A DNA stretch of 64,000 nucleotides from the NCBI GenBank assembly GCA_003450815.1, contig DMES01000002.1, positions 5,591 through 69,590 on the forward strand, in the 5' to 3' direction. The first letter of the stretch is position 1; every line of letters begins with the position of its first letter. The notes under the pieces were generated by a model, which ran no database searches, had not been told where the DNA came from, and saw nothing but the letters and a program-made list of their open reading frames with translations. A program made the translations under genes and the position numbers. Below, one piece after another: positions 1-64,000 of this stretch. The stretch comes from Elusimicrobiota bacterium (GTDB lineage: Bacteria; Elusimicrobiota; Elusimicrobia; Elusimicrobiales; UBA9959).

Positions 1-1
1 T

Positions 2-526
2 GCAGCTTCGTACGAAGATGTTGATATATACGGCCTTACTCTGGAACTTAAGGACTTCAGGGTTTTCTCGGCGGCCCCGGTTCTTTCGGAGCAGGATGCC
101 GGGTCCGCTGATGAAGTTGCGGCTGTTAAGCCGCGCTTCCGCCGCAAGGGCGTGCCGGAGCTTGATAATTCAGATCTTGTGGTTGCCGGCGTCGGGGCCA
201 TAAAAGTAGTTTTGGCCCAGGTAAACACTAAAGATGTGGAGCGCTTTCTTGCGAAACGCCTACAATTCCTGGGCAGGCCTAAGGTGACGCTTACGCCAAC
301 GATACTGCGGTATTCGGATCTTCACCGTAAGATCAATGCTGAGTTCTCTCTTGAGGTGAAAAGAAATTCTCTTTTCACTCTGAAACTGGATTCTTTCGAG
401 TGGGCGGGATATCATGTCCCTAAATTTGTTGCGCGTAACTTGGCCTTTAACTACGATTTCGCGTTAAGCCCTTACATGCTGAGTTTTGACACGATCAATA
501 TGCCGTTGACAGGCCGCTTTTATTAA
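2..526 (+). CDS. 3' part of a gene that starts upstream of the window; possible outer-membrane beta-barrel C-terminus
   Basis: Frame is open from base 2 to TAA 524-526 (the track shows only the GTG-initiated 152..526 piece). It ends ...MPLTGRFY with a terminal aromatic residue, as in many OMPs. No family recognised. Confidence 0.35.
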   Translation, partial: AASYEDVDIYGLTLELKDFRVFSAAPVLSEQDAGSADEVAAVKPRFRRKGVPELDNSDLVVAGVGAIKVVLAQVNTKDVERFLAKRLQFLGRPKVTLTPTILRYSDLHRKINAEFSLEVKRNSLFTLKLDSFEWAGYHVPKFVARNLAFNYDFALSPYMLSFDTINMPLTGRFY

Positions 527-549
527 AAAATTTTGCGGCAAAATTTTTT
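525..549 (+). terminator. A/T-rich palindrome directly after the stop codon (weak terminator candidate)
   Basis: aaaaaattttgcggcaaaatttttt: aaaattttgc and gcaaaatttt are reverse complements, followed by a T run. Confidence 0.3.
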
Positions 550-560
550 ACCATGGAATA

Positions 561-1391
561 ATGGAAAAAGACTATAATTTTCTTCTTTTATGCGCAAGCA
601 CTATAGTGTTTGGCGGTTGCGTGCCGCTTGACGAGGCTTCGCTGCCCAAAGCCCAGGCTTCGCGGGCCATGCAAGCGCCTTATAAGGAGCTTTATCCCGG
701 CTATAAAAGCAATGAGAGCCTGCATTTTGTGGTTAAAGCGTATTCTTCCGAAACAACGCAGCGCTACAGTTCCTTGTGTGAAGAAGACTACCAGCGAATC
801 ATGGTCGATCTGGGCATTTACTCCTTTGTGCCTTCAAAGCCTTATAATATCGTCATCTACGGCGATGCGGCTGAATATCATCTTAAAACTTCGCAGCCGG
901 CCTGGTCGGGGGGGATAACATACGGCAATGCCATACTTATTTACGACTTCGAAGGTTCTCCCGGCATTCTGGCCCATGAAATGACGCATCTGGTATTTAA
1001 CGAGTTTATGGGGCTTTCCGCTCCCGAGAGTCTGCGCTGGCTTAATGAAGGTATCGCAGTCTACGAGCAGATGCGCGCCGACTATCCTTCCAAAGCCAGT
1101 TATGAGGGCAAAATAGCGAGTGATATTTCATTGAATCCTATCCCGTTTTCACAGATGATGAACCTGGTACCCCGCGGCGAGAATGATGCCATGGTTGAGC
1201 GCTGGTATGCACAGGCCGGCTCAGTGGCGTCTTTCATGTTAAGGCAGGGCGGCTCGCTCAATTTTTCTTATTTTTTAGGCCGCCTGAAAGACGGACAGGG
1301 GCTGGATGAAGCCGCTGCTGCCTCTTTCGGCGGACTGTGGAAGGATATGAAGGATGTAGAGCGGACCTGGCTATTGGAAATAAAGCGTTAA
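561..1391 (+). CDS. Predicted lipoprotein zinc metallopeptidase (HExxH, MA-clan like)
   Basis: N-terminal hydrophobic signal ending ...IVFGGC (lipobox-like Cys). HEMTH motif (GILAHEMTHLVFNEF) with downstream NEGIAVYE as a possible third ligand. Confidence 0.55.
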   Translation: MEKDYNFLLLCASTIVFGGCVPLDEASLPKAQASRAMQAPYKELYPGYKSNESLHFVVKAYSSETTQRYSSLCEEDYQRIMVDLGIYSFVPSKPYNIVIYGDAAEYHLKTSQPAWSGGITYGNAILIYDFEGSPGILAHEMTHLVFNEFMGLSAPESLRWLNEGIAVYEQMRADYPSKASYEGKIASDISLNPIPFSQMMNLVPRGENDAMVERWYAQAGSVASFMLRQGGSLNFSYFLGRLKDGQGLDEAAAASFGGLWKDMKDVERTWLLEIKR

Positions 1392-1393
1392 TT

Positions 1394-3589
1394 ATGAATT
1401 CCGATGATCCAAAAATAAAGAAAGCCGTGGTTCCCCTTGAAGGCGTGCATTGCGCCTCCTGTGTGGCGCGCATTGAAAAGAGCCTGGGCAATACCCGCGG
1501 TATAGACCGCGTTTCAGTGCACCTTCCTTCAAAAACAGCTTTCCTTTTTTATGACCCCGCTTTGATCACCCCGCTTCAGATAGAGGGGAAAATTGAAGAA
1601 CTCGGCTACAAGGCACTGGCTTTTTCAGAGTCAACGCTGAAGTCGGAAAGCGTGGCGGTGGAATCGCTCCTGCGCGAAAAAGACATGTTCCGCAACCGTT
1701 TCTGGCTTGCGGCCGGCGGAGCCTTGTTTTTGTTTTCAGGCGGTTTTTTTGATCTTTCCCCTTATACCGGCATGCCGGTTGCGGCTGTAGTCTGGCTTTG
1801 GGGAGGCCGGCATTTCCACCAGGGGATGTTTAAGTCTTTAAAGGCCAGAACAGCCAATATGGATACACTGGTTTCCATGAGTACCAGCGTTACTTTTTTT
1901 TACGGGGTGTTTGTCACTCTTTTCCCATCGGTCATCCCGGTTTCATATCACGCCCAGTGGCATGAAGTGGCTATGCTCATAGCTTTCATCAATCTGGGCC
2001 GCTGGCTTGAGGCCCGCTCAAAAAACAAGGCGGGAGAGGCGGTTTCGCGCCTTTTTTCAATTGTGCCCAAGTTCGCCCGCCGTCTTCGGGCGGGCGCCGA
2101 GGAAACCGTGCCGGTTTCAGATATAGTGCCCGGCGATATTGTCAGTCTGCGCCCCGGAGAGCAGGTTCCGGTGGACGGTGTGGTAAAGCGCGGCGCCTCG
2201 GCCCTTGATGAAAGCCTGCTCACCGGCGAGGTACTGCCGGTGGATAAGTTGCCCGGCTCAAAACTTTACGCCGGCACCATAAATAAAAACGGGGCTTTGG
2301 AATTTAAGGCCACCGGTGTCGGAGAGGATATGGTGCTGACAAAAATTATAAAAGCTGTGGCTGAGTCCCAGGCGGCAAAAAGTTCAATACAGCACCTAGT
2401 GGATAAAATTTCGGCCTGGTTCGTGCCGGCTGTTTTTTTTATAGCGGCTTTTTCAGCCGCCGTATGGCTGCGTTACGGAGAACCCTCCCAGGCGGTAAAT
2501 GTCTTTGCCGCGGTACTCGCGGTGGCCTGCCCCTGCGCAATGGGGCTTGCGGTTCCCATGGCGATAGTGGTAGGTTTCGGACGCGCGGCAGCTTCAGGTA
2601 TTCTTATAAGGAACCCTGATGTGCTTGAGCACGCGGCAAAAATTGACGCGGTTTTATTCGACAAGACGGGCACTTTGACCTCGGGGCTGCTTCGGGTAAT
2701 AAATGTAAAACCTAACGATATATCCGAAGGTTCATTCGTAGAATTGCTAGCGTCAGTGGAGGAAAAATCGGAACATCCGCTGGCGCACGCGGTGCGGCAA
2801 TTCGCCGCTGAGCGCGGCATAAAACCGGAGACGCCCGCATCCTTTGAGGCGCTACCCGGGAAAGGCGTAAGGGTTAAGTTGTCGGCGGGCTTGGCGCTTG
2901 CGGGATCCGCCAAGTGGCTTGCGTATAAAGGCGTGTCTATACCGGAGTCCGCGCTTGCCGCGCTTGATGGAACAGAAGGTTCCGCCCTGTTCTTGGCGTT
3001 AAACGGCCAGTTTAAGGGATATGCCGAGTTTGGCGACGCTTTACGACCGGAGGCCCCGGCCGTGCTTCGCGCGCTGAGCGATATGGGAATTGAACCGGTG
3101 CTGGTTTCCGGCGACCGCCAAAAAGCGGTAATGGCTGTGGCGCAAAAGCTTTCCATAAAAACCTTTTACTCTGAAATATTCCCTGAGGAAAAACGGCGGA
3201 TCTTGCTGCGCTACAAGGCCCTTGGCAGAAAGACGGCCATGGTCGGCGACGGATTTAACGACGCCGCGGCTCTTTCCGAGGCCGACATAGGAGTGGCCAT
3301 GCGTTCAGGCGCCGATATCGCCGTGCGTGCGAGCGATATAACCCTTATGAATAACGACCTTTCTTCCCTGGTGGAAGCGGTCAAGCTTTCGAGGGCCATT
3401 AAAAAAGTGATCAACCAGAATCTTTTCTGGGCTTTCGCGTACAATACCGTGCTTATCCCGCTTGCGGCCGGGGCGCTGTATCCTTCTTTGGGCTTTACCA
3501 TCCCGCCCTACTTTGCCGGCGGAGCCATGGCTTTAAGTTCGGTTTCTGTGGTAATTAATTCTCTCAGACTGAGAAAAATGAGAATATGA
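1394..3589 (+). CDS. copA: Copper-translocating P-type ATPase
   Basis: HMA domain GVHCASCVARIE, CPC motif (ACPCAMGLA), DKTGTLT phosphorylation site and GDGFNDAAAL hinge. ATG 1394 (MNSDDPK...) is preferred over the track start 1337, which overlaps the upstream gene. Confidence 0.9.
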   Translation: MNSDDPKIKKAVVPLEGVHCASCVARIEKSLGNTRGIDRVSVHLPSKTAFLFYDPALITPLQIEGKIEELGYKALAFSESTLKSESVAVESLLREKDMFRNRFWLAAGGALFLFSGGFFDLSPYTGMPVAAVVWLWGGRHFHQGMFKSLKARTANMDTLVSMSTSVTFFYGVFVTLFPSVIPVSYHAQWHEVAMLIAFINLGRWLEARSKNKAGEAVSRLFSIVPKFARRLRAGAEETVPVSDIVPGDIVSLRPGEQVPVDGVVKRGASALDESLLTGEVLPVDKLPGSKLYAGTINKNGALEFKATGVGEDMVLTKIIKAVAESQAAKSSIQHLVDKISAWFVPAVFFIAAFSAAVWLRYGEPSQAVNVFAAVLAVACPCAMGLAVPMAIVVGFGRAAASGILIRNPDVLEHAAKIDAVLFDKTGTLTSGLLRVINVKPNDISEGSFVELLASVEEKSEHPLAHAVRQFAAERGIKPETPASFEALPGKGVRVKLSAGLALAGSAKWLAYKGVSIPESALAALDGTEGSALFLALNGQFKGYAEFGDALRPEAPAVLRALSDMGIEPVLVSGDRQKAVMAVAQKLSIKTFYSEIFPEEKRRILLRYKALGRKTAMVGDGFNDAAALSEADIGVAMRSGADIAVRASDITLMNNDLSSLVEAVKLSRAIKKVINQNLFWAFAYNTVLIPLAAGALYPSLGFTIPPYFAGGAMALSSVSVVINSLRLRKMRI

Positions 3590-3649
3590 TTACACGGATT
3601 TAATACGGCGATTACACAGATTGTATCTTGATCCCAGAAACAAAAGTTG
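3588..3649. repeat. Left copy of GATTACAC-rich inverted repeat
   Basis: 3588-3632 is the reverse complement of 4664-4708 with 3 mismatches in 45 nt. Looser complementarity continues to 3649/4647. It starts on the copA stop codon. Confidence 0.85.
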
Positions 3650-3663
3650 GCGAAGGAGTATAT

Positions 3664-4074
3664 ATGAAAACAAAGTTCGGCTATACTTCGGGCCAGGCCC
3701 GCAGCGTGGGGAAAATAACACTGCCGAGTATTGAGGCCTGGGAAAACCAGTACAGACGGGATTACACTATAAAGATAGTCCACCCGGAATTTACCTCCGT
3801 CTGCCCGAAAACAGGTTTGCCTGATTTCGGCACGATTACTGTTGAATATATCCCGGGGAAAATGGTGCTGGAACTTAAGTCGCTTAAGTATTATTTCCTG
3901 CAATACCGAAATATCGGTATTTTTATGGAAAATATAGCGAACCGTGTTCTTGACGATGTGGTGCGGGCTATAAAGCCAAAAAGCTGTACGGTAACCGGAG
4001 AGTTCACCCCCAGAGGCGGCTTACGCTCAGTAATAACCGCACAATACAAGAGAAAACCCCAAAAAATCAGATAA
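3664..4074 (+). CDS. queF: NADPH-dependent 7-cyano-7-deazaguanine (preQ0) reductase, unimodular type
   Basis: PEFTSVCPKTGLPDFGTITVEY and the QueF motif ELKSLKYYF. ATG 3664 is preceded by a GAAGGAG RBS. Confidence 0.85.
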   Translation: MKTKFGYTSGQARSVGKITLPSIEAWENQYRRDYTIKIVHPEFTSVCPKTGLPDFGTITVEYIPGKMVLELKSLKYYFLQYRNIGIFMENIANRVLDDVVRAIKPKSCTVTGEFTPRGGLRSVITAQYKRKPQKIR

Positions 4075-4096
4075 AATGTTGCTTCAACATTTTATT
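4073..4096 (+). terminator. Hairpin overlapping the queF stop
   Basis: aaaatgttg-ctt-caacatttt is a perfect 9-bp stem followed by a T-rich tail. Confidence 0.5.
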
Positions 4097-4119
4097 AGGA
4101 TTTGCGAAAAGAATGCGGG

Positions 4120-4148
4120 TTGCCGTCCTAAAAAATATATTATAAAAT
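4120..4148 (+). promoter_or_regulatory. Sigma70-like promoter candidate (TTGCCG-17-TAAAAT)
   Basis: TTGCCG at 4120-4125, a 17-nt spacer and TAAAAT at 4143-4148. It would drive the non-coding region and tRNA-Val downstream. Confidence 0.4.
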
Positions 4149-4170
4149 CACAGTAAGAGATATCGCTCTT

Positions 4171-4194
4171 CTGTGCAGTGCGGGCGGGGTGCGA
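4171..4194 (+). repeat. 24-nt perfect direct repeat, copy 1
   Basis: ctgtgcagtgcgggcggggtgcga is identical to 4367-4390. Both copies are followed by ..aggccc and a CCC...GGG-closed hairpin. Confidence 0.9.
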
Positions 4195-4366
4195 TAGGCC
4201 CGTGCGAATACCTTCGTTAGAGAGCACGGGTTCCTTTTAGGAGAGGTTCAGTGAGCGTTTCCGGCTTAATGCCGGAATAGCGAACGACGAAGGGGAGCTT
4301 AGCTCCCCTCGTGGAGCACCGGGCCGCGATACCTTTTAAGGCCCGGCGGTTAATCCGCCCCGAACG

Positions 4367-4390
4367 CTGTGCAGTGCGGGCGGGGTGCGA
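4367..4390 (+). repeat. 24-nt perfect direct repeat, copy 2
   Basis: Identical to 4171-4194. Confidence 0.9.
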
Positions 4391-4395
4391 CAGAG

Positions 4396-4445
4396 GCCCA
4401 GTTGGCGCAGCGGGTAGTGCCCTGGGAAAGTATGACACAGTCGGC
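4396..4445 (+). pseudogene. tRNA-Val-derived remnant (5' acceptor and D arm only)
   Basis: gcccagttggcgcagcgggtagtgc (4396-4420) matches the first 24 nt of the intact tRNA at 4480 with one indel and one mismatch. The tgggaaag that follows matches the 3' anticodon stem. No anticodon loop or T arm can be formed. Confidence 0.5.
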
Positions 4446-4479
4446 ATAGCTATTTTCCGGAGCCCGCAAAGCGGTTTTT

Positions 4480-4554
4480 GCCCAGTTGGCGCAGCGGTAG
4501 CGCGTTCCCTTGACATGGGAAAGGTCACAGGTTCGATCCCTGTACTGGGCACCA
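4480..4554 (+). tRNA. tRNA-Val (anticodon GAC), CCA encoded
   Basis: Manual cloverleaf: acceptor GCCCAGT/ACTGGGC, D arm GCGC-AGCGGTA-GCGC, anticodon arm TTCCC-TTGACAT-GGGAA, variable AGGTC, T arm ACAGG-TTCGATC-CCTGT, then A-CCA. Confidence 0.9.
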
Positions 4555-4560
4555 TTTTTA

Positions 4561-4586
4561 GTTCCTGCTCTAACAGCAGCAGGAAC
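4561..4586 (+). other. Perfect 9-bp hairpin after the tRNA (processing or terminator element)
   Basis: gttcctgct-ctaacagc-agcaggaac. No clear T run follows. Confidence 0.4.
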
Positions 4587-4589
4587 AAT

Positions 4590-4633
4590 GATTACACAGA
4601 TTACCGGGGAAGATTACACAGGTTAAGATGTAG
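4590..4633. repeat. Degenerate direct copy of the GATTACAC repeat
   Basis: gattacacagattaccggggaagattacacaggttaagatgtag has the same two GATTACAC words 22-23 nt apart as 3588-3632. It faces the inverted copy at 4647-4708. Confidence 0.6.
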
Positions 4634-4646
4634 TAGTTTGGTTTTA

Positions 4647-4708
4647 CAGCTTTTGTTTCAGAAATCAAGATGCAATCTGTGTAATCGTCGTGTTAAATCC
4701 GTGTAATC
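4647..4708. repeat. Right (inverted) copy of the GATTACAC-rich repeat
   Basis: See 3588-3649. It ends 11 nt before the thrS ATG. Confidence 0.85.
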
Positions 4709-4719
4709 ATAATTCTTTT

Positions 4720-6489
4720 ATGGTAGAAGAAAAACCTGAAAATTATGTTGAAAAAATGCGCCATTCGCTGTCGCATGTCATGGCGGAGGCAGTGGTGGAG
4801 CTTTTCCCCGACACGAAACTGGGTATCGGGCCGGCCATAGAGAACGGTTTTTATTACGATTTTGACACCCCTCATCATTTCGTCCCCGATGATTTGCCCG
4901 CCATAGAAAAGAAAATGCGCCATATTATAGCCCAGGCGCAGAAATTTGAGCGGTCAGAAATGCCGAAGGAAGAAGCGCTAAAGTATTTCAGCGGTCGGGG
5001 TGAAAAGTACAAAGTGGAACTGGTCAGCGACCTGACCGACGGCACTATCAGCATTTATAAAAACGGGCCTTTTTCGGACCTGTGCAAGGGACCGCATGTA
5101 GAGCATACCGGCAAGATCAAGGCCTTTAAGCTTATGTCTATCGCCGGCGCTTACTGGCGCGGCAACGAAGCGAACCCGATGCTTCAGCGCATATACGGCG
5201 TGGCCTTTGAAACTCCGACGGAACTTGACGCCTATATTAAAATGCAGGAGGAGGCGGCAAAGCGCGACCATCGTAAGCTTGGCAAGCAGCAGGAGATTTT
5301 TGTCTTTGACGATGATGTCGGCCCCGGGCTTCCTCTTTGGCTGCCCAACGGCGCTGTGATAATAGAGGAGCTTGAGCGGCTGGCCAAGGAAACCGAGGCC
5401 GCCAGCGGCTATCAACGCGTAAAAACGCCGCATATCTGCAAAGAGACTTTGTACCGAAAAAGCGGCCACCTGCCGTATTATGCGGAAAGCATGTTCCCCG
5501 CGATGGATATTGACGGGCAGAAATATTACCTGAAGCCGATGAACTGCCCGCACCACCACAAGATATACGGCGCCAAGCCCCGCAGCTACCGCGACCTGCC
5601 CGTGCGCCTGGCCGAGTACGGCACCTGCTACCGCTACGAACAGTCCGGAGAGCTTTTTGGCTTGATGCGCGTGCGCTCGATGCAGATGAACGACGCTCAC
5701 ATCTATTGCACACCGGAGCAGTTTCAGGAGGAGTTCCTGGCGGTCTGCCGCATGTATCTTGGCTACTTTAAGATCTTCGGCATAGAAAAGTATGTTATGC
5801 GTTTCAGCACGCATTCAGACGAAGGGTTGGGCAAGAAATATGTGGATAACAAAGAGATGTGGCAGTCCACGGAAAAAATGGTCCATGAGGCCTTGGTTAA
5901 CGGAGGGTTGCCGTTCAAGGAAATCCCCAACGAGGCCGCATTTTACGGCCCGAAGATAGATGTCCAGATCTGGAGCGCCATAGGCAAAGAGTTCTCTTTG
6001 GCAACCAACCAGGTGGACTTTGCCGTGCCGGGCCGCTTCGGCCTGGTGTATAAAGACAAGGACGGTACTGAAAAGACTCCGCTGTGCATACATCGCGCGC
6101 CGCTGGGCACACATGAGCGCTTTGTGGGATTTCTTCTGGAGCATTTCGCCGGCCACTTCCCCTTGTGGCTTGCTCCCACGCAGGTGAAAATTTTAACCAT
6201 TACTTCAAACGAAGAGGATTATGTCCGCGGGATTTCAGATAAACTGAAAGCTGAGGGCTTCAGGGTTTCGCTTGACCTTGGCGCCGATACCATCGGCTCC
6301 AAAGTGCGCCTTGCTGCCATAGAAAAACCTGCCTGCACGCTGATAGCCGGCAAGAAGGAGAAGGCGGAAGGCACCATCGCCCTGCGGCTTAAAGGCGGCA
6401 AAAACCTTTACGGCCTTAAGCCGGATGAGGTTATAGCTAATCTCAAAAAAGAAAGGGACAGCCGCGCGCTCGTCAGCGTGTATATTTAG
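4720..6489 (+). CDS. thrS: Threonine--tRNA ligase, short form without the N-terminal TGS domain
   Basis: Editing-domain HSLSHVMAEAV motif, RDHRKLGK, class II catalytic core (NCPHHHKIY, FGLMRVRSMQMNDAHIY) and an anticodon-binding C-terminus. ATG 4720 (MVEEKPEN) is chosen because the track start 4690 lies inside the repeat. Confidence 0.9.
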   Translation: MVEEKPENYVEKMRHSLSHVMAEAVVELFPDTKLGIGPAIENGFYYDFDTPHHFVPDDLPAIEKKMRHIIAQAQKFERSEMPKEEALKYFSGRGEKYKVELVSDLTDGTISIYKNGPFSDLCKGPHVEHTGKIKAFKLMSIAGAYWRGNEANPMLQRIYGVAFETPTELDAYIKMQEEAAKRDHRKLGKQQEIFVFDDDVGPGLPLWLPNGAVIIEELERLAKETEAASGYQRVKTPHICKETLYRKSGHLPYYAESMFPAMDIDGQKYYLKPMNCPHHHKIYGAKPRSYRDLPVRLAEYGTCYRYEQSGELFGLMRVRSMQMNDAHIYCTPEQFQEEFLAVCRMYLGYFKIFGIEKYVMRFSTHSDEGLGKKYVDNKEMWQSTEKMVHEALVNGGLPFKEIPNEAAFYGPKIDVQIWSAIGKEFSLATNQVDFAVPGRFGLVYKDKDGTEKTPLCIHRAPLGTHERFVGFLLEHFAGHFPLWLAPTQVKILTITSNEEDYVRGISDKLKAEGFRVSLDLGADTIGSKVRLAAIEKPACTLIAGKKEKAEGTIALRLKGGKNLYGLKPDEVIANLKKERDSRALVSVYI

Positions 6490-6514
6490 ATAACCTGGGG
6501 GATGGTAATATAGC

Positions 6515-7093
6515 ATGCGCTTTAAATTCACAAAGCTGAAACTTAGAGGACTCGTTCTTGTGGAACCGGAAGTAGGCAGCGATGCGCGGGGCACATTTTC
6601 AGAAATATATAAAAGCTCCGTATTCAGCAAAGCCGGCATTAAAGAAACTTTTGTGCAGGATAACCGTTCCGTTTCACAAAAAGGCGTGTTGCGCGGCCTG
6701 CACTATCAGCGCCGACCGTTTGCGCAGGCAAAACTGGTGAGCTGCGGCAGGGGGCGTGTTTTAGATGTGGCCGTGGATTTGCGTCGTGGGTCAAAAACAT
6801 TCAAAAAGTGGTTCGGTGTGGAGCTTTCGGGCGAAAATCGCCTTTCGCTTTTTATCCCGGCGGGTTTTGCCCATGGTTTTCTGGCGCTTGAGGATGGTTC
6901 CGAACTCACTTATAAATGTTCAAAAGAGTACGCCCCCGCATATGATGCGGGCATAAGGTGGGATGACCCCGCGGTAGGGGTAAAATGGCCGGTTAAAAAA
7001 CCGCGGCTCTCCGAAAAAGACAGCAATTTGCCGGTTTTATCCGCCGTAAAATCCCGGCGGATTCGTCAAAAAGTATGGCGGAAAGAGCGCTAA
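6515..7093 (+). CDS. rfbC: dTDP-4-dehydrorhamnose 3,5-epimerase
   Basis: RmlC cupin motifs RGLHYQ, GRVLDVAVDLRRGSKTF and FIPAGFAHGF. Confidence 0.85.
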   Translation: MRFKFTKLKLRGLVLVEPEVGSDARGTFSEIYKSSVFSKAGIKETFVQDNRSVSQKGVLRGLHYQRRPFAQAKLVSCGRGRVLDVAVDLRRGSKTFKKWFGVELSGENRLSLFIPAGFAHGFLALEDGSELTYKCSKEYAPAYDAGIRWDDPAVGVKWPVKKPRLSEKDSNLPVLSAVKSRRIRQKVWRKER

Positions 7094-7172
7094 CCTGTGA
7101 GGTTAAGGTGAATGGCTAGAGGTATATCGGCTTCCTAAAAGCCTAACTGCCTACAAGCCTGGCCACCTGAAA
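7094..7172. repeat. Short-period (8-nt unit) two-armed repeat between rfbC and rfbB
   Basis: The right arm reads cctaaaag cctaactg cctacaag cctggcca cctgaaaa. The left arm carries the complementary ..agg-type units (gaggttaa ggtgaatg gctagagg). Confidence 0.6.
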
Positions 7173-7190
7173 AATCAGGAGTGTTTCATA

Positions 7191-8273
7191 ATGACTAAAA
7201 CCATGCTTGTTACAGGCGGTGCGGGGTTTATCGGCTCAAACTTTATTCGTTTTGTTTTTGAAAAAACCGGGTTTAAAGGGCGGATAGTAAATTTTGACAA
7301 ACTTACTTACGCCGGCCTGCGCGGGAATCTAAGCGATATAGAACGCCGCTTCGGCCCCAAACGGTATGTTTTTATAAAGGGAGACATTTGCAACTTTAAA
7401 AAAGTTAATGCGGTGATTAGAAAATACGATGTTTCAGTAATAGTCAATTTCGCGGCAGAGACCCATGTCGACCGCTCTATACACGGCCCGAGAGAGTTTA
7501 TAGAAACCAATATAACCGGCGCCTTTAACCTGCTTGAGTGCGCCCGGGCCAACTGGAAAAACAGGAAAGACGTCCGGTTCCACCACATCAGCACCGACGA
7601 GGTGTTTGGTTCGCTCGGGAAGACCGGCCGCTTCATGGAAACCACGCCTTACGATCCCAGAAGCCCGTATTCGGCCGCGAAAGCTTCATCCGATCACCTT
7701 GCGCGGGCTTATTTCCACACTTACGGCCTGCCGGTCACTATTTCCAACTGCTCTAATAATTACGGGCCTTACCAGCATCCGGAAAAACTCATCCCGCTGG
7801 CGCTTCTTAAAGCTGTTGACGGCGAGCCCATACCGGTTTATGGCGACGGTGGAAATACGCGCGACTGGCTGTTTGTGGAGGACCACTGCCGGGCCATCTG
7901 GGTTATTCTCAGGCGCGGCAGACCCGGAGAAACATATAATGTGGGCGGCAACTGTGAAAAAAGAAATCTTGAAACCTTGAGGGCGTTATTCCGGGCCCTT
8001 GAAAAACTTAAGCCCTCCGTTAAAAATCAGATGCTTAAAGGGTGCCGCTACGAAGAGCTGATAACTTTTGTGAAAGACCGCGCCGGGCATGATCGACGCT
8101 ATGCAATAGATTCCGGGAAAATCAAGAGAGAATTGGGCTGGAAACCTCGCTTCGGCTTTAGCGAAGGTCTTGAAGCGACTGTCGCCTGGTATCTGGCGCA
8201 TGGCAGCCGGCTGAAAAAAACCGTGGCCGCGTCCTATCGTGCCTGGCTGAAAAAGAACTATATTTTGCGCTGA
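7191..8273 (+). CDS. rfbB: dTDP-glucose 4,6-dehydratase
   Basis: GGAGFIGSNF Rossmann motif, STDEVFG, YSAAKASSDHL (YxxxK) and GETYNVGG. Confidence 0.9.
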   Translation: MTKTMLVTGGAGFIGSNFIRFVFEKTGFKGRIVNFDKLTYAGLRGNLSDIERRFGPKRYVFIKGDICNFKKVNAVIRKYDVSVIVNFAAETHVDRSIHGPREFIETNITGAFNLLECARANWKNRKDVRFHHISTDEVFGSLGKTGRFMETTPYDPRSPYSAAKASSDHLARAYFHTYGLPVTISNCSNNYGPYQHPEKLIPLALLKAVDGEPIPVYGDGGNTRDWLFVEDHCRAIWVILRRGRPGETYNVGGNCEKRNLETLRALFRALEKLKPSVKNQMLKGCRYEELITFVKDRAGHDRRYAIDSGKIKRELGWKPRFGFSEGLEATVAWYLAHGSRLKKTVAASYRAWLKKNYILR

Positions 8274-8313
8274 AAAAGTGTCTCCCCCTTAATTTGCTGA
8301 AATTTGATAATTT

Positions 8314-9810
8314 ATGACCAATAATATTTTCGGCGTAATACTGGCCGGCGGCGCGGGAACCCGCCTTTGGCCGCTTAGCCGAAAGCTTCTGCCAAAACAA
8401 TTTTTGCGCCTTGGAAAAGAAGACTCCCTTTTTGAGAAAACAGTATCAAGAATAACCCCTTTGACCGGTATAAATAATATAGTAGTGGTAACAAATAAAC
8501 TGCACGCCTTCGGCTCGGGCTACCATCAGCTGAAAAAACTGCGAATGCTGATAGAGCCGGAAGCCAGGAACACAGCTCCCGCCATAGGTCTCGCCTGCCT
8601 GTATCTGCTTAAAATATGCGGCAATGACCCAGTTGCCGTGGTGCTTCCCTCAGACCATATGATAGCCGACCGAAAGGCTTTTCTTAAAGTTTTGTCTGTG
8701 GCGGTCAAAGAAGCAGAAAAGGGGAAAATCGTTACGCTCGGCATAACGCCCGATTCCCCTGAAACCGGTTATGGATACATTAAGAGGGGGAAACCGATAA
8801 CAGTCACAAGTCACAAGTCACAAGTCACAAGTCACAAGCCAGAAGTCACAGGTCACAGGTCACAGGTTGTAAACGGGGATTTCTGCGGAGAGGTTTTTAG
8901 TGTTGATAAATTCGTGGAAAAGCCGGATTTTGAGACGGCCCGTAAATATCTGGAAAACGGCGGTTATTACTGGAACGCGGGGATGTTTGTCTTTAAGGCT
9001 TCGGTTATGCTTGAGGAATTTAAAAAATATCTGCCCGCGGCTTATAACCTGCTTGAAAAAATAAATAAAGAGGCTTTTGAAGGTGAAAAAGTAAATTATG
9101 ACGGCCTTGCCACCTTGTTCTCAAAAATGCCGGCCATTTCCATAGACTACGCGGTAATGGAGAAGTCCGATCGGGTTTGCGTTATCCCTTCAAAATTCGG
9201 CTGGAGCGATGTTGGCAGCTGGCATTATTTCTATAGCGCGCTTCCCAAGGACGGGAACGGTAATGTTAAATTAGGAGACGTCCTGGCCCTTGACGCGCGG
9301 GACAACCTGCTCTATTCCGGCAGCAGGCTTGTAACGGCCATAGGTGTTAAGAACCTGGCCATTATAGAAACCAGCGATGCTATTCTGGTTTCGGAGATCA
9401 ACCACTCGCAGAAAGTTAAAAAGATCGTAGATGAGCTAAAAAAACAGAACAGGCGCGAGCTGGACGAGCATATAACCGTGGAGCGCCCCTGGGGTTCTTA
9501 CACGGTGCTTGACGACTTGCCCAACTACAAAGTTAAAAAACTTAAAATTTATCCGGGTCACAAAATAAGCTATCAATACCACAACCGTCGTTCAGAGCAT
9601 TGGTTTGTTGTCAAGGGTTCGGCTGAGGTTACCTTGGACGGGAAAAAGATGAAAATACGGAAAAACCGTCATGTGGACATACCGCTTAAAGCCAGACATA
9701 TGCTCTTTAATCCGGGCCCGGCGGACCTGGAGATAATAGAGGTCCAGTCGGGCGCTTATTTCGGCGAAGACGATATTATCCGTTTAAACGATTTCTACGG
9801 CAGGAAGTAG
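8314..9810 (+). CDS. manC: Mannose-1-phosphate guanylyltransferase / mannose-6-phosphate isomerase (bifunctional type), carrying a repeat-encoded insertion
   Basis: ILAGGAGTRLWPLSR, ETGYGYI, EKPD...YWNAGMFVF and a C-terminal cupin (WGSYTVL..., HRRSEHWFVV). Confidence 0.85.
   Translation: MTNNIFGVILAGGAGTRLWPLSRKLLPKQFLRLGKEDSLFEKTVSRITPLTGINNIVVVTNKLHAFGSGYHQLKKLRMLIEPEARNTAPAIGLACLYLLKICGNDPVAVVLPSDHMIADRKAFLKVLSVAVKEAEKGKIVTLGITPDSPETGYGYIKRGKPITVTSHKSQVTSHKPEVTGHRSQVVNGDFCGEVFSVDKFVEKPDFETARKYLENGGYYWNAGMFVFKASVMLEEFKKYLPAAYNLLEKINKEAFEGEKVNYDGLATLFSKMPAISIDYAVMEKSDRVCVIPSKFGWSDVGSWHYFYSALPKDGNGNVKLGDVLALDARDNLLYSGSRLVTAIGVKNLAIIETSDAILVSEINHSQKVKKIVDELKKQNRRELDEHITVERPWGSYTVLDDLPNYKVKKLKIYPGHKISYQYHNRRSEHWFVVKGSAEVTLDGKKMKIRKNRHVDIPLKARHMLFNPGPADLEIIEVQSGAYFGEDDIIRLNDFYGRK
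8803..8872 (+). repeat. Heptanucleotide tandem repeat inside manC
   Basis: GTCACAA x5 perfect (8803-8837), then gccagaa, GTCACAG x3 and gttgtaa. It encodes ...VTSHKSQVTSHKPEVTGHRSQVV... Confidence 0.9.
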
Positions 9811-9931
9811 AGAAAGATGCGTCGAGGCAAGGATGTAAAGACGCAAGGAGGGGTGAAAGAAAATATTCTCAAGACTGCTTTGCATTTTAAGTCTAAGTTG
9901 CTTTGCGTCTAAATTGCTATGCATCTAAAGG
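9811..9931. repeat. Two-armed 8-nt-unit repeat element (GCATAGCA/ATTTAGAG family) between manC and gmd
   Basis: The forward arm 9819-9858 reads gcgtcgag gcaaggat gtaaagac gcaaggag. The reverse arm 9875-9930 reads ctgctttg cattttaa gtctaagt tgctttgc gtctaaat tgctatgc atctaaag. Confidence 0.75.
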
Positions 9932-9938
9932 TGAATGT

Positions 9939-11075
9939 ATGAAAAAGGCATTAATAACCGGCATAACCGGACAGGACGGGGCGTATCTGGCGGAACTACT
10001 TCTTAAAAAAGGCTATGAAGTGCATGGTGTCAGACGCCGTTCGTCCTCCTTTAATACGGCCAGGATAGACCATCTTTACAGCGACCCGCACAATAAAGGT
10101 GTGCGCCTTAAACTGTATTATGGAGATCTTACTGATTGTCCGGCTTTGGTTCATATCATGCAGAGAGTACGTCCCGATGAGGTTTATAATCTTGGCGCTC
10201 AGAGCCATGTGGCGGTAAGTTTTGAACAGCCGGAATATACCGGCAATGCCGACGCTCTTGGAACATTGCGCCTGCTGGAAACCATAAGGATACTGGGACT
10301 TGAAAAACATACAAAGTTCTATCAAGCTTCCACTTCTGAGCTGTTTGGGCAGGTACGCGAGACCCCTCAGAGCGAAAAAACGCCTTTTTATCCGCGCTCA
10401 CCTTACGGTGTGGCCAAGCTTTACGCCTACTGGATTACCGTCAATTACCGTGAATCCTATAATATGTTCGCTGCCAACGGTATACTCTTTAACCATGAGT
10501 CGCCACTCAGGGGCGCTACTTTTGTCACTCGCAAAATAACCATGGCGCTGCCGCGGATCCTTCTGGGCCGGCAAAACTGCCTGTATCTAGGCAACCTTGA
10601 TGCCAAGAGGGACTGGGGGCACGCAAGGGATTATGTTGAGGGTATGTGGCGTATGCTTCAGCAGAAGCGGCCTGGTGATTTCGTTCTTGCCACCGGAGAG
10701 CAGCATTCCGTAAGGGAGTTTGTGGATATAGCCGCCCGCAAAATGGGCATGGTTTTGGAATGGAAGGGCAGTGGGCCCGCTGAGCTTGGTATACTTAAAG
10801 CCTTTAAAAAACCATCGGAAGTTGAGTTGTGCCGTGGGGACATAAAAGCCAGGCTTGGAGATGTTTTGGTGCGGGTTGACCCGAAATATTATCGCCCCGC
10901 AGAAGTGGAAACGTTACTCGGAAATCCGGCTAAGGCTAAGAAAATACTTGGGTGGAAGCCAAAAACTTCCTTTGAAGACTTGGTTACTGAAATGGCCATG
11001 TCCGATCTGCGGGGTGCGCTTCGTGAATTGCATTTGGAAAAAGGCGGTTTTAAAGTGAAGAGCCGGGCAGAATAA
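9939..11075 (+). CDS. gmd: GDP-mannose 4,6-dehydratase (long form)
   Basis: [38 protein letters not shown] and [13 protein letters not shown] 9939 (MKKALITG) is used because the track start 9903 lies in the repeat. Confidence 0.9.
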
Positions 11076-11099
11076 TAGGCCGATTTAATATAGTGCAAC

Positions 11100-12053
11100 A
11101 TGAACAAAGCTTTAATAATAGGAGTAAGCGGCCAGGATGGGGCGTATCTGTCAAAATCACTCTTAGCAAAAGGCTATAGGGTCTTTGGTTCCTCAAGAGA
11201 GATTAATAACAATAATTTCACCAATCTAAAAACCCTTGATGTTTTTGACAAGGTTTCCGTGCTGCCGCTTAATCCCAGCAGGTTTTCCGAGGTTTTCGCG
11301 ATTGTTAAAAATGTCGTACCGGATGAAATTTATAATCTGGCCGGGCAAAGTTCGGTCAGCCAGTCTTTTTTGCGGCCGCTTGAGACCATAGAAAGCATAG
11401 CCTCTTCCACCGTCAATCTGCTAGAGGCGGTTCGCATTTCGGGGGCTCAGATCCGCTTTTACTCCAGCGTTTCCAGCGACTGTTTCGGAGGCACTGACTT
11501 TCACGCCGACGAAAGCACCTCTTTTAATCCCAAAAGCCCTTATGCAATAGCTAAAGCAATGGCTTTCTGGGCAACCAAAAATTACAGGCTGGCGTATGGT
11601 ATTTTTGCCTGTTCAGGCATACTTTTTAATCATGAGTCTCCCCTCCGGAACGAAAATTTTGTGACAGGTAAAATAATCAATACCGCACTAAGAATAAAAA
11701 ATGGCTCAAAGGAAAGGCTTAAGCTGGGCGATATTTCAGTCATAAGAGATTGGGGCTGGGCTGAAGAATTTGTGGAAAGCATGTGGCTGGTGCTTCAGCA
11801 GAAAAAACCTGATGATTTCGTGATTGCGACAGGTGAAAGTAATAGCCTTGAGGCACTGGTGCGCGAAGCTTTTCTCGCTTTCGGCCTTAATTGGAAAGAC
11901 CATGTGGATTTTGACGCTTCTTTTTTACGGCCGTTGGACATAAAGGCAGAATACGCGAACCCAGCCAAGGCTTCTGAAATACTCGGCTGGAAGGCGAAGT
12001 TTAAAATGCGAGATGTGGTGCATGCGTGGGGCAAGGCGTTGGGAAATATATAA
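11100..12053 (+). CDS. Second GDP-mannose 4,6-dehydratase-family protein (short form, variant active-site triad)
   Basis: [40 protein letters not shown] and SPYAIAKAMAFW (YxxxK kept). However, it has SSVSSDCFG where gmd has ASTSELFG. Confidence 0.6.
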   Translation: MNKALIIGVSGQDGAYLSKSLLAKGYRVFGSSREINNNNFTNLKTLDVFDKVSVLPLNPSRFSEVFAIVKNVVPDEIYNLAGQSSVSQSFLRPLETIESIASSTVNLLEAVRISGAQIRFYSSVSSDCFGGTDFHADESTSFNPKSPYAIAKAMAFWATKNYRLAYGIFACSGILFNHESPLRNENFVTGKIINTALRIKNGSKERLKLGDISVIRDWGWAEEFVESMWLVLQQKKPDDFVIATGESNSLEALVREAFLAFGLNWKDHVDFDASFLRPLDIKAEYANPAKASEILGWKAKFKMRDVVHAWGKALGNI

Positions 12054-12068
12054 TTGCGGAGGCTCCTT

Positions 12069-12851
12069 ATGAAAGTCGTAATTCTGGCGGGCGGTTTGGG
12101 TACCAGGCTTTCGGAAGAAACGGACCTGAAACCCAAACCTATGGTTGAAATAGGCCAGCACCCGATACTTTGGCACATAATGAAACTGTATTCCAGTTAC
12201 GGCTTCAACGATTTTGTGCTTTGTCTTGGCTACAAAGGGTATCTGCTGAAAGAATATTTCGCCAACTACTTCCTGCACCAGGCCGATGTTACCATAGATT
12301 TGAGAAATAATAAGTTGAAAGTGCATCACAGGAAGGCAGAGCCATGGAAAGTGACCCTTGTGGATACCGGCCTTAACACTATGACCGGAGGGCGCATAAA
12401 AAGGATAGCAAAGTACGTAGGCAACGAAACCTTCATGCTAACTTATGGCGATGGTGTGGCCGATGTAAACATGAAAAAGCTGGTGGAATTTCACAAAAAG
12501 CACAAAAGGAAGGCCACTATAACCGCAGTGCAGCCGATCGGCAGGTTTGGCGCCATTGACATAGGCCAGGCGGGAGAGGCCGTGTCTTTCCAGGAAAAAC
12601 CGCTGGGCGACGGCGCCTGGATAAACGGCGGTTTTTTTGTGCTTGAGCCGGAAGTGTTCAAATATATACGCGACGACGCTTCAATCTGGGAGCGTCAGCC
12701 GCTTGAAACCCTGACCAGAGAAAAACAGCTTTCTGTCTACAGGCATAAAGGCTTTTGGAAATGCATGGATACGCTTCGAGATAAGCAGGAGTTGGAAAAT
12801 TTTTGGCGCTCCGGAAATGCCCCATGGAAAGTCTGGAAGGAAGGGCAATGA
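12069..12851 (+). CDS. rfbF: Glucose-1-phosphate cytidylyltransferase
   Basis: MKVVILAGGLGTRLSEETDLKPKPMVEIG..ILWHIMK. GGAGG RBS before ATG 12069. Confidence 0.85.
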   Translation: MKVVILAGGLGTRLSEETDLKPKPMVEIGQHPILWHIMKLYSSYGFNDFVLCLGYKGYLLKEYFANYFLHQADVTIDLRNNKLKVHHRKAEPWKVTLVDTGLNTMTGGRIKRIAKYVGNETFMLTYGDGVADVNMKKLVEFHKKHKRKATITAVQPIGRFGAIDIGQAGEAVSFQEKPLGDGAWINGGFFVLEPEVFKYIRDDASIWERQPLETLTREKQLSVYRHKGFWKCMDTLRDKQELENFWRSGNAPWKVWKEGQ

Positions 12852-13954
12852 AAGACAGGTTTTGGGCCGGGAAAAAGGTGTTCCTTACGGGCAATACAGG
12901 CTTTAAGGGAAGCTGGTTGTCGCTGTGGCTAAATAGTATGGGCGCCAAAGTTTATGGCTATGCCCTGAAGCCGCCTACCAGGCCCAGCCTTTTTGATCTT
13001 TGTTCCATCGGCAAAATAACAAACACAACCATCGCCGATATCCGCGACGCTGGCCGCCTTAAAAAGGCGCTTAAAACGGCCTTGCCCGATATAGTTATCC
13101 ATATGGCGGCTCAGCCGCTGGTACGAGAATCTTACCGTGCGCCGGCGGAAACCTACGATACCAACGTGATGGGGACTGTGAACCTGTTGGAGGCTGTGCG
13201 CGCCTGCGGCAGAGTGAGAGCGGTGGTAAATGTCACCACCGACAAGTGCTATGAGAACAAGGAACGTCCGATTGCCTATCGCGAAGGCGAGCCCCTTGGT
13301 GGTTATGACCCGTATTCCTCCAGCAAGGCCTGCTCCGAGCTGGTCACTTCCGCCTACCGCAACTCATTTTTCAACCCCATGTGCTATTCTCTTAACTCTA
13401 AACTCTTAACTCCCAACTCACAACTTTCGTCTCACCATGTGGCTTTAGCTTCGGCCCGCGCGGGCAATGTGATAGGAGGGGGAGACTGGGCGGACGACAG
13501 GCTTATACCGGATATAATACGGGCTGCTTTGAGCGGCAAAAAAGTCCTGATAAGGAACCCCCGCGCAATAAGGCCATGGCAGCATGTGCTTGAGCCTTTG
13601 AGCGGATACCTGCTTCTGGCGCAGAAACTTTACCGGAAGGGCCCCGCCTATGCCCAGGCCTGGAATTTCGGCCCGGTGGAGTCAGACGCTAAAGATGTGG
13701 AATGGATAGTAAAACGCATGTTCCAAAAGTGGAGTGTCGCTCCCGGCTATGTTTTGGACTCATCCCGCCATCCGCATGAGGCCCATTACCTTAAACTGGA
13801 TTCTTCAAAGGCGCGGCGCGCGCTGCTCTGGCGTCCGCGCTGGAATATCGGCCAGGCGATAGACCGGGTTATTGATTGGACAGAAGCCTATACGCGCAAA
13901 GAAGACATGCGAGGGGTCTGTTTAAGGCAGATAGAAGGATATGAAGAGGCATAG
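12848..13954 (+). CDS. rfbG: CDP-glucose 4,6-dehydratase, carrying a repeat-encoded insertion
   Basis: KKVFLTGNTGFKGSWLSLWL, YDPYSSSKACSELV and RAGNVIGGGDW. ATG 12848 overlaps the rfbF stop (ATGA). Confidence 0.85.
   Translation: MKDRFWAGKKVFLTGNTGFKGSWLSLWLNSMGAKVYGYALKPPTRPSLFDLCSIGKITNTTIADIRDAGRLKKALKTALPDIVIHMAAQPLVRESYRAPAETYDTNVMGTVNLLEAVRACGRVRAVVNVTTDKCYENKERPIAYREGEPLGGYDPYSSSKACSELVTSAYRNSFFNPMCYSLNSKLLTPNSQLSSHHVALASARAGNVIGGGDWADDRLIPDIIRAALSGKKVLIRNPRAIRPWQHVLEPLSGYLLLAQKLYRKGPAYAQAWNFGPVESDAKDVEWIVKRMFQKWSVAPGYVLDSSRHPHEAHYLKLDSSKARRALLWRPRWNIGQAIDRVIDWTEAYTRKEDMRGVCLRQIEGYEEA
13389..13437 (+). repeat. Heptamer-periodic tract inside rfbG
   Basis: ctcttaa ctctaaa ctcttaa ctcccaa ctcacaa ctttcgt ctcacca encodes ...SLNSKLLTPNSQLSSHH... 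Confidence 0.7.
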
Positions 13955-14031
13955 CAGTTTAGATGTAAAGCAATTTAGCGGCAGGGTCATTTAGAGGCAC
14001 AGCAGTTTGGAGGCACGAAGGCGTAGAAGAC
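13944..14031. repeat. 8-nt-unit repeat array (GCATAGCA/ATTTAGAG family) overlapping the rfbG stop
   Basis: From 13949 there are 10 consecutive units: gcatagca gtttagat gtaaagca atttagcg gcagggtc atttagag gcacagca gtttggag gcacgaag gcgtagaa. 13944-13970 is the inverted partner of 14459-14485. Confidence 0.8.
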
Positions 14032-14091
14032 ATATCTTTTAGCGGTTAAATTTCTGGACTACCGAATTGTTAAGTGTTGAGCGGAGGGGGT

Positions 14092-14451
14092 ATGGCTGGA
14101 TTATATAAAGGTCTTAAAGTTTGGGAGAACAGTGTAAACCTCATAAAAAATATATATTCGGTAGCGGAAAAGCTGCCTAAAAGCGAGGAATATAACCTCA
14201 AGCAGCAATTAAAAAGGGCGGTAGTTTCGGTAGCGTTAAACATAGCAGAAGGAAAAGGGCGAAAATCAGCGAAAGAATTTTCCAATTTTCTAAATATATC
14301 GTTCGGATCTTTATGTGAAGTGGAAGCTATATTAACTTTGTGCCAAGAATTGAACTATCTTTCCAATCTGGAAGATACTTTCTCGCGCATAGAAGTGTTA
14401 TTAAAAATGCTCTCTTCTTTAAAAAATAGTTTGGCTGAGAAACAGTCTTAA
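14092..14451 (+). CDS. Four-helix-bundle protein (family formerly called 23S rRNA intervening-sequence protein)
   Basis: LKVWENSVNL...LPKSEEYNLKQQLKRAVVSVALNIAEGKGRKSAKEFSNFLNISFGSLCEVE is the characteristic pattern. GGAGGGGG RBS before ATG 14092. Confidence 0.75.
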   Translation: MAGLYKGLKVWENSVNLIKNIYSVAEKLPKSEEYNLKQQLKRAVVSVALNIAEGKGRKSAKEFSNFLNISFGSLCEVEAILTLCQELNYLSNLEDTFSRIEVLLKMLSSLKNSLAEKQS

Positions 14452-14456
14452 ATGTT

Positions 14457-14495
14457 GTCTTTACATCTAAATTGCTTTGCCTCTTTGCATCTATC
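14457..14495. repeat. Reverse-orientation 8-nt-unit repeat (same family)
   Basis: The sequence is gtctttacatctaaattgctttgcctctttgcatctatc. 14459-14485 is the reverse complement of 13944-13970 with 25/27 identity. Confidence 0.8.
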
Positions 14496-14501
14496 ACTAT
14501 C

Positions 14502-15245
14502 ATGGAAATAATCTTCTTAGGCACCAATGGCTGGTACGACACTTCCACCGGCAATACCGTCTGCGCCCTTGTAAAGACAAAGCGCTTTGATATTGTGTTG
14601 GACGCGGGTAACGGTCTGACCAAACTTGACCGCTATTGCGACGGTTCCAAACCGGTCTATCTTTTCCTCAGCCATTTCCACCTGGACCACATAATAGGTC
14701 TGCACGCCCTGTTGAAATTCAGGTTTCGCAAAGGGCTCACTATATTCGCGCAAAAGGGCGCGCGACGCGTATTGAAAACATTCGTAAACGCCCCTTTTAC
14801 CATGCCTCTGGATAAACTGCCTTATTCCGTAAAAATAGTTGAACTTCCCGACGAAGCCCCAAAGTTGCCTTTTAAGGCTGAAAGTCTGCCGCTTGAGCAT
14901 TCCGACCCGGTGCTTGGCTTGCGTCTGCGACTTGACGGTAAAACCATTGTCTATTGCACCGATACAGGCCATTGTGCAAACGCTCTTAAGCTGGCGAAAA
15001 GGGCGGATCTGCTTATCTCCGAATGCTCCCATCTTTCGGGCGAGGAGAACCCCGGTTGGCCTCATTTTAATCCAGAAACGGCCGCCAGACTGGCGCTTGT
15101 GGCGGGGGTAAAGAATCTCGTGCTTACTCATTTCGCTGCGGACAGATATTCTACCATGCGCCGCAGGACCGCGGCGTTGCGCGTGGCTCGTAGGATATTT
15201 CCCGGCTCCGCCGCCGCAAAAGACGGAATGCGGATGAGACTGTAG
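14502..15245 (+). CDS. MBL-fold metallo-hydrolase (RNase Z / ElaC-like short form)
   Basis: HxHxDH motif (LSHFHLDHIIGL), later D/H ligands (CTDTGH, LTHF) and N-terminal IIFLGTNG. Confidence 0.7.
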   Translation: MEIIFLGTNGWYDTSTGNTVCALVKTKRFDIVLDAGNGLTKLDRYCDGSKPVYLFLSHFHLDHIIGLHALLKFRFRKGLTIFAQKGARRVLKTFVNAPFTMPLDKLPYSVKIVELPDEAPKLPFKAESLPLEHSDPVLGLRLRLDGKTIVYCTDTGHCANALKLAKRADLLISECSHLSGEENPGWPHFNPETAARLALVAGVKNLVLTHFAADRYSTMRRRTAALRVARRIFPGSAAAKDGMRMRL

Positions 15246-15265
15246 GAATCCGTTACTATGCAGGT

Positions 15266-15368
15266 AGACAGAATGCAGAAGTCAGAATACAGAATAGCCG
15301 CTCTCAATAAGCTTCCGATAGCTTTTGCCGCTTTCTGGCTTCTGAATTCTGACTCCTGACTTCCTGAA
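15266..15368. repeat. Two-armed heptamer repeat element
   Basis: The left arm reads cagaatg cagaagt cagaata cagaata. The right arm reads ttctggc ttctgaa ttctgac tcctgac, so the arms are complementary. Confidence 0.75.
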
Positions 15369-15387
15369 TAACCATACAAGGACCCCA

Positions 15388-16758
15388 ATGACCCGTGAAG
15401 AAATTCTAAACGCTGTAAGGGCCTACCATTCGGTTGCTTTTTCCGTTAAGCCTTTCAATAGGGAAAAGGACACTGTTCGCTACGCCGGAAGGGTGTTTGA
15501 CGAAAAAGAACTTGTGGCTCTGGTGGACTCGTCGCTTGATTTTTGGCTGACAGAAGGACGTTACGCCGAGAGTTTCGCCGAAAAGATCTCGGATTTTCTT
15601 GAAGTTGAAAATGTAATCCTGACAAATTCCGGCTCGTCCGCCAACCTGCTCGCGCTTTCGGCTCTGACATCAAAAAAACTAGGCAAAAAAAGACTTGTGC
15701 CCGGCGATGAGGTTATCACTGTCGCCGCGGGATTTCCTGCGACGGTGACTCCGATTCTGCAGAACGGTCTGATTCCGGTTTTTGTGGATGTGGAAATACC
15801 CACCTACAATGTAAATATTGAAGCCCTTAAAAAAGCTGTTTCACCTAAAACCCGCGCTGTCTTTCTAGCTCATACACTCGGCAACCCTTTTAATGTTGAA
15901 GAGGTAATAAAAATCGTTAAAGAACATGACCTGTGGCTTATAGAGGACAACTGCGACGCGCTCGGCAGCAGATATAGATGCGTAGAGGCGCAGCAATTTG
16001 GAGGCATAGGAACGTCCCCTCCGCGCCTCCACGCCTCCACGCCTCCACGCTTCCAGTACACCGGCACATTCGGGCATATCGCCACAATTTCTTTTTATCC
16101 AGCCCACCATATTACCACTGGTGAAGGCGGTGCCGTGGTGACCAATAACGAGCAATTGTCCCAGATCATACGCTCGTTCAGGGATTGGGGACGCGACTGC
16201 TACTGCGCCGGCGGGGAAAACAATACCTGCGGCAAGCGTTTCTCGCAGCAATTCGGTACGCTTCCCCCCGGATACGACCATAAATATGTTTATTCCGAGC
16301 TGGGCTACAACCTGAAAATGACCGATATGCAGGCGGCTATAGGTTCCGCACAAATGGACAAGCTTGAAATGTTCGGCGAGAAAAGACGCGGGAATTTCAA
16401 GCGTTACCAGAAGATGTTTTCCGCATACTCGCGCTTCCTTCTCCTTCCGGAGGCTACTCCTGGCTCGGATCCCTCCTGGTTCACCTATATTGTGTCCGTC
16501 AGGGACAACGCCCCCTTCAGTCGCAATGACCTGGTGACATTCCTGAACGAGCGCCGGATAGAAACAAGAAACATCTTCGCCGGCAATATGATTCGCCAGC
16601 CGGCTTTTATTGGCAGGCCCTGCCGTGTGCATGGGGAACTGAGCGTTACCGACTTCATCATGAACAATACTTTTTTCCTTGGAACTTATCCCGGTATGAC
16701 CGGCGATATGTTCGCCTATGTTGAAGACTGTGTCGCCGAATTTATGGGACGGTTTTAA
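15388..16758 (+). CDS. rfbH: CDP-4-dehydro-6-deoxyglucose 3-dehydrase (E1, PMP/[2Fe-2S] enzyme), carrying a repeat-encoded insertion
   Basis: GDEVITVAAGFPATVTPILQNGLIPVFVDV, FYPAHHITTGEGG (His in place of the aminotransferase Lys), DWGRDCYCAGGENNTCGKRF (Cys cluster) and SDPSWF. Confidence 0.85.
   Translation: MTREEILNAVRAYHSVAFSVKPFNREKDTVRYAGRVFDEKELVALVDSSLDFWLTEGRYAESFAEKISDFLEVENVILTNSGSSANLLALSALTSKKLGKKRLVPGDEVITVAAGFPATVTPILQNGLIPVFVDVEIPTYNVNIEALKKAVSPKTRAVFLAHTLGNPFNVEEVIKIVKEHDLWLIEDNCDALGSRYRCVEAQQFGGIGTSPPRLHASTPPRFQYTGTFGHIATISFYPAHHITTGEGGAVVTNNEQLSQIIRSFRDWGRDCYCAGGENNTCGKRFSQQFGTLPPGYDHKYVYSELGYNLKMTDMQAAIGSAQMDKLEMFGEKRRGNFKRYQKMFSAYSRFLLLPEATPGSDPSWFTYIVSVRDNAPFSRNDLVTFLNERRIETRNIFAGNMIRQPAFIGRPCRVHGELSVTDFIMNNTFFLGTYPGMTGDMFAYVEDCVAEFMGRF
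15971..16056 (+). repeat. 8-nt-unit palindromic repeat inserted in frame in rfbH
   Basis: The first arm gatatagat gcgtagag gcgcagca atttggag gcatagga belongs to the intergenic family. The second arm tccgcgcc tccacgcc tccacgcc tccacgct is largely complementary. It encodes RCVEAQQFGGIGTSPPRLHASTPPRFQ. Confidence 0.8.
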
Positions 16759-16842
16759 AGGCATAGATGCGTAGAGGCATAGCAGTTTAGAGGCATGGAG
16801 GCATAGCAATTTAGATGCGTAGAGGCGTAGCAATTTAGAGGT
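16759..16842. repeat. 8-nt-unit repeat array (10 units) after rfbH
   Basis: From 16761 the units are gcatagat gcgtagag gcatagca gtttagag gcatggag gcatagca atttagat gcgtagag gcgtagca atttagag. Confidence 0.85.
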
Positions 16843-16850
16843 GTTCTAAT

Positions 16851-17540
16851 ATGGCTATTGTCAAGAAGTACAGATCCGAGGTCGTCGCCGTTGAAAATCC
16901 TGTCTCCGACATCAGGACCGTTACCCTGCGGCCTCTTGAGAAGGCTTACAAGTACAATCCCGGCCAGTTCCTTCACCTGGCGCTTGATGAATTTGACCCG
17001 GCCAGACCATGGCCCGAATCGCGCTGCTTTTCCATGCAGAGCTCTCCGGATCAGGAGACGATTAAAATAACCTTCGCGGAAAAGGGGAAATTCACCGCGC
17101 GCATGGCGCGCGAACTCGCTCCGGGAAAAGTTATTTATGTCAAACTGCCCTACGGGGATCTGTTTTCAATAGCGCATAACACGCAAAAAACCGTCTTTGT
17201 AGCGGGTGGGACCGGTATTACTCCTTTTCTTTCGCTGTTTACCTCTCCGGAATTCGCTGCATATCAAAATCCCAGTCTTTATTTCGGGCTGCGGAGTCTA
17301 TCGCATCACCTTTATGCGGCCGACCTGGAAAAAGCCCTGGGTGTCAATCCCTCTTTTTCCGTCAAGCTGCAGAATGAGGAAAAAGACGGACGGCTTGATA
17401 TTCAGAAGATCTTCGGCGAAAATGGCCCCTCCGCCGTTTATTTCATTTCGGGGCCTCCTGTCATGATTAAAAGTTTTAAATCATTCCTGGCCTCCAACGG
17501 CGTCCCGCCTGAAAACATCAGAACGGACGATTGGGAATAG
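16851..17540 (+). CDS. FNR-family FAD/NAD(P)H oxidoreductase; candidate E3 reductase partner of RfbH but without a [2Fe-2S] ferredoxin domain
   Basis: RCFSMQS (RxYS-type flavin motif) and VFVAGGTGITPFLS (NAD(P)H-binding motif). It is 229 aa and has no N- or C-terminal Cys-rich ferredoxin module. Confidence 0.6.
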   Translation: MAIVKKYRSEVVAVENPVSDIRTVTLRPLEKAYKYNPGQFLHLALDEFDPARPWPESRCFSMQSSPDQETIKITFAEKGKFTARMARELAPGKVIYVKLPYGDLFSIAHNTQKTVFVAGGTGITPFLSLFTSPEFAAYQNPSLYFGLRSLSHHLYAADLEKALGVNPSFSVKLQNEEKDGRLDIQKIFGENGPSAVYFISGPPVMIKSFKSFLASNGVPPENIRTDDWE

Positions 17541-17555
17541 TATTGCCGGCAACAC

Positions 17556-17650
17556 TGTCCCCCTTGCCCGCTTAATCCCGCATCATTCCCGCCTGTGGCG
17601 GGAAGTAAGCTTTACCCCTTCAGCGGCTTCCACGCGGATGGCGGTGGGGA
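17556..17650. repeat. Looser two-armed repeat / hairpin region
   Basis: cccgc recurs 3 times at 10-11 nt spacing, facing gcgg(g) 4 times. The central perfect hairpin is ttcccgcc-tgt-ggcgggaa. Confidence 0.45.
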
Positions 17651-17738
17651 GTCAGTTTCAGCCGATTTGGACCGCCTCCTAAATGGTAAAATGTAATTAT
17701 CCCGGGAACTATGCAATTGCCGGTCTAGCGGAGGAAAA

Positions 17739-19265
17739 ATGGGGAAGAATATTTTTGACAAATTGTTCGTGCTTGAGATGGCAAATAACCATATGGGTGA
17801 TGTGGAGCACGGTATAAACATCGTCAGGCAGTTCGGAAAAGTATGCCGTAAATTTGATTTCCAGTTCGCCTTCAAATTTCAGTACAGGCAGCTTGACACA
17901 TTTATTCACCCCGTCTATAAAGGCAGGAAAGATATCAAGTACGTGGCCAGGTTCGAAGAGACCAGATTATCAGAACAGCAATTTCTTGAGATCAAGAAAG
18001 AGATGGACGCCAACGGGTTTATGGCCGTTTGCACTCCCTTTGACGAACCCTCGGTTGACCTTGTTGAAAAGCACGGTTACGACATAATAAAGGTTGCCAG
18101 TTGCTCGTTTACCGACTGGCCGCTTCTGGAAAGGGTGGCGGCTACAGATAAACCTGTCATACTATCAACCGCCGGCGCTCAATTGCATGATATAGACAAC
18201 GTGATGGCCTTTATGGAACATAGAAAAAAGACCTTCGCTCTGATGCATTGTGTGGGCGAATATCCCACCGCCAAAGAGCATTATGAGCTTAACCAGATAG
18301 ATTTTTTTCGGAAAAGATACCCCGAAGCCGTGATCGGCTACTCAACACATGAAGATCCGGATAATTACGCGGCTGTGCAGATAGCTATAGGGAAGGGCGC
18401 ATCTATCCTTGAACGTCATGTGGGCCTTAAAACGGAAAAGTATGATGTGAATCAATATTCATCCAGACCGGATCAGGCTGAGAAGTGGCTCTCATCCGCA
18501 CGGGACGCATTTACAATGTGTGGTGTCAGCGGTATACGACGCGACATAACCGGGAAAGAAGCGGATGACCTCAAGGGCCTTCAGCGGGGCGTATTCGCCA
18601 GTACGGATATAAGGCCCGGAGACAGAATAACCTCTTCCAATGTCTTTTATGCCATCCCGAACCTTGCCGGGCAGGTGCTCACAAACGATCTTTCAAAATA
18701 CACACTCTTCACGGCGAAGACGCATGTCCCGGTCGGCAAGCCTGTAATGTCCGGTGACGTTGAGTGCAAAAACATACGCGGAAAAGTTTTTGAAATAGTG
18801 GCGAAGCTCCGCGATATCGTACTGGAAAGCAGGGTGGCGCTGCCGCCCAAAATTGAACTGGAACTGTCGCATCAGTACGGGCTTGAGAAAATAGACCGGT
18901 TCGGCGCGAATATAATAAACTGCATCAACAGGGAATATTGCAAAAAGATAATAATCATGCTTCCAGGGCAGGAGAATCCTTCGCATTCCCATAAGAAAAA
19001 AGAGGAAACCTTTCAGATCCTGCATGGCAGCCTTATTCTGAATATTGACGGCGTGGAAACAGAGCACAAGCACGGTGAAATAGTGGTGGTGGAGAGAGGC
19101 GTAAAGCACAGCTTCAGGTCCGATTCCGGGGCTATCTTCGAAGAGGTCTCCACCACGCATTATAAAGACGATTCGTATTACGACGACGTTCAGATAATGG
19201 AGAACAAGAACAGGAAGACTGAAATAACTTTCTGGTCCGACTGGTTCCTGAAGCCGGTTAAATGA
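17739..19265 (+). CDS. NeuB-family (sialic-acid-synthase-like) aldolase with SAF domain and C-terminal cupin domain
   Basis: FVLEMANNHMGDVEHG, KFQ, IIKVASCSFTDWPLLE, KPVILSTAG, LMHCVGEYP and STHEDPD..ILERHVGL. A SAF-like segment follows, then the cupin HSHKKKEETFQILHG...GVKHSF. Confidence 0.6.
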   Translation: MGKNIFDKLFVLEMANNHMGDVEHGINIVRQFGKVCRKFDFQFAFKFQYRQLDTFIHPVYKGRKDIKYVARFEETRLSEQQFLEIKKEMDANGFMAVCTPFDEPSVDLVEKHGYDIIKVASCSFTDWPLLERVAATDKPVILSTAGAQLHDIDNVMAFMEHRKKTFALMHCVGEYPTAKEHYELNQIDFFRKRYPEAVIGYSTHEDPDNYAAVQIAIGKGASILERHVGLKTEKYDVNQYSSRPDQAEKWLSSARDAFTMCGVSGIRRDITGKEADDLKGLQRGVFASTDIRPGDRITSSNVFYAIPNLAGQVLTNDLSKYTLFTAKTHVPVGKPVMSGDVECKNIRGKVFEIVAKLRDIVLESRVALPPKIELELSHQYGLEKIDRFGANIINCINREYCKKIIIMLPGQENPSHSHKKKEETFQILHGSLILNIDGVETEHKHGEIVVVERGVKHSFRSDSGAIFEEVSTTHYKDDSYYDDVQIMENKNRKTEITFWSDWFLKPVK

Positions 19266-19855
19266 AACCCGTCAGGACCATCGTATGGGATGTGGATGAC
19301 ACGCTTAATGATCTAATGCGCGTTTGGCTGGATGAATGGTTCCTGCCGCGCAATATTCAAGTTAAAGCGCGGTATATGGATATTAAAGCCAATCCTCCGC
19401 ATAAAATACTAGGCATAAATCTTGAGGACTATCTCAGTTCTTATGACAAATTCAGGCTTTCCGGCAGTTATGCCCAAATGCCTCCGGCCGGCGCGGCGCT
19501 TCGCTGGTTTAAGGCTGAAGGTCATAACTACAGGCATATAGCTCTTACCGCCGTACCGCTTTGCGCGGCGCATGAATCCGCAGGATGGGTTTTCAGGCAT
19601 TTCGGGCGCTGGATAAGAACATTTCATGTGGTGCCGTCTCCTAGGAAAAGCGCCCCTGCGCCTCTTTACGAAGCAGAGAAAGCTGATTTTATAAAGCGGC
19701 TGGACCGTTGCGACTTCTTTGTGGATGACAGCCGGCGCAATCTTGCCCCCGTCGCGCGGCTCGGAGTTAAATGTGTGCTGGTTCCAAAGCCCTGGAACGG
19801 GGCAAAAGGCACCCTTTCAGAAGCGCTTGGTAAAATCAGGGGAATGAGGCTATGA
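19262..19855 (+). CDS. HAD-superfamily phosphatase-like protein
   Basis: DxDxT motif (VWDVDDTLND) near the N-terminus and DD in FFVDDS near the C-terminus. ATGA overlap with the upstream gene. Confidence 0.5.
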   Translation: MKPVRTIVWDVDDTLNDLMRVWLDEWFLPRNIQVKARYMDIKANPPHKILGINLEDYLSSYDKFRLSGSYAQMPPAGAALRWFKAEGHNYRHIALTAVPLCAAHESAGWVFRHFGRWIRTFHVVPSPRKSAPAPLYEAEKADFIKRLDRCDFFVDDSRRNLAPVARLGVKCVLVPKPWNGAKGTLSEALGKIRGMRL

Positions 19856-21657
19856 TAAAACTTTCCGATTATGTGATGAATTTCCTTTCCGGCCTTAAAG
19901 TCGGCAATATATTCCTTCTGCCGGGTGGGGGAGCCATGCATCTTGTGGATTCCCTGGGCCGGAACCGCGCTTTGAGCTATACCGGCTGTCTTCATGAACA
20001 GGCGGCTGTAATAGCCGCTGACGCCTATGCGCAGTATAAAGGGACTCTCGGAGTCGCTCTTGTTACCACCGGGCCGGGCGGCACTAACGCCATTACCGGC
20101 GTGGCCGCCTCGTGGATAGATTCCACTCCGCTGCTTGTGCTTTCGGGGCAGGCTAAAAGATGCGATCTTATTGGCAGCAGCGGCCTCCGCCAGAGAGGCA
20201 TACAGGAAGCCGATATCATTGCTATAGTAAAATCAGTCACCAAATATGCAGTAACCGTAATGGACCCGTATTCCATACGGTACCACCTTGAGAAGGCCGT
20301 TTTCCTGGCCTGTAGCGGCCGCCGGGGGCCGGTCTGGCTGGATATTCCGCTGGATGTGCAGGGCGCAAAAATAGACGAAAAAAAACTTAAGGGTTTTAAA
20401 TCTCCGAAACCAGCGGCTAAAGAAAGAAACCAGGCGCGGGCGGCGGCTGTCAGGGCCATCGAACTCCTGAACAAAGCCGAAAGACCGGTGATACTTGCCG
20501 GCGCGGGGATAAGGATGGCTGGCGCTTTGGAAGATTTCCGCGCCCTGGCGGCCGGATTAAAACTGCCTGTGCTTACCACCTGGCGCGCCGCCGATTTTCT
20601 GGCGGAGGACTGTCCTTTTTATTTTGGAAGGCCGGGTTCTATCGCCGGGCGCGGCGCTAATTTTATACAGCAGAACTCCGACCTTATCATTACTGTGGGC
20701 GCAAGGCTTGACCTGCCGCAGGTCGGTCATAATTACGGGCTTTTCGCCCGTGGCGCTAAAAAAGTGGTGGTTGACATAGATCCGAGGGAGATAGCAAAGC
20801 TGAATATGCGTGTGGACGTCAAAGCCGTATGTGACGCGAAGCTTTTCATATCGGAATTCATAAAAAATGCCGGCGGTGTAAAGGAAAAGAACCGTTCTCC
20901 CTGGCTTTCCAGGTGCGCTTATTGGAAAGCTACGTATCCTGTGGGGATGAACGTGCCTTCCGGACAAAATACCCGGGTCAACACCTACTCCCTGATAGAC
21001 GTCTTATCACGGTTAATGAATAGCGGCGACATCCTGGTCCCGGGGAGTTCCGGTTCCTGCGCCGAGATAACTATGCAGGCTTTCAGGGTTACGTCCGGGC
21101 AGCGCATACTGAACACTCCTGGGCTTGGCTCAATGGGTTTCGGCCTTCCAGCAAGCATAGGGGCCTGTATAGCCGGCGGCGGAAAAAGAACGGTAAGCGT
21201 AATAGGTGACGGAGGCCTTCAGCACAATATACAGGAACTTGAGACCATACATCGCCTAAAGCTTCCAGTTAAAATTTTCGTTTTAAGCAATAACGGCTAC
21301 AGTTCCATAAGGCTGATGCAGGCCAGGCATTTTAACGGCAACTATGTCTGCTGCGGACCTTCAAGCGGACTTACGGTTCCTGATACCGTGAAGGTGGCGT
21401 CGGCGTATGGACTTAAAACATACAGAATACATAATTCCCGGCGGCTTGCCGCGGACGTTAAAAAAGTTCTTGAAATGCAGGGTCCTGTGATATGTGAAGT
21501 CATGGTTGACCCTGATTTGGAGACTGCGCCGCGACTGTCTTCGGCTGTAAGGCAGGACGGTTCAATAGTATCAAAACCGCTTGAGGACCTTTGGCCCTTT
21601 CTGGACCGGGAAGAATTTGCGTCGAATATGATCGTGAAGCCGCTGGAAGAGTCATAA
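19852..21657 (+). CDS. Thiamine-diphosphate-dependent enzyme, acetolactate-synthase large-subunit family (YerE-like candidate)
   Basis: N-terminal LPGGGAMHLVDSL..HEQAA..TTGPGGTN, central FAD-like domain, and C-terminal GSMGFGLP...GDGGLQHNIQELET...NNGY ThDP motif. Confidence 0.75.
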   Translation: MIKLSDYVMNFLSGLKVGNIFLLPGGGAMHLVDSLGRNRALSYTGCLHEQAAVIAADAYAQYKGTLGVALVTTGPGGTNAITGVAASWIDSTPLLVLSGQAKRCDLIGSSGLRQRGIQEADIIAIVKSVTKYAVTVMDPYSIRYHLEKAVFLACSGRRGPVWLDIPLDVQGAKIDEKKLKGFKSPKPAAKERNQARAAAVRAIELLNKAERPVILAGAGIRMAGALEDFRALAAGLKLPVLTTWRAADFLAEDCPFYFGRPGSIAGRGANFIQQNSDLIITVGARLDLPQVGHNYGLFARGAKKVVVDIDPREIAKLNMRVDVKAVCDAKLFISEFIKNAGGVKEKNRSPWLSRCAYWKATYPVGMNVPSGQNTRVNTYSLIDVLSRLMNSGDILVPGSSGSCAEITMQAFRVTSGQRILNTPGLGSMGFGLPASIGACIAGGGKRTVSVIGDGGLQHNIQELETIHRLKLPVKIFVLSNNGYSSIRLMQARHFNGNYVCCGPSSGLTVPDTVKVASAYGLKTYRIHNSRRLAADVKKVLEMQGPVICEVMVDPDLETAPRLSSAVRQDGSIVSKPLEDLWPFLDREEFASNMIVKPLEES

Positions 21658-21658
21658 A

Positions 21659-22546
21659 ATGAAAATACTGTTAACCGGCGGGAAAGGCTTTATAGCGCGA
21701 AACCTGTGCGAGCAGCTGTGCACTGAACACCAGGTATGTGCCCCCGGAAGCGAAGAGCTGGACCTCCTTGACGCGCCGAAGGTCGGGAATTTTATTAAGG
21801 ATGGCGGGTTTGATGTTGTCGTTCACACGGCCACCTATGACGCCGCCCCCAAAGCTTCCACAAAAGATCCCTCAAAGGTACTTGAGAAAAACCTGCGGAT
21901 GTTTTTCTCAGTAGCGCGCTGCTCCCGGGATTTCGGTAAAATGATCTATTTCGGTTCGGGCGCGGAATTCAGCCGGGAGCATTGGAAACCCCGGATGGCT
22001 GAAGACTATTTTGACGCGAATATTCCCTGCGATCAATATGGGCTCTCAAAATACATCATGACCAAATACGCGCAGAGTTCAGCCAATATTTATAACCTGC
22101 GGCTTTTCGGGGTATTCGGTAAATATGACGACTGGCGTTACCGTTTTATTCCCAATGTCTGCGCCCGGGCGGCTATAAACCTTCCGGTAATCATTAATCA
22201 GTGCAGATTTTTTGATTTTCTCTACATTGACGATCTGGCACGGATAGTCAGTTGGTTCATTGCCAATAAGCCCAGCGGCAAGGTTTACAATGTCTGCACT
22301 GGCGCGCCGCAGGATTTTAAAACCCTTGCTGAAAAAGCGGTGAGAATATCGGGAAAAAAACTGAAAATAATCGTTCAAAACCCTGGATCCGGGGTGGAAT
22401 ACAGCGGGGATAATTCGGCGCTTCTGGAAGAGTTAAAGGGGTTTAAGTTCACATCCCCTGACACTGGGATAAAGATCGTATACGACTGGTGTGAAAGCCG
22501 CAGGGCCGATATTTCAAAAGCGGCGGCGGACGGTCAGCTTTTATGA
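21659..22546 (+). CDS. NAD-dependent epimerase/reductase (extended SDR)
   Basis: MKILLTGGKGFIARNL Rossmann motif and YGLSKYIMTKY (YxxxK). Confidence 0.65.
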   Translation: MKILLTGGKGFIARNLCEQLCTEHQVCAPGSEELDLLDAPKVGNFIKDGGFDVVVHTATYDAAPKASTKDPSKVLEKNLRMFFSVARCSRDFGKMIYFGSGAEFSREHWKPRMAEDYFDANIPCDQYGLSKYIMTKYAQSSANIYNLRLFGVFGKYDDWRYRFIPNVCARAAINLPVIINQCRFFDFLYIDDLARIVSWFIANKPSGKVYNVCTGAPQDFKTLAEKAVRISGKKLKIIVQNPGSGVEYSGDNSALLEELKGFKFTSPDTGIKIVYDWCESRRADISKAAADGQLL

Positions 22547-23040
22547 GCATCGCCACGGCCATAAAATCGCTGGAAAGACACATCTCCGACCCCCGGCTGG
22601 GCCTGCCTGAAGAAGTTTTTTTCTTTGTCAGCCGGCTGACCCCGATGGTAAACGTGGATTTGCTTGTAAAGGATGAGAAAGGACGGACGCTTTTGGCCTG
22701 GAGGAACGATAGGTTTTCCGGGATGGGCTGGCATTTACCCGGCGGAATTGTCCGTTTCAAAGAGAAACTGGAAAATAGGGTGATGAAGGTTGCAGAAGCC
22801 GAAATCGGCGCGTCGGTCAATTTTGATCCGGCGCCTGTCGCCATAAATCAGTTCATCTGCGGCCATGATACCAGAGGCCATTTTATATCGTTGCTGTATA
22901 AGTGTTCGATTTCAGGCGGCTACGCTCCGCCCAACGAAGGTTTGTCCCCTACGGATGAGGGATATTTACGCTGGCATGGAACCTGTCCCAAAAATCTGCT
23001 TAAAGTGCACGAGATATACAGAAAACATATATGCCAATAA
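22543..23040 (+). CDS. Nudix hydrolase, GDP-mannose mannosyl hydrolase-like
   Basis: Nudix box GGIVRFKEKLENRVMKVAEAEIG. The overall layout resembles WcaH/NudD (TPMVNVDLLV..., YLRWH). Confidence 0.6.
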   Translation: MSIATAIKSLERHISDPRLGLPEEVFFFVSRLTPMVNVDLLVKDEKGRTLLAWRNDRFSGMGWHLPGGIVRFKEKLENRVMKVAEAEIGASVNFDPAPVAINQFICGHDTRGHFISLLYKCSISGGYAPPNEGLSPTDEGYLRWHGTCPKNLLKVHEIYRKHICQ

Positions 23041-24167
23041 CTCATTGCAGGGTTTGCGGTCATGAGTTTTTCAGCAGTCCGCTGTTGCGCTATGCAAATA
23101 TGCCGAAAGCCGCCCAATTCCTGCCGTCCGCGGCGGCGCTTAAAAAGGATGCGGGAACTGGCCTAGAGGTCTGCCAGTGTTCGGGTTGCGGACTGGTCCA
23201 GCTGAGCAATGAGCCAGTGCCTTATTACAGGGAGGTCGTGCGCGCCTCAGCTTTTTCGCCGGAAATGAGAGATTTCCGCGTTAAGCAATTCAGCCGTTTT
23301 GTGCGGAAGTACGCCCTGAAAGGCGGAAAAGTGATTGAGATCGGCTGCGGCCGCGGCGAGTATCTTTCTTTAATGCGGCGGACCGGAGCGGATGTTTACG
23401 GATTGGAGTATTCAGGCAAAGCGGTTGACCATTGCCGCCGGGAAGGGTTGAAAGTTTCAAGGGGTTTTCTCGGGAACAGTCACGCGAAGCTCCGGGGTGG
23501 GCCGTTCCAGGCTTTTTTTATTTTGAGTTTTCTTGAGCATCTGCCGGAACCTAATTCCACGCTTAGGGAAGCATATAATAATCTGTCCGACGGCGGTTAC
23601 GGCCTTGTGGAAGTGCCTAATTTTGACATGATAATGCGGAAAAATCTTTTTTCCGAATTTATATCCGACCACCTTTTATATTTTACCAAAGATACTCTGG
23701 TCGCTGCGTTGGACCGCAACGGTTTTGAGGTCCTTGAGTGCAAGGAAATCTGGCGTGATTATATAATCTCGGCCGTTGTGCGGAAGAGGGGAAAACTGGA
23801 CCTGTCCCGGTTCCACCGGCGTCGGACTGCGCTGGCAGTGGAAATAAACGCGTATATACGCCGTTTTAAACCCGGCAAAGTGGCTGTGTGGGGAGCCGGC
23901 CACCAGGCGCTTACCGTAATGTCGCTGGCCTCTCTGGCCGGTAAAATACGCTATGTGGTGGATTCCGCGCCTTTTAAACAGGGAAAATACACGCCAGCCA
24001 CGCATATACCGATAGTTTCTCCCGCTTCGATTGTAACTGATCCGGTGGATGCCGTAATAGTTATGGCGGCCGGATATTCCGACGAAGTGGCCGGAATTAT
24101 ACGGCGGAAGTACGACGGGAAAATAAATATTTCCATTTTGAGAGAGCGCGGGCTGGAAACCGTTTAA
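23031..24167 (+). CDS. SAM-dependent NDP-sugar C-methyltransferase family protein
   Basis: N-terminal Zn-ribbon (CRVCGHEF...CQCSGCGLVQL), SAM motif VIEIGCGRGEY and a C-terminal Rossmann-like domain (VAVWGAGHQA) typical of C-methyltransferases. Confidence 0.65.
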   Translation: MPITHCRVCGHEFFSSPLLRYANMPKAAQFLPSAAALKKDAGTGLEVCQCSGCGLVQLSNEPVPYYREVVRASAFSPEMRDFRVKQFSRFVRKYALKGGKVIEIGCGRGEYLSLMRRTGADVYGLEYSGKAVDHCRREGLKVSRGFLGNSHAKLRGGPFQAFFILSFLEHLPEPNSTLREAYNNLSDGGYGLVEVPNFDMIMRKNLFSEFISDHLLYFTKDTLVAALDRNGFEVLECKEIWRDYIISAVVRKRGKLDLSRFHRRRTALAVEINAYIRRFKPGKVAVWGAGHQALTVMSLASLAGKIRYVVDSAPFKQGKYTPATHIPIVSPASIVTDPVDAVIVMAAGYSDEVAGIIRRKYDGKINISILRERGLETV

Positions 24168-24172
24168 ATCAA

Positions 24173-25867
24173 ATGAATATCCTCCTTGTTTTTCCGCTTA
24201 ACGAGCCTTATGACGAGATAATCACCGCGAATAAGACGGCCTGGAAATCAAAACTTAATCCCTATAAAAACATAAAAAAGCTGGACTGCGCGTATCCGAC
24301 CGGCCTGTTATCCATTGCCTCGTACGTTAAGAAGCACGTTCCCGAAGCTAACGTGAAAATTTTGGACCTGAACGCGGTTCTGATCCGGGTAGCAAAAAGG
24401 AAAAGCGAGGGTTCCGAGACTTTTGCCGGATATGGGTATGAAGATCTCCTGAAGGAATCGATGTCGCTGCTTGGTGGATTTATCCCTGATATTACCGGCA
24501 TCTCAACGCTTTTTTGCAGCAACTACCGGGATTTGAAGCCCCTGGCGGCGTTTTTAAAAAAAGCATATCCAAAAAACCTGGTTGTTTGCGGTGGGCATCT
24601 GGCTTCGGCTTGTTACGAACGGATTTATTACGACAAACATGAAATTGACGCTATAGGGTTTGGTGAAGGTGAAATACCGTTCCGCGAGCTGGCCTGCGCC
24701 GTTTTGCGCGGAAAAGCGGCGGAATATTTATCCTCAAGCCCCTATTGGATCACTAAGGCGAAAACAGGGGCCGGCGTTAAATTTGCGCCCCAAAAAACCG
24801 CGCTGGCCGATCTGGATGAGATCCCTCCGTTCGATTTCGGCATGCTGGTGTTCCCGGAGGCCTATTTTAACTCGACCAGGTATTTCTTTGTGATAGACTC
24901 TCGGGAGGATAAAAAGGAGATATTTATTTTTTCCTCAAGGGGCTGCCAGTATAAGTGTGTTTTCTGCGCGTCGCAGAATGTCCATGGCAACGCCGTCCGG
25001 TTCCACAGCGTTGACAGGATCCGGAGCGACATACGTTATTATCACGAGCGTTACGGCATAACCAGATTTGTGTTTTATGACGACCATTTCCTGTCGGACA
25101 AAGCCAGGGCGCTGGAGATCCTTGAATTTATCTCGCGTCAGGGATTTACCGCTGAAATTCCCACGCCGGCTTTTTTCTCGCTGGACGGGGAGATAGCCGC
25201 CGCCATGAAGCGGGCCGGCATCAGGGAAGTTAATCTTACTATAGAGAGCGGGAATGAAAACACTTTAAAAAAAATAATCCATAAGCCCGGAAGCCTCAAA
25301 AAGGCGGCGGAAGCCGTGGATATCCTTCACAACGAAGGCATCATTGTGGTTTCAAATATTCTGATAGGCCTGCCGGGAGAGACAAAAGAATCCATCGAAA
25401 GCGGCCTGGAATATCTGCTGACTACGAGTATAGACTGGTTCCAGTGTTTTGTTGTGGCGCCTTTGCCTGGAAGCGAACTGTATGAAATATGCGAGGAAAA
25501 AGGCTACTTCGTGCCTGATTACGATATTTCAACGATGGATTATAAAAAATGTCTGATAAGAACGGCGGATTTCTCACCGGAATATATTGAAAAGAAAGCT
25601 TATGAGATGAATTTGAAGCTGAATTTCACCAATAATTATAATATAAGAATCGGCAATTACCGTGTAGCTCTGATGTTTTTTGAGAGGGTGATAAATTCGG
25701 TAATTGACACGCACGCCTTCGCGTATTATTTTGCCGCGAAATGCTGCCAGGCGTTGCGGCTGGACGGTAAATATGAGATCTATAAGGCAAAATACGCTGA
25801 AATGACGGCAAAATACGTGTTCTGGCGGGAATATTCCGCTCAGTTTAATTTAAAGCCGCTGGATTAA
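24173..25867 (+). CDS. B12-binding-domain radical SAM protein (class B)
   Basis: N-terminal cobalamin-binding-like domain, then a CxxxCxxC motif (SSRGCQYKCVFCAS). Confidence 0.75.
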   Translation: MNILLVFPLNEPYDEIITANKTAWKSKLNPYKNIKKLDCAYPTGLLSIASYVKKHVPEANVKILDLNAVLIRVAKRKSEGSETFAGYGYEDLLKESMSLLGGFIPDITGISTLFCSNYRDLKPLAAFLKKAYPKNLVVCGGHLASACYERIYYDKHEIDAIGFGEGEIPFRELACAVLRGKAAEYLSSSPYWITKAKTGAGVKFAPQKTALADLDEIPPFDFGMLVFPEAYFNSTRYFFVIDSREDKKEIFIFSSRGCQYKCVFCASQNVHGNAVRFHSVDRIRSDIRYYHERYGITRFVFYDDHFLSDKARALEILEFISRQGFTAEIPTPAFFSLDGEIAAAMKRAGIREVNLTIESGNENTLKKIIHKPGSLKKAAEAVDILHNEGIIVVSNILIGLPGETKESIESGLEYLLTTSIDWFQCFVVAPLPGSELYEICEEKGYFVPDYDISTMDYKKCLIRTADFSPEYIEKKAYEMNLKLNFTNNYNIRIGNYRVALMFFERVINSVIDTHAFAYYFAAKCCQALRLDGKYEIYKAKYAEMTAKYVFWREYSAQFNLKPLD

Positions 25868-25924
25868 AATCTTTTTACCATGCTCCGCCCTTCTAGGCGG
25901 GGATGCCCCGGGACAAGTCTATTC

Positions 25925-26698
25925 ATGAAAAACAAATTCATTGGTTTTCGCAGTAAAGCGGCCGGCCGGATCAATATAAAGCTGGGCAAGGCCGGATTTA
26001 CCGTAATAAACCTGACAGAACCTCTGAGGGAGAATGTTGAGGTTTTCCCCGGGGACCCTAAGCCGCAGAAAAAAGTGTTTTGTTCGTTCGAGAAAGACAA
26101 TTGCCGGCATAACATATACCTGGTGGGTGATCATAACCACCATCCGCACGGGGACGCGCCCAATCATCAAAATCTCCGGTGTAAAAAAATGGGTTTTGAG
26201 TTCTGGGGCCTGGATTTTGTGTTTAACAAAGCCTGCCTGATAGATCTATCAGGTTCGGAAGGTTCCGTTAAGTCCTACGGAGTAACATATTTAAAAAAAA
26301 TAACAGACGCGCATCTCAGCCCTTATCTGGCCCGAATAGGGAAAAGCGGAGCTTTGATACTGAGGACCGGTTATGACAGGTGGCTGGAATCAAATAAAAA
26401 ACATCTCCCGGGCGGTATCCCGTATCTGGACAAAAGCGCGGTTGACCTGATTTCCAAATTCAAGAAACTTAAGGTTATAGGGATAGATAGCCTGACGATA
26501 GATGGAACGGGAAAAAATTACGCGCACAGAAAACTTAAAGATAAGTTTATAGTGGAAAGCCTTGTCAACCTGTACGGTATTCCCGCAAAAGCCAGGTCAG
26601 GGTTTTATCTGCAGACAAGCCCGATAGCTATAGTGGGAGCCACGGGCGGGCCTGTTCTGGCATATGCCTATATACCGAAGGCAGGGTATAGGGGCTAG
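25925..26698 (+). CDS. Cyclase-family (kynurenine-formamidase-like) protein
   Basis: VINLTEPL..VFPGDP and a variant metal motif GDHNHHPHGDAPNH (compare HxGTHxDxPxH). ATG 25925 is preferred. Confidence 0.5.
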   Translation: MKNKFIGFRSKAAGRINIKLGKAGFTVINLTEPLRENVEVFPGDPKPQKKVFCSFEKDNCRHNIYLVGDHNHHPHGDAPNHQNLRCKKMGFEFWGLDFVFNKACLIDLSGSEGSVKSYGVTYLKKITDAHLSPYLARIGKSGALILRTGYDRWLESNKKHLPGGIPYLDKSAVDLISKFKKLKVIGIDSLTIDGTGKNYAHRKLKDKFIVESLVNLYGIPAKARSGFYLQTSPIAIVGATGGPVLAYAYIPKAGYRG

Positions 26699-26727
26699 CG
26701 GATAGGGGTTAGAGCAGAGAAAATGCT

Positions 26728-27651
26728 ATGACAAAAGTTAATATCGGATTTATCGGGCTTGGGAAAATGGGCGGGCTTGTCGCGCGAAGGCTTGCCGGAG
26801 CCGGATACAAACTGTTCGTGCATGACCGTATCCACGCTAACATGCTGGCGATATCCCGGAAAGGCGCGAACGCCTGCCGCTCGCCTGAAGAACTGGCTTA
26901 TGCCCTGTCCGCGCCCCGCGTAATAATGCTGTGCATCCCGGCGGGTGCCGCCATTGATGAGCTTATACGGCAAGTGTCCCCTGTTTTGACTAAAGGGGAT
27001 ATCCTGGCGGATCTGGGTAACTCTTTCTACCACGACAGCGTTAAAAGGGCCGGCGCGTTAAGAAAGCGCGGGGTTCATTTTATAGATGTCGGCATGAGCG
27101 GTGGGGTGACTGGGGCGCGGAACGGCGCCTGTCTGATGATAGGCGGAGTAAAAAGACAGGCTGTCAAACTGGATGGTATTTTCAAAGCTATTTCTAAAAA
27201 CGGCTCTTATAAATATTTCAGCCGCCCCGGTGCAGGACACCTGATCAAAGGATTTCATAATTTGATCGAATACGGATATCTGCAGTCATTGGCCGAAGGT
27301 CTGGAAAGTCTTTACAGGATCTCAGTGAAGGGGAAAATGAAGCTGGACCTGGCGGAGGTTTGCGATATATGGTCGCGCGGGAGCATAATCGAATCCCGGC
27401 TGGTCTTCGACGCGAAAACCGCGCTTAGACTGAATCCGGGCCTGAAAGGGATATCCGGTTCCGTGAACGGGCAGACGCTCTCCGAGATGCGGAGACTTAT
27501 TCGCGTAGCGTCCGCTTCAGGGGTCAGGAACTATTCCGGAGCGGCCGCCGTAAGAGCCAGGCTGCGATCGCGCAGTAAGCCCACATATTCCGGAAAGCTG
27601 ATAAACGCCATAAGAAATGTTTTCGGAGGCCACAGCGAATGGAAGAAGTAG
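26728..27651 (+). CDS. 6-phosphogluconate dehydrogenase (decarboxylating)-like NAD(P) oxidoreductase, short YqeC/GntZ type
   Basis: IGFIGLGKMGGLVARRL, GNSFYHDS, GMSGGVTGARNGACLMIGG, GAGHLIKGFHNLIEYG and a C-terminal NVFGGHSEWKK. Confidence 0.7.
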   Translation: MTKVNIGFIGLGKMGGLVARRLAGAGYKLFVHDRIHANMLAISRKGANACRSPEELAYALSAPRVIMLCIPAGAAIDELIRQVSPVLTKGDILADLGNSFYHDSVKRAGALRKRGVHFIDVGMSGGVTGARNGACLMIGGVKRQAVKLDGIFKAISKNGSYKYFSRPGAGHLIKGFHNLIEYGYLQSLAEGLESLYRISVKGKMKLDLAEVCDIWSRGSIIESRLVFDAKTALRLNPGLKGISGSVNGQTLSEMRRLIRVASASGVRNYSGAAAVRARLRSRSKPTYSGKLINAIRNVFGGHSEWKK

Positions 27652-29072
27652 CGGCCGGACTTGATATAGGCACCTCCTCCATAAAACTGGTCCTGCGGGG
27701 CCGGAAAGGGGTAGTCTATTCGGCTATAAAGCGGCATTCAGGCCCGGCTGATAAAAGGGAGCTTCCTCCCGGTCTGCTGCTGTCGGATGTGTTTCGCATG
27801 CTGCGGTCCGCGGCCGTAGAGAATAAAAATTTTAAGATCAAAGCCATAGGCCTTAGCGCGCTTTATCCAAGTCTTATAGTTTTAGACGCACAAGGAAAAC
27901 CCCTTACCCGGATAATGACCTGGCTGGATGAAAAAGGTGGGGAAGCGGCCGGGAAATTCCGCAAGGGCGCTCTCGCCGCTTCCTTGCACAAAAGGACGGG
28001 CTGTCCGGCCCATGGATCCTATCCGCTCTGGAAACTTATCTGGCTCAGAAAGAACAAGCCGGAGATATTCCGGCCAGCGGCTAAATTTCTTTCACTGCCG
28101 GATTATCTTGTATACAGGCTGACGGGAAAATATGCGGTTTCCCGGGCTATCGCTTCCACCACCGGGCTTTTTAATATCAGAACGCTCGAATGGGATAAAA
28201 AAGCGTTGGCGTTGGCCGGAATATCCGCCGCGCAGCTCCCTGAATGTTTCAGCATATATCATCTCGAGCCCATACTTCAGGGGCCGCGTTTTGAAACCGG
28301 GCTGCCTCCGGACGCTGTTGTAGTCCTTGGGGCGGGTGACGGGCACTTGTGCAATATCGGCGCGGGTTGTGCCGATGGAAAGGTCTGCTCCACCGTAGGC
28401 GCAAGTTCCGCTGTCAGGGTTATCGGGCCTCTCAAAGGCTATAATCCTTCGGTGTGGCGGTATTACCTCTACGGCGATAAATATGTTTCCGGTATCGCGG
28501 CTAACGCCGGGTTAAGCACGCTGGAATGGTTCGTGAAGGATATCCTGCGGGAAAAGTCTGAGCGCCTGCCCCGCCTTATCTCTGGTCTTGACCCCGCTCT
28601 CACGACCGGAATTGTATTTCTGCCTTTTTTAGACGGAGAAAGAGGTCCCGGATATAATCAGGGAATGTCCGCGGCTTTCATGGGGCTCAGGTCCTCCGAC
28701 GGGAGCAGGGAAATGTTCAAGGCCGTGCTTGAGGGGCTATTCTTCAGCCTCTACCACTGCCTGGAGGTTTTATTCGGCAACACCCGCAAACCGGCGGAAA
28801 TAACGGCTACAGGCGGATACGCGCGATTCCCTGGATTGCTCCAGCTGCAGGCGGATATTTTCGGCATGCGTGTAAAGGCTATAGATTCGGACGAGGCTTC
28901 CGCGGACGGATCGGCCAAGGTGGCGTTAACGGCGCTTGGCACGATCTCGTCCCCTTTGGCGATCAAGCCGGGGATACGGAAAATATACTTCCCCGACAGC
29001 CGCAGGCAATTGGAGTATAAGGTGAAGTACGCCGCATACAGAAAATTTTACGAAATGCAGGCTGATAAATGA
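27639..29072 (+). CDS. FGGY-family carbohydrate kinase
   Basis: GLDIGTSSIKLVL, GAGDGHLCNIGAG and ATGGYARFPGLLQLQADIFG. Confidence 0.7.
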   Translation: MEEVAAGLDIGTSSIKLVLRGRKGVVYSAIKRHSGPADKRELPPGLLLSDVFRMLRSAAVENKNFKIKAIGLSALYPSLIVLDAQGKPLTRIMTWLDEKGGEAAGKFRKGALAASLHKRTGCPAHGSYPLWKLIWLRKNKPEIFRPAAKFLSLPDYLVYRLTGKYAVSRAIASTTGLFNIRTLEWDKKALALAGISAAQLPECFSIYHLEPILQGPRFETGLPPDAVVVLGAGDGHLCNIGAGCADGKVCSTVGASSAVRVIGPLKGYNPSVWRYYLYGDKYVSGIAANAGLSTLEWFVKDILREKSERLPRLISGLDPALTTGIVFLPFLDGERGPGYNQGMSAAFMGLRSSDGSREMFKAVLEGLFFSLYHCLEVLFGNTRKPAEITATGGYARFPGLLQLQADIFGMRVKAIDSDEASADGSAKVALTALGTISSPLAIKPGIRKIYFPDSRRQLEYKVKYAAYRKFYEMQADK

Positions 29073-30181
29073 CCCCCGATCAGAAACCCGCTGAAACCGG
29101 CGTTCCGCTGGTCAGTATTGTCGTGCCGGTGTATAACGCCGAAGCGACCCTTGAGCAGTGCGTTGAAAGTGTGCTTTCACAGACATACCGAAACACGGAA
29201 CTGATACTTGTGGACGACGGTTCCACGGATGCCGGCGGTGACATATCCGAAGGCTATGGCCGGCGCTACGATAGGATAAAATCTTTTCATTGCGGTAACG
29301 GGGGGCCGTCCGCCGCCAGGAATTACGGCATAAATAAAGCGAACGGTGAATTGTTGTTTTTTCTGGATGCCGACGACTATCTGCCCGCTCACGCTATAAG
29401 TTCCCTTGTCGAGAATTATTCCCGGTGCGGCGCGGACATGGTGGTGGGAGATTTTCAGCATGTATCAGCCGGCGGGCAGGCGGCCGGCGGCGGAGGGGCC
29501 TTTGCGGAGAGCCGGTTGATGCAAAAACCTGAAATTGTGGATTACGCTTTCGCCTATCTGCGTAAGCCTAACCGGGCTATTCTATTCGCCTATTCGTGGG
29601 GCCGCTTATTTAAAACAAGCATAATCCGCGGCTGCAATATCCTGTTTAATCCGGAACTGCATACCTTCGAGGATGTGGCGTTTAATTTTGACTATCTAAA
29701 ACACGCGCGGACGGTGTCGTTCGTGAAGCAGGTAGCGTATGAGCACCGGATCTGCGAAAATTATTCTTCGGCCACTATGACGGTGTCCGGCGATCCTAAA
29801 AAAATGTTCGGCTATAGGAGCGCGCTTAAAAACATACGCGGGTTCCTTGAAGAAGCCTGTGCGAACCCTGAAATAAGTGAGGCGGTAGGGCACGCGAATG
29901 TTTTCCTGACCATCATTCAGCTTGTCCGTATCTGCGGCCAGATAAACGCGTCCAACAAAAAAGAGCTCTATGGGCTGGTCAGGGAGGTTATCTCTGATCC
30001 CGGCTTGAGGAGAGATCTGCTGTTTTATCGCCCGTCAAACAGGGACAGCCGGCTTATCCCGCTGCTCATAAGACTAAGGCTGGCGCCGCTTGTCGTGGCG
30101 GTTTGCCGGCATAAGGCGGCTAAAAGATATGGAAGAGGGTTTGCCGCAAACCCGTGTAATTTTTTTCTGGGAGGCGTTTAA
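29069..30181 (+). CDS. Glycosyltransferase family 2
   Basis: VSIVVPVYNAEATLEQCVESVLSQTY, LVDDGSTD and LDADD. Confidence 0.8.
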   Translation: MTPDQKPAETGVPLVSIVVPVYNAEATLEQCVESVLSQTYRNTELILVDDGSTDAGGDISEGYGRRYDRIKSFHCGNGGPSAARNYGINKANGELLFFLDADDYLPAHAISSLVENYSRCGADMVVGDFQHVSAGGQAAGGGGAFAESRLMQKPEIVDYAFAYLRKPNRAILFAYSWGRLFKTSIIRGCNILFNPELHTFEDVAFNFDYLKHARTVSFVKQVAYEHRICENYSSATMTVSGDPKKMFGYRSALKNIRGFLEEACANPEISEAVGHANVFLTIIQLVRICGQINASNKKELYGLVREVISDPGLRRDLLFYRPSNRDSRLIPLLIRLRLAPLVVAVCRHKAAKRYGRGFAANPCNFFLGGV

Positions 30182-31422
30182 TGCCGCGTGCCGTGAAGTT
30201 TAACGCCGGAGAGGCAGTGGAAAAGCTGAAAGATGGATCGGTCCCTGTAATAATATTCGGAGCCGGGGTTGTGGGCGAAGCTTTATTTTATGCCTGTGCC
30301 GGCGCCGGTATTGCGGTGGAATGTTTTTGCGATAACAACGCGAACAAAACCCGCGCGCTTTTTTGCGGCGTTAGGGTAATTCATGTTTCTGAACTGAAAA
30401 AAAATTATAAAGATGCCGCTTTCCTGATTTCCGCCGCGGACATAAAAGATGTGGTGGACCAGCTTTGTTCGTTGGGATATTCCAAATGGCATGCGGGAGC
30501 GATATTGCTGCGCGATTTTAATCCGGCCGTGCACCGGTTCAGCGCTCCTTATGAATTTGTTGAGTACGCTGTGGGTACGGCCCTTTTGTGCCAGGACAGC
30601 TTTCTGCTCCCTGATAAGATCTTTCTGCGCAGCGTGGACATAATAGTTACGGAGAGGTGTTCCCTGAAATGCAGGGATTGTTCCAACCTCATGCAGTATT
30701 ATAAGAAACCGGAAAATATCGCTATTGAAGAGGTTTTTCGGGATATTAATGCTCTTTGTGCCGTTGTAGATGAAATTAATGAATTCAGGGTTATAGGCGG
30801 AGAGCCTTTTATGAATCGCGACTTCCATTTAACGGTCAAGTGTCTGATCGATGAACCGAAGGTTAAAAAAGTGGTAATCTATACCAACGGGACGGTCGTC
30901 CCCGCTGAGGAACAGCTGGAGTGTTTAAAGAGCGGCAAGGTTCTGGTTATTATTACTGATTACGGTAGGCTCTCAAAAAAGCTGGAACAGCTTAAAGCGG
31001 CGCTTTCAGATAAAAAAATAGCTTTTTACGTTCCGAAAGCGGGGGGGTGGAGCGATTGCGCCAGGATAGCCAGGCATAACAGGACCGCGTCCGGTCAAAA
31101 GGAAGTTCTTAAAAAATGCTGCGCCAAAAATACTTTCACGCTGTCCGGTGGGCGGCTTTTCAGATGCCCGTTTTCGGCAAATGCTTACAGGCTGGGAGCG
31201 GTTCCGGATAATGCCGGCGACTATGTGGAGCTTATCGGAGAGCAAGGTCCCGACAGTGTCAGGAAGAAGATAAAGAAGCTTCTTTTTGAAAGTGAATTAC
31301 TGGAGATCTGCGATTACTGTAACGGCAGGCCGTTCGGCGCTCCCGAGATCCAGCCGGCGGTACAGGTGAGCGCTCCATTGGACTACGAGAACATCCGGCC
31401 GTCCGGACAGGAGAAAATATAA
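30181..31422 (+). CDS. Radical SAM protein with N-terminal Rossmann-like domain and C-terminal Cys-rich region
   Basis: VIIFGAGVVGE, then VTERCSLKCRDCSNL (CxxxCxxC). C-terminal cysteines KKCCAKN, RCPFS and ICDYCNG. Confidence 0.7.
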   Translation: MPRAVKFNAGEAVEKLKDGSVPVIIFGAGVVGEALFYACAGAGIAVECFCDNNANKTRALFCGVRVIHVSELKKNYKDAAFLISAADIKDVVDQLCSLGYSKWHAGAILLRDFNPAVHRFSAPYEFVEYAVGTALLCQDSFLLPDKIFLRSVDIIVTERCSLKCRDCSNLMQYYKKPENIAIEEVFRDINALCAVVDEINEFRVIGGEPFMNRDFHLTVKCLIDEPKVKKVVIYTNGTVVPAEEQLECLKSGKVLVIITDYGRLSKKLEQLKAALSDKKIAFYVPKAGGWSDCARIARHNRTASGQKEVLKKCCAKNTFTLSGGRLFRCPFSANAYRLGAVPDNAGDYVELIGEQGPDSVRKKIKKLLFESELLEICDYCNGRPFGAPEIQPAVQVSAPLDYENIRPSGQEKI

Positions 31423-32504
31423 TGCCGGCTAATTATGAAAATCTGAAAGCGAACGAGCGGGAAAACCGCGATCTTCTCAAAAAGAATAAGCCGTATGTCT
31501 ATGAAAAAATGATGCGGTACGGCGAAAAGGTAAAAAACGGGGAAAGCATAGCCATCCTTCAGTTCCAGTACGATTACACCTGCAATTTCCAGTGCCGGCA
31601 TTGCTGCATCACCAGACTGCGCGGAAAAAAAGAAGACAGGGTTTTTACCATTAAGGACGTAGGGGAGCTGTCCCGCCAAGCCGATGAAATGGGGCTTGCG
31701 CAGATAGTCATTACCGGAGGTGAGCCCCTCGTATTCCCTGATTTTGACGATATCGTTCGAGCCATAGACCCCCAAAAATTTTACATAGTTTCAGATACAA
31801 ACGGCTGGTTCCTGGATGAGAAAAAGGCGAAACACCTTAAGAGCATCGGCGTTGATAAGATCCAGCTTAGTCTTGACAGCCTTTCGGCGCCGGAACACGA
31901 CGATTTCAGGCGCAAAAAAGGGTCGCACGAGCGGGCTTTAAGGGCTATTGACGCCTCTTTGAAAGCCGGTCTCAACATAATTCTGGCCACCGTTGTGACA
32001 AAGCAGCGGATCGGGTCCATGGAATTTGTCGATTTCCTTGAATTCGCAAAGAGTAAAGGCGTGGGAGTGTTCGTTACTTACGCCAAGCCGGTCGGCGAGT
32101 GGGAGGGCAAGCTGGATATGCTTGTCACCAAAGAGGATATGTCCCGCATGCGCGAACTTGAGAAAAAATACAATGTATTCACCCACCTCACTCCCGCTTA
32201 CGGGCTCAACCTGGGCTGCATTGCGGTAAAAAGGATGGTGTCCATCACGAAATACGGCGATATTATGCCCTGCCCGTACATACATGTTTCTCTGGGCAAC
32301 TTTTTTGAGGAGCCTTTGAAAGATATTATTCAAAGAGGGATGAACATCAAATGTTTCGGCAGGCATGTGGATACCTGTCTGATCGCGGAAGACCGGGAAT
32401 TTATTGAAGAGTATGAGGTTAAAAAAATATACGGCAAACGGCTTCCGGTGCGGTGTGAAGAGGTTTTTACGGAAAAAGATCTTATTGATCCGACTAAGCG
32501 GTAA
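31422..32504 (+). CDS. Radical SAM protein with SPASM/twitch-like C-terminal domain
   Basis: YDYTCNFQCRHCC (CxxxCxxC), ITGGEPL, and GCIAVKRMVSITKYGDIMPCPY plus CFGRHVDTC. Confidence 0.75.
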   Translation: MPANYENLKANERENRDLLKKNKPYVYEKMMRYGEKVKNGESIAILQFQYDYTCNFQCRHCCITRLRGKKEDRVFTIKDVGELSRQADEMGLAQIVITGGEPLVFPDFDDIVRAIDPQKFYIVSDTNGWFLDEKKAKHLKSIGVDKIQLSLDSLSAPEHDDFRRKKGSHERALRAIDASLKAGLNIILATVVTKQRIGSMEFVDFLEFAKSKGVGVFVTYAKPVGEWEGKLDMLVTKEDMSRMRELEKKYNVFTHLTPAYGLNLGCIAVKRMVSITKYGDIMPCPYIHVSLGNFFEEPLKDIIQRGMNIKCFGRHVDTCLIAEDREFIEEYEVKKIYGKRLPVRCEEVFTEKDLIDPTKR

Positions 32505-32522
32505 TGACGGAGGGAGCGAAGA

Positions 32523-33452
32523 ATGAAACTGATAAGCATAGTCACCCATTGTTTTAATGAAGAGGGGAATGTCGGGCCGCTTTACACGCGGGTCAGGGAA
32601 ATATTCCAGAAACTTGGAACTTACAGGTATGAGCATATCTTCATCGACAACGCTTCAACGGATGGGACGCAGGCGGCGCTTAAAAAACTGGCCGCTTCCG
32701 ACTCGAATGTGAAGGTTATACTCAATACCAGAAACTTCGGAGTTGTGCGTTCCGCCTATCATGGTTTCCTGCAGGCTGGCGGCGATGCGGTGATCCCCAT
32801 TGCCGCTGATTTACAGGACCCGCCGGAACTGATAAACGATTTTTTGCGGGAATGGAAAAAAGGTTCCCTGGTGGTTTTGGGGATAAAAAACCGCAGCGAA
32901 GAGCCCGGTTTAATGTTTGCCGTGCGCAAGCTTTACTATAAGATCATAGGCAGTCTGGCTGAAATTAAGATCAACCAGAATAGCACCGGTTTCGGCCTTT
33001 ACGACCGGAAAACCCTTGTGGAACTAAAAAAATGGGAGGACCCCTATCCCTTTTTCAGGGGTCTTGTGTCCGAATTGGGTTTTGAGCCGGCGAAAGTGGA
33101 GTATTCTCAGCCGGTAAGAAAGAGGGGTGTTTCCACAAATAATTTTTACACGCTGTATGATATGGGTGTGCATGGGCTGATCAGCCATTCCAAGGTGCCG
33201 CTCCGCCTGGCGATCTTTATCGGATTTTTTCTCGCTATAGTAAATCTTATCGTGGCGCTGGGGTACTTTGTTTATAAATTGCTTTATTGGAACAGCTTTT
33301 CAATGGGTATCGCGCCGGCGGTCATAGGCCTGTTTTTCTTTTCTTCGGTCCAGCTCATTTTTCTGGGCATACTGGGGGAATATATAGCCGCCATATACAC
33401 GCAAACCCGAAAGCGGCCTTTAGTGATAGAAAAAGAGAGGATAAACTTCTGA
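32523..33452 (+). CDS. gtrB: GT2 polyprenyl-phosphate glycosyltransferase (GtrB/ArnC-like)
   Basis: ISIVTHCFNEEGNV, IDNASTDGT, ADLQDPPE, and two C-terminal TM helices. Confidence 0.75.
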   Translation: MKLISIVTHCFNEEGNVGPLYTRVREIFQKLGTYRYEHIFIDNASTDGTQAALKKLAASDSNVKVILNTRNFGVVRSAYHGFLQAGGDAVIPIAADLQDPPELINDFLREWKKGSLVVLGIKNRSEEPGLMFAVRKLYYKIIGSLAEIKINQNSTGFGLYDRKTLVELKKWEDPYPFFRGLVSELGFEPAKVEYSQPVRKRGVSTNNFYTLYDMGVHGLISHSKVPLRLAIFIGFFLAIVNLIVALGYFVYKLLYWNSFSMGIAPAVIGLFFFSSVQLIFLGILGEYIAAIYTQTRKRPLVIEKERINF

Positions 33453-33874
33453 ACAGGATTTTAGACTGTTCACGCAAGGTAAGGTTCCTTATTGTGGGCG
33501 TCTGGAACACGTTTTTCGGCTATGGCGTATTCTTTGTTATGGATACAGTTTTAGCCGCTTTGTTCCCTTCCCGACGGCTGGCCTATATGTCCGCCATTGT
33601 GGCGTCCAATATTATTGCCGTGTTAAACGCTTATATACTGCACCGGCGAATAACTTTCAGGTCCGCTTCCAAAGGGCGGCTGAAGTTGATGGAGTTTTTT
33701 AGATTCTGCGCCACTTACGCTTTTACAATGGGTTTGAGTATAGGTTTGATGCCGGTATTTGTGGAGCTGTTGCGCTTTTCTCCGAAGTCCGCTGGCTTGC
33801 TGGTTACCCTGCTGTGCGCTTTACTCAGCTATTTCAGCCATGCCAGATTTTCCTTCAAAGAGCCCATATCCTGA
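33449..33874 (+). CDS. gtrA: GtrA-family membrane protein (start codon uncertain)
   Basis: RFLIVGVWNTFFGYGVFF... with four hydrophobic segments. There is no ATG/GTG before the conserved N-terminus; the nearest in-frame candidate is CTG 33449, overlapping the gtrB stop. Confidence 0.55.
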   Translation: MNRILDCSRKVRFLIVGVWNTFFGYGVFFVMDTVLAALFPSRRLAYMSAIVASNIIAVLNAYILHRRITFRSASKGRLKLMEFFRFCATYAFTMGLSIGLMPVFVELLRFSPKSAGLLVTLLCALLSYFSHARFSFKEPIS

Positions 33875-34064
33875 AAAAAAACCAAAGAATTTGAGCGGCT
33901 GTTTAGTTGTTCCTCACTCACAGAGCACCTGTATGCCCGTTTTTCGCCTCGCATTTATCTCAAATCCAAGCCTCCAGCGCGGGCTTTATTAATGCAGGCC
34001 TCAGTAATGGTAAAATATAATCAGGGCGCGAAGCGGTTCCAGTTGCAACCATTCGGGTATATAA

Positions 34065-34601
34065 ATGCGCATAATAAATACGGGCTTAACAAGCGTTCAT
34101 ATAATAGAGCCTACTACGCATAAGGACCTGCGCGGATCTTTTGCCAAATTTTTTAATAGCCGGGAATTCGGGGAAGCCGGTCTTGAGCGCGATTTCAGAG
34201 AAAGTTATTACTCAGTATCGGCTAAAAATGTAATAAGGGGAATGCATTTCCAGGTCCCTCCGGCTGATCATTCCAAGCTGGTTTATGTTCCGCATGGCGC
34301 CATTCTGGATGTCGTTCTGGATATCCGTAAAAAATCAAAAACTTACGGCAAATTCATTGAAACCGAACTTTCCGGAAAAAACAGCAGGGTAATATATATC
34401 CCGAAAGGCTGTGCCCACGGCTTTTTGTCCCTGGAAGACGGTTCTGTATGCGTCTATATGCAGACCAGCGTTTATTCAGCTGCCAATGACTGCGGTATTA
34501 AATGGGATTCTTTCGGTATGGACTGGCCGTGCTCTAATCCAGGTCTTTCGGACAGGGACAGGTCTTTTTTGCCGCTTTGTGAATATACATCCCCGTTTTA
34601 G
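34065..34601 (+). CDS. Second RmlC-like NDP-sugar 3,5-epimerase (cupin)
   Basis: RGMHFQ, KLVYVPHGAILDVVLDIRKKSKTYG and IYIPKGCAHGF. Confidence 0.75.
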   Translation: MRIINTGLTSVHIIEPTTHKDLRGSFAKFFNSREFGEAGLERDFRESYYSVSAKNVIRGMHFQVPPADHSKLVYVPHGAILDVVLDIRKKSKTYGKFIETELSGKNSRVIYIPKGCAHGFLSLEDGSVCVYMQTSVYSAANDCGIKWDSFGMDWPCSNPGLSDRDRSFLPLCEYTSPF

Positions 34602-34604
34602 TGA

Positions 34605-35570
<966 letters not shown>

Positions 35571-35614
35571 TTATGCAACAAATGTTATGTTGGAGATCAT
35601 TGTTCCAAAAGTAG

Positions 35615-35748
35615 TGTAGTCGCAGAGCTTGCTCTGCCCAAAAAATCCAGCGGTAGGGATCTGCCGTGCTATTTGGCGGATACTCTGCCGGACAAGTCTA
35701 TCTATGCGTTCCGAACGCAAATTAGGCAAAGCAAGCTTTGCGACTACA
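35615..35748. repeat. Hairpin/TIR repeat family B, copy 1 (134 bp)
   Basis: The left end tgtagtcgcagagcttgctctgccc and right end ggcaaagcaagctttgcgactaca are inverted repeats. Each end is itself a palindrome. Confidence 0.85.
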
Positions 35749-35874
35749 TACAACTGGAAAACTGAATAAGCATTATGTCGCGTAATTAGTTTGTTGCGAT
35801 ACTAGCTCTGAAGCGCTGAAGTTCTGGAAGATTAAATCGAGCTATGCGTTCCTTTAAATTCACTTGAGCGACTA

Positions 35875-37728
35875 ATGAAAAACACCACCTTGTCCGGCGG
35901 GCTTTTAAGTTTACTGGTGCGCCTCTGGCGCCACCTGACCCGGCGCCGTCAGCGTCAGTTCGTGCTGTTATTGGGCCTTATGCTGGTCAGCGCGGTGGCG
36001 GAAGTTGTCAGCCTGGGCGCAGTGGTGCCGTTTCTGGCCATCCTCACCTCTCCGGAGCGGGTGTTCGCCTATCCTGTTGTGGCTAAGCTGGCGCTTACCT
36101 TTGGCATTACCTCCGCCTCGCAATTGCTGCTGCCCGTAACATTCGCGTTTGCCGCCGCCGCAGTAATAACCGGGGCTATCCGAATGTTTCTGTTGTGGGT
36201 CAGTACCCGGCTTACTTCTGCCAGCGGTTCAGAACTAAGCAGCGAGGTGTACCGCCGCACCCTCTATCAGCCTTATAGGGCGCATGTGGCCCGCAACAGC
36301 AGCGAAATTATCAGCGGCATCATTAACAAAGTAAACGGCGTGGTGTTCGGGGTTATGCTGCCATTGTTGATGCTGGTTAGTTCAACCATATTACTGGTGT
36401 CTATCCTGCTCGCTTTGATAGCCATTAATCCTTTGGCTGCTTTGGTGGCCACTGTCGGCTTCGGCGCAAGTTACGGCGTAATCACCTGGAGATACCGCCG
36501 ACGCCTGTATATAAATGGCCAGCGCATAGGTCATGAGCAAACCCAGGTGCTAAAAGCGCTACAGGAGGGGCTTGGCGGCATCCGTGATATTATTTTGGAC
36601 GGCGCGCAGCCTATATATTGCGACATATACCGGCAGGCAGACTTGCCGTTCCGGCAGTCGGCGGGGGACAACTCGTTCATAGGCCAAAGCCCCCGTTACA
36701 CTATGGAAGCCATAGGGATGGTTCTGATAGTTTCTTTAGCATATGGCCTCAGCCGTCAGGCGGGGGGGATAGCCACAGCCATGCCGGTGCTGGGCGCTCT
36801 GGCGCTCGGCGCGCAGCGCCTGTTGCCTGCCCTACATCAGATATACAGCGCCTGGACAAGCATTGCCGGCAACCAGGCACAATTGACGGATACCATAGAA
36901 ATGCTGGAACAACCGCTGCCTCTTGAGTTACAGCAGCCCGAACCGGAGCCGCTAGTCTTCAATGAGGCCATCCGCTTTGAAAGCGTTGGTTTCCGCTATA
37001 GCAAAGACGGTTCCTCGGTGCTGGACGGACTCACTTTTACCATTCCCAAAGGCGCCCGTGTCGGTTTTGTCGGGAGCACCGGCAGCGGCAAGAGCACCAC
37101 CCTTGACTTGCTGATGGGTTTGCTGACGCCCGATAGCGGTAAAATTCTGGTGGATGGCATACCCATCGCCGGTACCCGCAGGCGGGCTTGGCAGCGGGCT
37201 ATCGCGCATGTTCCGCAAAGCATCTACCTTGCAGATACCACACTGGCGGAGAACATAGCTTTCGGCGTGCCGCGGGCCGACATAAATATGGAGCTGGCGC
37301 GGCAGGCGGCCCGGCAGGCACGGATAGCTGATTTCATAGAAAGCAGGCCTGGTGGTTACAACGCCTATGTGGGGGAGCGGGGCATCCGTCTTTCAGGGGG
37401 AGAACGGCAGCGCATTGGCATTGCCAGGGCGCTCTACAAACAGGCCTGCGTGCTGGTGTTTGACGAGGCTACCAGCGCCCTGGATAGCGCTACCGAGCGG
37501 GCAGTGATGGACGCCATAGAAGGAGTCAACCGGGATGTTACCATTCTGCTGATCGCGCACAGACTTACCACCCTGCGGCGCTGCGACACTATTTTTGAAC
37601 TGGAACACGGCCGCGTGGCGGCGCAAGGCTCATACGAGCAATTGCTTGAATCAAGTCCGGCTTTCCGGCAGGCGGCTCAGGGGCCGCAGAGCCCGGAGCG
37701 GGGAGATAAACCCGAAGATCTTAACTAA
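35875..37728 (+). CDS. ABC exporter, fused TMD-NBD (MsbA/PglK-like)
   Basis: Six N-terminal TM segments, Walker A GSTGSGKST, signature LSGGERQR and Walker B VLVFDEATSALD. Confidence 0.85.
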   Translation: MKNTTLSGGLLSLLVRLWRHLTRRRQRQFVLLLGLMLVSAVAEVVSLGAVVPFLAILTSPERVFAYPVVAKLALTFGITSASQLLLPVTFAFAAAAVITGAIRMFLLWVSTRLTSASGSELSSEVYRRTLYQPYRAHVARNSSEIISGIINKVNGVVFGVMLPLLMLVSSTILLVSILLALIAINPLAALVATVGFGASYGVITWRYRRRLYINGQRIGHEQTQVLKALQEGLGGIRDIILDGAQPIYCDIYRQADLPFRQSAGDNSFIGQSPRYTMEAIGMVLIVSLAYGLSRQAGGIATAMPVLGALALGAQRLLPALHQIYSAWTSIAGNQAQLTDTIEMLEQPLPLELQQPEPEPLVFNEAIRFESVGFRYSKDGSSVLDGLTFTIPKGARVGFVGSTGSGKSTTLDLLMGLLTPDSGKILVDGIPIAGTRRRAWQRAIAHVPQSIYLADTTLAENIAFGVPRADINMELARQAARQARIADFIESRPGGYNAYVGERGIRLSGGERQRIGIARALYKQACVLVFDEATSALDSATERAVMDAIEGVNRDVTILLIAHRLTTLRRCDTIFELEHGRVAAQGSYEQLLESSPAFRQAAQGPQSPERGDKPEDLN

Positions 37729-37817
37729 GTTTTTTTTGGAAGGCTGAAACAGAAAATATATCAAAAGCAATAATTATCTTTCATCCCTCCGGCTGTAGAA
37801 CCCAGGCAAAATGCAGG

Positions 37818-37884
37818 TATGCATAAAATTTAACCTATAAGTGAAAAAATATGCATAAAAAGTTGATTACAGGTTAAATTTTAT
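37818..37884. promoter_or_regulatory. AT-rich region with a perfect 14-bp inverted repeat and an 11-nt direct repeat upstream of the ATPase gene
   Basis: ataaaatttaacct (37823-37836) pairs with aggttaaattttat (37871-37884). tatgcataaaa occurs at 37818-37828 and 37850-37860. Confidence 0.5.
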
Positions 37885-37896
37885 ATAGAATTGAAT

Positions 37897-39075
37897 ATGT
37901 TCAAAAAGCGCTATCTTACCAGCCACATAGCCGCCGACCTGGCGGAAAAGATGGTTTTTATCGGCGGTCCCCGCCAGGTGGGTAAAACCACTCTTTCAAC
38001 CGGCCTTCTTAAAGAATATTTTTCAGATATCGCCTATTTTCTTTGGGATAACAGACAAGACCGTAAAAATATGCTGGCATCAAATTGGCCCGGCTCCGCT
38101 CAGGTATTGGTGTTGGACGAACTGCATAAAATGAAGGGCTGGAAAGGCTACGTTAAAGGGGAGTACGACAAACTTAAAGACAGGTATAAATTTTTGGTAA
38201 CCGGCAGCGCCCGGCTGGATATATTCCGCAAGGGCGGGGATTCCCTGCAGGGCCGCTATCATTATTACAGGCTTCATCCTTTTACGCTGGCGGAAATGCT
38301 TCATGTGGATAATTCCGGCATTACGCCGTTTTCCGAGCTGGAAATTAAGCCGCACACCGCTATTTCCGAACTGGCCGCGCTTGAAAAATTCGGTGGCTTC
38401 CCTGAGACGCTTTCAAAGCAGAGCGAAACCTCACTGCGGCGCTGGCACAACGAGCGCGTTGAACGGGTTTTTCGTGAAGATATACGCGATGTGGAATTTG
38501 TGAGGGATATAAGTTCCATGAAGCTTTTGGGCGACATCCTGCCGGAAAGGGTGGGCGGGCTACTTTCAATAAATTCCCTGCGGGAAGATCTTAACGCCAG
38601 TCACGGCGCCGTGGCGCGCTGGGTGGAACTGCTTGAAACTTTTTATTACATTTTTAGAATTTATCCGTATGCCACCTCAAAGTATAAGTCAATGAAAAAA
38701 GAGCCCAAGGTTTACCTATGGGACTGGTCCGAAGCAGGCGATCCCGCCAAACGATTTGAAAATATGGTGGCTTCGCACCTGCTTAAGCTGGCGCACTTCC
38801 TGCGAGACAGGCATGGGTATAAAGCTGAACTTAATTTCCTGCGCGATCTGGACCGCAAGCGGGAAGTGGACTTTATTGTTTCTGTGGATAACAAACCATG
38901 GTTTAGCGTTGAGGCCAAATTGAGTGATGAGTCTGTCTCCCCGAATCTGGTTTACTTTAAAGAAAAACTGGCTATCCCGTTCAGCTATCAGGTTGTAGGC
39001 AAAAAAGGCGTTGATAGTCTAAAAGGCGGAATCCGCACTATTTCAGCGGACCGTTTTTTTGCGGCGTTGGTATAA
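37897..39075 (+). CDS. AAA-family ATPase with DUF4143-like C-terminal domain
   Basis: Walker A IGGPRQVGKTTL and Walker B VLVLDELH. The C-terminal region is typical of the AAA_14/DUF4143 architecture. Confidence 0.65.
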   Translation: MFKKRYLTSHIAADLAEKMVFIGGPRQVGKTTLSTGLLKEYFSDIAYFLWDNRQDRKNMLASNWPGSAQVLVLDELHKMKGWKGYVKGEYDKLKDRYKFLVTGSARLDIFRKGGDSLQGRYHYYRLHPFTLAEMLHVDNSGITPFSELEIKPHTAISELAALEKFGGFPETLSKQSETSLRRWHNERVERVFREDIRDVEFVRDISSMKLLGDILPERVGGLLSINSLREDLNASHGAVARWVELLETFYYIFRIYPYATSKYKSMKKEPKVYLWDWSEAGDPAKRFENMVASHLLKLAHFLRDRHGYKAELNFLRDLDRKREVDFIVSVDNKPWFSVEAKLSDESVSPNLVYFKEKLAIPFSYQVVGKKGVDSLKGGIRTISADRFFAALV

Positions 39076-39084
39076 GGCTGAAGG

Positions 39085-40773
39085 ATGAGGCAAAACACAC
39101 ATCAAAAGAAGGAATCGTCTTCAACCACCACTGATTCTGTTTGCGGAATTCAGGCCAAAGGGCTGGTCAGTGTGGGTTTGCCCGCGTATAACAGGCCGGG
39201 ACCCTTAAGACGGATGCTTGAAATTATCACCTCCCAGACATACCGCAATCTTGAGATAATAGTGTCGGATAACGCGTCTTCCGACAGTGGAGTGAAAGAA
39301 GTAGTGGAAGAGTTCCTTCTTTGTGACCCGAGAATTAAATATTACCGGCAGGAGCGGAACATCGGGCTGCTTCCCAACGCCGAATTCGTGCTTAAAAAAT
39401 CTACTGGCGAATATTTTACCTGGGTTTCTGATGACGATTGGCGCTCCCCGGAGTTTATAGAACTTCTTGTAGCGGAGCTGGAGAAAGATAAGGCGATAAA
39501 CCTGGCTTTCTGCGACTATCACGAAGTGCGCGAGGACGGCAGCCGGGCTACGGAATACCCGCCGACGCACCTGAAAGTTTTCAAGCCTTTTCAAAGCCGA
39601 TGCAGGCTTCTCAGAACGCTGTCATATTATTTGCAGGACGCGTTTCGCGGCAAGTGCAACCTTTTTTATTCGGTGTTCAGGAAGGCTGCGCTTGACACGC
39701 TTGACTTCAGGGAAATAAGCGGCAGCTATCTTAACATAAATACGGATAGCCTTCTGGTATTCAATATGCTGCAGAAGGGGCCGGCCGCCATAGTTTCCGA
39801 GGCCATGTGCACTCTTACCTGCGGGAATCAAAAACATTACGCGGGGGAGTTCGGCGGCCAGTGGGTAAGCGGCCGGAGTTTTTTTTGCAAATTCCGCGCG
39901 CTTTGGGCTGAGCATAGGCGGGACGCGGTTCTTTTTATAAAGAACGCGGAGTCGTTTACCGAAAAAATATTTATCGGGTCTGCTTTTCTGCCCAGGTTCG
40001 CGCTGTTCTTCTCCGCGGCGGCGGCTAGGAAAATATATAAGACGGCGGGTAAGGGCATCCCCGAAAGCGCGCAGGTTGAAGTTTCTGACCCGAAGGGATT
40101 GCAGCTTCCAAATGTCACGCTGGTGGCTATGGCAACCCGTAATGTGGAGGAAACAGTATGCGCCCTTGAGTATAGCTGCCGCGGAGTTAAATTCGGAAGT
40201 GTGAAACTGCTGTCGCATTATACTCCGCCCGGCCTCTGCAGGAATCCTGAAATAGAGTTTCTGCGCATAGAAAAGGCTAAAGATATAGATGAGTGGTCTT
40301 ACAATATAATTTACGGCCTTAATGTCCACATAAAAACGGATTTCGCGCTTTTGGTCCATGCCGACGGGTTTGTTGTTAACCCCGCTTCTTGGCGGAAAGA
40401 GTTTATGGATTATGATTATATAGGCGCCCCCTGGCCTCTGCCCACCGACGATTTTTCTTACCGCGATGTCAACGGAAATATTGTAAGAGTGGGCAACAGC
40501 GTTTCCCTGCGCAGCAAGCGCCTGCTGGAGCTGCCGGTGAAGCTGAACCTGCCCTGGGAGCCTTACCACGGTTTCTATAACGAAGACGGCTTTATCTGCG
40601 TTAAGAACAGGCATATCTACGAAGCCAACGGCATCAAGTTCGCGCCTCTTGAGGTGGCCAGATATTTTTCTCACGAGGCCATGATCCCTGAAGTCAAAGG
40701 GATAAAGCCTTTTGCTTTCCATAAATGGGCCGGCTCTAACAGTTGCTACCCAAGGTTTAAAGCCATATGCTGA
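39085..40773 (+). CDS. Two-domain glycosyltransferase (N-terminal GT2; C-terminal DUF5672-like)
   Basis: VSVGLPAYNRPGPLRRMLEIITSQTYRNLEIIVSDNASSD and SDDD. The C-terminal half (VTLVAMATRN...) resembles DUF5672. Confidence 0.6.
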   Translation: MRQNTHQKKESSSTTTDSVCGIQAKGLVSVGLPAYNRPGPLRRMLEIITSQTYRNLEIIVSDNASSDSGVKEVVEEFLLCDPRIKYYRQERNIGLLPNAEFVLKKSTGEYFTWVSDDDWRSPEFIELLVAELEKDKAINLAFCDYHEVREDGSRATEYPPTHLKVFKPFQSRCRLLRTLSYYLQDAFRGKCNLFYSVFRKAALDTLDFREISGSYLNINTDSLLVFNMLQKGPAAIVSEAMCTLTCGNQKHYAGEFGGQWVSGRSFFCKFRALWAEHRRDAVLFIKNAESFTEKIFIGSAFLPRFALFFSAAAARKIYKTAGKGIPESAQVEVSDPKGLQLPNVTLVAMATRNVEETVCALEYSCRGVKFGSVKLLSHYTPPGLCRNPEIEFLRIEKAKDIDEWSYNIIYGLNVHIKTDFALLVHADGFVVNPASWRKEFMDYDYIGAPWPLPTDDFSYRDVNGNIVRVGNSVSLRSKRLLELPVKLNLPWEPYHGFYNEDGFICVKNRHIYEANGIKFAPLEVARYFSHEAMIPEVKGIKPFAFHKWAGSNSCYPRFKAIC

Positions 40774-41759
40774 CCACGGAACTATATAACGGGCAGGGGC
40801 TTGGCAATCAATTGTGGAGTTATGTCGTAACAAGAGCGCTAGCCCTGGACAGGGGTCTTGATTTCGGGATAATGCGCCGGGAGAAGTTTAAAGGCGGGGA
40901 TTTTATGGGGCTGGATTTCGGAAAGCGCGTGGAAGGAGGCTCCGGGCCTGAGGGCGGTCCGCCGTCTTCGCTGCCGCGCGGGATTATTAATTACTATGTT
41001 GAAAAAGACATCTGGCATCCAGAGCACCATTGCGATATACGGGATTATGACCCGGGTTTGCCTGCTGTCCCTGATAACACAAAAATAGAGGGTCTTTTTC
41101 AGTCGGAAAAATACATAGCGCACAGGAAAAATGAGATCAGGGAATGGCTGCGGGTTAAGCCGGCTTTTGACTGCCGTGATTTCTCCGCCGAAAATATATG
41201 CATCCTGAATGTGAGGGGCGGGGAATATAAAGGCAATCCGGACCTGATACTGCCAAGAAAATACTGGACTGACGCCGTTGCCAATATGCTCCTGGTCAAC
41301 TCCAGACTTAAATTTGTGGTGATAACCGACGACGTGAAATATGCGGGTAACCTGCTGCCGGAATACAAGGCTTTCCACTTTGACATAGGCAAGGATTACT
41401 GCATTGTAAAGAATGCCAGATATCTTATACTTGCCAATTCAAGTTTTTCTTTTTTTCCGGCCTGGACCAGTGAGGCTGTAAAATATGTAATAGCCCCCAA
41501 GTACTGGGCGCGGCATAATGTTTCTGATGGGTTCTGGGCCTGTGCGTTCAATCTTTACCGGGACTGGCTATGGCAGGACCGCGACGGGAAACTGTTCACC
41601 TTTGAAGAATGTGAAAGCGAATATGCCGACTATAAGGTAGAAAACGGACTTGAGAAATTCGGCGACAAACCCCCTTCGCCGCGGCGGTCTTTACTTGAAA
41701 AATATGCCAGGGGAATTTTAGATGCCGCCTCAAAAGCCAAGCATCGTCTTCTGGATTGA
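40767..41759 (+). CDS. GT11-like (alpha-1,2-fucosyltransferase family) glycosyltransferase, divergent
   Basis: GLGNQLWSY, NVRGGEY (compare HVRRGDY) and ILANSSFSFFPAW. Confidence 0.5.
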   Translation: MLTTELYNGQGLGNQLWSYVVTRALALDRGLDFGIMRREKFKGGDFMGLDFGKRVEGGSGPEGGPPSSLPRGIINYYVEKDIWHPEHHCDIRDYDPGLPAVPDNTKIEGLFQSEKYIAHRKNEIREWLRVKPAFDCRDFSAENICILNVRGGEYKGNPDLILPRKYWTDAVANMLLVNSRLKFVVITDDVKYAGNLLPEYKAFHFDIGKDYCIVKNARYLILANSSFSFFPAWTSEAVKYVIAPKYWARHNVSDGFWACAFNLYRDWLWQDRDGKLFTFEECESEYADYKVENGLEKFGDKPPSPRRSLLEKYARGILDAASKAKHRLLD

Positions 41760-41849
41760 ATTGATGGGTTTATAAGTTGGCAGACTGGTAAAGTAAAAGA
41801 ATATAATCCCTTGTTGTTAGTGCGCGTGACAGAATAATATGGACAATGC

Positions 41850-41903
41850 TGTAGTTGCAGAGTTTACTCTGCCCAAAAAGGCAAAGCAAGCTTTGCCGCT
41901 ACA
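41850..41903. repeat. Hairpin/TIR repeat family B, copy 2 (minimal, the two ends abut)
   Basis: tgtagttgcagagtttactctgcccaaaaaggcaaagcaagctttgccgctaca. Confidence 0.85.
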
Positions 41904-41936
41904 AGGCTATGTCAGTGCCTATCTGCCGAAGGTGTT

Positions 41937-42758
41937 ATGACCGAACTTAAAAAAACCGATACTTTTTTTATAATATCCAACTTTAATACTGATCCCGGGC
42001 TGTATCTGGAGTATTGCGAGAATTATCACATATATGACCAGTCCACGGATCCGGCCATAAGGGAGACGCTTAAGGAAAAATACGCCAAAATATCCTTTGT
42101 GCAAAATACGGGGCATAATATTTCCGACTATTTCCAATTTTTTATTGATAACTATGAGAATCTGCCCTGCTGGATGATGCTTGCCAAGGGCAATATGATA
42201 GGGCGGCATGTATCGCAGAATTATTTTGAGAAGGTGTACGCCAACAAGCATTATACCTTCCTCTATGACGACCGGAGCAATAAAGACAAGCCCGGAGTGG
42301 CCTATCAGTTGTATGACGGCGCTTTTCTGGAAATCAATAACTCCTGGTATGTGCCTTTCCGGACCCATAGGTATTTTTCGGATTATAACGACCTTCTGCG
42401 TTTCGTCTTTAAGGACCCGATAGTGCCGCAATGGGTACTGTTCAGCCCGGGGGGATGTTATATTGTGTCCGCGGAGCAGGTGCGGAAATACCCCAGGGCT
42501 TTTTATGAAAATCTTCTGTGCCTGCTGAACTATATATACTTTCCCTCCGAAGCGCATCAGGTTGAGCGTATGCTGAATATAATCTTTGGCGCCAATTATG
42601 AAATAAATCCGTATATGAGCGACGTTTCCGCTTTCCGCATAAAGCTGGAGGAGCAGGCGAAGCTTAATACGAAAGCTGTCCAGGGCGGGGCGGCCTCTCT
42701 TAAGCGGCGTCTAAAAAACAGGTTTAACGATTTGTTGCACAGATTGATGTTCAGGTAA
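41937..42758 (+). CDS. Hypothetical protein (possibly DUF3431-like glycan-related enzyme)
   Basis: The ORF is 273 aa. NTGHNISDYFQFFIDNYENLP and AHQVERMLNIIFG loosely recall DUF3431. Weak. Confidence 0.3.
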   Translation: MTELKKTDTFFIISNFNTDPGLYLEYCENYHIYDQSTDPAIRETLKEKYAKISFVQNTGHNISDYFQFFIDNYENLPCWMMLAKGNMIGRHVSQNYFEKVYANKHYTFLYDDRSNKDKPGVAYQLYDGAFLEINNSWYVPFRTHRYFSDYNDLLRFVFKDPIVPQWVLFSPGGCYIVSAEQVRKYPRAFYENLLCLLNYIYFPSEAHQVERMLNIIFGANYEINPYMSDVSAFRIKLEEQAKLNTKAVQGGAASLKRRLKNRFNDLLHRLMFR

Positions 42759-42787
42759 TCTTCGGTATAATCAAGCGAGGTTAAAAA

Positions 42788-43387
42788 ATGGACGAGTCAA
42801 AAATAAATGGCGGTGGCGAAGATTTAATGAATATTCTTTCCGACCTGAACCTGAACATCTCAATGAACCCGCGGGGAACCGACAAAGGGGATTCCAAGAC
42901 CTATGTGCGCGGTTTTTATGAATGGGAATTCGGGTTCAGGCGCGTGGCTAAAAACAGGCTTCTGGAGATAGGGGTAAGAAGCGGCGCCTCTATGGCCTTA
43001 TGGGCCAATTTCTTTAAAGACGCGGAAATAATAGGTGTGGATATTGAGCCTGTGGGCACTCCGGAGGGGCCACTGAAGGAATATCTGGCTTATCCCTCCA
43101 TTAAATTTTACTGCAATGACGCTTATTCCGAAGATTTTGCTTTTTTATTGCCCGGTAACTTCACTATTCTGATAGATGACGGGCCGCATACCCTAGCCAG
43201 CCAGAAGCTGTTTTTAGAGCTATACCTGCCAAGGCTGGACAAGGACGGGGTTTTGATAATAGAAGATGTGCAGCGCGCGTACAGAGATTCCTTCCAACTG
43301 ATGATGATGCTCCCGGGAACGAGTTTGTTTTTGAAACCTACGATTTCCGCTCCCGGAGCAGGACAGGGGACGATTTCCTCTTTGTAG
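42788..43387 (+). CDS. Class I SAM-dependent methyltransferase, apparently frameshifted near its 3' end
   Basis: LLEIGVRSGASMALW, IIGVDIEP, ILIDDGPH and VLIIEDV. A second frame stays open from 43219 to 43521 (see findings). Confidence 0.55.
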   Translation: MDESKINGGGEDLMNILSDLNLNISMNPRGTDKGDSKTYVRGFYEWEFGFRRVAKNRLLEIGVRSGASMALWANFFKDAEIIGVDIEPVGTPEGPLKEYLAYPSIKFYCNDAYSEDFAFLLPGNFTILIDDGPHTLASQKLFLELYLPRLDKDGVLIIEDVQRAYRDSFQLMMMLPGTSLFLKPTISAPGAGQGTISSL

Positions 43388-43517
43388 TCCGTCATAATAA
43401 ATCCGGCAAAAGCCAGACCGTGCGGAAGGCGTATTTAACGGCAAGATGTCTGTTAAGCTGGCTTCTGGTCCCGTTGCGCCGGGTCAAAACCTTTATATTG
43501 TGTAGAAGGAAAAGGAA

Positions 43518-44474
43518 ATGAAAATATACGACGCGTTCCTATTCTTTAACGAGTTGGATTTATTGGAAATCAGGCTTAACCTGATGAACGACATCGTAGA
43601 TCATTTCGTGATTTCGGAGTCGGACCTGACTTTTTCTGGCAAACCCAAGCCGCTGTATTACGCCGAGAACAAGGAGCGTTTCAAACCGTTTGAAAGCAAA
43701 ATAATACACCAGGTTATCAGGGACAACCCCGCAGATTTTACCGCGTTAAAGCGCTTTAACCCGCCAGAAAACAAGGATGAGTCCTGTCTTAATATGATTT
43801 ACGGGTTTATAGATGTGGCCGATAACTTCCCTAAGGAAGTGCTCCATTGGGGGCGCGACTTTTTTCAGCGGGAGTCCTTGCACCGGGCGCTTGTTAGTTG
43901 TGCCGATGATGATATAGTGATGTTTTCCGATGTGGATGAAGTCCCTAATCCCGACGCTGTGAAGCAAACTTTAGCCTTGTTCCCCTCAGATAAAATATAC
44001 ACGCTGAGGCAGAAGGAATTCGACTATTACCTCAACATGTACAAGGAGGACAATTGGATGGGGCCCAGGATCGCGCTCTATTCAAGCCTCAAAGCCCTTT
44101 CCCTGAACAAGATACGCGCCATACGCGAGGGCGGGCGAACCCTTGTGGACAGCCCGGACGTATATAACGGCGGTTGGCATTTTACAAGCCTGGGTGGCAC
44201 TGAAAAAATTATTCAGAAGATAGAGTCATGGGGCCACCAGGAATTTAATACCGACAGGATAAAGAAAAAGGTCCAGTCCCGTGTCGAGTCCGGCAGGGAC
44301 ATCTTTAACCGCAAGGGGAGTAAAACGCTTAAGCGTATAGAAGTGGACGAGAAGAATTTTCCCAAATGGCTTGTTGAGAACCAGGGAAAATATGCGCATC
44401 TTATAAATAGTGCGCCTTTGGACTCCTGCAAAGGTTCATTCTTATCGGAACTGCTTAAGAAAATGTTTAGATGA
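43518..44474 (+). CDS. Glycosyltransferase family 17-like protein
   Basis: MKIYDAFLFFNELDLLEIRL is the characteristic N-terminus. It also has SDVDEVP. Confidence 0.65.
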   Translation: MKIYDAFLFFNELDLLEIRLNLMNDIVDHFVISESDLTFSGKPKPLYYAENKERFKPFESKIIHQVIRDNPADFTALKRFNPPENKDESCLNMIYGFIDVADNFPKEVLHWGRDFFQRESLHRALVSCADDDIVMFSDVDEVPNPDAVKQTLALFPSDKIYTLRQKEFDYYLNMYKEDNWMGPRIALYSSLKALSLNKIRAIREGGRTLVDSPDVYNGGWHFTSLGGTEKIIQKIESWGHQEFNTDRIKKKVQSRVESGRDIFNRKGSKTLKRIEVDEKNFPKWLVENQGKYAHLINSAPLDSCKGSFLSELLKKMFR

Positions 44475-45364
44475 GTAAAAAAGTTATCGCGCGTATCAAG
44501 GGTGGCATCGGGAACCAGCTTTTCTGCTATGCCGCCGCCCGCCGTCTGGCGGCGGCCAGCAATGCCGAACTGGTCATTGACGATATTACCGGCTTTGTAT
44601 GGGACCGGCAATATCGCCGCCGGTATATGCTGGATAATTTTCATATTGCTGCGCGCAAGGCGACTCCGGCAGAGCGTCTGGAGCCTTTTGCGCGTTGCAG
44701 ACGTCGTGGTCTGAAATTACTATCCCGTATTAAACCTTTCACACACAGGAGTTATCAGGAACAGGAGGGAATGGATTTTGATGAGCGGCTTTTGGCATTA
44801 AAAGTAAACGGGACGCTTTATCTGGACGGCTATTGGCAGAGCGAAGGCTACTTCAAGGATGTTGAAGAGCTTATCCGGGAGGATTTGCGGATCATCCCGC
44901 CTACAGACGCGCAAAACTTGCGTGTGGCGGAGGAAATTAGCGCCAGCGCCGCAGTAGCCCTGCATGTACGATGGTTTTCCGCGCCGGGCGCCGGGGCGAC
45001 CCACAATATTTCAGCCGATTATTATCGCCGTGCTATCTCATTGGTGGAGGAAAAGGTTAAGTCGCCCAAATATTTTTTGTTTTCAGACGCCCCGGCCGCC
45101 GCGCTAGAAAAAATTGCCCTCCCGGAAGGCCGGGTAACCTGCGTTTCCCATAACCAGGGCGTCGAAGCAGTTTGCGCCGACCTGTGGCTGATGACGCAAT
45201 GCAGGCATTTCATTATCGCCAATAGCACCTTCAGCTGGTGGGGGGCATGGCTGGCTGGCGGAGCGGACAAAAATGTCATTGCGCCGGGCGTAAGTTTAAA
45301 CGGGCTTTCAGCCTGGGGATTTGGCGGACTGATCCCTAAAAATTGGACCACTCTGGATGTGTAA
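44471..45364 (+). CDS. Alpha-1,2-fucosyltransferase (GT11)
   Basis: KGGIGNQLFCYAAARRLA, ALHVRW and IIANSTFSWWGAWL. Confidence 0.8.
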   Translation: MSKKVIARIKGGIGNQLFCYAAARRLAAASNAELVIDDITGFVWDRQYRRRYMLDNFHIAARKATPAERLEPFARCRRRGLKLLSRIKPFTHRSYQEQEGMDFDERLLALKVNGTLYLDGYWQSEGYFKDVEELIREDLRIIPPTDAQNLRVAEEISASAAVALHVRWFSAPGAGATHNISADYYRRAISLVEEKVKSPKYFLFSDAPAAALEKIALPEGRVTCVSHNQGVEAVCADLWLMTQCRHFIIANSTFSWWGAWLAGGADKNVIAPGVSLNGLSAWGFGGLIPKNWTTLDV

Positions 45365-45366
45365 AT

Positions 45367-46329
45367 ATGATGATAAATAGAATGAAAAGGGTGTTAATAC
45401 TCGGAGGTTCCGGGTTTATCGGTAAAAACTTGGTAGAGGAATTACTGGCGGACGACTTTTATTCCGTTATTGTCTTTGATTCAACCGACAACTCTTCCGA
45501 AAAAGAAAAAAGCCGGAAGAACTTCAAATTTTACAGCGGTAATTTTAACGCGGAAGCCGATCTGGAAAAGGTCTTTCAGGAGAATAAAATTGACGTAGTC
45601 GTACATCTTATTTCCACCACCATACCCGCCAGCTCCAACGGGGCTAATATTGTTTATGATATTGAGTCCAACCTGGTGGGTGCCATAAGACTGCTGGCCC
45701 TGATGAAAAAATATAATGTGCCCAAAATAGTTTTTGCGTCATCTGGCGGCACAATATACGGCCTGCCGGAAAACGACGCATGCGCATCGGGCATTGCGGA
45801 GTGCCACGGGAATAATCCGATCTGTTCCCATGGAATTATCAAACTTGCGATTGAAAAATATATCCACCTCTATAAATACCTGAACAATATAGACTATCTG
45901 ATACTTCGGATGTCCAATCCCTATGGGGAATATCATTCCTCCGAAACCCAGGGCCTGATTAATGTCATTCTTAAAAAGGTAATCGCAAAGCACCCGGTTG
46001 TTATCTGGGGGGATGGGGGCATTGTACGCGATTATATTTATGTCAAAGATTGCGTCAAAGCCATTAAACGGCTTATTGACAAGGGAACGGTTAATGAAAT
46101 ATTGAATATCGGCTCCGGGACAGGCCGCTCCATTAACGATATAATCGAGATAATAAGGGAAATTACCGGGGATTTTAAAATTAAGAGAGAAGCTGGCAGG
46201 AAATTTGATGTTCCGCGTGTTGTGCTGGACACGAGCAAACTCAAGTTAATCATTGATTTCAGGCCGACCTCTATTGAAACCGGAATTAAAAATACTTATG
46301 AGTGGCTTTTAAAAAATGAGCCTTTCTGA
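45367..46329 (+). CDS. NAD-dependent epimerase/dehydratase (UDP-hexose 4-epimerase-like SDR)
   Basis: VLILGGSGFIGKNL, ASSGGTIYG and ICSHGIIKLAIEKY (the YxxxK tyrosine position reads H). Confidence 0.65.
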   Translation: MMINRMKRVLILGGSGFIGKNLVEELLADDFYSVIVFDSTDNSSEKEKSRKNFKFYSGNFNAEADLEKVFQENKIDVVVHLISTTIPASSNGANIVYDIESNLVGAIRLLALMKKYNVPKIVFASSGGTIYGLPENDACASGIAECHGNNPICSHGIIKLAIEKYIHLYKYLNNIDYLILRMSNPYGEYHSSETQGLINVILKKVIAKHPVVIWGDGGIVRDYIYVKDCVKAIKRLIDKGTVNEILNIGSGTGRSINDIIEIIREITGDFKIKREAGRKFDVPRVVLDTSKLKLIIDFRPTSIETGIKNTYEWLLKNEPF

Positions 46330-47332
46330 TAAGACCAAAGTGCCGGAAGTTTCCGCGCTGATGTCCTGCTATAACGGCGGCCGCTGGCTGTGCGAAGCGA
46401 TAGACAGCGTTCTGTCCCAGACTTTTAGGGATTTTGAGTTTATTGTGGTGAATGACGGCTCAACTGATAATACCTGGGAAATTATCCAGAGTTATAGAGC
46501 GCGGGATGAGCGTATAGTCGCCATATCAAAAAAAAATACCGGCTTGGCGGACTCGCTTAATACCGGCATCGCGCGCGCACGCGGTTCATGGATAGCCAGA
46601 GTTGACCAGGACGATATTTGCGAACCGGTACGGCTGGAGAAGCAGCTAACCTTTGTTCGCGCGCACCCGGGTGTGGCGCTGCTTGGCTCCGGATTCACGG
46701 AAATAAATGAGGGCGGCGTGATTATAACGGAACATCGCTATCCTTCCAGTCATGACGCTCTTGTCGGCAGGCTGGAGCGCTTGCAGGGGTTTTTTCCGCA
46801 CTCGTCGGCGTTTTATCTTACGGATGCGGCCAGGAAGGCAGGCGGGTACAACACCCGTATTACCCGTGCCGACGATTGGCGTTTATGGCTGGAACTTTCC
46901 CTTAAAGGTAAACTCGCATGCCTGAAAGAGCCTCTTGTCCGAATACGCAAGCATTCAGGGCAAATGTCACTTGACAATAACGGAGCCCGCCAGTACTGCG
47001 ATGCGGCCGCCGCTACTGTGTGTCACTTGTTGCGAAAAGGTGGGCATGAGGATCCTTCTATCAGCCCCGATACGGAAGCCTGGACTTCCTTTTTAGCTTG
47101 GATTGACGGCAGGATAGCGGAGGATGGGGTTTTAGTCCGCAGGAAGGCGTGGGGTGACGCCCGTGCCGCATTTTTCTCCGCGCGGAATAGTTTTTACGGG
47201 GCGATTAAATGCGCTTCAGTTCTGTTCAACTCAGGGTACGCAGCGGAGCTTATATTGAATAAAATTAGAGGTTCAAAACTTCCGGAAAGGCTCGCGCGTG
47301 AGTGGCGTATAATGGCGGCCGGGAAAACATGA
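46316..47332 (+). CDS. Glycosyltransferase family 2
   Basis: VSALMSCYNGGRWLCEAIDSVLSQTF, VVNDGSTD and VDQDD. Confidence 0.8.
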   Translation: MSLSDKTKVPEVSALMSCYNGGRWLCEAIDSVLSQTFRDFEFIVVNDGSTDNTWEIIQSYRARDERIVAISKKNTGLADSLNTGIARARGSWIARVDQDDICEPVRLEKQLTFVRAHPGVALLGSGFTEINEGGVIITEHRYPSSHDALVGRLERLQGFFPHSSAFYLTDAARKAGGYNTRITRADDWRLWLELSLKGKLACLKEPLVRIRKHSGQMSLDNNGARQYCDAAAATVCHLLRKGGHEDPSISPDTEAWTSFLAWIDGRIAEDGVLVRRKAWGDARAAFFSARNSFYGAIKCASVLFNSGYAAELILNKIRGSKLPERLAREWRIMAAGKT

Positions 47333-48450
47333 AACTGGCGATTCTAAATCTTACAGGCGGCGGAATAAGCGGCGGATACAAAAATTACCTCCGGAATATC
47401 CTGCCGTATCTTGCCGCGGATAACCGGCTGGAATCCCTGTTTTGTGTTTCTCCCGTTTCGATGGGAGTTGAAAGCCTGGTTTCCGCGAGCGACAAAATAC
47501 GGTTCGCAAGTTGCGCGCCGTTCAAGCCTTTTCGCAATGGGGTTGATAAAGAAACAGCGCGGTTGCTTTCTTCATACGGGCCTGACGCGATATTTGTTCC
47601 TACGGCAAGAGTGGCCAGGTTCAGGAATGTCCCGGTAGTGACTATGATACAGAACATGGCGCCGCTGGCCGCTTGGGAGTGGTATGGTTTGTGGCAGAAA
47701 TTCAAGCTACTGGTCCAGAAGTATGAGACATACAAGGCTGTGTGCCAGGCTGAAAAAGTGATAGCAATATCCGGATATGTCCGGAGGTTTATTTCGGAAA
47801 AATGGGGTATCGCTGATGAAAAAATAGACTCTATATATTTCGGTACCCCATTGCCGGCGGAAAATCCTGTAAGGCCGCCCAACCTGCCCGAAGATTGGCG
47901 GGATTTCATCTTTACCGCGGGCTCTATTGAGCCGTATCGCTGCCTGGAGGATGTCATAAAGTGCGCCGAATACTGCCGGAAAAAGCTTGCGGTGCCTGTC
48001 AGGATAGTTATAGCGGGACAGGCTAAACAGGACATGCATAAATATGAGCGCTATATTAAAAATATGGCCCTAAAAGCTGGAGTGGCCCCGGACCTTTGCT
48101 GGGTGGGACAAATTCCTGAAGCGGAAATGACCTGGTGTTACAGGAATTGCTCGGCTTTCATTATGACAAGCCGTGTTGAGGCCGGGCCGACCACTGTTCT
48201 TGAAGCCATGAGCTGCGGGGCAATTTGTGTGGCCGCCGATAACGCTCCTCTCCCTGAATTTTTCGGGAATGCCGCTGTTTATTACAGGCCGGGAGATATT
48301 CAAATGCTCGTATTCCGCATCCGCGAAGTGCTTTCATGGGACGCGGAGAAAAGAAAGAAAGTTTCTGCGGCCGCGTACGCGCGCTCCTGCGAGTTTACCT
48401 GGAAAAAATCGGCGGAGAAAACAATAGACCTTTTGGAACGGATACTCTGA
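47329..48450 (+). CDS. Glycosyltransferase family 4
   Basis: GT-B layout with a C-terminal TSRVEAGPTTVLEAMSCG (EX7E region). ATGA overlap with the upstream gene. Confidence 0.7.
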   Translation: MKLAILNLTGGGISGGYKNYLRNILPYLAADNRLESLFCVSPVSMGVESLVSASDKIRFASCAPFKPFRNGVDKETARLLSSYGPDAIFVPTARVARFRNVPVVTMIQNMAPLAAWEWYGLWQKFKLLVQKYETYKAVCQAEKVIAISGYVRRFISEKWGIADEKIDSIYFGTPLPAENPVRPPNLPEDWRDFIFTAGSIEPYRCLEDVIKCAEYCRKKLAVPVRIVIAGQAKQDMHKYERYIKNMALKAGVAPDLCWVGQIPEAEMTWCYRNCSAFIMTSRVEAGPTTVLEAMSCGAICVAADNAPLPEFFGNAAVYYRPGDIQMLVFRIREVLSWDAEKRKKVSAAAYARSCEFTWKKSAEKTIDLLERIL

Positions 48451-48471
48451 TCCATTTACGGAGGCTGCCTG

Positions 48472-49971
48472 GTGAAAAGTGAAGTGATTATTCTTGTCGC
48501 TGGCCGCGTCGCCCAGGCTGCGCTTACTATAGCCGGTTTCAGGCTTATTACAACTTTCCTTTCTCCGACCGATGTCGGCAGTAACTATCTTATTATTTCC
48601 TTGGCAACCTTGTTCGGCATGTTTTTGCATAGCCCGGTGTGCATGTATCTTAATAGGAAATTATTCCTATGGTACGACTCAAAAAATATTTTTAAACATT
48701 TGCTTGCCTATAACATCTATTCCCTTATCGTTGCTGTTTCCGCCGTCCCCATTGTTTTTGTGGCGTGGAAGTTTTTCGGGGTCGGCGCGGGTTTGCCTGG
48801 AATTGTTTTCGCATTGATAGTCGCCTGTTATACCTATGTTCTGAACTGGAATCAGATATTCATCCCTTTTTTAAATGCTTTGGGGTACAAGGCCAGTTTT
48901 GTGTTGCTTACTTTTGCCACCACGGGGCTTGGGCTTTTTTGCTCCGTTTCTTTTGTCTATTTCAGCGGGCCATCCGCTGTGGCTTGGATGTCCGGGCAGG
49001 TGGCCGCCATAGCACTGATAACCGTTATCAGCGCTTATGTCTTTCGTCAAAAAGTTCCTGAGCCGGGGATACCGCACGGAGGAGTATTACAATATGCCAA
49101 CAAGGTTGTTTTCGCAAATATAGCCGGGTTTGCCATACCGCTAGCCGGGGCGGCTTTTTTTATGTGGGCACAGAGTCAATCTTACCGTGTAGTTGTTGAA
49201 AAAATAAATGGGGCGGAGTTTCTGGGGTATCTGGCCGTGGGTTTCAGCATCGCCACCAGCGTGGCCGGTATTCTGGAGTCACTTGTGCAGCAGATTTATT
49301 TGCCGGGATTCTATCGCCGGATAAGCGGGGGGGATAAAGCCGCGCGCCATGCAGCCCTCGCTGAATTGGCCGCCAAGGCTATACCCGTTTATATAATATA
49401 CCTGTTCTTTATAATCGGTTCGGCGGAGTATCTGGTTTCTTTTTTAGTGGCGGAAAGGTATCGGAGCGTTTTTGTTTATGCCCGATACGGGGCATTTATG
49501 GAATTTTTTAGGATGACCGCCAATATACTGGCGTCGGCGGCACATTCTGAAATGCGGACACAAGTCCTTGTCAAGCCGTATTTTTTTGGCGGGATAACGG
49601 CCATTGTTGGCGTCTATCTTGCGGCTTTGTCCTCACACCCGTCCGCGCTGATTCCATCGGTTCTTGCGGTCAGTGGTCTGATTACGGTGGCGGTCATGTG
49701 GCGGGTTACAAATTCAATGTTCAGCCTGGCATCGGATCCGAAACCTTTTATCAGCGTTTTGCTTTTGTCGTTGCTTTTTTTGCCTTTGGCTTTTTTTCAT
49801 GTGCATGGTTTTTTACTTTCTTTAGGTGTATTGCTGGTTTCCGGCTCATACTTTATATTTTTACAGTATAAAGTAGCAGGTAAATGGTTTGACAGCCCTA
49901 AGGCTAATTTTAATGGTGGTTTGGAGTTCGCACATGATGAAAATCTTATCAGGGCTAAACAGGAGTTGTAA
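48472..49971 (+). CDS. wzx: Polysaccharide flippase (Wzx / MOP superfamily-like)
   Basis: About 12-14 predicted TM segments. The N-terminus VAGRVAQAALTIAGFRLITTFLSPTDVG is typical of the family. GGAGG RBS before GTG 48472. Confidence 0.6.
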   Translation: MKSEVIILVAGRVAQAALTIAGFRLITTFLSPTDVGSNYLIISLATLFGMFLHSPVCMYLNRKLFLWYDSKNIFKHLLAYNIYSLIVAVSAVPIVFVAWKFFGVGAGLPGIVFALIVACYTYVLNWNQIFIPFLNALGYKASFVLLTFATTGLGLFCSVSFVYFSGPSAVAWMSGQVAAIALITVISAYVFRQKVPEPGIPHGGVLQYANKVVFANIAGFAIPLAGAAFFMWAQSQSYRVVVEKINGAEFLGYLAVGFSIATSVAGILESLVQQIYLPGFYRRISGGDKAARHAALAELAAKAIPVYIIYLFFIIGSAEYLVSFLVAERYRSVFVYARYGAFMEFFRMTANILASAAHSEMRTQVLVKPYFFGGITAIVGVYLAALSSHPSALIPSVLAVSGLITVAVMWRVTNSMFSLASDPKPFISVLLLSLLFLPLAFFHVHGFLLSLGVLLVSGSYFIFLQYKVAGKWFDSPKANFNGGLEFAHDENLIRAKQEL

Positions 49972-50089
49972 TGTGACCTAGTAAAGTGTTTGTGGTTTTG
50001 CAAAGTAGATTGTGAGCGCCTGTTCGTTTTTTTGCAGAGTTGAAAGAAAAACTAGGGAAAGCTAGTGTGCGCTTTCAAAGGTGGGAAAA

Positions 50090-51520
50090 ATGGGGCTTTT
50101 GTCTTTTGTGACAAGTTATAGGAGATCTGTAGTAAAACTGTTCATTCCATTTTTTTTTATTATCGGATATCTTGTTTCCTTTCAGGTATTTAATTCCCAA
50201 TGGCTTGGCTATTTTCTGCTGACCGCAATGGCGGTGATGTCGGGCTGCTTGGCTTTCAGTTCATTGCGAGGGAGGGAGGAAAGCCAGGTCGCGGCGTGGC
50301 TGGCTTTTTATGTCTTATTGATCTTCGGATATGCAAAATTCTACTGGCTGATTCTTGACCCTTCTCCGGTCCAGGATTTTTTTCCAGGAAGCTGGGCGTG
50401 GCGACATTTCGAAATTCCAGCGACTTTGTTCGACGCCTTCTTAATGCAGACTTTGGGGTTTGTGGGACTTTGTCTTGCGCTGTTTGTTTTTTTAGGGTTC
50501 AAAAAGAAACAAAAAAGATCAGACATCGGACTTATAAATATCAGACCGGCATTTTTTATTCTTTTCCTGCCGTTCCTGGCGGGGCTTTTGCTGGTTTCGT
50601 CATTTCTAGTCTATAGATATAAGGTGGGTTTTCTGGGAATGATATCCAACCCATTGCCGTTCCATCTATCTGGCTTGATCTTTTACCTGCATACCATGGC
50701 CTTACCGATACTTATAATCACTTTTGTGTATCTTTGCGCGACTGCCGCCGGATATTGGCGGTCCAGAATCGGAATACTGGTTTTTATTCTTTGGGCCGTA
50801 TCGGATGTCCTTTTAAGAAGCAGTCGGGCCAGTTTAATGCTTATCCCGCTGCTGGTTTTGTTTTTAGCGCTTAGCGGCGGTATTAAGATCAGGAAATTTG
50901 AAGCCCTGTCGGGGTTTGGGCTGGTTTTTCTGGCGGTAATTCTGGCACCGCTTATATCAAGTTATAGAATTTTCAGGCTTTCCGGTTTGGGTTCATTTGC
51001 CGCTCTTGAATCGTCAACCGCCTCTTTTTCTCCGACAATTGCCGGCTTTCTTAAATCTGTAAGTTTTATTTTTTTCAGGGTTCCCGGAATTGAAACTTCC
51101 GTAATTGTTTCCGGTTTCATAGTGCAATCTCTAGGGGCCAAAGCTTTTAAGGTCATGTTTTCTGGGAAAGGCTTTTCATGGTATCTGGGACATTCAGCAT
51201 TTGGGCTTCCATTTGACGCCCCTAATGGTTTTGCGACTCCTTTTATAGCTCAATGGTATATTGCAGGAGGGTATCCGGGTATAATACTGGCTGGCATAGC
51301 GGTTGCCGTTTTCTCGGTGGCGGTTTGGGATGGTTTAATGAATTCTAAATTTCTAACCGCTCCGGTTGCCAGGGCCTTTTTCCTGCTTTTATTCTTCTGG
51401 TCTCTCACCGAGGGCGTTTCTCCATATCTTGTGAAACAAACATTTGTTTTAATACCGGTATTGCTTATCGCTGAATTTATAGTCAGAATGTTTTTTGTGG
51501 TTCCAGCTGATAAAGGATGA
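50090..51520 (+). CDS. Polytopic membrane protein, candidate O-unit polymerase (Wzy-like)
   Basis: More than 10 hydrophobic segments, no recognisable motif, and a position next to wzx. Confidence 0.4.
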   Translation: MGLLSFVTSYRRSVVKLFIPFFFIIGYLVSFQVFNSQWLGYFLLTAMAVMSGCLAFSSLRGREESQVAAWLAFYVLLIFGYAKFYWLILDPSPVQDFFPGSWAWRHFEIPATLFDAFLMQTLGFVGLCLALFVFLGFKKKQKRSDIGLINIRPAFFILFLPFLAGLLLVSSFLVYRYKVGFLGMISNPLPFHLSGLIFYLHTMALPILIITFVYLCATAAGYWRSRIGILVFILWAVSDVLLRSSRASLMLIPLLVLFLALSGGIKIRKFEALSGFGLVFLAVILAPLISSYRIFRLSGLGSFAALESSTASFSPTIAGFLKSVSFIFFRVPGIETSVIVSGFIVQSLGAKAFKVMFSGKGFSWYLGHSAFGLPFDAPNGFATPFIAQWYIAGGYPGIILAGIAVAVFSVAVWDGLMNSKFLTAPVARAFFLLLFFWSLTEGVSPYLVKQTFVLIPVLLIAEFIVRMFFVVPADKG

Positions 51521-52752
51521 ATTATAATATGCGGATTTTATTCCTGATACAATGTTTTCCATTTCCTCCCTGTGACGGCATAAGTGTGAAGGTGTACACA
51601 CTTATCAGGCACCTGGCCTCAAAAGGATGGGGTTGCGACATCCTGTGCTTTGGAAATCATGATGCCGGTCTCCGCGTGGCTGAATTTGAGAAAATTGCCG
51701 CGGGGGTTAAAGTGCGGGCGGTAATTCCGCTCCCTTCCACCCTGGAACGCGCTTTTGGAACATTGTCCAGTCTATTAAAGGGGCTGCCGCCTTCATTCGG
51801 CGGGTTCAAAAGCCGGAGGTTCCGTGCCGCGCTGGAGAAAATATCAGCGGAGACCGGCTACGACGCGGCTCACTATGATGTGATAAACATGGCGCAATAT
51901 TTGCCTTTCGGCCCAAAAGTCCCGTCTGTTCTTTCTTCAAACGACGCTATTTCTCTTTTCTATTCAGGCATGATAAAAGAGTGCAGCGGGATATTCAGGA
52001 AGGCGTACCTCAGGCTGTCGGCCTGGCTGATAAGGCGCTTTGAGGCGGCATATTACAAGCGTTTTGATAAGGTGCATGTCGTGTCGGAAGCGGACGCCGC
52101 GCATTTAAAAAATATCTGCCCGGAAATTAATCTGGAGGTAATCCCTCTTGTGGTTGACAAGGCATTTATCGACTATAAGCCCCAGCGGGAGCACGGGCAG
52201 GGTAAAGACGCAGTAAGGATAGTCTTTACCGGCAACCTGGCAATTCCCGGCATAGCTAACGGGTTATTTGAATTTCTGGATAACGCCTACGCTGAACTCC
52301 TCTCAGGGGCGTCCCCTTTTGAATTCCATATCTTAGGCCCAAATGCTTCGCCTGAAGATGAGAAACGGGTTTTAGCTTTCCCCGGAGTTAAATATTTGCG
52401 ATGGGCGAAGGATTATAAAGCTTTCTTGATGACGGCTGATATTGTGCTTGTGTTGGATAAGTCCGGTACCGGGATAAAAAACCGCGTGCTTGAAGCCATG
52501 GCTTTCGGCAAGCCTGTGGTAGGCACCAAAATAGCCTTTGGCGGCATTGCCGCGGAAAATGGCAGACATTGCTTTATAAGCAATAGTCCGCAGGAAACAG
52601 GCGCGGAGCTTAAAAGTCTTCTGACAGATACGGCCTTGAGGGAAAAAATCGGGGCATCTGCGCGCGAATTAATACTTTCCAGCTATTCAATGGCCGCGCT
52701 CGGTCCCCAATGGGAACGTTTATACAAAGATATCATCCCCCAGAAATCATAA
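51517..52752 (+). CDS. Glycosyltransferase family 4
   Basis: GT-B layout with GTGIKNRVLEAMAFGKPVVGT (EX7E region). Confidence 0.75.
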   Translation: MNYNMRILFLIQCFPFPPCDGISVKVYTLIRHLASKGWGCDILCFGNHDAGLRVAEFEKIAAGVKVRAVIPLPSTLERAFGTLSSLLKGLPPSFGGFKSRRFRAALEKISAETGYDAAHYDVINMAQYLPFGPKVPSVLSSNDAISLFYSGMIKECSGIFRKAYLRLSAWLIRRFEAAYYKRFDKVHVVSEADAAHLKNICPEINLEVIPLVVDKAFIDYKPQREHGQGKDAVRIVFTGNLAIPGIANGLFEFLDNAYAELLSGASPFEFHILGPNASPEDEKRVLAFPGVKYLRWAKDYKAFLMTADIVLVLDKSGTGIKNRVLEAMAFGKPVVGTKIAFGGIAAENGRHCFISNSPQETGAELKSLLTDTALREKIGASARELILSSYSMAALGPQWERLYKDIIPQKS

Positions 52753-52774
52753 AAGGCTCCTGCTGCCTTTTTTC
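52751..52774 (+). terminator. Rho-independent terminator
   Basis: aaaaggc-tcctgct-gcctttt followed by a T run, immediately after the GT4 stop. Confidence 0.65.
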
Positions 52775-52807
52775 TAATTCTGTGTCTGTTTGTGGAATTG
52801 ATATGTA

Positions 52808-52836
52808 TTGAAAATTAGGTAAAACTAAATTATAAT
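52808..52836 (+). promoter_or_regulatory. Near-consensus sigma70 promoter TTGAAA-17-TATAAT
   Basis: TTGAAA at 52808-52813 and TATAAT at 52831-52836. The ATG of the next gene begins only 8 nt after the -10 element, so the mRNA is probably leaderless. Confidence 0.65.
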
Positions 52837-52843
52837 ACATATC

Positions 52844-53620
52844 ATGTGTAACCAGCTGCAGCTACGGGAAATATTCCATATAGAATTTTTGCGCTACCTC
52901 GCCGCGGATCTGCCGATGGGGCTTTGGGCGCTTAAGGGCGGGGTTAACCTGAGGCTCTTTTTTAAGAGCATCCGGTATTCCGAAGATATGGATATTGATG
53001 TAGAAGAACTACCGGTTGCGTCGGTCCAAAAACGCATAATGCGGATTTTAAATTCCCCTTCATTCCGGGAAAATCTTAAGACTTATGGGATTGCTGAAAT
53101 AAAACCTCCCGATATGGCCGCGGCAAAACAGACGGCGACCACGCAGCGCTTCAAAGTGCATATAGTAAGTTCGGCGGGGGAGGACTATTTTACCAAGGTG
53201 GAATTTTCAAGGCGGGGCTTTCAGGGCGCGCCGGTTACGGAACCGGTGCCGGCCGCCGTTTTAAGACCGTACGCCATGGCGCCGTTTGTGGTGGCGCATT
53301 ATCCGGCGGCCATCGCCGCGGCCCAGAAAATTTCAGCGGTATTGTCCCGCTCTGTTCTGCAGGCCCGCGATATTTTTGATCTTTATCTGCTAAGCTCCCA
53401 AGTGTGCCCCGGAGAGATGAAGCTGCCGTTGCCCGGCAAGGACGAGCTGGCTAAAGCCCGTGAGAATATCCTTAAACCCGGTTTTGAATTGTTCAGGGAC
53501 GCGGTTGCCGTCTACCTGGCTCCGGAGGATCGCAAGATTTATGCCCTGCCGGGAATATGGGACGAGATTAAGCTGACAGCGGCGGATTTTGTGGAGGAAC
53601 TTGGTGATGCCAATGGTTAA
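52844..53620 (+). CDS. Nucleotidyltransferase AbiEii/AbiGii-family toxin (DUF1814)
   Basis: LKGGVNLRLFFKSIRYSEDMDIDV matches the family core (KGGTAL..RFSEDLDF). Confidence 0.7.
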   Translation: MCNQLQLREIFHIEFLRYLAADLPMGLWALKGGVNLRLFFKSIRYSEDMDIDVEELPVASVQKRIMRILNSPSFRENLKTYGIAEIKPPDMAAAKQTATTQRFKVHIVSSAGEDYFTKVEFSRRGFQGAPVTEPVPAAVLRPYAMAPFVVAHYPAAIAAAQKISAVLSRSVLQARDIFDLYLLSSQVCPGEMKLPLPGKDELAKARENILKPGFELFRDAVAVYLAPEDRKIYALPGIWDEIKLTAADFVEELGDANG

Positions 53621-54227
53621 GAAAACTTTGGCGGCGCATATGGCGGTTCTTGGACGGTCAGTTTTTACCGCGCGGGAACTGGCAGCCGTTGCCGGGCGGT
53701 CCGCTTCTGTTGTTTCCCAGGGACTGGCTTTTCTAGCGCGCCAGGGTCTGGCGGTTAAGGTGGCTCATGGCGTGTGGGCTGCCGGCAGCGTAATGCCGAG
53801 CCCCTATGCGGTTATTCCTTACATCCTTCCTAAGCAAAGGGCGTATGTTTCCTTTACAAGCGCTCTTCACCTGCACGGCATTATAGAACAGATTCCGCAG
53901 GTTGTTACGCTGGCCTCGGTAGCCCACACAAAAGAAATATCTATTAATGCGGGTGCTTTTGCCGTGCACCATCTGGCTCCGTCGTTTTTTAGCGGTTTTG
54001 TCTGGCGCGAAAGCGGCGGCTTTTTTATAGCGGAACCGGAAAAAGCGCTTGTGGACTGTCTGTATGTGTCGGCTTTCCGCGAACGCCGGTTTTCCCATTT
54101 CCCGGAGTTGAATTTCCCCGAATCCTTCAGCTTTAAAAAAGCTGAGGCATGGGCGATGCTCATTAAAAGCGGAGCGGCGCATAAGCACGTGCTTAAACGG
54201 CTGGTGGAAATAAAAGCACATATTTAA
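53607..54227 (+). CDS. AbiEi-like antitoxin / winged-helix regulator
   Basis: N-terminal VFTARELAAVAGRSASVVSQGLAFLARQGLAVKVAHGVWA matches the AbiEi pattern ending RGxY-like. It overlaps the toxin gene by 14 nt. GGAGG RBS. Confidence 0.5.
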   Translation: MPMVKKTLAAHMAVLGRSVFTARELAAVAGRSASVVSQGLAFLARQGLAVKVAHGVWAAGSVMPSPYAVIPYILPKQRAYVSFTSALHLHGIIEQIPQVVTLASVAHTKEISINAGAFAVHHLAPSFFSGFVWRESGGFFIAEPEKALVDCLYVSAFRERRFSHFPELNFPESFSFKKAEAWAMLIKSGAAHKHVLKRLVEIKAHI

Positions 54228-54246
54228 AATTTGTTATCATTATATA

Positions 54247-54280
54247 GCGGCGAGGCATTACCGCCGCAAATTATTTTTTT
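54247..54280 (+). terminator. Terminator-like hairpin after the TA pair
   Basis: gcggcg-aggcattac-cgccgc followed by aaattattttttt. Confidence 0.5.
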
Positions 54281-54292
54281 GTAAGGGGTGTA

Positions 54293-55192
54293 ATGGACGT
54301 GGCTGAAACAACAAAAATACTCATATTGGGCGGCGGTGGAATGCTGGGGCATAAGCTTTGGCAATGCCTCTCCCAAAAATTCCCCGGAACTGTCGTTTCC
54401 ATAAGAAAAAAACGTGATTTTTACGCCGGCTGCGGGCTCTTTACCGGGCCCAATGTGGTGGATGGCCTGGACCTCAGGGATTTTACCCGCCTTAACGCCG
54501 TTCTTGATGATGTTAAACCCTCCGTTATAGTCAATTGCGCAGGAGTTACGCTGCGCAATAAAGAAGCCCTGGATAAAAACTCTGTCATTTCCATTAATGC
54601 TCTTCTGCCGCACAGGCTGGCCGCCTGGTGCTCAAAAAACGGGGCACGGCTTATTCATTTCAGCACGGTCTGTGTTTTTGACGGCAGGCTGGGCGGCTAT
54701 ACCGAGGACTCGTTACCGGACGCACTGGAACTTTACGGTAACACAAAGGCCTTGGGTGATGTTTTAGCGCCGTTCGCTGTTACTCTCCGGTCCTCTTTTA
54801 TAGGCAGAGAGATATTCGGCGGCTCGGAGCTGCTGGAATGGTTCCTTGCCCAGAAAGGCAAAAAAATAAAGGGTTTCCGCAAAGCTTTATTTACCGGCCT
54901 TACCACCAACCGGCTTGCGGAACTTGTCTCGGACCTGATTGAAAATCACACCGCGTTAAATGGCCTTTACCATGTTTCCAGCGAGACTCTTTCAAAATAT
55001 GATTTACTGGGCCTTATGAAAGAAGCGTATAAGATAAATGTGGAGATAGAGTTGGACGATAGTTTTGTGTGCAAGCGCGATCTGAATGGGAACAGGTTTA
55101 TACAGGCGGCGGGTTTTAACTGCCCGCCATGGCGGCGGATGATGGCAGACATGGCCGCTGATGCCACACCATACGGTAAATGGCCGTCTTAA
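54293..55192 (+). CDS. RmlD-family NAD(P)H 4-reductase (WbvR-like candidate)
   Basis: ILILGGGGMLGHKL, YGNTKALGD (YxxxK), about 300 aa. Confidence 0.65.
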   Translation: MDVAETTKILILGGGGMLGHKLWQCLSQKFPGTVVSIRKKRDFYAGCGLFTGPNVVDGLDLRDFTRLNAVLDDVKPSVIVNCAGVTLRNKEALDKNSVISINALLPHRLAAWCSKNGARLIHFSTVCVFDGRLGGYTEDSLPDALELYGNTKALGDVLAPFAVTLRSSFIGREIFGGSELLEWFLAQKGKKIKGFRKALFTGLTTNRLAELVSDLIENHTALNGLYHVSSETLSKYDLLGLMKEAYKINVEIELDDSFVCKRDLNGNRFIQAAGFNCPPWRRMMADMAADATPYGKWPS

Positions 55193-55262
55193 GGCCATAG
55201 GCCCTGATACGGCACAGCCATAGGCTAGGCCGTCTGAAGGCCATAAGCCCTGATACGGCACA
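55182..55262 (+). repeat. Two 35-nt direct repeats (33/35 identical) with a 46-nt period
   Basis: The copies are ggccgtcttaaggccataggccctgatacggcaca (55182-55216) and ggccgtctgaaggccataagccctgatacggcaca (55228-55262). The first overlaps the stop codon; the second ends 2 nt before the GGAGGA RBS. Confidence 0.85.
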
Positions 55263-55278
55263 TTGGAGGAGAATTAAC

Positions 55279-56289
55279 ATGATCTTTAAAGGGAAAACAG
55301 TCCTGATTACCGGCGGAACAGGGTCTTTCGGCCATGAGCTTTTGAAAACTATAATTGCCAAGGATTTTAAAGAGGTCAGAATATTCAGCCGGGATGAACT
55401 TAAGCAGGAGATGATGCGCATCCAGCTTAATAATTCCCGTGTAAAGTTTTATATCGGAGATGTGAGAGACAGAGATAGCGTGGATCAGGTTATGAAAGGG
55501 GTGGATATGGTGTTTCACGCGGCCGCACTAAAGCAGGTGCCCTCCTGCGAGTTTTTCCCCATGCAGGCGGTGCTGACAAATATTCTTGGCAGTAGTAATG
55601 TGGTGGAATCCGCGATCCAGCATAAAGTAGAAAATGTTGTGTGCCTTGGCACGGACAAAGCTGTTTACCCGGCAAATGCTATGGGCATGACCAAGGCCCT
55701 TATGGAAAAGGTTGCCCAGGCAGTGTGCCGGGGCTTGAGTGAAAAAGACACCAAGGTTTCCTGCGTCAGGTACGGCAATGTTATGTGCTCGCGGGGGTCA
55801 GTAATCCCGCTGTTCATAAAACAGATAAAGGAAAAAAAGTCCATAACCGTTACCGACGCCGCAATGACCAGATTCCTGCTGCCGCTGGATGAGGCGATAA
55901 AGCTTGTCCTGTTCGCTTTTTCCAACGCCAGACAGGGAGATATTTTTATTAAAAAGTCTCCGGCTTGCACCGTGGGAGATCTTGCCGCTGCGTTAAAGGA
56001 ATTATTCAAGTCCGATGTTCCGGTTAAAAACATTGGCATACGCCACGGGGAAAAATTATATGAAACCCTGGCCACTATTGAGGAACTGCGCCGTGCTGAA
56101 GATATGGGGAACTATTTCCGGGTCAAAATGGACGACAGGGACCTGAATTACAACAAGTATTTTACCGAAGGTGACAAAAAGGAAGCGCTGCTGTCGGAGT
56201 ACACTTCGCACAATACGCAGCGTTTGAGCGTGAAAGGCGTAAAAGAAATGTTGCTGAAGCTGCCGGAAGTGACGGCTGAAATGGAATGA
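55279..56289 (+). CDS. UDP-N-acetylglucosamine 4,6-dehydratase/5-epimerase (CapE/FnlA/WbvB family)
   Basis: KTVLITGGTGSFGHEL, AAALKQVP, LGTDKAVYPANAMGMTKALMEK and YGNVMCSRGSVIP. Confidence 0.85.
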   Translation: MIFKGKTVLITGGTGSFGHELLKTIIAKDFKEVRIFSRDELKQEMMRIQLNNSRVKFYIGDVRDRDSVDQVMKGVDMVFHAAALKQVPSCEFFPMQAVLTNILGSSNVVESAIQHKVENVVCLGTDKAVYPANAMGMTKALMEKVAQAVCRGLSEKDTKVSCVRYGNVMCSRGSVIPLFIKQIKEKKSITVTDAAMTRFLLPLDEAIKLVLFAFSNARQGDIFIKKSPACTVGDLAAALKELFKSDVPVKNIGIRHGEKLYETLATIEELRRAEDMGNYFRVKMDDRDLNYNKYFTEGDKKEALLSEYTSHNTQRLSVKGVKEMLLKLPEVTAEME

Positions 56290-56392
56290 GCCGGTATTTA
56301 TTGCAGTATCTTGCACTATGTCGCATACTTAATTCATGATGTAATACCCTGTGCAAAGTTTTGCCGCGTGATACTACAAAAAGGAGATTTTT

Positions 56393-57526
56393 ATGTCTTT
56401 GAAAGTGATGACAATAGTGGGTACCAGACCGGAAATAATAAAACTCAGCCGCGTTATGAGCGAACTGGAGCAGCATGTGACCCATGTTCTGGTGCACACC
56501 GGCCAGAATTACGACTACGAACTTAACGAGATATTTTTCAAGGAACTCGGAATACGCAAGCCGGATTATTTCCTTAACTCCGCCGGCGCCACCCTTGCCG
56601 CTACAATAGGCGTTATAATAGCCAAGGCTGACGAGGTTATGGAGGAAGAGAAGCCCGACTGCATACTGCTCTACGGTGATACGAATAGCTGCCTTTCCGT
56701 AATAGCCGCCAAACGGCGCAAGATACCGATATTCCACATGGAAGCCGGCAACCGCTCCTTTGACCAGCGCGTGCCCGAGGAATTGAATCGCAAAGTGGTG
56801 GACCACTTAAGCGACATAAATATGACGCTTACAGAACACGCCCGCCGTTATCTGTTGGCTGAGGGGATAAGGCCGGAAACTGTCATTAAGACCGGCTCTC
56901 CTATGAAAGAGGTGCTGGCGCATTATATGCCGAAAATACTTAAGTCTGATGTTCTTAAACGCCTTAAGCTTAAGGATAGCGGCTATTTTGTGGTCAGCGC
57001 CCATCGCGAGGAAAATGTGGACAGCCCGGAGAATTTCAGGAACCTGCTCGGTTCGCTTAACGCTTTGGCAAAAAAATATTCAATGCCGGTGATAGTTTCT
57101 ACCCATCCCCGCACAAGGAAGAAACTTGAAGAGCTGGGAGTAAAAGGGTTCGATAAGCGCATAAGTTTTCTTAAGCCGCTTGGTTTTTACGATTATGTCA
57201 AACTGCAGCTCAACGCTTTCTGCGTTGTCTCTGACAGCGGTACTATAACCGAAGAATCCACCATGCTTAATTTTCCGGCCGTAACCATACGCCAGGCCCA
57301 CGAGAGGCCGGAAGGCATGGATGAGGGCACGCTTATAATGTGCGGCCTTAAAACCGAACGGGTGCTTGAATCGGTTGCTGTTGTGGTTAAACAGCATTCA
57401 AGGAAGCAGAGGCGCTTCCGTCTGGTTCCGGATTATAACACGGATAATGTGTCAAAAAAAGTTTTGCGCATAATTCTCAGCTACACCGACTATATAAACC
57501 GCACGGTCTGGCATCGCGCGGTCTGA
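56393..57526 (+). CDS. UDP-N-acetylglucosamine 2-epimerase family (non-hydrolysing; FnlC/WbvD-like)
   Basis: VMTIVGTRPEIIKLSRV, GDTNS, HMEAGNRSFD..PEE.NR and SDSGTITEE. Confidence 0.85.
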   Translation: MSLKVMTIVGTRPEIIKLSRVMSELEQHVTHVLVHTGQNYDYELNEIFFKELGIRKPDYFLNSAGATLAATIGVIIAKADEVMEEEKPDCILLYGDTNSCLSVIAAKRRKIPIFHMEAGNRSFDQRVPEELNRKVVDHLSDINMTLTEHARRYLLAEGIRPETVIKTGSPMKEVLAHYMPKILKSDVLKRLKLKDSGYFVVSAHREENVDSPENFRNLLGSLNALAKKYSMPVIVSTHPRTRKKLEELGVKGFDKRISFLKPLGFYDYVKLQLNAFCVVSDSGTITEESTMLNFPAVTIRQAHERPEGMDEGTLIMCGLKTERVLESVAVVVKQHSRKQRRFRLVPDYNTDNVSKKVLRIILSYTDYINRTVWHRAV

Positions 57527-57536
57527 CTGCCTTCCT

Positions 57537-58751
57537 ATGCCGGACAAACTGAAGGTTTTGATAATAACCGAAAGGTTTTACCCGGAGGAATTTATAATCA
57601 ACGACCTGGCGGCCGTTTGGGCGGCCGGGGATTTTTGTGTGGATGTGCTTACGCAGGCACCCAGTTATCCTTTTGGCATAATCTTCAAGGGTTACTCAAA
57701 TAATTTTTTTGCCGCTGAACGCTGGAAAGATATTAATATTTCCAGGTTTTTTACTGTAACCGGCTACCGGGATTCCCTCTTTTTAAAGCTGCTGAATTAT
57801 TTCAGCTTTGCTTTGGCCGGCAGTATAGCCGTGTTGTTCCTGGCGCGAAAATATGACCGCATATTCGTTTATCAGACCGGGCCGCTTACCCTGGCGCTTC
57901 CAGCGGTACTGGCCCGCCGGCTTTATGGCATACCTGTAACCATCTGGACGCAGGATCTCTGGCCGGACATGGTATATGCCTACGGATTTAAAAAAACGCG
58001 GCCGCTTGCCTGGTGTCTTGACAGAGTGATAGGTTTTATTTACCACAGTTGCGACAATATTCTTGTTTCTTGCTCAGGCTTTGCTTCGCGTGTGGCGCAA
58101 TACGCTCCGGGTAAAGATATTAAGCATTTCCCAAACTGGCCCACGGTGCTGCCGGATGGAGGAGCGGAGAGAGCCGCACTGCCCGCAGGTTTCAACTTTA
58201 CCTTTGCCGGTAACGTGGGAAAGCTCCAGAATCTGGAGAATGTTTTGCGAGGCTTCGGGCTTGCTTCAAAAATAAACCCTGAAATACGGCTTAATATCGT
58301 GGGTGACGGCTCACATCTTGAAACGCTTAAAACTATCGCGCACAATGAAAAAGTAAAAGGCGTCACTTTCTGGGGCCGTAAAAACCTCTCAGCTATGCCG
58401 GGTTTCTTTAATGCCAGCGATGTTATGATTATTTCCCTCAGTAATACCCCAGGACTTAACCTTACCGTGCCCGCTAAGTTCCAGGCTTATCTTGCTTTTC
58501 ATAAACCGGTTTTCTGCGTGATGGGCGGCGCGGTAAGAGCCCTTGTGGAAAAACACAACACCGGCTTTTGCGCGGACCCGGACCGGCTGGAAGCCATCCG
58601 CGATGGCTTTCTGAAGTTTTATTCGCTGCGTGGCGGCGGCCTGGCGGACTTCGTGGGAAATTCCAGGCGCCTGCTTGAGGCTGAATATGACAGGGGGAGA
58701 ATAATAGCGGCAATAGCGGCTACAGTGCGTGACCTGACACTTAAGGTATAA
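57537..58751 (+). CDS. GT4 glycosyltransferase, WbuB-like (L-6-deoxy-HexNAc transferase candidate)
   Basis: LKVLIITERFYPEEFIINDLA...VDVLTQAPSYPFG matches the WbuB-type N-terminus. Confidence 0.65.
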   Translation: MPDKLKVLIITERFYPEEFIINDLAAVWAAGDFCVDVLTQAPSYPFGIIFKGYSNNFFAAERWKDINISRFFTVTGYRDSLFLKLLNYFSFALAGSIAVLFLARKYDRIFVYQTGPLTLALPAVLARRLYGIPVTIWTQDLWPDMVYAYGFKKTRPLAWCLDRVIGFIYHSCDNILVSCSGFASRVAQYAPGKDIKHFPNWPTVLPDGGAERAALPAGFNFTFAGNVGKLQNLENVLRGFGLASKINPEIRLNIVGDGSHLETLKTIAHNEKVKGVTFWGRKNLSAMPGFFNASDVMIISLSNTPGLNLTVPAKFQAYLAFHKPVFCVMGGAVRALVEKHNTGFCADPDRLEAIRDGFLKFYSLRGGGLADFVGNSRRLLEAEYDRGRIIAAIAATVRDLTLKV

Positions 58752-58775
58752 TAGCGCAATGGCGGGTAAAAAATA

Positions 58776-60188
58776 ATGTTTGTTTTCAGATGGCGCAGGC
58801 TGTTTCTTTTTTTGGGCGACGCAGTATTGTTTTATGCGGCTTTGGCGGCCGCTCTTGTTGTGCGCCACTTTGGCCCGATTCCCTTTGATTTTTTTATTCA
58901 GCACATTAAGGTGTTTTCAGTTTTTTTGCCGGTCTGGGCCGGAATTTTTTACGTTATCGGTTTTTATGACATACGCCGTATAAATAAGCTTGTAAATCTT
59001 ATAAATTCCGCCCTTATAGCTTTCGCGGTTAATCTTGCCGCGGCCTCCGCTTTGTTTTACGCTTTTTATCTGCAACTCGGTCTTACGCCCAAAACCCATC
59101 TTTTCCTGACATTAAGCTTCCTGCATGTTTTTGCCGTAATCTGGCGCCGTATCTGGACCAGATTTTTTCTTTCAAAGCTGCTTGTGCAGAGGGTTTCTTT
59201 TTTGGGGACCAATTCCCTGCTTGAGGAAATCTGCAAAGATCTGCAAAAAAATCCGCACCTGGGTTTTGTTGTTACTCCGCTGCCGGACCTGAAGGCTAAA
59301 GACGCGCAAAGCGAAGCTTACTGGCGGCCGGACGGCAGAAGGGGCGGGGAACTTGCGCAAAAAATAGATCTGCTGGTGGTTGACGCTGATGATGCGGAGA
59401 AAAACCCCATGGTTGAAAGCCTGCTGCTGTCGACCGCCGTAATGGAAGAGATTCCTATAATCACCCATCTGGATTTTTATGAGGATCTTTACGGCAAGAT
59501 ACCCCCTGAGTATGCCGCCAAACCCAACTGGCTTTTAAGCAATGTGCTGCATAAAAATAACGCGCTGTACGCAGTAATCAAGCGCGGAATGGATATTGTC
59601 GCCGCTTCTTTCGTGTTGCTGCTTACTCTGCCTCTTCTGGCGGCGGTTTACTGCGCGCTGAAAATTTCCGGCATGGGCGGGATCCCGGTTTTCTTTTTTC
59701 AAAAGCGCGTGGGTTACCTGGGCAGGCGGTTCATTATATGGAAATTTAGGACCATGGTGCAGGGGGCCGACAAGGCCGGACCTCTTTACCGGGCATCCGC
59801 CGGCGACGACCGCGTAACACGTCTGGGCCGTTTTTTGCGCCGGACACGCCTGGATGAATTGCCGCAGTTGTGGAATGTCCTTAAAGGGGAGATGTCGGTT
59901 GTTGGGCCGCGGCCTGAATGGATACGCGAGGTGCGGATACTTGAACGCAGTGTGCCGCATTATCATCTGCGACACCTGGTTAAGCCTGGTGTCACCGGTT
60001 GGGCGCAAATACATCTGCAGGCAACCTCAAGCGAATTGGAATCCCTTGAAAAACTGCATTATGACCTCTACTATGTCAAGAACCTTTCGCTGGCGCTGGA
60101 TATAGGTATCATACTGCGCACCTTCCGCAGGGTTTTTCAGAAAGATGCTTCCTTTGCGGCAAGAGAAAAGCTGAAGGCTGAAGGCTGA
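58776..60188 (+). CDS. Polyprenyl-phosphate phosphoglycosyl transferase (WbaP-type initiating enzyme)
   Basis: N-terminal TM bundle and the C-terminal bacterial sugar transferase domain (KRGMDIVAA..., [50 protein letters not shown]). Confidence 0.85.
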
Positions 60189-60226
60189 AGGCTGAAGGCT
60201 GAAGGCTGAAGGCTGAAGGCTGAAGG
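60171..60226 (+). repeat. Perfect heptanucleotide tandem repeat (CTGAAGG)x8 spanning the stop codon
   Basis: 56 nt with no mismatch. The last residues ...LKAEG and the TGA stop (60186-60188) are encoded by the repeat. Confidence 0.95.
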
Positions 60227-60314
60227 AAGAGCATCCATTAGGTTCAATTTATTTTAATCGGCCCAATAGCCTTACTAAATGTCGGTTCATAGTGCTACAG
60301 CCGCATGTTGGTCC

Positions 60315-60339
60315 TGTAGTGGCAAAGCTTGCTTTGCCC
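60315..60339. repeat. Hairpin/TIR repeat family B, copy 3 (single end)
   Basis: tgtagtggcaaagcttgctttgccc contains the perfect palindrome ggcaaagc-tt-gctttgcc. Confidence 0.75.
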
Positions 60340-60359
60340 ACAGTCATTTACAAGACTTT

Positions 60360-61610
60360 ATGGCGGAAACATTAAAAATATCCCGGTTGGAAAAGGCTCT
60401 TGAATGGGCTGTCTATGTCTTCTCGGCTTCCGTCTTGCTTTCTATAACCGTAAGTCAGGCGGCCTTATTGCTTATTGCCATTTTGCTTGTTTGCCTTGGC
60501 GCAAAAGATAAAAACAAGGCCGGCGCATACTTTGGGCGGATAAAGGGAAGCGGGCTGCTTCTTCCTTTTTTCCTGTTTTTCATCGCTTATATCTTTTCCG
60601 CTATGGTCGGAGTAGACAGTAAGAACAGCTTTTCATTCCTTAATTCAGAACTCCTGAAAGCCCTGGCTTGCTTTGCGCTTATTGCGGCTGTGCCCGGCAT
60701 AAAGGTCTCCGCCGCGGGCGCGTGGTATGCCGCCGGCGCGACATTAGCGGGCGCGCTTGGTATCTGGCAATTTATACAAGGGAATATCTATTCAAACGGT
60801 ATTGATTTCGCCCGGGCGCACGGGAAAATGTACGCCGTTACCTATGGGGAAACAATGGCGGTGGCGCTGGTATTTTCTTTGCTGTGTTTTATAAATTCAA
60901 AAAAAGAAACCTTTGTGCGCAAAGCGTATTTTGCCTCCACGCTCATTCTGGCCGCGGCTTTTTCCATGAGCCTGAGCCGCGGTCCCGCTATAGGGCTTGC
61001 CTTCGCGCTGGGTATGCTGTATTTTTTTGAACCGCGTTCGCGCAAAATACTGCGCGTGGCCGCGGTGATCTGCTTTGCGGCGCTGGTCGCCATATTTTCA
61101 GCGGTTCCGTCTTTAAGGCTTAAGCTGATCTCTATCCCGCGCGGTATGGTCCAACTGGTATCCGGAAGCAAAAACGCCGCCGCCGGCGTAGACGACAGTT
61201 CATCTATACGCATGGAGATGTGGAAGGTTGGGGTTAAAATAATCCGCGACTATCCGCTTGGAGGCGTTGGGCCGGATAATGTCAAGCGGATATTCGGTTT
61301 TTATCATCCGGGGTTGTTTGACGGCAGATACAACTCAAATGATGTCCATAACCTTTATCTCCAGAAGACGGCCGAGTATGGCCTGCCAGGCGGCTTGATC
61401 TTTGTTTATCTCCTGGTTTCTTTTTTGCGGCTGGTATATAAAAAATATCGCGAATTCCGCAGCGTGGAAAGCCTATGGGCGTTGACGGCGCTGACGGGAT
61501 TTTACATTATGATGCTTACAGATTCGTCTTTCCATCTGCCCAGGGTGGCTATGAGCCTGTATTTCATGCTGGCGCTTTCGCAGACAACGGATAAACAGGC
61601 TGAAGGTTGA
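60360..61610 (+). CDS. O-antigen ligase / Wzy_C-domain family membrane protein
   Basis: About 10 TM segments, a loop with SLSRGPAIGLAFAL, and a later periplasmic loop with DVHNLYLQKTAEYGLPG typical of the family. ATG 60360 is used because the track start 60279 runs through the repeat. Confidence 0.6.
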   Translation: MAETLKISRLEKALEWAVYVFSASVLLSITVSQAALLLIAILLVCLGAKDKNKAGAYFGRIKGSGLLLPFFLFFIAYIFSAMVGVDSKNSFSFLNSELLKALACFALIAAVPGIKVSAAGAWYAAGATLAGALGIWQFIQGNIYSNGIDFARAHGKMYAVTYGETMAVALVFSLLCFINSKKETFVRKAYFASTLILAAAFSMSLSRGPAIGLAFALGMLYFFEPRSRKILRVAAVICFAALVAIFSAVPSLRLKLISIPRGMVQLVSGSKNAAAGVDDSSSIRMEMWKVGVKIIRDYPLGGVGPDNVKRIFGFYHPGLFDGRYNSNDVHNLYLQKTAEYGLPGGLIFVYLLVSFLRLVYKKYREFRSVESLWALTALTGFYIMMLTDSSFHLPRVAMSLYFMLALSQTTDKQAEG

Positions 61611-61625
61611 GGGCTGAAGGGAAAG
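61598..61625 (+). repeat. Degenerate GGCTGAA heptamer tract overlapping the stop codon
   Basis: ggctgaa ggttgag ggctgaa gggaaag. The gene ends ...QAEG-TGA, like the transferase at 60188. Confidence 0.6.
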
Positions 61626-61690
61626 ATACGGCTGATATGAAAATATTTTCCGTCCTTTAGTCTTAATCGTTCATTTTCCCAAAAATAATT

Positions 61691-61827
61691 GGCAGTGGCA
61701 GAGTTTACTCAGTCGTGGACAGCGCCAGGGGAAACCGCAATGCGGTGTCCCCTCAGCCGTTGGGAAGGGGTGGCCCGCGACAGGCCAGAGTCACTGCCGA
61801 AGAGGCAAAGCAAGCTTTGCAACTACA
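61691..61827. repeat. Hairpin/TIR repeat family B, copy 4 (137 bp, disrupted left end)
   Basis: The left end is ggcagtggcagagtttactc... and the right end is ggcaaagcaagctttgcaactaca. The internal segment is GC-rich and hairpin-forming. Confidence 0.7.
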
Positions 61828-61861
61828 AAAGCAGGTGATGCGGATGTGGCGGGTTAACGAG

Positions 61862-61888
61862 TTGAGTGGTTACAGAATTTGTTATAAT
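61862..61888 (+). promoter_or_regulatory. Promoter candidate for gap (extended -10 TGtTATAAT)
   Basis: TATAAT at 61883-61888 is preceded by TG at 61880-61881. A weak -35 TTGAGT sits 15 nt upstream. Confidence 0.4.
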
Positions 61889-61891
61889 TAA

Positions 61892-63019
<1,128 letters not shown>

Positions 63020-63060
63020 AGTTGGGGGGGGGAGGCGTTGCGAGTTGGGAGTTAAACTCT
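63020..63060. repeat. GAGTTGG-type short-period tract after gap
   Basis: gagttgg ggggggg aggcgtt gcgagtt gggagtt aaactct. It shares the 14-mer gagttgggagttaa with the reverse complement of the rfbG insert; a 14-mer match alone is not significant in 64 kb. Confidence 0.4.
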
Positions 63061-63088
63061 CAAACAAACTTCGAAGGAGACCGCAAAT

Positions 63089-64000
63089 ATGGCAAAAAAA
63101 GTTCTGATAATGGGAGCTGCAGGCAGGGATTTCCATAATTTTAATGTTTATTATCGCGACAACAAGGATTACGAAGTGGTGGCGTTTACCGCTTTTCAGA
63201 TCCCGAACATAGCGGGACGCAAATACCCCGCGGTACTGGCAGGGAAACTATATCCGTCCGGCATACCGATTTATGAGGAAAAAGAGATGCCGGGGCTTAT
63301 AAAGAAGCTCAAGGTGGACGAGGTTGTGTTCGCTTATTCGGATGTGAGCTTTGACACTGTTATGTCCAAAGGATCTATAGCGCTCGCCTGCGGAGCCGAC
63401 TTTAAGCTGCTCAGCGGCGACCACACCTTTATAAAGTCCAAAAAACCGGTCGTGTCGGTATGCGCGGTGCGCACCGGCTGCGGAAAAAGCCAGACCACCC
63501 GTATGATAGCGGGTATGCTTAAAGAGATGGGCAAGAAGGTAGTGGCTATACGCCACCCCATGCCCTATGGCGATCTGTCCGAGCAGATATGGCAGAGGTT
63601 CGCTTCGCTTAAGGATCTGGAAAAGCATAAATGCACCATTGAGGAAATGGAAGAGTACGAACCGCATATAGCCGCCGGCTGTATCGTTTACGCCGGTGTG
63701 GATTACGGCAAAATACTTGCCGAGGCCGAAAAGGAGGCCGATGTCATTTTGTGGGACGGAGGCAATAACGACCTGCCTTTTTATAAGCCCGACCTTCACA
63801 TAGTTGTAACCGATCCGCTGCGTCCCGGCCATGAGGAGATGTATCATCCGGGCGCCACAAACCTGCGTATGGCTGATGTCGTGATAATAAACAAGGTCGA
63901 CACCGCCGAGCCGGATGCCGTTGAAAAGGTGAAGGATAATATCAAGCGCATGAACCCCAGGGCCAGGATTATTGAAGCCGAGTCCCCCGTTACCATTGAA
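63089..64000 (+). CDS. P-loop NTPase of the cyclic-2,3-diphosphoglycerate-synthetase-like / predicted GTPase family (3' end beyond the window)
   Basis: Not in the ORF track because no stop is reached. My translation from ATG 63089 (AAGGAGA RBS) is open to base 64000: MAKKVLIMGAAGRDFHNFN..., Walker A CAVRTGCGKSQT, DGGNND and IINKVD. Confidence 0.5.
   Translation, partial: MAKKVLIMGAAGRDFHNFNVYYRDNKDYEVVAFTAFQIPNIAGRKYPAVLAGKLYPSGIPIYEEKEMPGLIKKLKVDEVVFAYSDVSFDTVMSKGSIALACGADFKLLSGDHTFIKSKKPVVSVCAVRTGCGKSQTTRMIAGMLKEMGKKVVAIRHPMPYGDLSEQIWQRFASLKDLEKHKCTIEEMEEYEPHIAAGCIVYAGVDYGKILAEAEKEADVILWDGGNNDLPFYKPDLHIVVTDPLRPGHEEMYHPGATNLRMADVVIINKVDTAEPDAVEKVKDNIKRMNPRARIIEAESPVTIE

What the first reader, a model, noticed from the sequence alone, without database searches (positions are those of the whole stretch)
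8803..8872. Heptanucleotide tandem repeat inside manC: a candidate slipped-strand phase-variation switch
GTCACAA is repeated 5 times perfectly. It is followed by gccagaa, GTCACAG x3 and gttgtaa, giving 10 units (70 nt). The tract lies in the nucleotidyltransferase half of ManC, between the ETGYGYI and EKPD landmarks. It encodes a low-complexity loop (VTSHKSQVTSHKPEVTGHRSQVV) that ManC proteins as I recall them lack. Seven is not a multiple of three, so gain or loss of one unit would frameshift manC. That would switch off GDP-mannose supply and hence the GDP-fucose branch of this locus. This is the classic contingency-locus logic of surface-glycan genes.
Basis: partly seen in the sequence, partly recalled or inferred. 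Interest (0 to 1): 0.6.

Follow-up and report, generated by a model that had tools for sequence, protein, structure and literature searches.

The report
In-frame heptamer microsatellite in ManC loop
A real 7-base tandem repeat lies inside a sugar-activation gene of an uncultured Elusimicrobiota bacterium, but it looks like a tolerated in-frame microsatellite expansion in a floppy surface loop rather than a proven on/off switch.

Summary
Window 8803-8872 reads GTCACAA x5, GCCAGAA, GTCACAG x3, GTTGTAA, and lies inside an intact bifunctional manC (8314-9810).

The tract codes for a loop with a 7-residue period. The loop sits at the tip of a beta-hairpin between GYGYI and FVEKP. AlphaFold predicts it as disordered, and solved GMP structures lack it. 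Gain or loss of 1 or 2 units would truncate ManC at codons 184-198. Gain or loss of 3 units stays in frame.

The comparative evidence favours an ordinary explanation.
- Relatives carry heptamer arrays at the same loop: 1 unit, 4 units of the same GTCACAR, or 4 units of a different heptamer.
- Their copy number is fixed across up to 14 contigs, and they decay by point substitution.
- Other ManC lineages carry unrelated heptamer arrays at this loop.
- (GTCACAA)n occurs as in-frame SHKSQVT inserts in essential housekeeping enzymes (ValRS, PurL, FolC and others) in many phyla.
- The window holds other 7-mer and 8-mer arrays, including an in-frame insert in rfbH.

No OFF allele and no copy-number variant was found. 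Reads could not be examined, so a phase switch is neither shown nor excluded (about 0.2).

Verdict: a slippage-prone microsatellite tolerated in a permissive loop. It is a new member of a known kind and of modest interest.

The parts
8314..9810 (+). manC, intact bifunctional mannose-1-phosphate guanylyltransferase/mannose-6-phosphate isomerase, 498 aa (= HAH30703.1, Elusimicrobiota MAG)
   Evidence: ORF. Pfam. TIGR01479 at 528.8 bits against a cut-off of 372.95. Identity to the NCBI record. AF2 mean pLDDT 91.3.
8782..8910 (+). Hypervariable hairpin-loop segment (residues 157-199) between GYGYI and FVEKP. It is 43 aa here and 13-21 aa in about 80% of homologues.
   Evidence: PDB GMPs 2x5s and 2cu2 align in two blocks that skip query residues ~169-193. 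AF2 gives coil 162-194 between strands 154-161 and 195-202, with 10-residue block pLDDT of 63/51/47.
8803..8837 (+). Five perfect GTCACAA units. With one flanking base on each side (8802-8838) this is a 37-nt perfect period-7 run.
8838..8844 (+). Degenerate unit GCCAGAA (2 substitutions) that interrupts the tract
8845..8865 (+). Three perfect GTCACAG units, a variant of the same heptamer
8866..8872 (+). Degenerate terminal unit GTTGTAA. It supplies the TAA stop met by the frame that a loss of 1 unit or a gain of 2 units would put in use.
60170..60226 (+). Context: a second long heptamer array, GCTGAAG x8.1 and perfect. It overlaps the stop codon of the priming glycosyl-phosphate transferase (58776..60188) and ends 53 nt upstream of the next ORF (60279). 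It has stops in all three + frames.
15268..15369 (.). Context: two imperfect heptamer arrays in inverted orientation (ACAGAAT x4 and TTCTGAC x4) in the intergenic region upstream of rfbH. Together they fold into a long hairpin.
   Evidence: Fold of 15255-15380: -39.1 kcal/mol, z = -4.6.
15976..16059 (+). Context: an in-frame ~24-aa insert in rfbH (residues 197-224). It is built from a copy of a dispersed 16-mer (15983-15998) and an octamer array CCTCCACG x4.8 (16018-16055).
   Evidence: PDB 3bcx aligns in two blocks that skip query residues 197-224.

Best explanation
The tract is a recent slipped-strand expansion of a heptanucleotide microsatellite. It lies at the tip of a structurally permissive beta-hairpin loop of an otherwise intact ManC. 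The seed, GTCRCAG encoding V-[A/T]-G, is ancestral to this loop in Elusimicrobiota ManCs. In this lineage it grew to 10 registers, a net +6 units relative to the 4-unit relative. Only changes that sum to a multiple of three units (21 nt, 7 aa) survive selection, so the array is read through as a disordered loop with a 7-residue period (VTSHKSQ...). All three + strand frames of the unit lack stop codons. The array is one instance of a general phenomenon: heptamers are the commonest long SSR class in prokaryotes, and they persist inside genes where a loop tolerates them. As a by-product the gene is frameshift-prone, because gain or loss of 1 or 2 units truncates it at codons 184-198. Such mutants are most likely purged rather than exploited. 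Shown here: the anatomy, the frame arithmetic, the loop disorder, the arrays in relatives, and the occurrence of the same heptamer in housekeeping genes. Inferred: slippage as the generating mechanism, neutrality of the loop, and absence of selection for switching.
For: (1) Relatives carry heptamer arrays at the same loop position. L082 (80% aa identity) has a single GTCGCAG. L205-L208 (P0048, 45% identity) have GTCACAG GTCACAA GTCACAA GTCACAG. L083 and L084 (79% and 77%) have a different heptamer, GCCATAN x4. The window loop is 14 aa (6 units) longer than the P0048 loop.
(2) Short arrays are stable and decay by substitution. P0048 is identical on 14 contigs. P0124, in the same 90%-identity cluster as P0048, has the same number of units but reads GTCACAG GCCGCAA GTTACAG GCCGCAA GTCTAGA.
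(3) The loop is a length-variable site. It spans 13-61 aa among 119 homologues, and 23 of them have loops of 24 aa or more. Lag-7 residue identity is 0.134 in long loops against about 0.065 at other lags (the long-loop set still included the window's own loop through its duplicate entry P0121). Unrelated heptamer arrays occur in the loop in L007 (AGCAAAG), L011 (CCAGCCT) and L211 (TYACGAY x8).
(4) The loop is predicted disordered at a hairpin tip, and solved GMPs lack it.
(5) (GTCACAA)3 occurs in at least 120 loci of many phyla. Of 128 arrays, 32 lie inside long open frames as SHKSQVT-type inserts in PurL, ValRS, FolC, MiaA, RnfC, a Cu-ATPase and 2-oxoacid:ferredoxin oxidoreductase (the same site in two genomes), among others.
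(6) The window itself has other 7- and 8-mer arrays and a second in-frame SSR insert, in rfbH.
(7) Literature: heptamers are the most abundant long SSR class (Mrazek 2007, as cited in PMC4679880 and PMC4692102). SSRs are suppressed mid-gene and enriched near N-termini where frameshift switching is inferred (Lin & Kussell 2012, as cited).
Against: Five perfect units followed by three perfect units show ongoing slippage. Each single-unit slip gives a null allele, which is exactly the raw material of phase variation. A heptamer array cannot grow by single steps without passing through OFF states, unless slips of 3 units occur. Period-7 arrays are enriched in the ManC loop: 4 of the 25 period-7 arrays found in 466 kb lie in about 1% of the sequence, and no other period was seen there. 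A purely neutral model does not obviously predict that. Both in-frame non-triplet SSRs in the window lie in nucleotide-sugar genes of a glycan locus. Population-level repeat counts could not be examined.
Confidence: 0.6

Rival explanations
1. This is a true contingency locus. The heptamer tract is maintained as a reversible ON/OFF switch. Slippage by 1 or 2 units truncates ManC, shuts off GDP-mannose supply and changes the surface glycan, for example to escape phage or grazers. Further slippage restores the frame.
For: The unit is not a multiple of 3, and there are 5+3 perfect units. Simulated gain or loss of 1 or 2 units gives stops at codons 184-198, before the EKP motif. The gene heads a large glycan locus. 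Heptamer arrays recur at this same loop in several ManC lineages. There are precedents for heptanucleotide SSRs in or near phase-variable genes, including a mid-ORF (AATTTTG)14 in H. influenzae hmw1A (PMC2651432).
Against: No OFF allele or copy-number variant was seen in any accessible assembly. The tract is interrupted and mid-gene. Relatives' arrays are short (1-4 units), fixed in number across up to 14 contigs, and diverge by substitution. The same heptamer sits in frame in essential genes such as ValRS and PurL, where switching would be lethal, so a coding heptamer array does not by itself imply a switch.
Confidence: 0.2
2. The low-complexity loop is selected at the protein level. A flexible, Ser/Thr/His/Lys-rich excursion would tune ManC activity, oligomerisation or partner binding, and the DNA repeat would simply be how it arose.
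For: Long loops at this site recur in about 19% of homologues. The insert is kept in frame in an otherwise highly conserved enzyme.
Against: Loop sequences are unrelated between lineages and differ almost completely among relatives at 77-84% identity. The loop is predicted disordered with no secondary structure. The same peptide occurs in unrelated enzymes, which points to the DNA-level process and not to a ManC-specific function.
Confidence: 0.08
3. The array was imported as a copy of a dispersed, possibly mobile, heptamer-repeat family of the STRR or TAACTGA type. It would not have been generated in situ.
For: GTCACAA arrays are widespread across phyla, and some genomes carry many copies. 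The window holds a dispersed 16-mer family that has entered the rfbH coding sequence.
Against: Within the 64-kb window, GTCACAA repeats occur only in manC. Relatives have 1 and 4 units of the same heptamer at exactly the same position within a shared loop motif, V[A/T]GK.SA[Y/H]G. This indicates expansion in situ from an ancestral seed.
Confidence: 0.07
4. The tract is an assembly artefact, with the repeat number mis-assembled or the tract chimeric.
For: Logan k=31 contigs of SRR6482189 break inside the perfect tract.
Against: The tract is only 70 nt and is interrupted, so single reads span it. The identical 498-aa protein is called on three contigs held under JGI, NCBI and ENA. The reading frame is intact with every conserved ManC motif downstream. 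The break in the Logan contigs is what a k=31 de Bruijn graph does with a 37-nt period-7 run, and the two contig ends are 100% identical to the window.
Confidence: 0.03

Closest known systems
Long simple sequence repeats (LSSR) of the heptanucleotide class in prokaryotic genomes (Mrazek et al. 2007, as summarised in PMC4679880 and PMC4692102), including cyanobacterial heptamer repeats and Beggiatoaceae TAACTGA repeats
   Same: Head-to-tail heptamer arrays of a few to about 10 units. One genome carries several arrays with different units, mostly intergenic or overlapping stop codons (window 60170, 15268, 15333). Within ORFs, only the orientation without stop codons survives, and it reads through as a 7-residue periodic peptide. 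MacGregor reports this for 'reverse' TAACTGA repeats in 11 ORFs.
   Different: This array is mid-gene in a conserved enzyme and not at a protein terminus. The GTCACAA unit is not dispersed within the window. It appears to have grown in situ from an ancestral seed that relatives share.
SSR-mediated contingency loci of host-adapted pathogens, such as Haemophilus influenzae tetranucleotide loci, the heptanucleotide repeats at hmw1A/hmw2A and a TonB-dependent receptor homologue (PMC2651432)
   Same: A non-triplet unit lies inside a gene of surface-glycan biosynthesis. A single-unit slip shifts the frame and truncates the product.
   Different: Those tracts are long, pure and variable between strains, and OFF alleles have been observed. 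They are usually 5'-proximal or in promoters. Here the tract is interrupted and mid-gene, no variant or OFF allele is known, and relatives' arrays are short and fixed.
Bifunctional type II PMI/GMP (ManC/AlgA/XanB family, TIGR01479); solved GMP structures 2x5s (Thermotoga maritima) and 2cu2 (Thermus thermophilus)
   Same: Full domain architecture and all conserved motifs are present, with a score well above the curated cut-off.
   Different: The hairpin between GYGYI and FVEKP is about 25-30 residues longer than in the solved enzymes and in most homologues.

Membership tests
SSR-mediated phase-variable (contingency) gene | Tandem repeat with a unit length that is not a multiple of 3, inside the ORF or promoter, such that a one-unit change switches expression | tested here: met
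   The 7-nt unit occupies codons 164-187. Simulated gain or loss of 1 or 2 units gives stops at codons 184-198, and gain or loss of 3 units stays in frame.
SSR-mediated phase-variable (contingency) gene | Repeat-number polymorphism within populations or between strains, including OFF (frameshifted) alleles | tested here: inconclusive
   The exact protein is on 3 contigs only, probably from the same data. Logan contigs of SRR6482189 are 100% identical but break inside the tract, as expected for k=31, so the copy number cannot be read. No truncated or length-variant homologues were found.
SSR-mediated phase-variable (contingency) gene | Long, uninterrupted (pure) tract that is also kept pure in related strains | tested here: not met
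   The tract is 5 perfect + 1 degenerate + 3 perfect + 1 degenerate units. Relatives have 1-4 units. The P0048 and P0124 arrays have the same count but differ by point substitutions.
SSR-mediated phase-variable (contingency) gene | Tract near the 5' end of the ORF or in the promoter (typical but not obligatory) | tested here: not met
   The tract starts at codon 164 of 498. For the general N-terminal bias, see Lin & Kussell 2012 as cited in PMC4692102.
Heptanucleotide long-SSR / STRR-like repeat class | Head-to-tail heptamer copies (at least 3) far beyond chance | tested here: met
   TRF score 98. Observed 7 against 0.20 expected 14-mer matches. No period-7 arrays appear in random sequence.
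Heptanucleotide long-SSR / STRR-like repeat class | Several heptamer arrays per genome, mostly non-coding | tested here: met
   Window arrays at 60170-60226, 15268-15296 and 15333-15369, plus weaker ones. Ten of the 32 TRF rows have period 7.
Heptanucleotide long-SSR / STRR-like repeat class | The same unit dispersed at many loci of one genome (the STRR/TAACTGA family property) | tested here: not met
   GTCACAA repeats occur only at manC within the 64-kb window. The rest of the MAG was not available.
ManC / GMP-PMI (TIGR01479) | NTP_transferase + beta-helix + PMI cupin architecture, scoring above the curated cut-off, with conserved motifs intact | tested here: met
   (528.8 bits against 372.95). 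The invariant columns G12 G13 G15 R17 ... F200 E202 K203 P204 ... are conserved. AF2 gives pLDDT 91.3 and pTM 0.89.

The most novel reading that the evidence does not exclude
The GYGYI-FVEKP hairpin loop of ManC is a cross-phylum hotspot at which heptanucleotide arrays are repeatedly created and maintained because they make GDP-mannose supply mutable, either ON/OFF or in 7-residue length steps. On this reading they are contingency loci operating in free-living, uncultivated groundwater bacteria (Elusimicrobiota, Nitrospirota and others) and not only in host-adapted pathogens.
Probability: 0.12. Interest if true: 0.65.

Novelty: new member of a known kind. Interest (0 to 1): 0.3.

Why it matters
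If the tract is only a tolerated microsatellite, it is a clean textbook example of how non-triplet SSRs survive inside conserved enzymes. They need three-unit frame arithmetic, a strand with no stop codons and a disordered hairpin tip. It is also a warning that a 7-mer repeat in a glycan gene does not by itself indicate a contingency locus.

Two side observations may be worth a systematic survey. First, the same ManC loop carries different heptamer arrays in several lineages. Second, (GTCACAA)n encodes SHKSQVT inserts in housekeeping proteins across phyla. A survey of intragenic heptamer arrays in metagenome-assembled genomes would address both.

If read data showed out-of-frame alleles at appreciable frequency, this would extend SSR-based phase variation of surface glycans to uncultured environmental phyla.

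Tried and rejected
(1) The search for related loci with the ManC protein on metagenome contigs. It returned 80 loci at only 40-46% identity and not the window's own species. This was no use for strain-level repeat counts. The loci were reused as a background set for the TRF and loop analysis.

(2) A second protein search with the N-terminal 215 aa, to catch frameshifted fragments or length variants. It returned nothing above 65% identity and did not even list the known 80% relatives. The hits of 181-226 aa that were read all run past the EKP motif, so they are cut by contig ends and not by the loop. Uninformative.

(3) Cluster look-up. The only other member of the window protein's cluster is a 101-aa contig-end fragment of a relative.

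(4) Neighbour-gene look-ups to find contigs with a different manC allele. These found Logan contigs that break inside the tract. I considered this as possible evidence of heterogeneity and rejected it. A 37-nt perfect period-7 run repeats its 30-mers, so a k=31 graph branches there regardless.

(5) L061 and L077 failed my loop motif and were checked as possible OFF alleles. They are simply EYGYI and AYGYI variants with intact loops.

(6) The idea that the window and P0048 share the GTCACAR array by recent common descent was rejected. An NJ tree without the loop puts them in distant ManC clades. The shared loop motif V[A/T]GK.SA[Y/H]G suggests the same ancestral seed expanded twice. Loop exchange by recombination is not excluded.

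(7) The 'GDP-fucose branch' was not confirmed. The 317-aa gene after gmd is a GMD-family paralogue with no Fcl match.
Full report
OBSERVATION. The sequence at 8803-8872 reads GTCACAA x5, GCCAGAA, GTCACAG x3, GTTGTAA. TRF calls 8802-8864 as period 7, 9.0 copies, 91% matches, score 98. Two-unit probes match 7 times, all within the tract, against 0.20 expected from shuffles. Apart from three 3-copy tetramers, the only perfect arrays of at least 3 copies in the window are this tract (two blocks), a GCTGAAG array at 60170 and an octamer in rfbH. Markov-1 random sequences give none for periods 7-12.

The tract occupies codons 164-187 of ORF 8314..9810 (+), 498 aa. This ORF is a complete bifunctional ManC. 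It has the Pfam domains NTP_transferase, ManC beta-helix and MannoseP_isomer, and it scores 528.8 bits on TIGR01479 against a cut-off of 372.95. The protein is identical to HAH30703.1 from an Elusimicrobiota MAG. It is also called on JGI metagenome 3300009296 contig Ga0103681_1000161.

ANATOMY. The tract sits between GYGYI (residues 152-156) and FVEKP (200-204).
- Solved GMP structures (2x5s, 2cu2) align in two blocks that skip query residues ~169-193.
- An AlphaFold2 model built on 78 homologues has pLDDT 91.3 and pTM 0.89. It places beta-strands at 154-161 and 195-202, with an unstructured excursion at 162-194. The 10-residue block pLDDT values there are 63, 51 and 47. The insert is therefore the tip of a beta-hairpin and is predicted disordered.
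- All three + strand frames of the tract are open, and all three - strand frames contain TGA.
- Adding or removing 1 or 2 units gives stops at codons 184-198, upstream of the EKP motif and of the whole PMI half. Adding or removing 3 units keeps the frame.

RELATIVES. The closest homologues (77-80% identity, 449-478 aa) lack most of the insert. Their DNA is informative.
- L082 has a single GTCGCAG at the corresponding place.
- L083 and L084 have four copies of a different heptamer, GCCATAN.
- A more distant Elusimicrobia ManC (P0048, 45% identity) has GTCACAG GTCACAA GTCACAA GTCACAG at the same position. This protein is identical on 14 contigs from several samples.
- P0124 belongs to the same 90%-identity cluster as P0048. 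It has the same number of registers, but they have diverged by point substitution: GTCACAG GCCGCAA GTTACAG GCCGCAA GTCTAGA.

The window loop is 14 aa (6 units) longer than the P0048 loop. An NJ tree built without the loop places the window clade and the P0048 clade far apart. Even so, P0001, P0048 and P0074 share the loop motif V[A/T]GK.SA[Y/H]G. I infer an ancestral seed, GTCRCAG, that expanded independently. Loop exchange by recombination is not excluded.

The loop and array position is old and shared. The 5+3 perfect units in the window are a recent lineage-specific expansion.

A RECURRENT SITE. Among 119 homologues the loop ranges from 13 to 61 aa, and 23 of them have loops of 24 aa or more. 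Long loops show excess residue identity at lag 7 (0.134 against about 0.065 at other lags). That long-loop set still included the window's own loop through its duplicate entry P0121.

Arrays seen directly in the loop include TYACGAY x8 in L211, AGCAAAG x4.4 in L007 and CCAGCCT x4.9 in L011. In 466 kb of 83 ManC loci, TRF found 25 period-7 arrays, and 4 of them lie in the ~60-nt loop. No array of any other period lies there. Three of the six coding period-7 arrays with at least 3.5 copies are in this loop. The loop is therefore a hotspot for heptamer arrays. All loops examined were in frame.

A GENERAL PHENOMENON. The genomes include Omnitrophota, Acidobacteriota, Cyanobacteria, Fibrobacter, Dialister, Psychrobacter and others.

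Of 128 arrays, 32 lie in open frames with at least 40 open codons on each side, always in the stop-free orientation. Going by recognisable sequence features of the translated frames, these appear to be SHKSQVT-type inserts in the following proteins (assignments by my own inspection, no family search was run on them):
- PurL (L096, two arrays)
- valyl-tRNA synthetase (L182)
- FolC (L201)
- MiaA (L117)
- RnfC (L154)
- PurQ (L150)
- a Cu-ATPase (L119)
- a xanthine-dehydrogenase-family protein (L142)
- 2-oxoacid:ferredoxin oxidoreductase alpha, at the same site in two genomes (L097, L146)
- an FAD/Fe-S oxidase, with 9.9 units (L092)

Several of these are essential genes. A heptamer array inside an ORF therefore does not in itself signal a switch.

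The window shows the same tendency.
- GCTGAAG x8.1 overlaps the stop codon of the priming glycosyl-phosphate transferase.
- Inverted heptamer arrays upstream of rfbH fold into a strong hairpin.
- rfbH carries an in-frame insert of about 24 aa relative to 3bcx. It is built from an octamer array and a copy of a 16-mer that is dispersed at 8 sites in the window.

LITERATURE. Heptanucleotide repeats are reported as the most abundant long-SSR class in most prokaryotic genomes, with polymerase slippage proposed as the cause (Mrazek et al. 2007, as summarised in PMC4679880 and PMC4692102). TAACTGA repeats in Beggiatoaceae occur within ORFs only in the stop-free orientation and mostly at protein termini. 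SSRs are generally suppressed mid-gene and enriched near N-termini, where frameshift switching is inferred (Lin & Kussell 2012, cited). Heptanucleotide SSRs with phase-variation potential are known in H. influenzae, including a mid-ORF (AATTTTG)14 with a frameshift in hmw1A (PMC2651432). I found no paper describing heptamer arrays in ManC or in Elusimicrobiota or Omnitrophota.

TEST OF THE SWITCH HYPOTHESIS. I looked for copy-number or OFF alleles.
- The exact protein is on three contigs, probably from the same data.
- Its 90% cluster holds only a contig-end fragment.
- A search with the N-terminal 215 aa was uninformative.
- Exact look-ups of the flanking rmlB and gmd products found Logan contigs of SRR6482189 that are 100% identical to the window. 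One ends at 8829 and the other starts at 8810, so both break inside the perfect run. A 37-nt period-7 run repeats its 30-mers, so a k=31 graph must branch there. The break is therefore not evidence of heterogeneity, but it does identify the read sets in which alleles can be counted.

Population-level variation remains untested.

CONCLUSION. The most likely explanation (about 0.6) is a slippage-generated heptamer microsatellite that is tolerated because it is in frame, free of stop codons and located in a disordered hairpin tip. It is a member of the known heptanucleotide long-SSR class.

An evolved ON/OFF contingency switch remains possible (about 0.2). In its favour are the perfect sub-blocks, the null consequence of single-unit slips, the glycan context and the enrichment of period-7 arrays at this loop. 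Against it are the interruption of the tract, its mid-gene position, the fixed and decaying arrays in relatives, the absence of OFF alleles, and the presence of the same repeat in essential genes.

Less likely explanations are a protein-level role for the loop (0.08), import of a dispersed repeat (0.07) and an assembly artefact (0.03).

The 'GDP-fucose' detail is not supported. The gene after gmd is a second GMD-family paralogue and not Fcl.

Noticed in passing
window 60170-60226: A perfect GCTGAAG x8.1 array, the highest-scoring tandem repeat in the window. It contains the stop codon of the priming glycosyl-phosphate transferase (58776..60188) and ends 53 nt upstream of the next ORF (60279..61610). 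It has stops in all three + frames. It could modulate downstream expression or serve as a control locus for stutter when counting manC alleles.
   Followed up: partly
window 15268-15369: Two imperfect heptamer arrays in inverted orientation (ACAGAAT x4 and TTCTGAC x4) flank a ~36-nt spacer between an MBL-fold gene and rfbH. Window 15255-15380 folds at -39.1 kcal/mol, z = -4.6 against shuffles.
   Followed up: partly
window 15976-16059 (rfbH residues 197-224): RfbH (CDP-4-keto-6-deoxyglucose 3-dehydrase) carries an in-frame insert of about 24 aa relative to PDB 3bcx. It coincides with an octamer array CCTCCACG x4.8 (16018-16055) and a copy of a dispersed 16-mer (15983-15998). This is a second non-triplet SSR insert in a nucleotide-sugar enzyme of the same locus.
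   Followed up: partly
window 9912-9927(-), 13944-14007, 14470-14485(-), 15983-15998, 16772-16835: A dispersed 16-mer family, TAGAGGCATAGCAGTT (two octamers), occurs at 8 sites against 0.37 expected. It forms short arrays in the intergenic regions after manC, rfbG and rfbH, and occurs once inside rfbH. Its nature is unknown; it could be REP-like or a small mobile repeat.
   Followed up: partly
L092, L096, L097, L117, L119, L142, L146, L150, L154, L182, L201 (array coordinates): (GTCACAA)n occurs as in-frame SHKSQVT-type inserts in proteins that look by inspection like housekeeping enzymes (PurL, ValRS, FolC, MiaA, RnfC, PurQ, a Cu-ATPase, OFOR alpha and others). The genomes belong to Omnitrophota, Chloroflexi, Bacteroidota, Cyanobacteria and other phyla. 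Two Omnitrophota genomes have it at the same site of OFOR alpha. I do not know whether this heptamer is special, because no other heptamer was scanned as a control.
   Followed up: partly
L211 5001-6725 (P0049, GCA_964463135.1): This ManC has a 61-aa loop containing TYACGAY x8 plus a purine-rich heptamer-like stretch (GGCGAAA...). It also has an N-terminal extension with the same SRITIHD-type peptide. This suggests that an upstream array of the same heptamer is read into the called ORF, or that the start is mis-called.
   Followed up: no
window 11100-12053: The gene after gmd is a 317-aa second GMD-family protein. It scores 282 bits on TIGR01472, below the 415 cut-off. Its best PDB hits are GDP-mannose 4,6-dehydratases, with a weaker hit to the Rmd reductase 2pk3 and no Fcl match. 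The GDP-sugar made here may therefore not be GDP-L-fucose.
   Followed up: partly
L213 end / L215 start (Logan SRR6482189 contigs _610 and _52): Independent k=31 assemblies of the same strain (0 mismatches over 9.7 kb) break exactly inside the perfect GTCACAA run, at window 8829 and 8810. This is an expected de Bruijn artefact. It means manC is split and uncalled in such assemblies, and it points to the read sets needed for allele counting.
   Followed up: yes

Follow-up and report, generated by a model that had tools for sequence, protein, structure and literature searches.

A gene for a four-helix-bundle (4HB) protein stands in the CDP-dideoxyhexose operon of an uncultured Elusimicrobia bacterium between two mutually complementary arrays of 8-nt units, and array, gene, and inverted array together occupy about 570 bp (~13928 to ~14500 in the window, by which we mean the whole 64,000-nt stretch that was analysed). 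In our view, this segment is reasonably likely to be a gene cassette that resides in the operon and shares the build of the intervening sequences (IVSs) of 23S rRNA, with the arms as a stem in the transcript. Since the same layout of array, gene, and inverted array surrounds most relatives of the gene in many bacteria, it looks like an undescribed, IVS-like kind of gene cassette; no description of paired inverted arrays around a 4HB gene was found in the searchable literature. A sequence-only reading of this DNA had already proposed inverted repeats bracketing an inserted 4HB gene in this operon, and that core is supported both by the corresponding junctions in relatives and by the flanks of other family members.

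The cassette is preceded by rfbG (CDP-glucose 4,6-dehydratase; 12848-13954, + strand) and followed by a gene for an MBL-fold metallo-hydrolase (RNase Z-like; 14502-15245, + strand), and its neighbours are sugar-pathway genes. The earlier placement of the 4HB gene between rfbG and rfbH was right as to location, but the MBL gene, which lies there too, had been missed: what is interrupted is the rfbG/MBL junction, and rfbG-MBL-rfbH is the ancestral gene order of this clade. The 4HB gene itself (14092-14451, + strand) is, as stated before, the only open reading frame between the arms. Its product of 119 aa belongs to PF05635 (110.2 bits, cut-off 33.8) and TIGR02436 (108.2 bits, cut-off 24), has as its nearest solved structure 2GSC (E = 3.8e-18), an entry with five chains, and is under purifying selection judging from dN/dS values of 0.06-0.11 against orthologues. 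PADLOC, consulted for defence systems, gave no match for the 4HB or the MBL protein, and a scan of viral contigs with the 4HB alignment found no relatives that would indicate a phage origin. The GC content of the gene is 0.36, as opposed to ~0.50 in its surroundings. We rejected this as proof of recent transfer: across the family, the GC content of the 4HB gene follows that of the host (r = 0.84) at ~10 points below it and is lower than that of the flanks in 60/61 loci, and a trait common to the whole family is therefore no evidence for recent transfer.

A repeat search bore out the inverted repeat noted earlier, with arms of 27 nt at 13944-13970 and 14459-14485 that are complementary at 25/27 positions (93%) and lie 488 nt apart. 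When the 200 nt upstream of the gene were aligned to the reverse complement of the 150 nt downstream, the arm pair scored 22.0, whereas shuffles averaged 7.9 (z = 13.5; 0/100 shuffles equalled it). Both arms belong, as had been proposed, to a family of 8-nt unit repeats (GAGGCRNA / GCARTTTA / GATGYRNA), and the 16-mer GAGGCATAGCAGTTTA occurs seven times with up to 3 mismatches against 0.52 occurrences expected. The left arm (13928-14017, + orientation, including 13944-13970) is an array of ~11 units of 8 nt, in order GATAGAAG, GATATGAA, GAGGCATA, GCAGTTTA, GATGTAAA, GCAATTTA, GCGGCAGG, GTCATTTA, GAGGCACA, GCAGTTTG, and GAGGCACG, which TRF reports as 13945-14016 with a period of 16. The claim that it overlaps the last codons of rfbG holds: the rfbG reading frame ends at 13954, and its final three sense codons and stop codon fall within the 27-nt arm; the array has supplied the TAG and the last codons and has remodelled the rfbG C-terminus. 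Between the left arm and the gene lies an inner spacer (14018-14091, + strand) with a degenerate array in - orientation that is clear in orthologues (L004 7939-7986; L015 302-333). The spacer also carries GGAGGGGG, a strong Shine-Dalgarno sequence 5 nt ahead of the 4HB ATG. The right arm (14455-14491, - orientation, including 14459-14485) is an array of 4 units, read on the - strand as GATGCAAA, GAGGCAAA, GCAATTTA, and GATGTAAA, and ends 11 nt short of the MBL start codon. RNA folding extends the predicted pairing past the 27-mer to ~45 positions (~13928 to ~14500); the left arm is paired, and the long-range stem present, in both the MFE and the centroid structure (-159 kcal/mol, z = -3.3 versus shuffles).

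On this reading, the cassette comprises a promoter-less 4HB reading frame with its own Shine-Dalgarno sequence, a purine-rich unit array upstream, and a complementary array downstream, placed co-directionally with the operon at the rfbG/MBL junction; consensus scans for a promoter or terminator of its own did no better than on shuffles. From this anatomy we infer a mechanism. The 4HB gene would depend on transcription of the host operon, in which it rides as a passenger, and the upstream array would terminate translation of the upstream gene: a TAG recurs in the array every 16 nt, so that it serves all three frames, and rfbG now stops inside it. In the transcript, the arms would pair into a stem of ~27-45 bp, looping out the 4HB reading frame and bringing the rfbG stop beside the MBL start. 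The double-stranded stem would be a likely RNase III substrate, by analogy with the stems of rRNA IVSs. In this way the operon could tolerate the insertion, and there would be a reason for the arms to stay complementary. The stem model leaves the 8-nt periodicity, which a stem does not need, unexplained. Also weighing against it, as set out below, are duplex energies that do not favour the sense strand, a modest arm identity, pairing of the left array with other arrays of the window, own-arm scores close to cross-lineage ones among the orthologues, and the share of 4HB genes that lack inverted flanks.

Comparison of orthologous rfbG junctions, suggested earlier as a check, revealed relatives free of the 4HB gene, whereas every carrier at this site has arrays on both sides. 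Four relatives whose MBL proteins are 73-83% identical to that of the window (L192, L194, L196, and L198) have rfbG followed by MBL without a 4HB gene; the spacer measures 35 nt in L194, 9 nt in L196, and 46 nt in L198, and the L192 junction holds a gene-less inverted-array hairpin of 173 nt. In the more distant Elusimicrobia L016 and L019, rfbG adjoins rfbH at a distance of ~26 nt. The gene occupies the exact rfbG/MBL site in four lineages (the window, L004, L014, and L015), with the same synteny and with arrays on both flanks in all of them, and dS among carriers ranges from 0.4 to 1.1 (0.43 for the window versus L004). Relative to close and distant relatives alike, these junctions mark the cassette as an insertion, and one that is old and vertically inherited in one Elusimicrobia subclade rather than recent; that the repeats delimit it, as had been put forward, holds in this comparative sense only. 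At the same junction, the units are of the 8-nt family in the window and of a 7-nt family (GCCATAN) in L192, and the two arms match each other in each. The loop of the L192 hairpin at most hints at a decayed 4HB gene, as its local alignment to the 4HB 5' end scores 16 against a maximum of 15 in 200 shuffles; a gapped global alignment to the gene was not significant. Covariation between the arms was sought among the four orthologues, and own-arm scores were barely above cross-lineage scores.

Presence and absence of the gene at one junction in close relatives would also be expected of a cassette that moves as DNA, which we regard as a possible but rather doubtful alternative. The inverted arrays would then be terminal repeats, or single-strand hairpins, for an enzyme encoded elsewhere, such as an integrase that uses folded sites, an enzyme of the IS200/IS605 type, or a REP-associated tyrosine transposase; the 4HB gene would be cargo or an accessory factor, and the gene-less hairpins would be MITE-like miniature derivatives. 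Such movement would fit the 4HB genes found at a different junction of the same operon type, rfbF/rfbG (L018, L020, L052, and L102), as well as the gene-less hairpins of the same family, including in-frame inserts in rfbH that resemble Rickettsia palindromic elements. It would equally fit the array polarity in Nostoc edaphicum, which follows the 4HB gene even though the gene is antisense to its neighbours. Complementarity of the arms is, moreover, strand-neutral: duplex energies are -66.6 kcal/mol for sense and -67.9 kcal/mol for antisense (p = 0.30), and the arm mismatches are mostly transitions that do not favour sense RNA, the commonest being an A upstream against a G in the complement of the downstream arm, which clashes in sense RNA. 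The structure might just as well work at the level of DNA or of antisense RNA. Against a DNA-level element, however, the gene table for the 10 kb around the cassette is free of transposases, integrases, and reverse transcriptases, the 64-kb window holds no second 4HB gene or cassette copy, and no target-site duplication is recognisable against the empty junctions of L194, L196, and L198. The arms are variable unit arrays and not defined termini. Near-identical copies at unrelated sites are likewise missing, the closest relatives being same-site orthologues, and the residence has been long and vertical.

The flanks of other 4HB genes, the second check proposed earlier, place the IVS-like cassette in a wider setting. 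In a survey of 66 non-redundant 4HB genes from metagenomes, with a flanking inverted-repeat score of >=14 as the threshold, inverted arrays of 7-8-nt units flank 45/66 genes (68%), compared with 14/1076 control ORFs (1.3%) and 0/921 ORFs in unrelated rfb loci (Fisher p ~7e-52); 17% of the 4HB genes reach a score of 14 in direct orientation, and about 30% have no detectable inverted flanks. Tandem arrays make up 25.7% of the 4HB flanks but 2.7% of the remaining sequence of these loci, and the lag-8 autocorrelation is 0.41 in the flanks versus 0.29 within the gene. The arms have a median length of 31 nt and a mean identity of only 83%, and the element spans a median of 487 nt. The left arm begins a median of 3.5 nt past the upstream stop codon and overlaps the upstream ORF in 17/40 cases, and neighbours are co-oriented with the gene in 51/55 cases upstream and 53/55 downstream. 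Across many lineages, these flanks establish the sequence layout of array, 4HB gene, and inverted array as the rule for the family. The unit sequence differs between cassettes while the arms within each one stay complementary: with 66 candidate arms to choose from, 17 cassettes score best with their own partner (~1 expected), and two cassettes on one contig (L138) have different unit families. The arrays vary in length by whole units, in the manner of minisatellites, as in the 24-nt indel of exactly three units beside an identical gene in L110 versus L111. As a side observation, the G-rich strand of both flanks points 5' to 3' toward the cassette.

These counts largely refute the notion that a dispersed repeat surrounds the gene by coincidence, that is, that short-unit arrays are strewn over many gene junctions of this genome and a + and a - copy happened to fall on either side of the 4HB gene. 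The notion has some footing in the window, where 8-nt-unit arrays of the arm family occupy five sites in 7 kb (four besides the site of the arms in the operon), where arrays of other unit families lie at several further sites, and where a - array 4 kb from the left array (9866-9932) is about as good a partner for it as the right arm (21.5 versus 22.0). Yet a + array upstream and a - array downstream accompany 68% of 66 independent 4HB genes, with unrelated units and in other phyla, against <=1.3% of controls, and arrays are ~10 times denser in 4HB flanks than elsewhere on the same contigs; we hold coincidence to be highly improbable.

The arrays elsewhere in the window nevertheless correct one earlier implication, namely that the repeats mark cassette ends exclusively, since arrays of this family are also found where they enclose no gene, and even in frame inside rfbH. 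A gene-less hairpin lies upstream of gmd (9816-9929; + array 9816-9850, - array 9866-9929), with an orthologue in L004 (3610-3693), and another inside rfbH (15975-16060; + array 15977-16008, - array 16018-16055); the local-hairpin scan used a strict threshold and misses weaker gene-less hairpins. The rfbH hairpin is inserted in frame and adds 24 residues, at a site where L004 has a 40-aa insert and L016, L019, L085, and L192 have none; in rfbG, similarly, a repeat adds 11 aa in frame at 13389-13419. A solo + array of 9-10 units fills the spacer between rfbH and the reductase gene (16759-16841), where L192 has only 2 units. Given the solo and intragenic arrays and the pairing of the left array with one 4 kb away, the complementarity of the two arms is partly a by-product of family membership. 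Rfam gave no match at the arrays.

A further explanation would have the arrays serve as binding sites: an oligomeric 4HB protein would bind the 7-8-nt units, as RNA or DNA, beside its own gene, for autoregulation or in a cellular function, and the arms would match since a single protein has to recognise the two of them. Strict 7-8-nt periodicity, superfluous for a stem, would be natural here, as would a unit family that is specific to each cassette and shifts with the protein lineage. The right arm, too, is identical to its L004 orthologue at 31/32 positions while dS is 0.43, and is thus conserved far above synonymous sites. A distant relative with a related four-helix-bundle fold, Avd, is a nucleic-acid-binding cofactor of diversity-generating retroelements, though the match of the 4HB protein to NF033474 (Avd) is weak (E = 1.4e-4, 22 bits, cut-off 80 bits). 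On the other hand, same-family arrays persist without a nearby gene (in L192 and at 9816-9929 and 16759-16841), and binding does not require inversion, yet 68% of the flanks are inverted versus 17% direct. We judge this explanation unlikely.

The closest known counterpart of the cassette, on the reading that we prefer, is the 23S rRNA IVS of Leptospira and Coxiella burnetii. The Coxiella IVS measures 428-444 nt, has a 28-bp terminal stem, encloses an S23p 4HB ORF, is cleaved by RNase III, and has a GC content of 36% in a genome of 42.5% (PMC4990558). Shared features are a PF05635 ORF within an element of ~0.43-0.75 kb (~0.5 kb for the cassette), complementary ends forming a stem of ~28 bp whose loop contains the ORF, a GC content below that of the host, the existence of gene-less stem-loop versions, and a sporadic distribution. 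Whereas IVSs sit in helix 9, 25, or 45 of 23S rRNA, the cassette sits in a protein-coding operon (and hence in mRNA): conserved 23S/16S motifs are absent from all related loci, 0/80 loci lie in rRNA, and Rfam returned nothing on 20 related loci. IVSs are excised by RNase III, and by analogy the cassette stem is a putative substrate of the same enzyme. The cassette arms, for their part, consist of 7-8-nt units in tandem.

Other systems resemble parts of the cassette. Short tandemly repeated repetitive (STRR) heptamer sequences were reportedly described in cyanobacteria by Mazel et al. in 1990, and one is said to have been found inside an RNase P RNA gene by Vioque in 1997 (ref. 71 of PMC7593598). 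Like the cassette arrays, STRRs are tandem short units at gene junctions that can sit in functional genes without destroying them, and STRR-type heptamers are the very arrays that flank 4HB genes on Nostoc, Anabaena, and Calothrix plasmids; they differ from the arms studied here in being 7-nt repeats of heterocystous cyanobacteria, as opposed to 8-nt units with a 16-nt super-period in an Elusimicrobia host. MITEs and Rickettsia palindromic elements are short palindromic noncoding insertions, some of them in frame in essential genes. The gene-less hairpins recall them through their in-frame inserts (15975-16060 in rfbH; rfbG in L102), but lack defined terminal repeats and target duplications, and their body is a variable unit array whose sequence is not conserved between copies. 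Integron cassettes are promoter-less single-gene units whose one-sided attC has conserved core sites and which need an integrase and attI. Both they and the 4HB cassette are promoter-less, co-oriented with read-through transcription, and furnished with imperfect foldable inverted repeats; unlike them, the 4HB cassette has arrays on both sides, no integrase nearby, and a single position inside an ordinary operon. The locus also differs from a diversity-generating retroelement, as the Avd score stays below its cut-off and neither a reverse transcriptase nor a template/variable repeat pair lies nearby.

More speculatively, 4HB cassettes, gene-less array hairpins, rRNA IVSs, and cyanobacterial STRR arrays could form one unrecognised class of selfish stem-loop elements inside transcription units. 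These would spread by way of RNA that a host reverse transcriptase copies with the help of the Avd-like 4HB protein as its cofactor, and their G-rich arrays would arise from repeated copying of a short template (telomere-like, with the G-rich strand oriented as at healed chromosome ends); we think this a long shot.

The identity of the 23S rRNA IVS, the role of the S23p 4HB protein, and the 7-8-nt arrays at gene junctions may be facets of one phenomenon. Should it be the rule for 4HB genes to move or endure in operons as stem-loop cassettes, it would become clear why they turn up here and there in operons for O-antigen, CRISPR-cas, restriction, and ribonucleotide reductase. Genome annotation could then mark 4HB genes as insertions, and arrays that extend neighbouring ORFs or lie in frame inside enzymes would be invasions and not native sequence. 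Two strains that can be grown in culture share the layout, so that the question can be tested directly at the bench: Nostoc punctiforme PCC 73102, which is genetically tractable (NPUN_RS34290 on pNPUN01), and Anabaena sp. 90 (ANA_RS23230 on pANA02, between cas6 and cas4). Among cultured cyanobacteria, inverted heptamer arrays were present at 9/15 plasmid 4HB loci. Heptamer arrays also lie in the window itself, at 8802-8864, 15257-15370, and 60170-60226.

The inverted repeat around the four-helix-bundle (4HB) gene, first proposed by the sequence-only reading, is borne out. The left-arm 27-mer aagaggcatagcagtttagatgtaaag (13944-13970) has a near-perfect reverse complement at 14459-14485, and the inverted-repeat search recovered both as a pair of 27 nt, 93% complementary and 488 nt apart. 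When the 200 nt upstream of the gene were aligned to the reverse complement of the 150 nt downstream, the pair scored 22, where shuffled sequences averaged 7.9 (z = 13.5). The left repeat indeed overlaps the last rfbG codons as claimed: the rfbG ORF (TIGR02622, 493 bits) ends at 13954, and the arm thus spans its final three sense codons and the stop codon. Inside the arms, the sole real gene is the expected 4HB gene at 14092-14451 (119 aa; PF05635, 110 bits; TIGR02436, 108 bits), with a GC content of 0.35-0.41 versus approximately 0.50-0.55 in its surroundings and no second copy in the 64-kb window. Its placement between rfbG and rfbH also stands, but it is not alone there: an MBL-fold hydrolase gene (MBL, 14502-15245; Lactamase_B_2, weakly similar to RNase Z and with a weak Apyc1 match) lies between the cassette and rfbH.

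The arms are arrays of the 8-nt units GAGGCRNA, GCARTTTA, and GATGYRNA (TRF period 16), in + orientation on the left (13928-14017) and in - orientation on the right (14455-14491). They belong to the 8-nt-unit family, as the earlier reading had it, but are not a unique pair. The family, confined within the 64-kb window to the cassette region, also forms a hairpin upstream of gmd (9816-9850, +; 9866-9929, -), a hairpin in frame inside rfbH (15977-16008, +; 16018-16055, -), and a + array in the rfbH/reductase spacer (16759-16841). The left array pairs nearly as well with the distant - array at 9866-9932 (score 21.5) as with the right arm (22.0). The units GCGGCAGG and GCGGTACA (13978-13990; approximately 7912-7925 in the related locus L004) resemble the 8-nt ops element of polysaccharide operons, GGCGGTAG, probably by coincidence.

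A contig of JGI metagenome 3300009296 has the same sequence as the window, and NCBI lists the 4HB protein under an Elusimicrobia MAG. The nearest 4HB homologues, 94%, 88%, and 86% identical, are found in L004 (Elusimicrobia bacterium GWF2_52_66), L014, and L015 at the identical position, namely rfbG-4HB-MBL(-rfbH). All three have + arrays upstream of the gene and a - array downstream, and the right arms of the window and L004 agree at 31 of 32 positions. L004 and L015 carry an additional - array in the upstream spacer, whose counterpart in the window is degenerate. The orthologous genes are under strong purifying selection (dN/dS 0.06-0.11 at dS 0.4-1.1). Given this selection and the shared site, the cassette is old, vertically inherited, and functional.

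More distant relatives, found through an rfbG scan of species-representative genomes and, for the closer ones, through MBL homologues, lack the 4HB gene at this site. In the Elusimicrobia loci L016 and L019, rfbG and rfbH are separated by approximately 26 nt, with neither the gene nor arrays. In L192, L194, L196, and L198, rfbG is followed by MBL, and the 4HB gene is absent from all four. The rfbG/MBL spacer measures 35 nt with four + units only in L194 (MBL identity 83%), and 9 and 46 nt with no arrays in L196 (74%) and L198 (73%), respectively. In L192 (82%) it is 173 nt long and holds a gene-less hairpin of inverted 7-nt arrays (fold -67 kcal/mol, loop 95 nt) from the GCCATAN family (TTGCCATAAGCCATATGCCGTATGCCATAGGC ... 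GCCTATGGCCTAAGGCATATGGCTTATAGCAA), unlike that of the window. The 5' part of its loop resembles the 4HB ORF start (ATGTCTG-ATTA..GTTTGGGA.A.C.G.GTAAA.CTC). The local alignment scores 16 and the best of 200 shuffles 15, whereas the gapped global alignment is not significant; with this mixed outcome, a decayed cassette is possible but unproven. The gene order rfbG-MBL-rfbH is ancestral in this Elusimicrobia clade, and in a subclade the 4HB cassette was inserted between rfbG and MBL. Together with the inverted flanks found across the family, these gene-less junctions support the cassette interpretation in corrected form.

4HB genes also occur at the rfbF/rfbG junction of L018 (Elusimicrobia), L020 (Deltaproteobacteria), and L052 (Gallionella). 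In other phyla, small stray genes sit in the rfbG/rfbH gaps of L032, L044, L049, L057, L074, L087, L092, L093, L095, and L020; sites at this or the rfbF/rfbG junction include L094 6179-6562, L093 2425-2667, and L045 6073-6711. By eye, their translations comprise MazF/PemK-like toxin-antitoxin pairs, a GIY-YIG protein, a GxxExxY-like protein, and an adenylylsulfate kinase. Both junctions appear to be sites where small insertions generally land. MBL homologues are common across the CDP-sugar clusters of Elusimicrobia, at varying positions: after rfbG (L192-L198), upstream of rfbF (L016/L017), or after rfbH (L030).

The window cassette exemplifies an architecture general to the family. Scanning metagenomes with an alignment built from 42 homologues yielded 80 loci of 54-94% identity. 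Flanking inverted repeats with a score of at least 14 surround 45 of 66 non-redundant 4HB genes (68%; z 5 to 25), versus 14 of 1076 control ORFs (1.3%; Fisher p ~7e-52), and direct-orientation flanks reach that score in only 17% of 4HB genes. Most of the 14 scoring controls prove to be redundant copies of 4HB, ORFs antisense to a 4HB gene, or its immediate neighbours, and among the 921 controls from unrelated rfb loci no ORF reaches 14. The arms are almost always 8-nt-unit arrays, with the upstream array purine-rich on the coding strand (TTAGAGGA, TTGGAAGG, GAAGCTGA, GCAGCTAA, GATGTATA, and others). Lag-8 autocorrelation is 0.41 in both flanks versus 0.29 within the gene, and tandem arrays make up 25.7% of flank sequence versus 2.7% of the remaining sequence of the same contigs. 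The median arm measures 31 nt at 83% identity and the median element 487 nt, with the upstream arm ending approximately 21 nt short of the start codon and the downstream arm beginning approximately 20 nt past the stop codon. The left arm overlaps the upstream ORF in 17 of 40 cases, and its start lies at a median of 3.5 nt past the upstream stop codon; neighbours are mostly co-oriented with the 4HB gene (51/55 upstream, 53/55 downstream).

Unit sequences differ between cassettes, and the two arms of a cassette are coupled. In 17 cases an arm's own partner is the best among 66 candidates, and the two cassettes on the L138 contig have unrelated unit families. The arrays show minisatellite-like behaviour: the genes of L110 and L111 are identical, and their arrays differ by a 24-nt indel of exactly three units. 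Low GC as a mark of recent transfer was rejected, since the gene is poorer in GC than its flanks in 60 of 61 loci, with gene GC following that of the host (r = 0.84); it is thus a family trait.

A tblastn search against plasmids extended the picture to Nostocales and other cyanobacteria. The 15 cyanobacterial loci inspected comprise nine with inverted heptamer arrays, three partial, and three negative, two of the last being disrupted by insertion sequences. The unit is GGGTGTA in Nostoc punctiforme and Calothrix brevissima (downstream of an integrase gene), GGTGACA in Anabaena sp. 90 (between cas6 and cas4), GGGAACA on a plasmid of Nostoc sp. C052, and GGGAAAA on plasmids of Nostoc sp. ATCC 53789 and Geminocystis. 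In Nostoc edaphicum (GGGAGTA), the cassette lies between two ribonucleotide-reductase genes and antisense to both, which shows that array polarity goes with the 4HB gene rather than with the host operon. These heptamers resemble the STRR (short tandemly repeated repetitive) elements of heterocystous cyanobacteria. A Gemmatirosa plasmid locus has (CTCCTGCC)n arrays downstream without an inverted partner. In both Anabaena sp. 90 pANA02 (L179) and Pseudanabaena galeata (L183), a type I-D CRISPR-cas operon has a 4HB cassette between its cas6 and cas4 genes. 4HB genes have been noted near CRISPR adaptation modules, and these cassettes may account for the statistical link reported between such modules and '23S rRNA IVP' (PMC10910872).

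Within the window operon, arrays have also entered coding sequence. The in-frame insert in rfbH (15388-16758) at 15975-16060, a +/- hairpin of 8-nt family units, adds 24 aa; at this site L004 has 40 aa, and L016, L019, L085, and L192 have no insert. A short tandem array in rfbG (13389-13419; CTCTTAACTCCAAA x2.2; in frame, ~11 aa) is common to L004 and absent in L016, L192, L194, and L196, and the matching loop of L102 holds (AATCCTCC)10. The mannose-1-phosphate guanylyltransferase gene manC (8314-9810) carries (AGTCACA)9 in frame (63 nt, 8802-8864), where L004 and L192 have four GCCATAN units, the family of the L192 rfbG/MBL hairpin. A hairpin of 7-nt units in the MBL/rfbH spacer (15257-15370; (CAGAATN)4 ... 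(TTCTGAN)5) shares the design of the 8-nt arrays at a different unit length. The unit family at a given site varies between relatives, and paired arms, where present, still match. In the sister lineage L004, hairpins of yet other families (GTAGGCTG-type) occupy additional junctions at 4849-4943 and 10698-10875; nearly every spacer of the operon has been colonised.

We rate the window cassette as an element of the 23S rRNA intervening sequence (IVS) type outside rRNA. The Coxiella IVS (428-444 nt) contains an S23p 4HB ORF, has a 28-bp terminal stem cut by RNase III, and shows 36% GC versus 42.5% in the genome (PMC4990558). The window element agrees in ORF family, size, stem, and composition, but lies in an mRNA operon and so lacks the defining rRNA location. 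Published work notes 4HB genes as passengers carried by rRNA insertions in CPR bacteria (PMC11270868); our literature searches returned no description of inverted short-unit arrays flanking them. The window element matches no Rfam family and no PADLOC model and has no transposase, integrase, or reverse transcriptase gene within 10 kb.

The window 4HB is an inserted, long-resident, and selected gene co-oriented inside its operon; arm complementarity is retained while unit sequences turn over, and the arrays lie directly against the upstream ORF and in some cases end it. The gene would be transcribed as a passenger, the upstream array presumably stopping translation in all frames ahead of a strong Shine-Dalgarno sequence. 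The long-range arm stem appears in both MFE and centroid folds. It could loop out the 4HB ORF, bring the rfbG stop beside the MBL start, and, by analogy with the IVS, likely be processed by RNase III. Arm pairing, which may act at the RNA or the DNA level, shows no strand preference, and the mismatch bias runs against sense RNA.

Elsewhere in the window, perfect (GCTGAAG)8.1 repeats (60170-60226) occupy the 3' end of an ORF (58776-60188) whose stop lies inside the array. A REP-like palindrome, GCAAAGCTTGCTTTGC, unrelated to the unit arrays, occurs at 35622, 35726, 41881, 60322, and 61805, with 12 strand matches at up to 2 mismatches versus 0.5 expected.

Follow-up and report, generated by a model that had tools for sequence, protein, structure and literature searches.

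An intergenic-type hairpin repeat inserted in frame in the E1 dehydrase gene rfbH of an Elusimicrobiota bacterium

The rfbH gene of an Elusimicrobiota bacterium, located in the 64,000-nt stretch of DNA analysed here (the window), carries an in-frame segment that is predicted to fold into a long hairpin and that is related in part to repeats lying between genes. We consider it likely that a lineage-specific hairpin-forming intergenic repeat was copied into rfbH and is read through as a 27-residue loop.

The rfbH gene and its insert

The gene and the landmarks of its product are as follows.

15388..16758, plus strand: rfbH / E1 (CDP-6-deoxy-L-threo-D-glycero-4-hexulose-3-dehydrase) open reading frame, 456 aa, complete
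15952..15954, plus strand: Cys189 (= E1 Cys193), 7 residues ahead of the insert
15976..16056, plus strand: in-frame insert, R197..Q223, 27 codons, 81 nt in place of KGK
15991..15993, plus strand: codon Gln202, read CAG; the family consensus has TAG here (array D, see below)
16105..16110, plus strand: His240-His241, H240 corresponding to the catalytic His220 of E1
16198-16230, plus strand: C271, C273 and C281, which with Cys189 have the spacing of the E1 [2Fe-2S] motif

Judged by its sequence, the rfbH product is an E1 dehydrase of the RfbH (DdhC, AscC) type, with the expected fold, histidine in place of lysine and four cysteines. It matches PF01041 (E=1.2e-87) and shows close full-length similarity to the solved E1 3BCX, a DegT/DnrJ/EryC1 fold (E=1.6e-153), to which its AlphaFold model compares with a TM of 0.93; in NCBI it carries the name RfbH, from an Elusimicrobia MAG. 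In E1, His220 stands in for the PLP lysine and four cysteines make up the [2Fe-2S] motif (PMC8987622). The mutant lysine of 3BB8 (E1 H220K) aligns to H240 of the rfbH product, and C189, C271, C273 and C281 are invariant or nearly so across the alignment. The E1 cysteine spacing, reportedly given by Agnihotri and colleagues in 2004 as C-X57-C-X-C-X7-C, agrees with the numbering of 3BCX; in the rfbH product the first spacer measures 81 residues in place of 57 (+24).

The translation around the insert reads ...CDALGSRY-RCVEAQQFGGIGTSPPRLHASTPPRFQ-YTGTFGHIATISFYPAHH..., CVEAQQFGGIGTSPPR being a peptide from the insert, and 28 residues of the query face 4 in the alignment with 3BCX. An earlier note on this DNA had described an extra in-frame segment in an E1 whose catalytic hallmarks were intact, and this proved correct: the frame is preserved and H240/H241 and C189/C271/C273/C281 are all in place. 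The distance of about 15 residues that it gave to the catalytic histidine is close, the insert ending 16 residues before H240, and the gap of about 8 residues that it stated between CDALG and GTFG in homologues is exactly 8 in 107 of the 109 proteins aligned (7 if counted from the end of CDALGS). The same 8-residue gap is found in 60 of the 65 parsable metagenomic loci, a set counted without the window copies and a second insert-bearing lineage, L003. The figure of roughly 27 extra residues is a little too high: the segment does comprise 27 codons, but these are swapped for three (KGK) and the net gain is 24 aa (72 nt).

The homologues without the insert include orthologues that are 84-89% identical to the rfbH product with the insert masked. 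A metagenome scan for rfbH alleles returned two close relatives among the matches listed, both insert-free; neither a same-species insert-free allele nor a tract-length variant was found among these matches. An assembly artefact could be ruled out, because the identical protein is encoded on four contigs, all giving the same length, and because a second sample shows the same architecture at the same codon (L003); in addition, the window sequence recurs unchanged at the two places read, one a JGI and the other an ENA record.

Origin of the two arms

The insert and the related arrays in the window consist of the following elements.

15972..16004, plus strand: left arm, a copy from the intergenic family of 8-nt units that agrees with 16809-16841 at 30/33 positions
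16018..16055, plus strand: right arm, (CCTCCACG) x4.8 tandem array, 93% matches
16759..16841, plus strand: array D, intergenic family array (periods 8/16/24) separating rfbH from the reductase gene
13945..14030, plus strand: array B, forward family array that overlaps rfbG and supplies its stop codon
14455..14495, minus strand: array E, family copy in reverse orientation, lying between the genes for the PF05635 and MBL-fold proteins
9885..9930, minus strand: array A, family copy in reverse orientation, lying upstream of the gene for GDP-mannose dehydratase

The repeat arms are built of 8-nt units of the GCRTAGMR and ATTTAGAG types. The left arm aligns to array D with a local score of 51, whereas the best of 2000 dinucleotide shuffles reaches 36 and the best match elsewhere in the window 33, and it has the exact 16-mer ATAGATGCGTAGAGGC in common with 16763-16778. 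The 20-nt family consensus, allowing at most 2 mismatches, is matched six times in the window where 0.01 matches are expected, and one of these six copies, the single coding one, lies inside the insert. The assignment of the first arm to the intergenic 8-nt-unit family in the earlier note is thus borne out by the identity and score with array D. Conversely, the situation that would have spoken against the note, a segment present in unrelated E1 proteins and no more similar to the arrays than by chance, was not encountered, since among the E1 homologues examined the segment is found besides only in one probable sister lineage and the left arm is related to the arrays beyond chance.

The right arm has a different history. 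It is the reverse complement of GCGTGGAG-type units and includes three perfect CCTCCACG copies, its 8-mer array occurs nowhere else in the window, and on its own it scores 21 against the intergenic arrays, compared to a background of 24, that is, with no excess similarity. It is a local tandem amplification and not a copy of the dispersed family. The claim that the second arm is largely the complement of the first holds as far as pairing is concerned (22 Watson-Crick pairs) but does not extend to its sequence being a family copy.

A purely local right arm would also fit an origin of the whole segment in place, by slippage or duplication of native loop codons and with no intergenic input, as would the resemblance of the native site (TAT AGG GGG in L005) to a family unit and of the first units of L003 (GAAGGTT) to native AAGGGG. 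However, 33 nt at 91% identity to array D cannot come from 9 native nucleotides, and the exact 16-mer is common to two array positions. For the left arm, this origin is largely refuted by the alignment score given above, which lies well outside the shuffled range, and we regard it as very unlikely.

Beyond the window, the family was detected in the related Elusimicrobia MAGs GWA2_51_34 and CG08_land_51_18, where it takes the form of intergenic forward-arm/loop/reverse-arm hairpins at unrelated loci; L085, L086 and L089 are intergenic hairpins of this family. Because of these, the description of the insert as an intergenic-type palindromic repeat inserted in frame is accurate. All matches of the family scan lay in Elusimicrobia except for a single isolated one in a Clostridiaceae MAG, and viral contigs gave none. 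The family is absent from the rfb loci of L004, L005, L006 and L091, which are relatives without the insert. Array D is likewise absent in relatives, in which the rfbH and reductase genes overlap; in the window, the next ATG (16851) follows the last AGAGG of the array at a distance of about 10 nt.

The predicted hairpin

Together, the two arms can fold into a single structure.

15977..16053, plus strand: predicted hairpin, 5' side 15977-16011, 3' side 16020-16053, 22 Watson-Crick pairs

The predicted folding energy is -35.1 kcal/mol for the sense strand and -49.0 kcal/mol for the antisense strand, with z = -3.6 to -4.8. Folded alone, the left arm (z -0.07), the right arm (-1.14), array B (-0.3) and array D (-0.9) yield far weaker values. 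The antisense strand folds 11-14 kcal/mol better than the sense strand in the hairpins of both the window and L003, because in the two each stem position that is not a Watson-Crick pair reads A.C on the sense strand but G.U on the antisense strand. The hairpin lacks a terminator-like T-run. An intron or known structured RNA was discarded, Rfam giving zero matches at E<=1 over 13800-17000.

Translation of the insert and tolerance of the loop

Several features indicate that the insert is translated. Only one of the three sense frames is open through it in the window, and one of six in L003. Two of the three differences between the left arm and array D fit coding needs, codon 202 being CAG instead of TAG and the invariant Tyr196 being kept by TAT in place of TTT, and when the array D sequence is swapped in, an in-frame stop arises at residue 202. 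In the AlphaFold model, strands 195-198 and 221-224 flank the insert, which has a pLDDT of about 42; the insert is thus modelled as a disordered tip on a surface beta-hairpin of an otherwise normal E1, and we infer that the enzyme carrying it is still active.

The same codons bear on whether the insert could instead be skipped by programmed translational bypassing, as in gene 60 of phage T4 or the byp elements of mitochondria. Matching Tyr codons (TAT...TAC) border the insert in both the window and L003, with a stable hairpin between them. However, both inserts are multiples of 3 and stop-free in the used frame only, the change of the family TAG to CAG would be needless in a bypassed segment, no stop follows the take-off codon, and a bypass would delete the turn of the beta-hairpin. 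With the segment open, a multiple of 3 and its stop repaired, bypassing was rejected, and we hold it, together with the assembly artefact, to be highly improbable.

Five of the 65 distant homologues (L042, L053, L055, L076 and L084) bear other, independent inserts in the same loop, that of L076 being a GC-rich palindrome, and for this reason the E1 loop is a permissive hot spot for insertion.

A second hairpin at the same codon

L003 (JGI 3300015370) is probably the sister lineage of the window rfbH: the two group together in 144 of 200 bootstrap replicates and have in common an MBL gene upstream and a ...GRF C-terminus. Its rfbH carries, at the same codon, a hairpin of the same architecture and of unrelated sequence, built of GGTTTGAAGG/CCCTCAAA units, for which no convincing second copy could be found elsewhere on its 2.7-kb contig. 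In both lineages the stems are about 30 bp long and made of 8-nt units, and the insert peptide is not conserved between them apart from its ends. Neutral sites are close to saturation (about 45% diverged), fourfold sites being 55% identical. As the loop is a general hot spot and the sister has a hairpin of different sequence there, the history of the insert is more complicated than one recent hop.

An equally good unrelated hairpin at the same codon is not predicted by a purely neutral passenger and counts against our preferred explanation. It raises the alternative that the hairpin itself is selected as a nucleic-acid element within the coding sequence, for instance as an attenuator or translational pause, as a point of entry for RNase III or the degradosome, or as a structure of the antisense strand. 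The loop in the protein would then be a tolerated by-product; such a role would be compatible with an insertional origin. In its favour, the probable sisters both hold long hairpins (z -4.8 in the window and -5.6 in L003) of unrelated units at this degree of fourfold divergence, the peptide is conserved only at its ends, and the antisense strand folds better in both. On the other hand, the near-perfect tandem right arms suggest recent amplification, which yields hairpins without selection, and independent insertion at a hot-spot loop explains the sister equally well. The mismatches are also non-independent, being repeated with the unit, no T-run or Rfam match accompanies the hairpin, and insert-free relatives do without it. 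We therefore give selection of the hairpin a rather low probability. A similarly small chance attaches to the fuller proposal that the hairpin and not the peptide is kept while its two arms are renewed by concerted evolution, the site serving, for example, in RNA processing or antisense regulation, or as an 8-nt-slippage switch that turns O-antigen dideoxyhexose synthesis on and off. If true, a nucleic-acid element would be embedded in the coding sequence of an enzyme. The unrelated hairpin of L003 offers a small testable case for distinguishing selection from ongoing repeat turnover.

Proposed route of insertion and the question of mobility

In the explanation that we favour, copying of an intergenic repeat into rfbH, the insertion would have occurred after the first Fe-S cysteine and before the catalytic histidine, where a beta-hairpin on the protein surface makes its turn. 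The dispersed family, whose most similar member is the array 750 nt downstream, would have supplied the left arm, possibly by recombination or template switching at ATAG microhomology or through some transposase, and the right arm, complementary to it, would have been amplified on the spot as a tandem array. The copy would have survived because the loop tolerates extra residues and only an in-frame-open version was viable; the ribosome would read through it, and the E1, normal in other respects, would gain a disordered loop of 27 residues. The insert would be neutral or selfish rather than useful.

The earlier note spoke of a mobile or expanding repeat. Pfam scans of the 57 window ORFs revealed no transposase or RAYT, including of the PF01797 type, and no target-site duplication, terminal inverted repeat or defined element ends were found at the insert. 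"Mobile" could equally mean copying by recombination or template switching from the downstream array. The lack of these hallmarks, together with a right arm that is not a family copy by sequence, counts against the favoured explanation. A MITE was rejected, since the flanking TAT/TAC are the original Tyr codons, which orthologues without the insert also have, and do not represent a duplication, and since no IS lies in the window; an intein was rejected as well, the insert being far too small and devoid of splicing residues. Arrays B and E flank the gene for a PF05635 (23S-rRNA-IVS) protein as inverted repeats, and the rfbH hairpin was considered as a miniature derivative of a cassette of this IVP type. 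In the fetched loci, however, tblastn detected no further IVP gene beside family arrays, and the idea was dropped as a general explanation.

A search of annotated proteins with the insert peptide returned only two tiny hypothetical ORFs and no other carrier of the insert. One of the two (L090) is a plain (CCTCCACG)x8 array on an unrelated GC-rich contig and is uninformative. Unlike for the Rickettsia palindromic elements (RPEs), a spread of the rfbH-insert family through many genes is not supported by this search, which also counts against the favoured explanation.

Comparison with other repeats in coding sequences

RPEs are in-frame palindromic repeats in protein genes (Ogata et al. 2000, summarised by PMC10969869). 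Like them, the rfbH insert is a palindromic repeat lying in frame in an enzyme gene, apparently translated, at a site tolerated by the fold and with the catalytic residues kept, and its family also occurs between genes. It differs in being 81 nt long as against about 100-150 bp, in consisting of 8-nt tandem units where RPEs have a conserved consensus encoding a conserved peptide, and in having a single coding copy of its family in 64 kb, the inserts in rfbG and manC using other units. The host is a free-living groundwater Elusimicrobia lineage, and the family scan gives no indication of a sequence relationship. The resemblance to RPEs put forward earlier therefore stands in the sense of "works like", the insert being hairpin-forming, in frame, by all appearances translated and at a structurally permissive site. 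It does not amount to membership, as sequence family, host phylum and architecture differ: the family is seen in Elusimicrobia plus the one isolated match, and the peptide is unconserved even in the sister.

A second point of comparison is given by REPs, of which intragenic dimers and GTAG- and CGTC-tagged forms (Di Nocera et al. 2013, PMC3733652) and REPINs (PMC3337134) have been described. Intragenic REPs are mainly dimers or groups encoding 20-30 aa (PMC3733652), a size that matches the rfbH insert. Both families are mostly intergenic between co-directional genes and have inverted pairs that fold into a larger hairpin (here L085, L086, L089 and the rfbH insert), and GTAG occurs inside the rfbH-family units. 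However, it is internal there and not a terminal tag beside the stem, and single rfbH arms are no palindromes (z ~0) but 8-nt-unit arrays of variable number, whereas the REP unit is a 20-40-bp imperfect palindrome; no RAYT (Y1 transposase) was found in the 64 kb. The rfbH insert works like RPEs or intragenic REP dimers and belongs to neither family.

The insert resembles the "selfish DNA in protein genes" of Rickettsia, with a repeat type and a phylum that are new. Selfish or structured repeats within genes for enzymes have been known chiefly from RPEs and from a small number of REP-rich proteobacteria; they are extended to free-living groundwater Elusimicrobia, and a different kind is added, hairpins whose arms are arrays of 8-nt units. 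In at least 7 independent metagenomic lineages, the E1/RfbH loop in the first [2Fe-2S] spacer takes up 4 to 31 additional residues. Such a permissive loop should be useful for enzyme engineering, and for annotators prone to flag such genes as frameshifted or chimeric.

Short-unit repeats in the same gene cluster

Two further genes of the cluster, rfbG and manC, contain in-frame short-unit repeat inserts whose units differ from the rfbH family. Their tandem units are 7 nt long; the rfbG tract is degenerate and that of manC includes five perfect AGTCACA copies.

8802-8864: manC tandem tract

Simple-sequence contingency loci are known in LPS genes of Haemophilus, Neisseria and Campylobacter. The rfbH tract is similar to these in being an 8-nt unit repeated 4.8 times, not a multiple of three, in a surface-polysaccharide gene, where a slip of one unit shifts the frame. 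The tracts might accordingly act as contingency loci, gain or loss of a unit switching dideoxyhexose/O-antigen synthesis (phase variation). Unit lengths that are not multiples of three occur in three surface-polysaccharide genes within 8 kb, perfect copies are present in rfbH and manC, and a one-unit slip in either direction would truncate E1 at residues 242-253 and ManC at 183-197. Yet the tracts are short and partly imperfect, that of rfbG being degenerate, and the same families lie mostly between genes, so that the coding copies look incidental. The rfbH tract moreover differs from known loci in that it belongs to a hairpin of intergenic-repeat origin, and all four assemblies with the gene give the same length. 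Phase variation is on balance unlikely, somewhat more so than selection of the hairpin.

A final parallel is with the cyanobacterial STRR heptamer sequences, said to have been described by Mazel and colleagues in 1990. STRRs are described as intergenic tandem arrays and are not known as inverted-arm hairpins or in-frame enzyme inserts. The rfbH family likewise has units of 7-8 nt that are specific to a lineage and form tandem arrays at various gene junctions, but it also gives rise to inverted-arm hairpins and an in-frame enzyme insert, and the phylum differs. The window also bears (AGTCACA)x9, (GCTGAAG)x8 and heptamer-unit hairpins.

An intergenic repeat lies in frame within rfbH

The contig derives from an uncultured groundwater Elusimicrobia bacterium and a large surface-polysaccharide cluster around rfbH occupies most of the window. 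One JGI and one ENA record are identical to window positions 12388-19758, and the exact RfbH protein is present on four contigs, being recorded as 'MAG TPA: lipopolysaccharide biosynthesis protein RfbH [Elusimicrobia bacterium]'. The relevant features are:

15388-16758, +: rfbH, full-length E1 dehydrase (E=1.6e-153 to the solved E1 structure 3BCX; PF01041)
15976-16056, +: in-frame insert of 27 codons (RCVEAQQFGGIGTSPPRLHASTPPRFQ); orthologues have KGK at the same place
15972-16004, +: left arm, 33 nt, 30/33 identical to the end of an intergenic array (16809-16841)
16018-16055, +: right arm, (CCTCCACG)x4.8
9885-9930, reverse: family copy (array A)
13945-14030, forward: family copy (array B)
14455-14495, reverse: family copy (array E)
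16759-16841: family copy (array D)

The spacing between CDALGS and GTFG is exactly 7 residues, typically RYKGKYT, in 107 of 109 aligned homologues and in 60 of 65 parsable metagenomic loci (a count leaving out the window copies and L003, a related locus described below). Window RfbH has 31 residues at this point, a net gain of 24 residues (72 nt) that bears out the extra segment claimed in an earlier note, whose quoted DNA also agrees with the window. The orthologues carrying KGK are 84-89% identical to window RfbH when the insert is masked, and the solved E1 offers only four residues opposite query residues 197-224. The insert is solidly real and well resolved.

The left arm aligns to array D with a local score of 51, as compared to best scores of 36 among 2000 dinucleotide shuffles and 33 among about 3000 other window chunks, and its exact 16-mer ATAGATGCGTAGAGGC is found again at 16763. 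A 20-nt family consensus allowing at most 2 mismatches matched the window six times, once within rfbH, against 0.01 expected. The first arm therefore belongs to the intergenic 8-nt-unit family, as had been proposed from the sequence, and a purely in-place origin of the segment, contradicted by the 33-nt match, is highly improbable. The right arm, which the earlier note had described as largely complementary, does pair with the left one (22 Watson-Crick pairs, -35.1 kcal/mol, z -3.6 to -4.8), but it does not resemble the intergenic arrays: because its similarity to them does not exceed that of background sequence and it occurs nowhere else in the window, we interpret it as a GCGTGGAG-type unit, reversed, that was amplified locally. 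Single arms folded alone gave z values of about 0 and are not palindromes themselves. A plain (CCTCCACG)x8 tandem array was also seen within a 67-aa hypothetical ORF on an unrelated GC-rich metagenomic contig (L090, 316-375); the shared 8-mer is probably a coincidence.

The insert appears to be translated and tolerated

Of the three sense frames, a single one stays open across the insert. Three substitutions set the left arm apart from array D: 15991 T>C converts a would-be in-frame TAG into CAG (Gln202), 15974 T>A preserves Tyr196, an invariant residue, as TAT instead of TTT, and 16000 A>G replaces AGA by GGA. When the array D sequence is swapped into the left arm, a stop appears at residue 202. 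Translational bypass or an assembly artefact is hardly credible, given this repaired stop and the agreement of several assemblies. Phase variation was considered because slippage by one unit in either direction would truncate E1 at residues 242-253; the tract nevertheless has the same length in all four assemblies and we regard such a switch as improbable.

E1 enzymes carry a four-cysteine [2Fe-2S] motif and a catalytic His (PMC8987622). In window RfbH, C189, C271, C273 and C281 are all intact, as is H240, the counterpart of the catalytic H220 that is changed in the H220K mutant 3BB8, so the hallmarks listed in the earlier note are retained along with the open frame. With the insert, the first spacer of the cysteine motif grows from 57 to 81 residues. 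The spacing of this motif, which reportedly comes from Agnihotri et al. 2004, agrees with 3BCX numbering. Mapping onto a structure model, a check suggested at the outset, was carried out with AlphaFold (114-sequence alignment, mean pLDDT 84): strands 195-198 and 221-224 are predicted to form a beta-hairpin, from the tip of which the insert makes a low-confidence excursion (pLDDT ~42), and the model superimposes on 3BCX with a TM of 0.93. The sequence and this model suggest that the insert is translated and tolerated.

Distribution of the family and probable origin of the insert

A scan with a 20-nt pattern, using one genome per species, returned five matches, four of them in Elusimicrobia MAGs of similar G+C (three in GWA2_51_34, one in CG08_land_51_18) and an isolated one in a Clostridiaceae MAG. 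Loci L085, L086 and L089 carry an intergenic forward arm, loop and reverse arm, the same layout as the rfbH insert; in L085 the hairpin is located after a 1387-aa ORF, and L088 holds a forward-only array. The family was absent from viral contigs and had no matching Rfam family. The compact rfb operons of insert-free relatives, in which genes overlap or abut, are devoid of family copies, which argues that both the window arrays at gene junctions and the rfbH segment are additions.

Functionally, the closest known systems are jointly the Rickettsia palindromic elements (RPEs; PMC10969869) and the intragenic REP dimers described by Di Nocera et al. (PMC3733652), whose typical coding length is 20-30 aa. 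The likeness to RPEs drawn in the earlier note holds for function and not for membership, as the insert belongs to neither group: its family is specific to Elusimicrobia apart from the Clostridiaceae match and was seen in only one coding copy. Unlike REPs, it has arms made of 8-nt-unit arrays that are not self-palindromic. Neither a RAYT nor a GTAG end-tag was seen within the 64-kb window, and Pfam scans of its ORFs revealed no transposase. Since the TAT/TAC on either side of the insert are native Tyr codons, there are no grounds for claiming a target-site duplication.

The account with the best support, which we consider probable, is that a copy of this dispersed intergenic hairpin family was inserted into rfbH at the beta-hairpin turn, that its right arm was then amplified locally, and that purifying selection kept the open-frame version only, which would leave a disordered surface loop on a still functional enzyme. 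The ATAG shared at the junction would fit microhomology-mediated copying from the nearby array.

The forward arrays contain TAG in shifting frames together with GGAGG/AGAGG motifs, and in array D the final unit closes with AGAGG, some 10 nt ahead of the reductase ATG at 16851 (region 16826-16853). As an idea only, such arrays could be stop-in-all-frames and Shine-Dalgarno modules between genes.

A recurrent insertion site and a probable sister lineage

Other metagenomes contain five distant homologues of RfbH with extra segments at exactly the same turn (L042 +13 aa; L053 +16; L055 +19; L076 +31; L084 +4). The L076 insert is an unrelated GC-rich palindrome (CCCCCTCTCCCC...GGGGAGAGGGGG, -47 kcal/mol), that of L053 forms a weak hairpin, those of L042 and L055 form none and that of L084 is too short for folding. 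The loop after CDALGS is a recurrent insertion hot spot, independently occupied in these homologues.

L003, from a different sample (JGI 3300015370, 2710-nt contig), encodes a protein (P0002) 86% identical to window RfbH. It is probably the sister lineage of window rfbH, grouping with it in 144 of 200 bootstraps (insert masked) and sharing the upstream MBL-fold gene and the ...GRF C-terminus. At the same codon it carries a 33-codon insert (L003 1621-1719) of the same design with unrelated units: the left arm consists of heterogeneous 8-mers of the GAAGGTT type, the right arm of four tandem TCAAACCC, and the fold reaches -37 to -39 kcal/mol (z -5.1 to -5.6). One of its six frames is open, the one in use, and both inserts have Arg as their first residue and TTYCAG (Phe-Gln) at the end. 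Since fourfold-degenerate sites of the two rfbH genes are only 55% identical, a neutral hairpin inherited by both would be expected to have decayed; the inserts either arrived independently in a loop that tolerates them or descend from an ancestral insert with arms renewed by amplification. This result prompted the alternative that the hairpin is a selected nucleic-acid element, which, if true, would make the finding considerably more interesting but which we judge unlikely. Neither selected hairpin nor phase variation is exclusive.

In both inserts each non-Watson-Crick stem position is A.C in the sense and G.U in the antisense strand, so that the antisense hairpin is more stable by 11-14 kcal/mol (-49.0 versus -35.1 for window 15977-16053; -47.9 versus -37.1 for L003). 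This could reflect selection against an over-stable mRNA hairpin, a role for the opposite strand, or simply a single mismatch that was multiplied along with its unit.

Other short-unit repeats in the window

8800-8886: ManC in-frame insert, ~+25-29 aa, in the manC-like ORF 8314-9810
~13380-13426: RfbG in-frame insert, +13 aa (SLNSKLLTPNSQL region), in the rfbG ORF 12848-13954
14074-14451: PF05635 '23S rRNA intervening sequence protein' (IVP) gene
14502-15245: MBL-fold gene, weak Apyc1-like match
15260-15365: hairpin, 7-nt-unit arms (GTCAGAA-type versus TTCTGAC-type), -39 kcal/mol, z -4.1
4583-4715: long hairpin, arms with GATTACACA-type units, -44.6 kcal/mol, z -4.9
60170-60226: perfect (GCTGAAG)x8 heptamer array

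The RfbG insert, built of degenerate 7-nt units (CTCTTAA/CTCTAAA/CTCCCAA/CTCACAA), is missing from the orthologues L004 and L091 and from the solved CDP-glucose 4,6-dehydratases 1WVG and 1RKX. Likewise, neither L004 and L091 ManC nor the solved 2X5S has the ManC insert, which contains (AGTCACA)x9 at 8802-8864 (63 nt, five copies perfect) and where a one-unit slip in either direction leads to truncation at residues 183-197. With the other arrays, these in-frame inserts indicate a genome rich in 7-9-nt-unit repeats, a few of which are lodged in frame in enzymes.

Array B provides RfbG with its stop codon and last residues (13945-13954), and the resulting C-terminus (..EGYEEA*) is unlike that of the orthologue (..EYAENTKGI*), implying that the gene end was remodelled by the repeat. 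Arrays B (forward) and E (reverse) flank the PF05635 gene as inverted repeats; no further IVP gene adjoining family arrays was found in the loci compared. This gene and the MBL-fold gene separate rfbG from rfbH, which overlap or abut in L004 and L091. The 15260-15365 hairpin, between the MBL-fold gene and rfbH, has short-tandem-unit arms like the rfbH insert, albeit from a different unit family. The 4583-4715 hairpin has a tRNA gene (4480-4551) on one side and the gene for threonyl-tRNA synthetase on the other, and ORF 4311-4706 is probably spurious. Finally, the (GCTGAAG)x8 array spans the stop codon of a sugar-transferase ORF (58776-60188, PF02397), with an O-antigen ligase-like gene just downstream of the array, and a change in unit number would alter the sugar-transferase C-terminus.
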